Sequence record: AJ512676.1
From: Enterobacteria phage P2-EC30
Direction: 5' to 3' (one strand)
DNA: 2,187 nucleotides
Shown here: positions 1 to 2,187 of the stretch, piece after piece
Position numbering within the stretch: position 1 is the first letter of the stretch
Layout of the letters: the number at the start of each line of letters is the position of its first letter
Notes under the pieces: generated by a model
The model's database searches: none
What the model was told of the DNA's origin: nothing
The model's input: the letters and a program-made list of their open reading frames with translations, nothing else
Translations under genes and position numbers: made by a program

Positions 1-30
1 AATCCTGAATGGCCGGAAATGCCGCAATAA
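1..30 (+). CDS. 3' end (partial) of a tail fibre assembly protein gene, P2 gpG-like; start lies upstream of the window
   Basis: Frame 1 reads aat cct gaa tgg ccg gaa atg ccg caa TAA, giving N-P-E-W-P-E-M-P-Q-stop. Tail fibre assembly proteins of lambdoid and P2-like phages end with a similar EWPxxP motif (recalled from memory, not searched). GC-normal codons (ccg, gaa) contrast with the AT-rich cargo downstream. Position immediately upstream of a tail sheath gene fits P2 synteny (H-G-[variable]-FI). Confidence 0.5.
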   Translation, partial: NPEWPEMPQ

Positions 31-92
31 GTTGTATGAGCTCTGGTGGGAGCTTACATATCTATGGCACAGAGTAAAGCCTAATTTGACAG

Positions 93-120
93 TCCGCTCT
101 GTGCCAGAGGCGGACGTTTT
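93..120 (+). terminator. Candidate weak rho-independent terminator or hairpin downstream of the tail fibre assembly gene
   Basis: TCCGCTCTG (93-101) can pair with CAGAGGCGGA (105-114) with one bulge and a 3-nt loop, followed by ACGTTTT (114-120). An alternative 9-bp stem GGCACAGAG (66-74) / CTCTGTGCC (97-105) with a 22-nt loop overlaps it. The T-tract is short, so this is weak. Confidence 0.3.
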
Positions 121-171
121 GGGTATATTAACCTTACACTTCATGGATACTATTCAACATCTCTTTTAAAT

Positions 172-226
172 TATTGTAAAATCCGACGCATTCATTGATT
201 TACGGAAACTTGGCGTATTGTAAAAT
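172..226. repeat. Two exact copies of the 11-mer TATTGTAAAAT (172-182 and 216-226), 44 bp apart start to start, in the AT-rich region upstream of the cargo gene
   Basis: Direct reading of the sequence; both copies are identical on the + strand. Each contains a -10-like TAAAAT hexamer. Function unknown: could be tandem promoter elements or regulator-binding sites. Confidence 0.6.
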
Positions 227-312
227 TGAACATCAAGATTTACACTATGAAGGTTAGGATAGTTTGTTAAAAGCATAATGCATGAGGCCTGAATCAGTTT
301 ATTAAAGAAGTT

Positions 313-343
313 TTGTATGAATTAAGTGGGCTAAAAATATAAT
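313..343 (+). promoter_or_regulatory. Candidate sigma70-type promoter for the cargo gene: -35 TTGTAT (313-318), -10 TATAAT (338-343)
   Basis: Perfect consensus -10 hexamer TATAAT at 338-343. The -35-like TTGTAT at 313-318 has a 19-bp spacer, longer than optimal. It lies about 70 bp upstream of the preferred start codon at 412. Sequence-only prediction in AT-rich DNA, where such matches arise easily. Confidence 0.35.
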
Positions 344-411
344 TTTGAAGTATTTATGACTACATGATTCATATTCAATTATTTGAGTTAAATATTTTTC
401 ATGGAGAAATT

Positions 412-1779
412 ATGGACGTTAGAATATTCTCATTAGAATCTCAGAAGAGTAAAATTTATGATAGAAGAACTAGAAAATATTTTGAAGAGGTTTATAAGAG
501 CTATGCTAATGGTTGTTACCGTTCTGCTACCGTGATGCTATGGTCAGTAGTTGTATGTGATATTATTTTTAAGCTCCAAGAACTGCGAGATGTTCATAAC
601 GATGCTGTTGCGGAAAAGATATTATTAGAAATTGAAGCACTACAAAACGATGATCCTTACTCTCCTAAATGGGAAAAAGAGCTTATTAAAAGAGTTTTTG
701 AAAGAACTCAATTATTAGACACTGCTTCAAACCATAAAGTTTTACTTATTCAAAAACACAGGCATTTATCTGCCCATCCAGTAATAAGTGACGAAGATAC
801 GTTATTCGAGCCAACACAGGAAATGATTAGAAGTGACATTAGGAATAGTATAGAAGTAATATTAAGCAAGCCGCCATTTATGTCTCAAAAAATACTTTCC
901 ACATTTGTTGCAGATCTAGAAAAGGTAAAGGACCTATTCCCTTCCGATAACGCGCTAAAAAAATACTTAGATGTTAAATATTTCAAATCTTTAAACAAGG
1001 AAGTATTAGTTAAGATATTCAAGGGGTTGTGGAAGTTTTCGTTTAGATCTGAAGAAGCTAAGCCATTAGAAAATAGAGAGATAAATATCAGAGCTATGAA
1101 ACTGATATTTGAAAAAGACAGGCAAGCCATGGTGGACTCGGTTAAAGCAGAAACTGCTTATTACTCCAATATTTCCAATAACCATGATGCAATTAAGGCA
1201 CTAATTGAGTTCATTTCCATGGAGAAAGAAATATATAACGCCTTGGATGATTCAGTAAAAGAACTCATAAAGCCTATTATAAAAGATAACATATCTTATT
1301 TTGGAATAGCCTTTTTTATATCTGAATCGCCGGAGGAACACATTAATCGCGTAACAAAAAGAATATCTGAAAAATATTACAAAAAATACGGGGATAATGG
1401 GAATTTTCTCAACCAGCAACATTTGGCAATTTTTAAAAATGTTTGCAGCGAATTAGGTTTGGAATCAGAGTATCGCGATTTTGGAATTGCTTGTTTTATA
1501 AACAGCGCTGATTTCGAACGAGCCGATATATATTTTGATAGATTTATTGACAAAGACTTGGCTAATTACTCAAGCGAGCAAATGTTAACCCTGCTTGAAG
1601 GAGCAAACAAAAACAATCAATGTTATTGGCGAAATCGCTCTAGAAACGGTAACGATTCAATAAGAATATTAAAAGCAGCAAAAAATAAACTTCCCGATGG
1701 TTTTGATTTTTCTAAGTATGATAATCTTCCTGTAGATAAGATAGATCATGTTTTAGAAGAGGATGTTGGAGAAAGATAA
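412..1779 (+). CDS. Hypothetical protein, about 455 aa; possible HEPN-family (R-x4-H) RNase-like N-terminal domain with a large uncharacterised C-terminal region; candidate phage-borne defence or abortive-infection cargo gene
   Basis: Uninterrupted ORF in the supplied track (364-1779). I prefer the in-frame ATG at 412 because GGAG at 403-406 sits 5 nt upstream, whereas the ATG at 364 has no Shine-Dalgarno at a usable distance. Tandem stops TAA TAG at 1777-1782. AT-rich codon usage throughout, unlike the flanking genes. RHLSAH (nt 760-777) fits the HEPN R-x4-6-H motif and sits about 120 residues from the N-terminus, where HEPN domains usually place it. No Walker A, no obvious transmembrane segment and no signal peptide seen. 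The domain assignment rests on motif and position only, with no profile search. Confidence 0.85.
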
Positions 1780-1815
1780 TAGTTAAAGTTAACTAACAAA
1801 ATATGATTCAAATTC

Positions 1816-1847
1816 AATCTAGGTATCATTAGCCAGATACCTAGATT
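1816..1847 (+). terminator. Perfect 12-bp inverted repeat AATCTAGGTATC-N8-GATACCTAGATT; candidate terminator for the cargo gene or a protein-binding palindrome
   Basis: Arms at 1816-1827 and 1836-1847 are exact reverse complements, with an 8-nt loop ATTAGCCA. Begins 37 nt after the cargo stop codon. Followed by the T-rich but interrupted stretch TAAACTTTAAATTTCTGTTTCTATT, so terminator function is plausible but not classic. Confidence 0.4.
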
Positions 1848-1975
1848 TAAACTTTAAATTTCTGTTTCTATTATATGTAGGCGTAACGAATAATCATCCT
1901 TAAGAAATACCTTCTAGTCTCAGAACATAATAAGACCGAGACTTCGCTTCTCGCTCAAAGCAGACTGTCAGATTT

Positions 1976-1993
1976 GATAGCGTTTCGGCTATC
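1976..1993. repeat. Palindrome GATAGC-N6-GCTATC with partially symmetric flanks (ACTGTCAG ... TCAGT)
   Basis: 6-bp perfect inverted repeat arms at 1976-1981 and 1988-1993, spacer GTTTCG. Flanking sequence is partly symmetric, about 12 of 17 positions over 1964-2005. Could be a small hairpin or a dimeric regulator site; function unknown. Confidence 0.45.
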
Positions 1994-2033
1994 TAAATAG
2001 TCAGTCGGAAAATGAGTGAGTACAAATCAGGAC

Positions 2034-2061
2034 AGGCGGGCAGATTGCCCGCCTTTTCTTT
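2034..2061 (+). terminator. Rho-independent terminator (GC-rich stem-loop plus T-tract)
   Basis: GGCGGGC (2035-2041) pairs perfectly with GCCCGCC (2047-2053) around the 5-nt loop AGATT, followed directly by TTTTCTTT (2054-2061). Oriented for + strand transcription; on the - strand the stem is followed by TGTCC, not a U-tract. Confidence 0.7.
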
Positions 2062-2157
2062 ATCTGTTGTTTCATCCACTGACCAGCCAGGTCAAATAGC
2101 GTCTCATGTACTACCCAACGGAAAATAGTTGCACCCATTAACCACGGAGTTAAACGG

Positions 2158-2187
2158 ATGAGCGACTATCATCACGGCGTGCAGGTG
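2158..2187 (+). CDS. FI: 5' end (partial) of the phage tail sheath protein gene, P2 FI-like; continues beyond the window
   Basis: ATG at 2158 preceded by GGAG (2146-2149) at 8-nt spacing. Encoded N-terminus MSDYHHGVQV matches my recollection of the P2 gpFI tail sheath N-terminus (not verified by search). GC-normal codon usage. Only 10 codons are visible. Confidence 0.6.
   Translation, partial: MSDYHHGVQV

Follow-up and report, generated by a model that had tools for sequence, protein, structure and literature searches.

An AT-rich defence cassette between inverted-repeat boundary elements in the Z/fun slot of a P2-like Escherichia coli prophage

In 2004, Nilsson, Karlsson and Haggard-Ljungquist reportedly described Z/fun of P2 as a lysogenic-conversion slot between the genes G and FI, characterized the P2 lysogenic-conversion genes as AT-rich, and proposed site-specific recombination at the repeats that flank the cargo. 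The term moron, as used by Hendrix and colleagues, is said to denote an extra gene of deviant composition, with its own promoter and terminator, located between genes that are adjacent in relatives. The slot was reported as a second defence-enriched locus of P2, home of fun and of three newly described systems, by Vassallo et al. (2022), who also named PD-T7-3. The same protein is known as DARNA, a HEPN RNase that forms a dodecamer, cleaves the tRNA anticodon loop when triggered by ssDNA that a phage SSB presents, and halts growth once activated, i.e., abortive infection (Puteikiene et al., bioRxiv 10.64898/2026.02.22.705581), and as 'Dandelion' in the PDB (entries 9wxf, 9wwz and 9wx2).

The stretch of DNA analysed here (the window; 2,187 nt) comes from a P2-like E. 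coli prophage, of which it covers the Z/fun moron slot between G and FI (Table 1). A reference locus that is 99.9% identical to the window (L002) lies within a complete P2-like prophage according to the RefSeq annotation. The 3′ end of G and the start of FI are kept in all P2-like loci compared, and the G and FI flanks are 91–97% identical among P2-like phages, with the exception of a single, more diverged left flank at 83%. Position, conserved flanks and inverted repeats (as in GenBank AJ512685) are all the same as in the P2 Z/fun locus, and the cargo is likewise AT-rich and within the range of one or two genes; the differences are that DARNA is found here in place of fun, and that the right repeat of the window is slightly degenerate. 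Like morons of the Hendrix type, the locus deviates in composition, sits between conserved late genes, and has its own predicted promoter and a strong terminator hairpin, but it has defined repeat boundaries, which are dispensable for classic morons. No empty slot was seen among the P2-like genomes sampled.

Table 1 Features of the window
Feature	Position	Strand	Basis and remarks
3′ end of tail-fibre assembly gene G	1–30	+	Stop TAA at 28–30; CDS 19503–20030 of L002 ends at window position 30
Inverted-repeat pair I2 bracketing the cargo	83–112 and 1945–1974	.	30 nt, 80% complementary, 1,832 nt apart
IR-L, left boundary element	92–115	.	GTCCGCTCTGTGCCAGAGGCGGAC then GTTTT; fold, same site in relatives, end of homology at 113–121
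AT-rich variable cassette	122–1944	+	Segmentation, breakpoints against nine P2-like loci, GC by segment
Promoter and leader region of the cargo gene	122–411	+	About 28% GC; putative promoter position
PD-T7-3/DARNA/'Dandelion' gene	412–1779	+	455 aa; N-terminal HEPN RNase and helical ssDNA-binding C-terminal domain
Probable intrinsic terminator of the cargo gene	1816–1870	+	12-bp stem at 1816–1847, then T-rich tail
IR-R, right boundary element	1942–1965	.	CTTCGCTTCTCGCTCAAAGCAGAC; fuzzy match with two mismatches
P2 right-flank intrinsic terminator	2034–2054	+	GGCGGGCAGATTGCCCGCC then TTTTCTTT; terminator scan
Candidate Ogr-dependent late promoter element of FI	2068–2085	+	Regex match, TGT-N12-ACC; low confidence
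Start of tail sheath gene FI (MSDYHHGVQV)	2158–2187	+	CDS start 22159 of L002 matches window position 2158, allowing for one indel

The terminator of the right flank is present in all P2-like loci, has a predicted fold of -20.5 kcal/mol (z = -5.44) and would shield FI from read-through out of the slot. The dyad consensus of P2 late promoters is TGT-N12-ACA, to which the candidate FI element is a relaxed match. A 38-aa ORF at 2012–2128 is not considered a gene, since it runs across the conserved terminator and promoter region.

The AT-rich block is real, an observation that is correct but ordinary. GC content is 48.8% at 1–121, 31.8% at 122–1944 and 47.7% at 1945–2187, compared with 52.8% in the prophage outside the window and 54.4% in the neighbouring host genes; the AT content of the cassette is thus about 17–22 points above that of flanks and host. 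An earlier note on this DNA, made from the sequence, had estimated about 47% GC for positions 1–60 and about 26% near the start of the gene, in agreement with the computed 46.7% and with 25–27% in the 100-bp windows 351–450 and 401–500, and the host is E. coli, not an organism of about 30% GC. Maximum-likelihood segmentation with two breakpoints places the steps at 123 (2-lnL range 111–150) and 1933 (1879–1951) and improves the fit by 19.1 lnL; a coarser grid yields 18.4 lnL, a gain reached in 0 of 300 mononucleotide shuffles (mean 5.1, maximum 14.2), which bears out the claimed step change at the cargo boundaries.

Alignment with P2-like relatives gives the same picture. In nine loci with unrelated cargo, homology to the flanks stops at 113–121 and resumes at 1945–1948, i.e., the relatives share breakpoints that flank the AT-rich block, and the left edge, previously put near 120, coincides with both the compositional and the homology breakpoint. 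The right edge had been placed near 1860, however, and this has to be revised: the position is outside the support interval, the stretch 1861–1944 is still low (33.3% GC), and the compositional edge lies at about 1935–1945. Both GC edges fall at the boundary elements IR-L and IR-R and at the divergence points of the nine P2-like phages, and the sharpness of the step is best explained by these two conserved 24-nt inverted-repeat elements, which bound the cassette. Position 1860 is close to the end of the cargo gene's own terminator, which is not the end of the cassette.

The sole gene in the window, which is also the sole ORF with any family match, encodes a protein that matches the PADLOC profile PDLC04108 (PD-T7-3) over its full length (E = 3e-168; residues 5–440 on profile positions 3–429 of 432) and shares all 455 residues (100% identity) with PDB 9wxf ('Dandelion'), a 12-chain entry. 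The sequence identifies the cargo as DARNA, the HEPN nuclease reported to cut tRNA anticodon loops. The HEPN motif R-x4-H appears as RHLSAH at residues 117–122; Arg117, His118, Leu119, Ala121, His122 and Pro123 are invariant across 18 homologues of 34–78% identity; Arg98 is present; and the numbering R98/R117/H122, the length of 455 aa and the 1368-bp ORF of ECOR30 are in agreement with those given for DARNA in the preprint. The 100% identity indicates that the protein folds like the solved structure and likewise assembles into a dodecamer. PADLOC alone matched, with no significant family for the cargo protein in Pfam, NCBIfam or PHROGs; Rfam at E up to 1 returned nothing within the window, and a literature search on the PDB name 'Dandelion' found no paper. 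Like the described PD-T7-3/DARNA/Dandelion, the system consists of one gene, its upstream region resembles that of the ECOR30 clone, and no difference is detectable at the protein level; the context alone differs, being a P2 slot here and a lambdoid one in most other E. coli genomes. The start at ATG 412, with GGAG 5 nt upstream (403–406, a Shine-Dalgarno sequence read from the DNA), is consistent with RefSeq and with the PDB construct; ATG 364, which lacks a Shine-Dalgarno sequence, was dismissed as a start.

Upstream of the gene, where region 121–411 is 27.8% GC, a consensus scan picked up two promoter-like sites, 154–182 and 199–226, both terminating in TATTGTAAAAT (motif read from the sequence). 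Downstream, the RNA hairpin has a fold of -16.3 kcal/mol (z = -5.26), equalled in 0 of 200 shuffles, and probably terminates the cargo transcript. A stretch of 1.8 kb with 68% AT is in the range generally bound by H-NS, and the earlier note had predicted both binding and silencing. Binding, or a partial damping of expression, is plausible from the AT content alone, and the cassette resembles targets of xenogeneic silencing in having an AT content far above that of the host genes. In its strong form the prediction is nevertheless not supported, since silencing is at odds with the published defence from the cargo's native promoter in K-12, where the locus departs from xenogeneic silencing in being functionally expressed; the published clone giving functional expression extends from 444 bp upstream to 371 bp downstream of the ORF. 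The nucleation motif is not enriched: the Lang-type high-affinity H-NS motif TCGATAAATT, with up to two mismatches, is matched 4 times compared with 6.5 expected. The cargo is probably at most damped, not silenced, because defence needs its expression in the lysogen. A search of the literature on H-NS and anti-phage defence found nothing on this locus and no hns-mutant data.

The composition could also be explained by a recent gain from a low-GC donor, with amelioration still to come and with H-NS binding and silencing the block in the enterobacterial host. We consider this unlikely, although the codon usage is what such a gain would give: GC3 of the cargo gene is 28.5%, 15 AGA and 21 ATA codons, both rare in E. 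coli, are found among its 456 codons, and its CAI is 0.19 compared with 0.32–0.44 for most P2 structural genes (0.28 and 0.24 for the adjoining H and G), values that are indicative only (Sharp and Li 1987 weights), with GC3 telling the same story. The codon adaptation check that had been proposed sets the cargo apart from most P2 structural genes. Across the DARNA family, gene GC follows host GC (r = 0.86; mean offset -8.8 points), so that a gene of 33% GC would fit a host of about 40%, and homologues of 77–78% identity are found in Providencia, whose GC content is about 41%.

The closest relatives, at 80–81% amino-acid identity, argue against such a donor, as their GC content is still 34% in Ewingella and Aeromonas, where the flanks have 52% and 58%, respectively; the lineage has diversified without losing its AT-richness in hosts of higher GC. 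The unrelated cargo of the same slot is as AT-rich (33–37% GC in eight of nine), as is that of the prophage's other two moron slots (33–39%), and a lambdoid prophage of E. coli holds a copy that differs by 3 mismatches and 1 gap in 1,863 bp, with 0 amino-acid differences; the high-affinity H-NS motif, as noted, is not enriched. The claim of acquisition from a low-GC donor accordingly stands in one half. The block is of foreign origin, as indicated by the unrelated genes that occupy the slot in nine relatives, the low GC3 and CAI, and the near-identical copy in another prophage family; a specific donor is not established, since other slot cargo and family members are equally AT-rich, and the low GC fingerprints no organism that could be named. 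The immediate source is most likely another E. coli prophage.

An alternative is that AT-richness is itself selected, with low GC and rare codons keeping expression of a potentially toxic nuclease in the lysogen low and damped by H-NS. Genes of the DARNA family are below the GC content of their 18-kb flanks in 63 of 65 genomes from many phyla, the close clade stays at 34% in hosts of 52–58%, the CAI is very low with plentiful AGA and ATA, and the 290-bp upstream stretch is about 28% GC; tight dosage control is plausible because DARNA stops growth when activated. We hold this explanation to be doubtful, as regulation by composition is conjecture here, mutation bias or relaxed selection fits equally well because mobile elements generally share a low-GC bias, and low GC is not needed for function, given that family members reach 66% GC. 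Low GC is better regarded as a trait of the mobile defence-gene pool, because both the relatives and the unrelated slot cargo are likewise AT-rich.

IR-L and IR-R are present at the slot edges in nine P2-like loci; both occur in three of four lambdoid loci, and only IR-R in the fourth (L089). GenBank AJ512685 carries annotated repeats flanking the cargo, with a 'left inverted repeat' at the position of IR-L. Of the two elements in the window, only IR-L folds into the canonical hairpin (10-bp stem, one bulge, 3-nt loop); IR-R is degenerate relative to its consensus GTCCGCTnnTCGCTCAAAGCRGAC, and covariation in the IR-R stem is too weak to point to selection for structure. The lambdoid (Rac-like) copies of the cassette were found in 10 E. 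coli genomes, between the same elements and with an identical protein, in a slot between DUF977/ydaW and hokD; junctions were counted in 10 genomes for the lambdoid and 2 for the P2 context, and identity of the window to the lambdoid copy stops at 1966. A second cassette, which by size and boundary elements matches the FRG-domain locus L088, is identical at 1839 of 1853 positions in P2-like and lambdoid contexts, with its switch points inside the same elements. Outside the boundary elements there is no homology between P2-like and lambdoid backbones. Horizontal exchange of the cassette is supported.

These junctions bear on the proposal that the boundary elements are merely conserved terminators and that exchange takes place by homologous recombination in the long flanking genes. 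In favour of this proposal, IR-L forms a stable hairpin with a T run behind it where the G operon ends and is probably the terminator of the late V–G operon, and the identity of the G and FI flanks given above, even with one left flank at 83%, is ample for RecA-mediated exchange. The proposal is very unlikely all the same, as two cassettes are at least 99% shared by backbones without outside homology and switch inside both elements, and as the lambdoid slot has its own diverged copies of both. IR-L probably doubles as the point where the slot recombines on its left side.

The explanation that we consider highly probable is a P2 slot holding an exchanged, self-contained AT-rich DARNA cassette, delimited by the IR elements and swapped by recombination, with low GC as a sign of pool membership. 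The cassette (about 122–1944) would be a unit in which a single gene has both a promoter region and a terminator to itself, exchanged through recombination within the two elements; the cargo would take the inner half of each element along, and the phage backbone would keep the outer half. The same pair of elements bounds the slot in other P2-like phages and the analogous lambdoid slot, and low GC would reflect membership in an AT-rich mobile defence-gene pool rather than the recent gift of one low-GC organism. The nuclease with its solved structure, the P2 hotspot and the flanking inverted repeats are already known, and the locus has little weight as a discovery, all of its central elements having been published. 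It serves as a worked example of how a GC step and two boundary elements locate defence cassettes within a few bases in P2-like and lambdoid prophages, which could become a simple search rule for new defence candidates, and it emphasizes that low GC alone is no evidence for a particular donor or for silencing.

The way of working, although not membership, recalls integron attC cassettes: promiscuous single-gene cassettes, imperfect inverted-repeat sites, and switch points inside the sites. The differences are that there is no adjoining integrase, that both sites are unlike attC in sequence and length, and that each cassette has its own promoter, with one cassette per slot and no array. No recombinase was found beside the sites in the window, and the neighbours are G and FI in P2 and DUF977 and hokD in the lambdoid slot. 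Short-homology recombination and true site-specific recombination cannot be told apart by sequence alone. Tentatively, the boundary elements may be a dedicated cassette-exchange site common to unrelated families of temperate phages (P2-like, lambdoid and at least one further island), with defence genes, for example DARNA and an FRG-domain gene, hopping by crossover in the element centre, via a recombinase or via phage single-strand annealing proteins of the RecT or Red-beta kind acting on extruded hairpins; we regard this as possible but lean against it. If true, prophage immunity genes would have a system akin to integrons, in which the modern defence systems, the lambdoid DUF977-to-hokD slot and the mechanism would be the new parts.

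The cassette was not found in the plasmid collection, in 50,697 deposited phage genomes, where the flanks alone match, or in 80 IMG/VR loci with an exact IR-L. Among these 80 loci, a sample skewed to conserved copies because it was chosen by exact pattern, G is upstream of IR-L in 26 and DUF977 in 30, and IR-R lies within 8 kb in 11 G-to-FI and 17 DUF977-to-hokD loci.

The compositional step in the window is real and lies well outside chance. In 100-bp sliding windows, GC is 44-46% over 1-150, drops to 20-40% between about 150 and 1900, and is back at 45-48% from 1950 on. Fitting two breakpoints by maximum likelihood gives steps at 123 (2-lnL range 111-150) and 1933 (1879-1951), and the lnL gain is 19.1; with breakpoints set on a 5-bp grid it is 18.4, a value that none of 300 shuffles attains (mean 5.1, maximum 14.2). 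This confirms the discontinuity described in the earlier note, whose hand counts of about 47% GC for positions 1-60 and about 26% near the start of the cargo gene are correct (46.7%, and 25-27% in windows at the gene start). The left edge proposed there, near 120, agrees with the step at 123, whereas the right edge, near 1860, has to be moved to about 1940: positions 1861-1944 are still low at 33.3% GC, which puts the right end of the AT-rich block at about 1935-1945.

Composition, cargo gene and boundary elements of the P2-EC30 window and of the lambdoid DARNA locus L003
Feature	Position	Sequence or value	Remark
GC, left segment	1-121	48.8%	
GC, AT-rich block	122-1944	31.8%	
GC, right segment	1945-2187	47.7%	
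GC, remainder of prophage		52.8%	
GC, neighbouring host genes		54.4%	
Cargo ORF	412-1779	455 aa	single substantial ORF of the window; GGAG 5 nt 5' of ATG
Promoter-like sites	154-182, 199-226		predictions
Plausible terminator of cargo gene	1816-1847	12-bp hairpin and T-rich tail	z = -5.3
IR-L	92-115	GTCCGCTCTGTGCCAGAGGCGGAC	stable hairpin, then GTTTT
IR-R	1942-1965	consensus GTCCGCTnnTCGCTCAAAGCRGAC	window copy slightly degenerate
Outer halves, P2-like		...GACAGTCCGCTC and GCAGACTGTCAG...	
Outer halves, lambdoid		...GGTTGTCCGCTT and GCGGACTAGAAG...	
Lambdoid boundary elements of DARNA cassette	L003 8001-8024 and 9852-9875		

Two complete E. coli chromosomes are 99.9% identical to the entire window, and in E. 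coli ARS-C101 it lies within an intact P2-like prophage, flanked by a tail-fibre assembly gene (P2 G) and a tail sheath gene (P2 FI). The window is matched by 1626 of 5426 E. coli genomes, in most cases, among the matches listed, by its flanks only; Shedu, SIR2, DUF6615 and hypothetical proteins replace the cargo between matching flanks in E. coli, and deposited P2-like phages likewise give flank-only matches with other genes between. By position, shared breakpoints and bracketing repeats, the locus is the classical P2 Z/fun slot. In Vassallo et al. 2022 it figures as a second locus of P2-like phages that is enriched in defence genes, the site of fun in P2 and of three of the systems newly described there.

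In BLAST alignments of the window to nine P2-like loci with unrelated cargo, left homology stopped at 113-121 and right homology restarted at 1945-1948. These comparative breakpoints fit the GC edges, the two kinds of breakpoint lying a few bases apart on the left and about 10 on the right. An inverted repeat flanks the cargo (83-112 / 1945-1974), with one 24-nt element per arm, IR-L and IR-R, and it is because these elements delimit the cargo that the GC step is sharp. Both are present at the slot edges in all nine P2-like loci, and 'left' and 'right inverted repeat' are annotated at their places in GenBank AJ512685 (Nilsson et al.); the window copy of IR-R does not form the canonical hairpin.

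Eleven more E. coli genomes contain window positions 92-1966 at 98.5-99.7% identity without the P2 flanks. In SCZE5 and CUPF12, the cassette is located in a Rac-like lambdoid prophage, immediately 3' of a DUF977 (ydaW-like) gene, and a junction-specific query found the lambdoid DARNA junction in exactly 10 genomes. P2 and lambdoid copies differ by 3 mismatches and 1 gap in 1863 bp, with no amino-acid differences. A 13th copy (window 91-1957; L211 4001-5868, in E. coli F2_407_2_2) has two amino-acid differences and represents a third context, outside any P2-like or Rac-like prophage; its neighbours are IS2 and a gene annotated 'inovirus Gp2 family protein'. The DUF977-hokD site is variable too, with an FRG-domain gene, a DUF5677 gene, a hypothetical gene or DARNA as lambdoid cargo. 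Slightly diverged IR-L and IR-R elements of their own were found in three of the four lambdoid slots examined (L003, which holds DARNA, L088 and L090), and IR-R alone was detected in the fourth, L089, at the mismatch cut-off applied. The IR-L/IR-R pair is common to the P2-like (G to FI) and lambdoid Rac-like (DUF977/ydaW to hokD) slots. As to damaged copies, the cassette match falls into two pieces in four lambdoid-context copies (E. coli matches H3, H6, H7 and H11) with an IS3-family transposase annotated beneath, so that an insertion interrupts the cassette there, and truncated copies in two other genomes begin at window 234 and 899.

When P2 and lambdoid copies are aligned, they become identical within the IR-L loop or the 3' half of that element, and identity is lost again in the 5' half of IR-R or in its loop; the outer half of either element is specific to the phage backbone. 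Searching IMG/VR for exact IR-L yielded 80 readable loci, with G as the upstream gene in 26 and DUF977 in 30; within this set, IR-R lies less than 8 kb away in 11 G-to-FI and 17 DUF977-to-hokD loci. A second cassette from IMG/VR (1777 bp, about 37% GC), which resembles the FRG-domain locus L088 in size and boundary elements, is identical at 1839 of 1853 positions between a lambdoid (L102) and a P2-like (L105) locus, and here the backbones switch inside IR-L and IR-R at the same places as for DARNA.

The cassette behaves like a moron. As in an integron cassette, its ends are sites within which exchange occurs; however, it has no adjacent recombinase, its sites are different and it forms no array, and it is not an integron cassette. 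The principle of exchange at inverted repeats is already published, and nothing central in the window is new; the extent to which P2-like and lambdoid prophages share modern defence cassettes, switching backbone within the elements, neatly extends Nilsson 2004 and could be followed up.

The interpretation placed on the step in the earlier note, acquisition from a low-GC donor with H-NS binding and silencing, is partly supported. Shared breakpoints, cassette copies elsewhere and deviant codon usage support a foreign origin of the AT-rich block: GC3 of the cargo gene is 28.5% compared with 56-72% in most P2 late genes (44% in H and G), and its codon adaptation index, an indicative value, is 0.19, lower than the 0.32-0.44 of most P2 structural genes (H 0.28, G 0.24). 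A specific low-GC donor, in contrast, is not established; what the composition indicates is a pool of mobile, AT-rich genes. GC is 33-37% in eight of the nine other cargos of the same slot and 33-39% in the two other moron slots of the same prophage, and homologues of the cargo gene occur in many phyla. Among the 65 genomes with enough flanking sequence (L012-L087), GC of the DARNA-family gene is below that of the 18-kb flanks in 63 (mean offset -8.8 points, Wilcoxon p = 3e-12) and tracks host GC (r = 0.86); the AT bias of the family is general, wherever the gene resides. The nearest relatives with enough flank (80-81% identity) come from Ewingella and Aeromonas and have 34% GC, against flanks of 52% and 58%, respectively; the AT-rich lineage has therefore diversified inside GC-richer hosts. 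The proximate donor of the cassette was probably another E. coli prophage.

Judged by AT content alone, H-NS binding of the block is plausible, and composition is the one feature of xenogeneically silenced DNA seen in the cassette; the Lang-type high-affinity H-NS motif is not enriched (4 matches, 6.5 expected). Silencing is at odds with a role in prophage defence, because a gene with that role has to be active in the lysogen.

No family was returned for the cargo protein by Pfam, NCBIfam or PHROGs, whereas PADLOC identifies it as PD-T7-3 (E = 3e-168, full profile covered), a system whose ECOR30 clone comprised a 1368-bp ORF together with 444 bp of upstream and 371 bp of downstream sequence (Vassallo et al. 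2022) and which was renamed DARNA in a 2026 preprint (bioRxiv 10.64898/2026.02.22.705581). According to the preprint, DARNA is a dodecamer in which the N-terminal domain is a HEPN RNase with R117-x4-H122 and the C-terminal domain is helical; it cuts tRNAs in the anticodon loop and works through abortive infection. RHLSAH occupies residues 117-122 of the window protein, and R117, H118, L119, A121 and H122 are invariant in 18 homologues of 34-78% identity. On every sequence-level count the cargo gene belongs to PD-T7-3/DARNA, the biochemistry being that of the literature. [quoted passage not shown] The preprint's own entries, 9tra-9tre, are absent among the matches to the cargo protein, so the DARNA/'Dandelion' structure appears to have been solved by two groups working separately; a literature search with the name 'Dandelion' and HEPN or anti-phage terms found no publication. 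Upstream of the gene, in a region of about 28% GC, TATTGTAAAAT occurs twice (172-182 and 216-226, 44 bp apart), each copy coinciding with the predicted -10 element of one of the promoter-like sites, and the pair may represent two promoters in tandem or a site bound by a regulator.

Further sites were seen in the prophages compared. In the P2-like prophage of L002, the locus 99.9% identical to the window, the old/tin hotspot (2930-4458), with replication genes on one side and the portal gene on the other, is occupied by two hypothetical genes of 39% and 34% GC, and a minus-strand hypothetical gene of 33% GC (13955-14740) separates baseplate gene V from two small tail genes upstream (phage tail protein, virion morphogenesis protein); all three moron genes are without annotated function and are candidate defence genes. 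Farther along the Rac-like prophage of L003, a further IR-L-like sequence with 3 mismatches, GTCAGCTCTGAGCCAGTGGCGGAC (16047-16070), is situated between TolA-like genes and 5' of the lysis gene essD, and may mark an additional slot.

Follow-up and report, generated by a model that had tools for sequence, protein, structure and literature searches.

Background

PD-T7-3 was described in ECOR30 as a system consisting of a single CDS, an ORF of 1368 nt labelled 'HEPN' (Vassallo et al. 2022, Table S2, PMC9519451). Its similarity to HEPN proteins is remote, and in the same study the fun locus, i.e. the interval between genes G and FI, was presented as a second defence hotspot of P2 (Vassallo et al. 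2022, PMC9519451). In cloning experiments, PD-T7-3 was protective on a low-copy plasmid when 444 bp of its own upstream sequence were included. The former PD-T7-3 is now called DARNA, a protein with a monomer of 55 kDa that comprises a HEPN domain (aa 1-159) and a C-terminal domain (aa 160-456) and resembles Csm6 in fold (Puteikiene et al. 2026, bioRxiv 10.64898/2026.02.22.705581). The reference DARNA protects against T-even phages, T3, T5 and T7, acts by abortive infection and shows ssDNA-activated tRNA cleavage. The mechanism comes from this one preprint, which is not yet peer-reviewed and whose authors state that they did not capture the active conformation and that it is unclear what role the 'CT' preference plays (bioRxiv 10.64898/2026.02.22.705581).

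Several other systems are comparable. The HEPN anticodon nucleases and defence RNases listed in the preprint, PrrC, ApeA, HepS, HepT, Csm6 and PD-T4-2, are triggered by a peptide, cyclic oligoadenylate or antitoxin loss, whereas the trigger of DARNA is SSB-presented ssDNA; DARNA is further set apart from them by its dodecamer, its Pds5-like C-terminal sensor and the absence of a Pfam HEPN match. A structural homologue of PD-T7-3, BxaP / ORF376, protects against T4 (Nat Commun 2024, PMC10799925), but it lies inside a type 3 BREX locus, not in a prophage hotspot, and is found by fold, not by sequence. P2 Fun(Z), which brings about a lysogenic-conversion-type exclusion of T5, is like DARNA a non-essential cargo in the G-FI locus and is flanked by the same inverted repeats. 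The summary in PMC8987985 has it that these Z/fun inverted repeats were proposed to mediate site-specific cargo exchange (Nilsson et al. 2004, Mol Biol Evol 21:1).

Here we describe a stretch of 2,187 nt from Enterobacteria phage P2-EC30 (AJ512676.1), hereafter the window, on which all features are located on the + strand unless otherwise stated. We conclude, with a probability of roughly 93%, that positions 412-1779 of the window encode DARNA, a protein that alone provides defence by abortive infection, and that a P2-like prophage carries its gene in the G-FI (Z/fun) locus as a non-essential cargo. What is said below on mechanism, phenotype, biochemistry and structures is taken from the literature, while the identity of the protein, its residues and their conservation, the type of the flanks and the variation at the locus were established in this analysis.

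Organization and composition of the window

The window starts with the last 9 codons and the TAA stop of a P2 G-like tail fibre assembly gene (1-30, translation NPEWPEMPQ*), with the same DNA sequence as the end of G in P2, and it stops 10 codons into the FI tail sheath gene (2158-2187), where the translation MSDYHHGVQV is that of the P2 FI start. In the RefSeq sequence NZ_CP132979, which is 99.9% identical to the window, the CDS ending at 1-30 is labelled 'tail fiber assembly protein' and that at 2158-2187 'phage tail sheath protein'. Moreover, at three loci (L009, L012 and L014) the Pfam families Caudo_TAP and Phage_sheath_1 were found in the genes upstream and downstream of the cargo, respectively. 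A sequence-only reading of the window had taken the flanks to be gpG-like and FI-like, and the P2 alignment, the RefSeq annotation and the Pfam matches all bear this out.

As that reading had also noticed, the only long ORF between the flanks encodes a protein of 455 aa (53.3 kDa), from the ATG at 412 to the stop codon at 1777-1779. The ATG is preceded by a ribosome-binding site, GGAGA, at 403-407. An in-frame ATG further upstream, at 364, would yield 471 aa; since homologues from other genera are usually 455 aa in length, and since in the chain of the solved structure MDVRIF follows five additional residues and occupies residues 6-11, we regard the ATG at 412 as the start used. The GC content was 31.8% in the segment 120-1860, compared with 48.7% in 1-119 and 44.0% in 1861-2187, and the sharp drop below the flanks that had been claimed (to about 32% from 44-49%) is thus real. 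The island itself had been placed at 120-1860. Comparison with P2-like backbones showed that cargo-specific DNA is indeed present and extends from about 116 to about 1941, so the right edge at 1860 has to be moved outwards; the block in common with another type of prophage spans 92-1966.

Identification of the cargo gene

Scans of the 455-aa protein against Pfam, NCBIfam and PHROGs gave nothing significant, the top match being DUF6559 with E = 0.023, below its cut-off. The defence-system profiles of PADLOC returned PD-T7-3 (PDLC04108) with E = 3e-168 and 558.5 bits, residues 5-440 of the protein being aligned with positions 3-429 of the 432 of the profile. The protein is also identical at 455/455 residues to PDB chain 9wxf_A, named 'Dandelion', and all of the 16 residues named in the preprint (F6, N33, K69, R98, R117, H122, K201, K204, E347, F368, D372, N402, Q403, Y405, W406 and N408) are present in it at exactly the published numbers. 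The ORF at 412-1779 is 1368 nt long, as is the PD-T7-3 ORF of ECOR30. By profile, ORF length and residue numbering, no difference between PD-T7-3 / DARNA and the window protein was detectable at the protein level, and from the equal length, the numbering and the PADLOC model we infer that it is the same protein as the ECOR30 allele RCP48690.1. The two have further in common that they are single genes carried as E. coli prophage cargo and that they encode an N-terminal HEPN domain followed by an alpha-helical C-terminal domain. Apart from this gene, no ORF in the cassette exceeds 81 aa.

The 12 chains of the 9wxf entry agree with the DARNA dodecamer, and two part-structures of 'Dandelion' are available, 9wx2 ('Dandelion-hepn') for aa 1-158 and 9wwz for aa 156-455. 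'Dandelion' appears to be the work of an independent group, under another name and with a construct 5 residues longer at the N-terminus; a literature search on the 'Dandelion' protein gave no relevant paper. The public records examined all call the window protein 'hypothetical'. Because this label persists although the protein has been named, its mechanism described and its structure solved, the annotation could be updated.

The sequence-only reading had proposed a defence cargo and had left open whether it was P2 fun(Z) itself or an undescribed system. The first proposal was right, for the gene is a described anti-phage system by both the full-length PADLOC match and the identity to 9wxf, and a cargo of such kind had been correctly flagged from composition and flanks. 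Neither of the two identities offered for it is true, as PD-T7-3 / DARNA has already been published and Fun(Z) is dissimilar. That the gene is fun(Z) or a diverged homologue, excluding T5 by the Fun mechanism, could be thought of because it occupies the same site between G and FI and because T5 is among the phages that DARNA protects against; however, Fun(Z) has 528 aa and is encoded on the opposite strand, and a protein identical to that of the window, unrelated to Fun(Z), has already been characterised. The best BLASTP match with P2 Fun(Z) (NP_046777) had E = 1.4 over 26 residues, which rules out identity with it, and we give this explanation practically no credence. The cargo gene is therefore not new, its phenotype, mechanism and structures having been published as those of PD-T7-3 / DARNA, and as a characterised defence gene in a recognised hotspot it offers little novelty in itself.

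Domains and conserved residues

With the limits given in the preprint, the N-terminal HEPN RNase domain (aa 1-159) is encoded at 412-888 and the alpha-helical domain of the C-terminal part, which senses ssDNA (aa 160-455) and lies within the stretch covered by 9wwz, at 889-1776. The motif R117x4H122, also taken from the preprint, corresponds to RHLSAH at aa 117-122 (nt 760-777), with the R117 codon at 760-762 and the H122 codon at 775-777. Within the HEPN domain, nt 652-666 encode the regulatory loop, aa 81-85 (DPYSP). For the curated HEPN profile, no significant Pfam or NCBIfam match was obtained with the window protein. Its membership of the HEPN superfamily rests on the Rx4-6H motif, which is present and invariant, and on the published structures.

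The ssDNA contacts reported for DARNA are F368, D372, N402, Q403, Y405, W406 and N408 (bioRxiv 10.64898/2026.02.22.705581). The window protein has all seven, the codons of the 'CT'-reading residues F368 to N408 lying at 1513-1635, and it also has every residue named for the dodecamer interface (F6, N33 and E347) and for RNA binding (K69, R98, K201 and K204). Full-length homologues, down to about 35% identity, occur in Vibrio, Pseudomonas, Shewanella, Myxococcus, Paenibacillus and Bacteroidia. In an alignment of 26 homologues with 34-78% identity, R117, H122 and Q403 were invariant and F368 and D372 were retained in 24 of the 26, while W406 and N408 varied across the family. The variation at W406 and N408 suggests that the preferred ssDNA sequence may differ among family members.

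Proposed mode of action

In the published mechanism, DARNA is proposed to form a dodecamer in which the N-terminal HEPN domains (R117x4H122) pair to give six RNase sites, and the loop of aa 81-85 would occlude these sites. The C-terminal domains would bind ssDNA of about 30 nt or more that carries several 'CT' dinucleotides. In the uninfected cell, ssDNA would be sequestered by the host SSB; upon infection, the phage SSB (T7 gp2.5, T4 gp32 or T5 SSB) would make ssDNA accessible to DARNA. The active DARNA would then cut the anticodon loop of most host tRNAs, so that translation would halt and the infected cell would yield no phage. Judged by its sequence, the window protein probably has the same anti-phage phenotype and the same tRNA cleavage activity.

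It has to be considered whether the phage SSB itself is what DARNA senses, as has been suggested for Hna, AbpAB and retron-Eco8, the activation by ssDNA in vitro being secondary. The escape mutants of T3, T5 and T7 all map to the SSB gene, and expression of a phage SSB alone halts the growth of DARNA cells, as direct sensing would predict. However, no stable DARNA-SSB complex was seen by mass photometry without ssDNA, tRNA cleavage was activated by ssDNA alone, and the DNA-binding-defective SSB mutant Y158C fails to trigger the system; the base-specific 'CT' contacts in cryo-EM and the loss of defence in the mutants F368A and W406A also argue against it. We consider direct sensing of SSB unlikely.

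Still less probable is that DARNA, instead of being a self-contained sensor-effector, is a HEPN toxin restrained by an antitoxin from the same cassette, which could be an RNA, as in AbiF, or a small protein. Toxin-antitoxin-like behaviour is common among HEPN defence proteins, and the cassette has an AT-rich non-coding stretch of 320 nt on the 5' side of the gene as well as small ORFs at 32-169 (+ strand) and 166-276 (- strand). On the other hand, purified DARNA shows no activity on its own, ssDNA being sufficient to activate it in vitro, the system was defined as a single CDS, upstream IS3 insertions are tolerated in several genomes, and the window contains no Rfam match at E <= 1.

Signals around the gene

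The region upstream of the cargo gene (116-411) is AT-rich and non-coding. A consensus scan found promoter-like hexamer pairs on the + strand at 154-182 and 199-226; the region also holds the GGAGA mentioned above. Such hexamers are not enriched, as there were 13 matches in the window against 9.0 +/- 3.2 in shuffled sequence. The copy in the prophage is probably expressed from a promoter inside the 320 nt of cassette DNA 5' of the ATG. Downstream of the gene, a terminator-like hairpin at 1816-1847, with a 12-bp stem and an 8-nt loop, is followed by a U-rich, interrupted tract; it folds at -16.3 kcal/mol (z = -5.79) and none of 200 shuffles was as stable. The claim that the gene has signals of its own consequently holds for the terminator and is weaker for the promoter, and of the features expected of a moron the deviant GC content and the terminator-like hairpin were seen, while the promoter-like matches did not exceed chance. 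That a native promoter works is known from the cloning experiments.

A second, strong hairpin of the intrinsic-terminator type was detected by the terminator scan at 2034-2054, upstream of the F promoter, and is followed by TTTTCTTT. It folds at -20.5 kcal/mol (z = -4.66) and belongs to the conserved P2 backbone, being kept in reference P2. The counterpart of the P2 late promoter pF was located at 2064-2134 by transferring the annotated positions of NC_001895 through alignment; its activator-binding site maps to 2064-2090 and its transcription start to 2132-2134, and the sequence of the activator site in the window is unlike that of P2. With regard to RNA families, Rfam gave no match at E <= 1 anywhere in the window and none in four hairpin-bearing loci, and thus nothing in favour of an RNA antitoxin or of a known RNA element.

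Variability of the G-FI locus

The flanks of the window match about 1,626 E. coli genomes, in which the enclosed interval is about 1.0-2.2 kb in length and differs in gene content. In other E. coli genomes the contents include Shedu, an HNH endonuclease, an acetyltransferase accompanied by an HTH protein, and hypothetical proteins of various kinds; in phage records, SMEK and HAD/NUDIX genes are among them. This comparison, together with Vassallo et al. 2022, confirms the earlier statement that the G-FI interval is a variable region and a defence hotspot; the 2026 paper on P2-like diversity and the 2011 Nilsson paper make no mention of a G-FI hotspot. DARNA occupied the site in only 2 of the approximately 1,626 flank-matching E. 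coli genomes.

The ORF is situated among the late tail genes and reads in the same direction as G and FI, as would be expected if it were a conserved structural or assembly gene of the phage lineage and not cargo. That is scarcely believable in view of the two genomes just mentioned, of the identical gene present in unrelated Rac-like prophages, of its GC content of 32% compared with about 45-49% in the flanks, and of the other genes that reference P2 and P2-like phages have at the site. The rarity of the gene at the site and the Rac-like copies rule out a conserved structural or assembly gene, the finding that would have spoken against cargo from the outset.

Hairpins bounding the cassette

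The cassette carrying DARNA is bounded by hairpins on both sides. On the left, a boundary module (64-115) ends in a hairpin, designated type A, at 92-115, which consists of an 8-nt arm GTCCGCTC, an 8-nt loop TGTGCCAG and an 8-nt arm AGGCGGAC. The RNA fold of the left boundary has -15.3 kcal/mol. The module is kept beside different cargos in P2-like and Rac-like prophages, and its motif was found in 90 IMG/VR contigs. On the right, a hairpin of type B at 1942-1965, CTTCGCTTC TCGCTCA AAGCAGAC, has the arms of A and a different loop, and is likewise kept beside other cargos; in the window its left arm is one base shorter than in other DARNA cassettes. The B hairpin forms an inverted repeat with 83-112, in which 24 of 30 positions are complementary, a number that none of 300 shuffles reached. 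In the P2-EC67 record AJ512685, the left stretch is annotated as 'left inverted repeat' and the B site as 'right inverted repeat'.

The pair of 24-nt hairpins is also found around other cargo, for the most part defence-like genes, in several prophage backbones, namely P2-like, Rac-like and at least 3 others. The 8-nt arms are identical (GTCCGCTy / rAGCrGAC), whereas the 8-nt spacers differ (TGTGCCAG in A and yTCGCTCA in B). All B hairpins (70/70) had the same orientation as A, and the order from A to B was strict. In the viral-contig set, DARNA and FRG-domain cargos each occurred in both P2-like and Rac-like backbones; in a spread sampling of E. coli genomes, neither DUF5677 nor Shedu cargos were in both hotspots. 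Variants in the arm sequence place the crossovers, as far as can be read from the sequences, inside the hairpins.

The repeats to which the 2004 proposal refers are those described here and coincide with 83-115 and 1942-1974 of the window. Our findings on the hairpins appear to extend that proposal of exchange, in that the 8-8-8 layout, the two types of loop, the A-to-B order and orientation, the occurrence in at least five backbones and the arm variants were seen here. A tentative explanation, to which we would give rather less than even odds, is that A and B are two heterospecific core sites of a putative site-specific recombinase and that defence genes, DARNA among them, move by a natural cassette exchange between backbones that are unrelated. 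A would then recombine with A and B with B, as in the engineered loxP/lox2272 exchange; the B-to-A junctions of 39-42 nt would represent the joints between neighbouring cassettes in small arrays, and the site-specific recombination postulated in 2004 for the fun locus would be one instance of this more general exchange. Plain homologous recombination at the short shared hairpin sequence explains the same data. The hairpins are not known to resemble the consensus sequences of integron attC, Xer dif or Hin/Gin/Cin invertase sites; a literature search with the hairpin sequence returned only an irrelevant fish-genetics paper. If the hairpin-bounded cassette really represents a recombination system, this would account for the turnover of defence genes at prophage hotspots, and the 24-nt hairpin motifs could help to find new cargo.

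The cargo gene and its surroundings

One long open reading frame was found in the window, on the + strand at 412-1779 (stop codon at 1777-1779), and it encodes 455 aa, in agreement with the single gene of about that length proposed in the sequence-only reading. The ATG at 412 is preceded by the ribosome-binding site GGAGA (403-407, + strand). An alternative in-frame ATG at 364, used in a few database records, gives a protein of 471 aa. Because the homologues from other genera are mostly 455 aa long, and because MDVRIF forms residues 6-11 of the chain in the solved structure (PDB), with five extra residues ahead, we assigned the start to the ATG at 412.

The first 30 bases of the window translate on the + strand to NPEWPEMPQ* and are identical to the end of the P2 tail fibre assembly gene G, and the last 30 bases translate on the same strand to MSDYHHGVQV, the start of P2 tail sheath protein FI, which confirms the flanking genes as first assigned. 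The chromosome of E. coli ARS-C101 matches the whole window at 99.9%; its RefSeq order is 'tail fiber assembly protein', 'hypothetical protein' and 'phage tail sheath protein', and these genes belong to a complete run of P2-like late genes in the order V, W, J, I, H, G, cargo, FI, FII, E, T, U, D, ogr.

The GC content of 120-1860 is 31.8%, against 48.7% and 44.0% in the flanks, so that the sharp drop described earlier is real; the island is correctly described by these bounds except at its right edge, since cargo-specific DNA extends beyond 1860 to about 1941. As for the signals of its own ascribed to the gene, RNA folding gave a terminator-like hairpin at 1816-1847, but promoter-like hexamers 5' of it do not exceed the number expected by chance. 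Two features lie in the conserved right flank: a strong terminator-like hairpin at 2034-2054 and a region corresponding to the P2 late promoter pF, with the activator site at 2064-2090 and the transcription start at 2132-2134.

Identification of the cargo gene as PD-T7-3 (DARNA)

The 455-aa protein gave a full-length PADLOC match to PD-T7-3 (E = 3e-168), which bears out the suspicion of a defence cargo, and no significant match in Pfam, PHROGs or NCBIfam. PD-T7-3, which originates from strain ECOR30, is one of 21 systems obtained by functional selection of E. coli fosmid libraries and is a single CDS annotated 'HEPN' with an ORF of 1368 nt (Vassallo et al. 2022, PMC9519451), the same length as window 412-1779. 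The Sasnauskas and Laub laboratories renamed it DARNA, for ssDNA-activated RNase, in a preprint of February 2026 (bioRxiv 10.64898/2026.02.22.705581), where it is divided into a HEPN domain (aa 1-159) with the catalytic motif R117x4H122 and a C-terminal domain (aa 160-456). The preprint describes mutants of F6, N33, R98, H122, K201, K204, E347, F368 and W406 and additional contacts of K69, D372, N402, Q403, Y405 and N408; all 16 residues that it names (16/16) stand at exactly the stated positions in the window protein.

A PDB sequence search retrieved entry 9wxf, named 'Dandelion', which has 12 chains and is identical to the window protein at 455/455 positions; the HEPN domain and the C-terminal one have entries of their own (9wx2 and 9wwz, respectively). 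'Dandelion' is a third name for the protein, and its depositors are apparently not the DARNA authors, whose codes are 9tra-9tre. A literature search for the name 'Dandelion' found no paper using it, and a naming conflict may lie ahead.

We concluded that the cargo gene is PD-T7-3/DARNA, an already known system, and thus neither of the two options left in the sequence-only reading, fun(Z) or an undescribed system. P2 Fun(Z), with 528 aa and encoded on the opposite strand, has no similarity to the window protein and was rejected.

The mechanism of DARNA has been described in the same preprint (10.64898/2026.02.22.705581). Escape mutations were located in the phage SSB gene, and DARNA cells stopped growing when T7, T5 or T4 SSB alone was expressed; in infected DARNA cells most host tRNAs were cleaved in the anticodon loop. 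In vitro, DARNA was inactive both by itself and in the presence of SSB; ssDNA at least about 30 nt long and containing several 'CT' motifs activated it, an effect enhanced by phage SSB and suppressed by E. coli SSB. Cryo-EM revealed a dodecamer of D2 symmetry, whose six HEPN sites face outward and are blocked by a loop of aa 81-85, and C-terminal 'claws' in which C and T bases are read via D372, N408, F368 and Q403; according to the authors, these structures do not capture the active conformation. The phenotype and mechanism of the window copy would be those of the reference DARNA, from whose literature they are carried over on the strength of sequence identity.

The exact protein sequence is present on 339 contigs. 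Every source name seen for it and its homologues is 'hypothetical protein', despite the phenotype published in 2022, the mechanism preprint and the structures, and no Pfam or NCBIfam model covers it. Full-length homologues, with identities between about 35% and 80%, come from Photobacterium, Providencia, Aeromonas, Shewanella, Vibrio and Pseudomonas aeruginosa and, outside Gammaproteobacteria, from Myxococcus, Paenibacillus, Bacteroidia and Patescibacteria. When 26 of these were aligned, R117, H122 and Q403 showed no variation, F368 and D372 were retained in 24, and 7 had G in place of W406; N402 and N408 are variable (aa 402-408 correspond to window 1615-1635). Since W406, N402 and N408 vary, distant homologues may not share the preference for ssDNA with 'CT' and then a stacked base.

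Genomic contexts of the DARNA cassette

The flanks were matched in 1,626 of 5,426 complete E. coli genomes, in only 2 of which DARNA lies between G and FI. In other E. coli genomes the interval between these flanks, about 1.0-2.2 kb long, carries Shedu, HNH endonucleases, an acetyltransferase together with an HTH protein, or assorted hypothetical proteins, and phage records include SMEK and HAD/NUDIX genes. This differing content agrees with the proposal of a variable defence hotspot, and the fun locus had been reported as a second defence-enriched site of P2-like phages, with three of the systems of Vassallo et al. (PMC9519451). Because that work had already described the locus, both the DARNA gene and its hotspot are prior knowledge, and the residual interest is in the boundary hairpins. 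In a subset of P2-like prophages (genome matches H81-H94 and H204-H212; E. coli O157:H7 and others), the usual right flank is replaced by a 'recombinase family protein' gene immediately upstream of FI, and similarity to the window begins only at 2067.

Rac-like lambdoid prophages also carry an identical DARNA gene (WP_001703208.1), with a DUF977 gene on one side and a TehB-like gene on the other. The block there matches window 92-1966 at 98.5-99.7% identity (fetched loci L002, 6001-7876; L006-L008, L010, L011, L013 and L015). Since 7 of the 10 contexts shown are of this kind, the Rac-like site may be the commoner home of DARNA; it is itself variable, with FRG-domain, DUF5677 and other genes. 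Several Rac-like copies have an IS3-family element in the presumed promoter region, about 90 nt upstream of the start codon of DARNA (4679-5907 in both L013 and L015; matches H3, H6, H7 and H11).

Boundary hairpins of the cassette

At each end of the shared block lies a 24-nt hairpin, and the two have the same 8-nt arms and different 8-nt loops. Hairpin A (92-115) reads GTCCGCTC TGTGCCAG AGGCGGAC (arm, loop, arm), and hairpin B (1942-1965) has the loop yTCGCTCA where A has TGTGCCAG. A repeat search showed that A and B form an inverted repeat with 24/30 positions complementary, and none of 300 shuffles was as good; the P2-EC67 record (AJ512685) labels them left and right inverted repeats. In the window, the left arm of B (1942-1950) has lost one base, CTTCGCTTC vs TTCCGCTTC in other DARNA cassettes (L006, L009), which makes the stem weaker and may be a sign that the site is decaying.

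The A motif was found in 90 IMG/VR contigs, after DUF977 in 40, after G in 14 and in other contexts in 36. All fetched loci together (including L002, L016, L017, L018 and L019-L108) contain 103 A and 70 B hairpins, and every B (70/70) is on the same strand as its A. In 64 loci the order is A ... B, at a distance of 421-4039 nt. Where B stands ahead of A the gap is 39-42 nt (L081, 12603-12668; L083, 920-982; L106, 2305-2370), which suggests that these joints are junctions of consecutive cassettes in small arrays.

The A ... B pair encloses other cargos in at least five prophage backbones, and 21 distinct backbone-cargo combinations with both hairpins were obtained. More than one backbone was seen for four cargo types; P2-like and Rac-like prophages both contain DARNA, and both contain an FRG-domain gene (PADLOC candidate PDC-S15). 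The outer arms, facing the backbone (left arm of A, right arm of B), read ...CTC and GCAGAC in P2-like and ...CTT and GCGGAC in Rac-like prophages, whereas the inner parts (right arm of A, left part of B) track the cargo, with GAGGCGGAC for DARNA and AAAGCAGAC plus a TCACTCA loop for the FRG gene. Since the outer arms follow the backbone and the inner parts the cargo, these variants place the crossovers within both hairpins, near 100-106 in A and near 1954-1961 in B.

One possible reading, to which we give a probability of roughly 0.3, is that A and B are heterospecific recombination sites of a putative recombinase. Homologous recombination at a short sequence in common would leave a pattern no different from that of a dedicated recombinase. 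The idea of recombination sites is not new, because Nilsson et al. (2004) proposed it for repeats at the fun locus, as related in a passage of a 2022 review (PMC8987985). If confirmed, heterospecific sites would provide a mechanism of modest importance for the turnover of defence genes.

Other cargo between the hairpins

Other cargos lie between A and B in L033, L039, L079, L096, L100 and other loci. Six of 10 of their proteins have PADLOC matches, to PDC-S51, S33, S15 and S39 and to the retron reverse transcriptases RT-Toprim I-C and RT III-A. The remaining four (249-346 aa) gave no PADLOC match and are candidate defence genes. Among the smaller cargos, some resemble, by eye, a HAD phosphatase and a glyoxalase-like protein.

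Follow-up and report, generated by a model that had tools for sequence, protein, structure and literature searches.

Nilsson, Karlsson and Haggard-Ljungquist are said to have described, in Mol Biol Evol in 2004, lysogenic-conversion cassettes flanked by inverted repeats at the Z/fun locus of P2-like coliphages. That 2004 work on Z/fun cassettes is cited in PMC3448106. In phage P2-EC67, whose Z-region is deposited as AJ512685, gene G is followed by a left inverted repeat, an AT-rich cargo, a right inverted repeat and gene FI, and the cargo has its own predicted -35 and -10 elements directly after the left repeat. The C repressors of the P2 family bind direct repeats set at whole helical turns, 22 nt apart in P2 and 34 nt apart in WPhi; the P2 O1 half-site is the 8-bp GTTTAGAT, the distance being 22 nt centre to centre, and O1 and O2 flank Pe (PMC1904263). 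A further described system is the defence gene PD-T7-3, which according to passages of the original report was discovered in ECOR30 (Vassallo et al. 2022, PMC9519451). Passages of a later preprint rename it DARNA and describe a HEPN RNase with the motif R117x4H122 whose activator is phage SSB-bound ssDNA and whose mode of action is abortive infection (bioRxiv 10.64898/2026.02.22.705581).

We analysed a stretch of 2,187 nucleotides of Enterobacteria phage P2-EC30 (AJ512676.1), referred to below in its full length as the window, in which a preliminary description had pointed to a repeated 11-mer upstream of a cargo gene. The window, read here on the + strand, opens with the 3' end of the tail fibre assembly gene G, which is of P2 type (1-30; annotated by RefSeq for the identical locus of E. 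coli ARS-C101), and closes with the start of the tail sheath gene FI (2159-2187; RefSeq annotation), so that the cassette is located between G and FI, the Z/fun position of P2-like phages. Its AT-rich foreign DNA is bounded on both sides by the inverted repeats of this hotspot. The left one (31-121) was delimited by alignment with AJ512685, of which bases 3-115, annotated as "left inverted repeat", align base-for-base with window positions 3-115; the right one (1945-2031) aligns to the "right inverted repeat" of the same record at 1255-1345, and window positions 83-112 are 80% complementary to 1945-1974. GC content in 100-nt windows is 20-38% inside the cassette, leader and gene included, as against 44-48% in the flanks. 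The left repeat contains a terminator-like hairpin with its core at 92-115 (-15.3 kcal/mol), followed by GUUUU and ending at 120, which would insulate the cargo from the phage late operon. A strong intrinsic terminator was detected by the terminator scan 5' of the tail sheath gene (2034-2054; -20.5 kcal/mol, z = -4.8). The order of elements is thus that of P2-EC67, whereas cargo and leader sequences differ and P2-EC67 has no TATTGTAAAAT. Furthermore, the promoter annotated in P2-EC67 lies 10-45 bp past the repeat and the 11-mers considered here lie 50-105 bp past it.

The cargo gene (412-1779, 455 aa; its RefSeq start is likewise 412) is DARNA, formerly PD-T7-3, a HEPN RNase and abortive-infection defence protein. 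The PADLOC profile PD-T7-3 matched the protein with E = 3e-168 over profile positions 3-429 of 432; a Pfam search of the same protein gave no significant match. The sequence RHLSAH from residue 117 corresponds to the R117x4H122 HEPN motif, and F6, N33, R98, K201, K204, E347, F368 and W406, the residues mutated in the DARNA preprint, are all present with the same numbering. A ribosome-binding site, GGAGA (403-407), was read from the sequence 5 nt before the ATG. An in-frame ATG at 364 was considered as the true start and discarded, since Salmonella lacks this ATG and has an interrupted frame there. A hairpin with a perfect 12-bp stem (1816-1847; -16.3 kcal/mol, z = -7.2) lies 37 nt beyond the stop codon and has no U-run; Salmonella retains the stem but has another loop, and the hairpin probably marks the 3' end of the DARNA transcript or stabilises it.

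The published work on DARNA/PD-T7-3 (PMC9519451; bioRxiv 10.64898/2026.02.22.705581), as far as its relevant passages go, concerns the same protein and a functional clone that contains the native leader. Table S2 of PMC9519451 gives the PD-T7-3 clone as the ORF 286951-288318 flanked by 444 bp and by 371 bp; in either orientation, therefore, at least 371 bp of upstream DNA were cloned, a length that includes both 11-mers in every E. coli context examined. The destination vector is described there as being without an upstream promoter (Vassallo et al. 2022, PMC9519451), and passages of both sources state that the construct defends MG1655 "from its native promoter" (PMC9519451; bioRxiv 10.64898/2026.02.22.705581). 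Defence from a promoterless vector with at least 371 bp of upstream DNA therefore implies a promoter within the leader, most likely in 101-411 given that the hairpin ends at 120. We infer that the ECOR30 fragment carries exactly this leader, since it is near-identical in 13 of 13 complete E. coli genomes that have the whole leader, with 92.9-100% identity over 121-411 and at least 98.6% in 12 of the 13. Hence the DARNA promoter most likely lies within a defined leader of about 290 bp (121-411) that moves with the gene between prophage types. The searched passages and supplementary tables of the two sources hold neither a promoter map nor a mention of the repeat (PMC9519451; bioRxiv 10.64898/2026.02.22.705581).

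By comparison of loci, the leader travels with the DARNA gene across contexts. In Rac-like lambdoid prophages a DUF977 gene and a TehB-like gene enclose the segment from about 65 or 92 to 1966 at 99.2-99.7% identity, the leader itself being identical, in strain F2_407_2_2 the cassette adjoins IS2, and Salmonella enterica has a diverged cassette (protein 91% identical) beside an integrase and a glycosyltransferase, with recognisable remnants of the left and right repeats. The cassette consists of a single gene and holds no regulator gene; as it also occurs outside P2, it therefore does not depend on a P2-specific factor. The left hairpin and repeat together with the right remnant (TGACAGTC ... 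GACTGTCA) have been carried into at least four contexts, namely the P2-like Z/fun locus, the Rac-like prophages, the Salmonella island and the IS2 site. The remnants were located at 62-121 and 1945-1974 in the window, at 3975-4030 and 5850-5880 in locus L002, at 2140-2215 and 4035-4065 in L007 and at about 2470 in L023. Compensatory change was observed in the hairpin stem, which reads TCTG/CAGA in P2, CCTG/CAGG in Salmonella and, with a G-U pair, TTTG/CAGA in Rac. That the repeats are carried along with the cassette would be in keeping with the idea of site-specific recombination at the Z/fun locus.

Several carriers of the cassette were found to be disrupted. In four complete E. coli genomes (I3, WEM25, E89 and 1217KP) the start codon is the exact site of an IS3-family element (409-414; loci L077 and L079), which parts the DARNA gene from its leader and ribosome-binding site. 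FORC_082 has an IS1 end directly at position 234 (junction 233/234; L003), just past the second copy of the 11-mer, and its coding sequence is cut to 406 aa; one more genome retains 899-1966 only. Altogether about 6 of 15 carriers are disrupted, and such frequent disruption might be expected for a toxic abortive-infection RNase. A further variable spot is the heptamer GCATAAT (273-286), present in 1.5 copies in the window and in 4.5 copies (+21 bp) in CUPF12 (L022, about 2650-2690), the corresponding 8 bases being absent from Salmonella. From these copy numbers the spot, which lies between the candidate promoters and the gene, appears prone to slippage.

The two identical 11-mers had been described as 44 bp apart and upstream of the cargo gene, and both points hold: TATTGTAAAAT is present exactly at 172-182 (copy 1) and 216-226 (copy 2) on the + strand, 44 bp from start to start, and both copies lie within the leader of the prophage cargo gene. 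Their placement on the same face of the helix is only approximate, for the spacing is roughly four turns but amounts to 4.2 turns, an offset of about 70 degrees. The identity between the copies ends at the 11-mer, with differing bases on either side; Tandem Repeats Finder called nothing at 172-226, and a local alignment of the two neighbouring 55-nt halves recovered no more than the 11-mer as its best match. A larger degenerate tandem duplication with a unit of 40-44 bp, including GATTTAC at 197 and 237, was rejected on the same Tandem Repeats Finder and alignment results; GATTTAC is not conserved in Salmonella. As to the suggestion that the 11-mer be sought elsewhere in the prophage, no further exact copy was found in the window or in the 32.8-kb prophage. 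With one mismatch allowed, the prophage gave one match, inside a gene, against 0.5 expected.

The preliminary description had also held that the repeat exceeds what AT-richness would readily give, which was too strong. In 2000 dinucleotide-preserving shuffles, an exact 11-mer repeat no more than 60 bp apart arose in 5% of the shuffled windows (P about 0.05), and one anywhere in the 291-bp upstream region arose in 4% of the shuffles of that region. The window holds three exact 11-mer direct repeats (172/216, 387/973 and 887/958), the shuffled windows 1.9 on average, with P(at least 3) = 0.31. With up to two mismatches allowed, TATTGTAAAAT gave five matches against 3.4 expected. The other two, GTTAAATATTT and AAAAAATACTT, at 387-397/973-983 and 887-897/958-968, lie in or beside the coding region; exact 11-mer repeats are therefore common at such composition. 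More than 120 unrelated viral contigs contain two TTGTAAAAT words at a distance of 25-45 bp, and because of this number of unrelated matches the scan is uninformative beyond indicating that such pairs are common. The 172/216 repeat is thus real and only borderline unusual, even before other features that might have been flagged are allowed for. These figures favour pure coincidence, in which neither RNA polymerase nor a regulator uses the copies and the promoter lies elsewhere, for example at 101-129 or at TATAAT 338-343; we regard this explanation as unlikely, yet as a credible contender.

Promoter candidates in the leader were scored with a rough weight matrix of consensus frequencies, so that all scores are only indicative. 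Both copies contain TAAAAT (177-182 and 221-226), which matches TATAAT at five of six positions and has the A at position 2 and the T at position 6 of a sigma-70 -10 element. Copy 1 may serve as the -10 of TCAACA-17-TAAAAT (154-182; score 7.3) and copy 2 as that of TTTACG-16-TAAAAT (199-226; score 7.0), both reaching 9/12 in the consensus scan; the -35-like partners, TCAACA with a spacing of 17 bp and TTTACG with one of 16 bp, match at four of six positions each and are weak, with scores within chance. Copy 2 also holds TTGTAA (218-223), the putative -35 of TTGTAA-17-TACACT (218-246), which has the second best score (7.9). The highest score in the window and in Salmonella alike belongs to GTGCCA-17-TATATT at the junction of inverted repeat and cargo (101-129; 9/12; score 10.0, with GTGCCA-17-TAGACT at 9.9 in the aligned position in Salmonella), a result that again fits coincidence of the two copies. 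A perfect TATAAT at 338-343, nearer the gene, is without a -35 partner. In shuffled leaders the mean best score was 7.9; the promoters based on the 11-mer, at 7.0-7.3, fall below this mean, two other candidates score higher, and given the shuffled best no single candidate is compelling. The leader is nevertheless dense in promoter-like sites, since five of them score at least 6.7 against 1.7 expected from shuffles.

Tandem sigma-70 promoters are known from other genes, gal P1/P2 being an example. The leader resembles such an arrangement in that two -10-like hexamers with -35-like partners lie on one strand upstream of one gene; unlike it, the sites here are putative only, they score at chance level and the second element is not conserved. 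The copies had been proposed to be duplicated -10 elements, and of this proposal the presence on both of TAAAAT with a -35-like partner at 17 or 16 bp is borne out, while the scores are at chance level and the hexamer of copy 2 is lost in Salmonella. If the promoters were truly tandem, both TAAAAT would be -10 elements, with two transcription starts separated by about 44 nt; the second promoter would have arisen in the E. coli lineage, where it would raise or diversify DARNA expression in the lysogen. Both sites passing the 9/12 scan with the conserved A and T of the -10, and the promoter activity of the leader fragment, argue for this arrangement. Nevertheless, both scores lie within the chance range for the composition, a -10 does not require the five additional identical bases (TATTG), and copy 2 reads CGGTAT in Salmonella at the hexamer; we therefore hold true tandem promoters to be unlikely.

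A single diverged orthologue of the leader was found, that of Salmonella, with 68% identity over 121-411. The leaders of five Salmonella loci are identical to one another, so that conservation is judged on the thin basis of two independent leader lineages; variation within the E. coli leaders is too small to judge that of the repeat. Copy 1 matches in Salmonella at 10/11 positions (TATTGTAAATT) but copy 2 at 6/11 (GATTGCGGTAT), which is below the leader average of 68%, and the pair is therefore not a conserved unit. Among the 11-nt windows of the leader, about 17% match at 10/11 or better, as copy 1 does, and about a third at 6/11 or less, as copy 2 does. In this one diverged lineage the copy 1 hexamer TAAAAT becomes TAAATT, with TTGATC at 16 bp (TTGATC-16-TAAATT, score 5.5). 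The copy 2 hexamer, at which no aligned Salmonella site was found, becomes CGGTAT, conservation there being limited to ATTG and the downstream ATTGAACAT. The aligned counterpart of 218-246, TTGCGG-17-TATACT (score 9.9), is among the top two sites of the Salmonella leader, its relative position being kept. No second copy of its own variant of the 11-mer was found in the Salmonella leader. The block that includes copy 1 (161-182, 19/22) ranks among the better conserved ones of the leader, which suggests some constraint and speaks against pure coincidence.

As a separate observation, the best conserved part of the leader is the block 356-411, with 89% identity to Salmonella; the leader as a whole has 68% and the initial 19 bases of the coding sequence have 79%. 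This block includes the ribosome-binding site and, from its conservation, may hold a translation-control or proximal promoter element. Additional diverged leaders were sought in several collections. A genome-contig protein scan gave three loci with upstream DNA unrelated to this leader, the sequence of one locus breaking off 62 bp ahead of the gene, and homologues with 76-80% protein identity (Ewingella, Aeromonas, Enterobacter, Rahnella and metagenomic) have nothing in common with it upstream of about 398. Viral and metagenome scans with a conserved leader 19-mer gave near-identical copies only (L020, about 97%; L035, 100%), and the phage and plasmid collections gave matches to the left inverted repeat only.

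It had further been suggested that the copies are paired binding sites for a regulator, an idea that lost ground on several counts: copy 2 is not kept (6/11), the prophage has no further copy of the word, and the cassette both functions and spreads outside P2. As a paired operator, the 11-mers would be half-sites for a dimeric or oligomeric protein, such as a P2-type C repressor, a host regulator or H-NS, controlling a toxic RNase. The repeats share with the P2 and WPhi O1-O2 operators their direct orientation, a P2-like phage as host and a roughly whole-turn spacing, and binding of P2-family C repressors to direct repeats at whole turns (PMC1904263) is a precedent for such control. They differ in that the operators consist of 8-bp half-sites 22 or 34 nt apart, whereas the 11-mers are 44 bp apart and unrelated in sequence, are absent from the switch region and lie within a cargo that also lives outside P2. 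A P2 C-type operator was accordingly rejected: GTTTAGAT bears no relation to the 11-mer, which is missing from the C/cox switch of the prophage, where the cox/C intergenic region has a different repeat, GCTyCTAATG, instead. Neither were both half-sites found conserved in Salmonella nor was the word found at a repressor-controlled phage promoter or elsewhere in the 32.8 kb.

No support was found for a phage-repressor operator. The AT-richness of the cassette (20-38% GC) counts for a paired operator in so far as AT-rich DNA is typical of H-NS targets, and by this analogy H-NS or another nucleoid protein might plausibly bind here without need of an exact repeat. Against a paired operator stand the lack of a regulator gene in the cassette, its occurrence in non-P2 contexts and its function in MG1655. 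A minus-strand ORF of 36 aa (276-166) spanning both copies was likewise dismissed, as stop codons break its frame in Salmonella. Two further candidates were discarded: no Ogr-type late promoter element (TGT-N12-ACA) is present on the + strand, and a structured RNA gave no Rfam match at E up to 1. Overall, a paired operator is highly improbable. Hardly more probable is a function of the exact duplication itself, either through a host protein that occupies both 11-mers and holds DARNA at a safe basal level or through a recent second promoter in E. coli that raises defence expression relative to the Salmonella allele.

The reading that we prefer, tentatively and at not quite even chances, is that the 11-mers are AT-rich promoter-type stretches in the leader of a defence gene that matter at most as pieces of sigma-70 promoters. 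The cassette is self-contained, consisting of the left inverted repeat with its terminator hairpin, the leader of about 290 bp (121-411), DARNA/PD-T7-3 and the right inverted repeat. Transcription of the cargo, shielded by the 92-115 hairpin, would start at one or more sigma-70 promoters of its own within the leader. Copy 1 would contribute a conserved -10-like TAAAAT. Copy 2 might act as a lineage-specific second -10 (TAAAAT) or, through its conserved TTG, as the -35 TTGTAA of the TACACT/TATACT candidate. Which of these hexamers RNA polymerase would use is suggested by sequence comparison. The exact 11/11 identity of the copies is most likely specific to the E. coli lineage and coincidental.

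The defence gene, the prophage hotspot and the inverted-repeat architecture were already known, and the repeat is of little importance alone; the useful results concern its context, namely the identity of the cargo and a defined leader. How a toxic abortive-infection RNase stays tolerable to its host is a fair question, to which nothing at this locus points to an unusual answer. For studies of DARNA expression, the two copies of the repeat offer two obvious targets for promoter mutagenesis.

Follow-up and report, generated by a model that had tools for sequence, protein, structure and literature searches.

The RHLSAH motif encoded by a cargo gene of a P2-like Escherichia coli prophage is almost certainly the catalytic HEPN site of the known defence protein PD-T7-3/DARNA

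Organization of the locus

The 2,187-nt stretch of DNA analysed in this work (sequence record AJ512676.1, Enterobacteria phage P2-EC30; hereafter the window) carries on its plus strand a single long open reading frame (ORF), which spans positions 364 to 1779 in a program-made ORF list, and it ends on both sides in genes of a P2-like phage. The left end (1–30, plus strand) encodes the last residues, NPEWPEMPQ followed by the stop codon, of the P2-type tail fibre assembly gene, recognized from its translation and from the annotation of NZ_CP132979.1, and known as G in phage Wphi. The right end (2158–2187, plus strand) encodes the first residues, MSDYHHGVQV, of the P2-type tail sheath gene FI, whose product is annotated as phage tail sheath protein or gpFI. 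The long gene sits between G and FI of a P2-like prophage, and the RefSeq annotation of NZ_CP132979.1 agrees with this placement. Phages P2, Wphi, HQ103 and other Peduoviruses match the flanks only, approximately 16% of the query, and the cargo has a GC content of 0.33, lower than the 0.44 and 0.47 of the two flanks. The AT-rich gene is cargo of the Z/fun (G-FI) hotspot in a P2-like E. coli prophage; Z/fun has been described as a second P2 defence hotspot, with three of the systems recovered in the screen of Vassallo et al. (2022).

The coding sequence extends from 412 to 1779 (plus strand, stop codon included) and encodes a 455-residue protein that PADLOC, PDB and RefSeq matches identify as the single-gene defence protein PD-T7-3, also named DARNA and ‘Dandelion’. 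The ATG at 412 is preceded by a Shine-Dalgarno sequence, GGAG, at 403–406; it is the start of the RefSeq protein WP_001703208.1 (455 aa), which is identical in sequence to the window protein, and of the PDB ‘Dandelion’ construct, which begins with MDVRIF. The initial annotation had used a 471-residue reading from the in-frame ATG at 364; the positions that it gave for the motif were right, but the true start is the methionine at 412. The longer reading was rejected given that ATG 412 has the Shine-Dalgarno sequence and is used by the main RefSeq record, by the PDB construct and by the DARNA numbering. Since the start is ATG 412, as in WP_001703208.1, PDB 9wxf and the DARNA numbering, R117 and H122 is the correct numbering of the motif residues discussed below. 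The 471-residue start has been adopted in some RefSeq records (WP_257713991.1 and WP_240743735.1), while most use ATG 412.

An AT-rich upstream region (92–411, plus strand) is carried along with the gene, and in it a GC-rich terminator-like hairpin (approximately 93–115) is followed by GTTTT and then by the presumed native promoter. From approximately position 92 on, this region is common to the other genomic contexts of the gene, with 99.7% identity. The hairpin, located at 93–123 of the window and also at 6001–6030 of locus L002 and 5003–5032 of locus L003, reads GTC(C/T)GCT(C/T)TGTGCCAGAGGCGGAC, followed by GTTTTGGG, and its predicted fold has a free energy of −21.4 kcal/mol with a z score of only −1.75. 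Such a terminator-like hairpin would shield the cargo from transcription that continues past the upstream gene. An additional arm further upstream, GGCACAGRG, is present in the P2 and Rac contexts, where it permits an alternative hairpin (62–74/97–109). We infer that the upstream region functions as the native promoter because Vassallo et al. (2022) cloned the gene with its native upstream region. Sigma-70-like sites number 13 in the window, compared with 9.0 ± 3.2 in shuffled sequences, and the weak ones in the upstream region are not above the shuffles; given that such sites are not commoner than in the shuffles, no promoter was assigned.

Downstream of the gene, 37 nt past the stop codon and still inside the cassette, an inverted repeat can fold into a 12-bp AT-rich hairpin (1816–1847, plus strand; −16.3 kcal/mol, z = −4.8), which was as stable in none of 200 shuffles and which is without an adjacent T-run; it may mark the point where the cargo transcript ends, or it may be a protein-binding site. 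An intrinsic terminator with a 9-bp stem that includes seven GC pairs, followed by a T-run, lies at 2034–2054 (plus strand; −20.5 kcal/mol, z = −4.6) in the P2 backbone, with the FI start codon following approximately 100 nt downstream. The site of the P2 late-promoter activator is the dyad TGT-N12-ACA; this dyad has no match in the window, including the region upstream of FI. No RNA family was matched in the window by Rfam at E ≤ 1.

The whole window was present in only 2 of 5,426 complete E. coli genomes, and the cargo (approximately 92–1966 of the window) was found elsewhere in 11 more of them, with 98.5–99.7% identity. These other sites are mostly in a Rac-like lambdoid prophage, after ydaV/DUF1627/DUF977, and in one case in an island that bears IS2 and genes of the YfjJ type. 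No second gene was found beside the cargo gene, which is consistent with a single-gene system. The cassette has a fixed extent of approximately 1.9 kb and is 98.5–99.7% identical among 92–1966 of the window, 6001–7876 of L002, 5001–6868 of L003 and 5001–8212 of L004; it occurs in at least three unrelated contexts, i.e. the P2 G/FI hotspot, the Rac-like prophage after the DUF977 gene, and the IS2/YfjJ-type island. In all three contexts the cassette starts with the same GC-rich hairpin. In three of the listed genomes the matched region carries an annotated IS3-family element, which in locus L004 is situated immediately upstream of the gene. The ends of the cassette might be a specific recombination signal that moves defence cassettes between prophage hotspots, although we consider this improbable as opposed to ordinary homologous or illegitimate exchange.

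Identity of the cargo protein

The PADLOC model of PD-T7-3 (PDLC04108) matches the window protein with E = 3e-168 and 558 bits in hmmscan, and the match covers residues 5–440 of the protein and 3–429 of the 432 positions of the model. A PDB sequence search returned entry 9wxf (‘Dandelion’, 12 chains) with 100% identity over 455 residues; entries 9wx2 (‘Dandelion-hepn’, 2 chains, residues 1–158) and 9wwz (residues 156–455) are also 100% identical to the window protein. PD-T7-3 was recovered from E. coli ECOR30 in a functional screen, and the table of that screen gives ‘HEPN’ as its predicted domain (Vassallo et al. 2022). It was renamed DARNA in a bioRxiv preprint of February 2026 (Puteikiene et al., 10.64898/2026.02.22.705581; hereafter the preprint). 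The window ORF from 412 has 1368 nt, the same span as the PD-T7-3 ORF in ECOR30 (Vassallo et al. 2022, Table S2), and the ten residues that are numbered in the preprint (F6, N33, R98, R117, H122, K201, K204, E347, F368 and W406) are all at the same positions in the window protein; the match to the ECOR30 clone (RCP48690.1) was judged only by this ORF length and these ten residues. PD-T7-3 (Vassallo et al. 2022), DARNA (Puteikiene et al. 2026) and the PDB ‘Dandelion’ (9wxf, 9wx2 and 9wwz) are the same protein as that of the window, and no difference was detected.

An hmmscan of the window protein against Pfam, NCBIfam and PHROGs gave no significant match, the best one in Pfam being DUF6559 (E = 0.023, in the C-terminal part). 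A literature search on ‘Dandelion’ together with HEPN and phage retrieved no relevant paper. The exact protein is encoded on 339 contigs, and its cluster at 90% identity has 421 members. All the public records examined label it ‘hypothetical protein’, despite the solved structures and the name of the defence system.

The RHLSAH motif and the HEPN domain

The codons AGG CAT TTA TCT GCC CAT at 760–777 (plus strand; AGGCATTTATCTGCCCAT) translate to RHLSAH in the frame of ORF 364–1779. Translation confirmed that the motif occupies residues 133–138 of the 471-residue reading and residues 117–122 from ATG 412, as the initial annotation had stated. RHLSAH is the sole R-x4-6-H in the protein. Its occurrence as such carries no statistical weight, because among 20,000 shuffles of the protein (25 R, 9 H) R-x4-H appeared in 40%, and R-x4-6-H in 79%.

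A search of 5.8 billion proteins found 314 relatives, whose sources are Enterobacteriaceae, Aeromonas, Shewanella, Vibrio, Pseudomonas, Myxococcus, Paenibacillus, Bacteroidia and one Patescibacteria MAG. Conservation was evaluated in an alignment of 38 full-length homologues with identities down to 33%. R117, H122 and P123 are invariant in the 38 sequences; the residues between R117 and H122 are kept in 36 (H118), 36 (L119), 35 (S120) and 37 (A121) of them, H118 being the polar residue that follows the arginine of the motif.

The AlphaFold2 model obtained with the alignment of homologues is all-helical and confident along the full length (pLDDT 87.6), and a model of residues 1–160 reached a pLDDT of 88.9 and a pTM of 0.85. 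In these models the N-terminal domain (residues 1–159; 412–888, plus strand) is an all-alpha up-down bundle with the HEPN topology. The initial annotation had placed the motif at the start of the last core helix; in the model, R117 is instead in the last turn of helix 104–121 and H122 opens the loop 122–135, which precedes the final helix (136–151). The motif is considered real because R117, H122 and P123 are invariant in the homologues and the domain has the HEPN fold.

The lists of fold matches of the N-terminal domain include, in lower positions, the HepT toxins 7ae2 and 8xdj, AbiA (8oz7), AbiV, LsoA, Las1 and HepS. A Foldseek search of the full-length model against the PDB returned nothing at E ≤ 0.001, only generic alpha-solenoids; 9wxf was not returned and is probably absent from the coordinates searched. 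When the 38-sequence alignment was used as a profile against PDB sequences, the three ‘Dandelion’ entries were the only relatives obtained; IFIT2 (E = 0.038) was rejected as noise from helical repeats. When 29 homologous N-terminal domains were scanned against Pfam, only sub-threshold matches were obtained, with HepT-like_2 in three domains (best E = 0.022), and HEPN_Cthe2314 and DUF4145 in one each.

In the published HHpred analysis of PD-T7-3 (Vassallo et al. 2022, Table S3), residues 25–144 matched DUF4145, of the HEPN clan, with 95.5% probability and E = 2.7e-4, and of the other nine rows eight are of the MtlR/HEPN type (MtlR, PF05168 HEPN, HEPN_MAE_28990, NTase_sub_bind, Abi_2, HEPN_Swt1, DUF86 and RiboL-PSP). 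The profile searches that had been suggested as a check thus supported a HEPN assignment through the published DUF4145 hit, whereas plain hmmscan against Pfam gave nothing significant. Given that Pfam hmmscan was sub-threshold and full-length Foldseek had no significant match, this branch, which carries the fold and the motif of HEPN, is not covered by any current Pfam family; the window protein is a member of the HEPN fold that lies outside every existing Pfam family at the gathering threshold. The proposed N-terminal HEPN domain was borne out by the conserved R-x4-H, by the fold of the model, by the published HHpred analysis and by entry 9wx2, which was solved under the name ‘Dandelion-hepn’. 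Alanine substitution of the motif residues had also been suggested, and H122A is reported to be catalytically dead in vitro; the preprint (10.64898/2026.02.22.705581) names R117-x4-H122 as the HEPN site, and its assays of tRNA cleavage include H122A as the inactive control. We conclude that RHLSAH (760–777) is almost certainly the catalytic HEPN site, R117-x4-H122, of the known defence protein PD-T7-3/DARNA.

The C-terminal domain

Residues 160–455 (889–1776, plus strand) form an all-helical, alpha-solenoid-like domain that is reported to act as ssDNA sensor and in oligomerization; in the AlphaFold2 model its pLDDT is above 90 over most of its length, and entry 9wwz covers residues 156–455. 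The preprint describes a Pds5-like fold that binds ssDNA (10.64898/2026.02.22.705581), and with this binding of the activator the suggestion that the C-terminal part could be a sensor domain found support. The segment 368–408 (1513–1635, plus strand) includes the reported contacts with ‘CT’ ssDNA, F368, D372, N402, Q403, Y405, W406 and N408, all of which are present in the window protein; the bases of ‘CT’ are contacted by F368, D372, Q403, W406 and N408, and the substitutions F368A and W406A abolish defence (10.64898/2026.02.22.705581). Among the 38 homologues Q403 is invariant, D372 is kept in 36 and position 368 is F or Y in all, whereas W406 is kept in only 21.

A 23-nt direct repeat (1298–1320 and 1478–1500, 87% identity, 180 nt apart) was observed within the region that codes for this domain. 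Both copies encode (Y/D)FGIA(F/C)FI, and because they encode the same motif the repeat hints at an internal duplication of the helical repeats of the sensor domain.

Proposed mechanism and alternative explanations

The present analysis provides the identity of the protein, the HEPN fold, the finding that R117 and H122 are invariant, and the location of the gene as prophage cargo; the RNase activity, the tRNA targets, the activation by ssDNA and SSB, and the oligomeric state are all taken from the literature on the identical protein, and the source for the mechanism is one non-peer-reviewed preprint. It has been reported that the protein protects against T7, T3, T5 and T-even phages by abortive infection (Vassallo et al. 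2022; 10.64898/2026.02.22.705581), the preprint naming T3, T5, T7 and T4 for DARNA. According to the preprint (10.64898/2026.02.22.705581), phage escape mutants fall in SSB genes, and a phage SSB alone suffices for toxicity in vivo, yet without binding to DARNA; in vitro, the direct activator is ssDNA with several ‘CT’ dinucleotides, an effect that phage SSB enhances and E. coli SSB blocks. Activated DARNA cuts the anticodon loop of most tRNAs. The protein is a dodecamer with six HEPN active sites across dimers, in which the two H122 residues are approximately 8 Å apart, and R98, K201 and K204 bind RNA (10.64898/2026.02.22.705581). In our alignment position 204 is always K or R and R98 is R or K in 37 of 38 sequences, while K201 is found in only 16. 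The loop formed by residues 81–85 (DPYSP; 652–666, plus strand) is reported to occlude the active site at rest, and it is conserved in the homologues (P82 in 36, S84 in 34 and P85 in 32 of 38). All the cryo-EM structures of the preprint represent the occluded, inactive state (10.64898/2026.02.22.705581), and therefore the activation step remains a proposal.

From these data the following course of events can be proposed. The motif would be the active site of the N-terminal HEPN RNase in PD-T7-3, a single-gene abortive-infection protein carried as cargo by a P2-like prophage. In the dodecamer the HEPN domains would pair to give six composite active sites, which the loop 81–85 would block in the resting state. 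The C-terminal helical domains would bind ssDNA by means of base-specific contacts to ‘CT’ dinucleotides; host SSB would hide this ‘CT’ ssDNA and the phage SSBs (T7 gp2.5, T4 gp32 and that of T5) would leave ssDNA accessible, for which reason infection would switch the enzyme on. The active enzyme would then cut most host tRNAs in the anticodon loop, so that translation would stop and the infection would be aborted. The idea of an RNase effector that aborts infection, put forward in the initial annotation, agrees with the tRNA cleavage and the abortive infection reported for the identical protein (10.64898/2026.02.22.705581).

An alternative that deserves some consideration is that the protein does act as a HEPN RNase, with a trigger or target that has been described only in part, so that, for instance, a phage replication intermediate or SSB itself, and not ‘CT’ ssDNA, would be the activator, or lethal targets other than tRNA would exist. 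The mechanism comes from a single preprint, its structures are all occluded, its authors call the role of the ‘CT’ specificity unclear and could not model the density of the bound RNA (10.64898/2026.02.22.705581), and W406, which stacks on ssDNA, is conserved in just over half of the homologues (21/38). Nonetheless, ssDNA by itself activates the enzyme in vitro, mass photometry detected no DARNA-SSB complex, F368A and W406A abolish defence, and the ends of RNA-seq reads gather in anticodon loops (10.64898/2026.02.22.705581). The invariance of Q403 and the near invariance of D372 in the alignment point in the same direction, and we regard an incomplete trigger or target as rather unlikely.

It could also be argued that a domain of HEPN fold serves here for binding and not for catalysis, as it does in sacsin or MtlR, and that the toxicity resides in the C-terminal domain. 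Non-catalytic HEPN domains, reportedly surveyed by Anantharaman et al. in 2013, are said typically to be without the conserved R and H, and both residues are strictly conserved here. Proven RNases (the HepT toxins, Csm6, LsoA, AbiV and Las1) appear in the same lists of fold matches, and the tRNA cleavage observed in vitro is abolished by H122A (10.64898/2026.02.22.705581); a binding module is accordingly a very improbable reading. That RHLSAH fits R-x4-H by accident, in a helical protein outside the HEPN nucleases, is a reading for which the frequency of the motif in the shuffles and the lack of a significant Pfam HEPN match by hmmscan could be adduced; it is refuted by the conservation, the fold and the published mutant, and is hardly credible.

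Related systems

A catalytic HEPN site in PD-T7-3/DARNA invites comparison with several known systems. Csm6/Csx1, of the type III CRISPR-Cas systems, resemble DARNA in that a sensor domain allosterically activates a dimeric HEPN site; in contrast, Csm6 senses cyclic oligoadenylate by its CARF domain and degrades RNA broadly, whereas DARNA, a dodecamer, senses ssDNA by a helical-repeat domain and cleaves tRNAs in their anticodon loops. Csm6 and the window protein share 5–7% sequence identity, belong to different families and have only the fold in common. In the HepT/MNT system, HepT is restrained through AMPylation by its cognate antitoxin MNT; the window carries no second gene, and control would be exerted by the occluding loop and the sensing of ssDNA. 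As defence anticodon nucleases, PrrC/RloC, ApeA and HepS are similar to DARNA in mechanism, but only the fold is common, the accessory domains differ and sequence similarity is not detectable. The triggers differ as well: PrrC responds when the phage peptide Stp acts on EcoprrI, and in structure 9oik HepS is bound to the tail tip protein J of lambda. The identical PD-T7-3 protein is also found in Rac-like prophages and in another island, while the copy in the window occupies the P2-like G/FI hotspot.

The system is already known: HEPN was predicted in 2022, structures have been deposited in the PDB, and the 2026 preprint describes the mechanism. DARNA is a good example of the indirect sensing of infection, in which ssDNA exposed by a phage SSB is detected, and since this indirect sensing has already been published the window adds no new biology. 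The value of the present analysis is mainly one of validation: the motif and the logic of the domains, with an N-terminal HEPN effector and a C-terminal sensor, had been picked out from the sequence alone. For annotation, Pfam is without a family for this branch of HEPN, and WP_001703208.1 together with the 421-member cluster could be renamed.

Follow-up and report, generated by a model that had tools for sequence, protein, structure and literature searches.

A conserved 3' palindrome of the DARNA defense cassette in the G/FI slot of a P2-like prophage, probably a weak terminator or transcript-end stabilizer

The 2,187-nt stretch of DNA analyzed here (the window) carries a perfect palindrome at 1816-1847, shortly after the stop codon of the anti-phage defense gene DARNA. 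With moderate confidence we read this palindrome as the cassette-borne transcript-end hairpin of a DARNA moron, where it would serve as a weak intrinsic terminator and/or a 3'-end stabilizer. The first-pass annotation had offered three explanations, namely that it terminates the cargo transcript, that a dimeric protein binds there, and that it is left over from the recombination site by which the cargo was exchanged. Among these the cargo terminator was the best supported, by position, sense orientation, fixed arms with a variable loop, and the T-run, although what held up was a weak, non-canonical form of it that a terminator scan did not call. We infer that the hairpin acts at the RNA level, by termination or by stabilization.

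The window corresponds to the G/FI ("Z/fun") hotspot in a P2-like prophage. Its backbone ends are the 3' end of gene G (1-30, + strand; P2-type tail fiber assembly protein), which was kept in all P2-like loci with any cargo, and the start of gene FI (2158-2187, + strand; P2-type tail sheath), which was present in all P2-like matches; both are annotated in an identical E. coli prophage (L003). In P2-like phages, the fun locus was described as a second defense hotspot (Vassallo et al., PMC9519451), and the alternative cargoes found in the G/FI slot include Shedu, SIR2, HNH, SMEK, DUF6615, NUDIX/HAD and others. The GC content is 0.32 over ~120-1930 versus 0.48 in the flanks. The cargo gene (412-1779, + strand) encodes a 455-aa HEPN tRNA anticodon nuclease of anti-phage defense. 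Its ORF gave a full-length PADLOC match to PD-T7-3 (E = 3.5e-168), and PDB 9wxf, one of the entries named 'Dandelion', covered residues 1-455 of the protein (E = 0). PD-T7-3 was recently renamed DARNA in a preprint, so that the same protein carries three names, PD-T7-3, DARNA (preprint) and 'Dandelion' (PDB). The CDS was set at 412-1779 because the numbering of R117-x4-H122, F6, N33 and R98 fits the DARNA preprint when counted from the ATG at 412 and RefSeq has the same start. Pfam provided no model for the cargo protein, the sole match being a sub-threshold DUF6559, and no HEPN model matched. The conserved 3' end of the CDS reads GAAGAGGATNNTGGNGAAAGATA.

The AT-rich, cassette-specific region upstream of the gene (120-411, + strand) presumably contains the cargo promoter and RBS and travels with the gene in all contexts. 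The DARNA preprint reports defense from a plasmid with the 'native promoter'; DARNA is active from its native promoter when cloned and is therefore taken as an autonomous transcription unit. Promoter-like hexamers were found by a scan at 154-182 and 199-226. A direct repeat, ATTGTAAAAT, occurs twice in the same region (173-182 and 217-226) with an extended -10-like TGnTAAAAT, and the two copies are candidate DARNA promoters. Conserved non-coding runs upstream of the cargo, relative to the related locus L009, were seen at 376-394, 259-271 and 190-200.

Direct reading showed that the palindrome consists of a left arm, AATCTAGGTATC (1816-1827, + strand), an 8-nt loop or spacer, ATTAGCCA (1828-1835, + strand), and a right arm, GATACCTAGATT (1836-1847, + strand), which is the exact reverse complement of the left arm, giving a 12-8-12 geometry. 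TAA at 1777-1779 closes the cargo ORF, and an in-frame TAG comes next (1780-1782), so that the stops are in tandem. Counted from the last base of the first stop, the palindrome begins 37 nt further on, with 36 nt in between, and the arm length, spacer and distance reported earlier were thus confirmed. A repeat search extended the arms to 15 nt with one mismatch (1813-1827 / 1836-1850). No other perfect inverted repeat in the window with a 3-20 nt loop is as long, and even with up to 2 mismatches allowed the arm 12-mer turned up at these two places only. When the whole window was shuffled with dinucleotides preserved, an inverted repeat of at least 12 bp was reached in 5/1000 shuffles, which bears out the earlier view that the repeat is unlikely by chance. 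A small palindrome, TAGTTAA-AG-TTAACTA, was also observed at the cargo stop (1777-1795); L009 and L012 retain only part of it (TAGTTAAAGATAACTA), and it probably has no significance.

The folding of the region was then calculated on both strands. As RNA, the hairpin alone reached -15.7 kcal/mol, and as single-stranded DNA -9.5 kcal/mol. Within the 100 nt that follow the stop, the best local fold had z = -5.65, with 0/200 shuffles as good, and the hairpin was present in both the MFE and the centroid structures of 1780-1880. The minus-strand fold of 1780-1880 was at least as stable as that of the plus strand (-25.6 kcal/mol, z = -4.5). The G+C content of the palindrome is 33%, its stem has 4 G-C pairs of 12, and the three basal pairs are A-U, A-U and U-A. 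It is flanked by A-rich sequence upstream and T-rich sequence downstream, and the T-rich tail at 1846-1871 (+ strand) reads TTTAAACTTTAAATTTCTGTTTCTAT. The T-tract after the palindrome is interrupted (TTTAAACTTTAAATTTCTGTTTCT), as the first-pass annotation had remarked: in RNA it is UUU and then AAAC, with 4 T in the first 8 positions (TTTAAACT). In the sister lineages, 5 T/8 follow the stem if a 10-bp stem is assumed. An Rfam cmscan of the whole window, with E up to 1, gave no match.

The conservation of the palindrome was determined by comparison with two diverged DARNA sub-lineages, which show 82-86% nucleotide and 91% amino-acid identity. One lies beside an integrase and a GT4 glycosyltransferase (L009; Salmonella L064), and the other in a YbcO/DUF1367...LprI lambdoid region (L012, L065-67). 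Between the window and L009 both arms are identical at 12/12 positions each (24/24), and the same arms are kept 12/12 in L012/L065. The rest of the alignment with L009 is clearly less conserved: 87% in the CDS (71% at third codon positions), 71% in the upstream non-coding DNA, 83% in the 36 nt between stop and palindrome, and 56% in the 97 nt after the palindrome. Given 70% identity in other non-coding DNA, 24/24 arms have P about 2e-4, and given 63% in the rest of the 3' region, P about 2e-5. The arms are therefore constrained in sequence, which is not the case for the loop, with 5/8 positions identical in L009 and one base lost (8 to 7 nt; GCTAGCA in the sister lineages). L012/L065 has the same arms and a 7-nt loop, has lost 7 nt immediately upstream and differs in its distal tail; the palindrome starts at +37 from the stop in L009 and at +30 in L012/L065 after this deletion. 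Of the T-rich tail, the lineages have just the proximal TTT(T) in common; it stands directly after the 10-bp stem in all three sub-lineages. On these alignments, the simplest reading is purifying selection on the arms, with loop and distal tail free. A recent conversion tract is disfavored, because it would have homogenized the loop too. No compensatory or G-U change was found in the 24 stem positions across two to three close sub-lineages, effectively two independent ones, and RNA pairing is for this reason inseparable from constraint on the DNA sequence.

We also examined where the palindrome occurs. It was found in five contexts: the P2 G/FI slot (L003, L011), Rac-like lambdoid prophages, an IS2-containing island, the integrase + GT4 island, and the YbcO/DUF1367 region. 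The arm 12-mer was present in 8/62 fetched loci, all of them DARNA cassettes of this lineage. In 5426 complete E. coli genomes, the 187-nt 3' region and the 42-nt palindrome were present in 15, once each and only with DARNA, indicating that the palindrome travels with its cargo. At 99.7% identity, window 92-1966 is also found in Rac-like lambdoid prophages (L002, L005, L010), where it sits between DUF977 and the hokD/DUF1367 region, and in the IS2 island (L004). The unit that is 99.7% identical includes the promoter region, the 3' hairpin and the inner halves of the bracket elements described below, and such identity across prophage types implies a very recent transfer. Several lambdoid copies of the cassette are interrupted by, or adjacent to, IS3/IS1 (H3, H6, H7, H11; L002). 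No intI-type gene was found in any cassette context examined.

The more distant DARNA homologues do not have the palindrome. In these (L006-L008, L023-L033, L035-L037), nucleotide similarity ends at about window 1759-1781 and the 3' flanks are unalignable, and in most of the other lineages (L006/L033, L007/L023, L027, L029, L031) no statistically unusual hairpin was detected after the stop. One unrelated lineage (L025) has a hairpin with a 10-bp stem and an 8-nt loop at +29 after the stop (z = -5.65), which the terminator scan called on both strands. This hairpin shares GTATC...GATAC with the window; the untranslated regions do not align, and it is treated here as analogous, not homologous. 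In L037 the right bracket element (GTCTGCTGTTCGCTCTTAGCGGTC) comes directly after the final stop of the DARNA homologue. Because most other lineages are without an unusual hairpin and L037 has a boundary element directly after the CDS, the palindrome hairpin is not required by the DARNA family. Two irregular homologues were noted as well. The 69%-identical homologue at L037 ~1397-1677 / L036 2667-2972 has an internal stop, and the gene called there encodes 388 aa; DARNA similarity runs past this stop to window ~1683, and the frame has a long acidic C-terminal extension. The homologue of Aeromonas sp. MdU4 (L008, 3001-4363) is frameshifted or truncated, with a stop after 255 codons (P0054 being the 255-aa product), and is probably a pseudogene.

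The cargo-exchange junctions were located by comparison with 11 P2-like loci carrying other cargo (Shedu, SIR2, HNH, SMEK, DUF6615, NUDIX/HAD, P2-type, Wphi orf44, EC67 ORF1 and others). The backbone common to these loci and the window comprises 1 to ~103-121 and 1945-2187 only. Between contexts and cargoes, homology breaks at 33/65/91-121 and at 1945-1977, and never at 1816-1847. Since both the backbone homology and the GC shift end outside it, the palindrome is part of the cargo-specific DNA and lies 98 bp from the right junction. All 11 P2-like loci and 3 lambdoid loci with other cargo were without it, at their cargo boundaries too. The first-pass annotation had expected it at such boundaries if it marked a recombination hotspot, and because of this absence the reading as a recombination remnant or hotspot motif was rejected.

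The left junction between cargo and backbone carries a hairpin element of its own (92-115, + strand), GTCCGCTCTGTGCCAGAGGCGGAC followed by GTTTT. It has the form GTCCGC-TYTGTGCCAGAG-GCGGAC (+GTTTT), of the type GTCCGC-N12-GCGGAC, and was found at the left cargo edge in P2-like, lambdoid, island and L009 contexts. It probably also terminates the upstream G transcript; the post-G hairpin had a tail score of 2.02. The right boundary element (~1942-1965, + strand) is a degenerate copy of GTCYGC-N6-TCGCTCAAAGCRGAC. In the repeat search 83-112 paired with 1945-1974 as a long-range inverted repeat, and the 'left/right inverted repeat' annotation of GenBank AJ512685 corresponds to the two boundary elements. 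Copies of the bracket were seen in L002/L005/L060 (4001-4024), L060 (6217-6240), L009 (2692-2715 and 4526-4549) and L004 (4002-4025). The same pair flanks cargo both in the P2 G/FI slot and behind DUF977 in Rac-like lambdoid prophages. L060 has different cargo in its DUF977 slot, again enclosed by this left and right pair; in L061/L062 (QueH), the cargo junction falls within the loop of the left element. The ~55 nt outside the left element are roughly 65-70% similar between the P2-like and lambdoid types. The shared bracket probably supplies the homology by which defense cassettes move between unrelated prophages.

Against the features of an intrinsic terminator, the palindrome gave a mixed result. 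It forms a stable stem-loop, typically of 5-14 bp with a loop of 3-8 nt in terminators, and it lies downstream of the stop in sense orientation on the + strand. Its stem is not G+C-rich, least of all at the base. For the U-tract, where 5 T or more out of the 8 nt next to the stem on its 3' side was the criterion, the window has 4 T/8 and the sister lineages reach 5/8 with a 10-bp stem. A consensus terminator scan passed over the hairpin in the window and in L009, and called it in L012 on the antisense strand only; the label 'canonical terminator' was accordingly rejected. Tail scores were obtained with a re-implementation of d'Aubenton-Carafa/Kingsford and are meaningful as relative values only. 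Sense scores were 2.69 (window), 2.93 (L009) and 3.34 (L012), versus 2.17, 2.18 and 2.60 for antisense, and the sense scores thus fall between the post-G hairpin and a backbone terminator (3.87). The d'Aubenton-Carafa d-score was discarded as uncalibrated, being negative even for a canonical control. The backbone terminator, canonical and GC-rich, lies just upstream of FI (2034-2064, + strand; AGGCGGGCAGATTGCCCGCCT + TTTCTTTATC), ~190 nt downstream of the palindrome. It was called by the scan, reached -16.9 kcal/mol with 7 G-C pairs of 9, a 3-nt loop and 6 T/8, and was kept in all P2-like loci, those with other cargo included. Whatever the cargo, this terminator would shield the late tail operon from + strand transcription of it.

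Based on these results, the cassette may be regarded as a self-contained mobile prophage 'moron' with its own promoter, one ORF and its own 3' stem-loop. RNA started at the cassette promoter would fold, ~37 nt past the stop, into a 12-bp stem with an 8-nt loop, followed by UUU and a U-rich stretch. Such a hairpin could act as a weak AT-rich terminator and/or as a block to 3'-5' exonucleases, and in this way would define and stabilize the end of the DARNA mRNA and limit read-through into downstream genes. In the P2 setting, what lies downstream is the late tail operon (FI), which is silent, and the strong backbone terminator (2034-2054) would serve as a backup. The hairpin would then be partly redundant in P2, and useful to a cassette that lands in many contexts.

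We also considered that the palindrome has no function of its own and is hitch-hiking AT-rich DNA in a young lineage, kept perfect by chance or by template switching (quasi-palindrome correction). Only two to three close sub-lineages carry it and other DARNA lineages do not, ~0.5% of shuffled windows give such a repeat and this one was picked post hoc, and the 9-bp core with a 4-12 nt loop also occurs in 21 unrelated viral contigs, all of which fits this idea. However, 24/24 conserved arm positions stand against a background of 56-70% on both sides (P about 2e-5 to 2e-4) with a changed loop, its placement after the stop persists across five contexts, and template-switch correction keeps complementarity, not the ancestral sequence. 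We consider this explanation unlikely.

The palindrome might otherwise be a duplex-DNA site for a dimeric or two-subunit protein, either operator-like or a tyrosine recombinase core site. The arms, identical at 24/24 positions without compensatory substitutions, are what sequence-specific recognition predicts; fixed arms with a variable spacer are known from recombinase core sites, the 12-8-12 layout resembles loxP/FRT (13-8-13) and dif (11-6-11), and an integrase lies 2.4 kb upstream in L009 and L064. On the other hand, the palindrome is single-copy per genome without a partner site, one copy per cassette at neither cassette end, and homology breaks at 33-121 and 1945-1977 instead of 1816-1847. 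The cassette encodes DARNA only, with no DNA-binding regulator or recombinase, and no recombinase is adjacent in the P2, Rac-like or YbcO contexts. A position downstream of a gene is unusual for an operator, and a change of spacer from 8 to 7 nt is poorly tolerated by most fixed-geometry binders. Because loop sequence and length vary, the hairpin is favored over a dimer site of fixed spacing. The earlier proposal of a dimeric-protein site fits the sequence conservation of the arms and is disfavored by the shift in spacing, the DARNA-only cassette and the single copy; we regard it as improbable.

The probability is similarly low that the palindrome is a bidirectional insulator, mainly stopping antisense transcription that would enter the cassette from downstream genes in some contexts and interfere with DARNA expression, with sense termination secondary. 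The stability of the minus-strand fold (-25.6 kcal/mol, z = -4.5) and the switch from an A-rich flank before the hairpin to a T-rich one after it, as seen at bidirectional terminators, agree with this possibility, as do the antisense call in L012, the calls on both strands for the analogous L025 hairpin, and the convergent gene (DUF1971) downstream in L005. Against it, each of the three sub-lineages has a lower tail score in antisense than in sense, and the extended minus-strand pairing is not kept, owing to the 7-nt flank deletion of L012. No minus-strand promoter-like site was found at 1850-2187, and no leftward transcription from FI is known in the P2 context.

Finally, the arms could be conserved for their sequence as a DARNA-private protein-recognition element, either a loxP-like core for mobilizing all or part of the cassette or a hairpin, in mRNA or in transient ssDNA, bound by DARNA, itself a nucleic-acid-sensing HEPN protein, for autoregulation or self-tolerance; it is because no compensatory substitutions were seen that this retains any probability, and we rate it very low.

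As a putative terminator or stabilizer, the hairpin adds an unremarkable new case to a known kind; cargo, hotspot and flanking inverted repeats had all been described before. The palindrome alone matters little: it is another case of a horizontally acquired prophage gene arriving with a 3' stem-loop of its own. The hairpin at 1816-1847 is the only strongly constrained element of the DARNA 3' region, and for cloning of DARNA/PD-T7-3 "with native regulatory sequences" the conserved unit includes it, about 70 nt beyond the stop. The shared bracket is more interesting: in the P2 G/FI hotspot, the true junctions of cargo exchange are conserved hairpin elements used also by Rac-like lambdoid prophages, which probably explains how the same defense cassette can be found at 99.7% identity in unrelated prophage types.

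Several known classes of site were compared with the palindrome. REP/BIME elements are multi-copy, GC-rich and imperfect, and were rejected for a palindrome that is single-copy, present in 15/5426 E. coli genomes and 33% GC. The HipB-type operator is TATCC-N8-GGATA; it was rejected on spacing, TATC-N8-GATA in the palindrome versus TATC-N10-GATA. A relaxed core, CTAGGTATC-N4-12-GATACCTAG, had 22 matches in viral contigs, roughly the chance number, all unrelated except the cassette itself. Like integron attC, the palindrome sits just 3' of a cassette ORF; attC was rejected, the palindrome being perfect, without extrahelical bases and without GTTRRRY/RYYYAAC boxes in or beside the arms. FRT has a 13-8-13 and dif an 11-6-11 geometry; in sites of this kind the arms stay fixed for protein binding, and lineages may differ in the central spacer. 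The palindrome resembles loxP, FRT and dif in its two inverted ~12 bp arms around a 7-8 bp spacer, and it falls within the 11-13 bp arms and 6-8 bp spacer of tyrosine-recombinase cores (12-8-12 in the window; 12-7-12 in L009 and L012); for loxP, a passage of PMC6379469 quotes 13-8-13. Unlike recombinase core sites, it has no partner, cassette recombinase or homology breakpoint, and a tyrosine-recombinase core site was rejected for want of a partner site or paired ends (one copy per genome or cassette) and of a breakpoint at the palindrome.

Inverted repeats flanking the P2 Z/fun hotspot were reportedly described by Nilsson, Karlsson and Haggard-Ljungquist in 2004 (Mol Biol Evol 21:1; cited in PMC6379469). 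The palindrome shares its locus with the Z/fun repeats annotated for the P2-EC67 Z-region (AJ512685), and the window has both of these (~33-115 and 1945-1977+), with the cargo between them. The palindrome differs from them as a cargo-private sequence inside the variable segment, with no similarity to the repeats. Morons (Hendrix/Juhala) are extra genes with their own promoter and factor-independent terminator between conserved phage genes. Here, the insert has a deviant base composition and lies between genes whose interval is otherwise filled in relatives. Unlike typical morons, its 3' hairpin is AT-rich with an interrupted U-tract, and is at best a weak terminator by prediction; like them, the insert is a single AT-rich ORF, between G and FI, with a native promoter as reported from the plasmid and its own stem-loop. 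The closest comparison within the window is the canonical terminator at 2034-2054, from which the palindrome differs in G-C pairs (4/12 versus 7/9), loop (8 versus 3 nt), T/8 (4 versus 6) and tail score (2.7 versus 3.9), and with which it shares a sense stem-loop after a stop, T residues directly after the stem, and a folding energy of -15.7 versus -16.9 kcal/mol.
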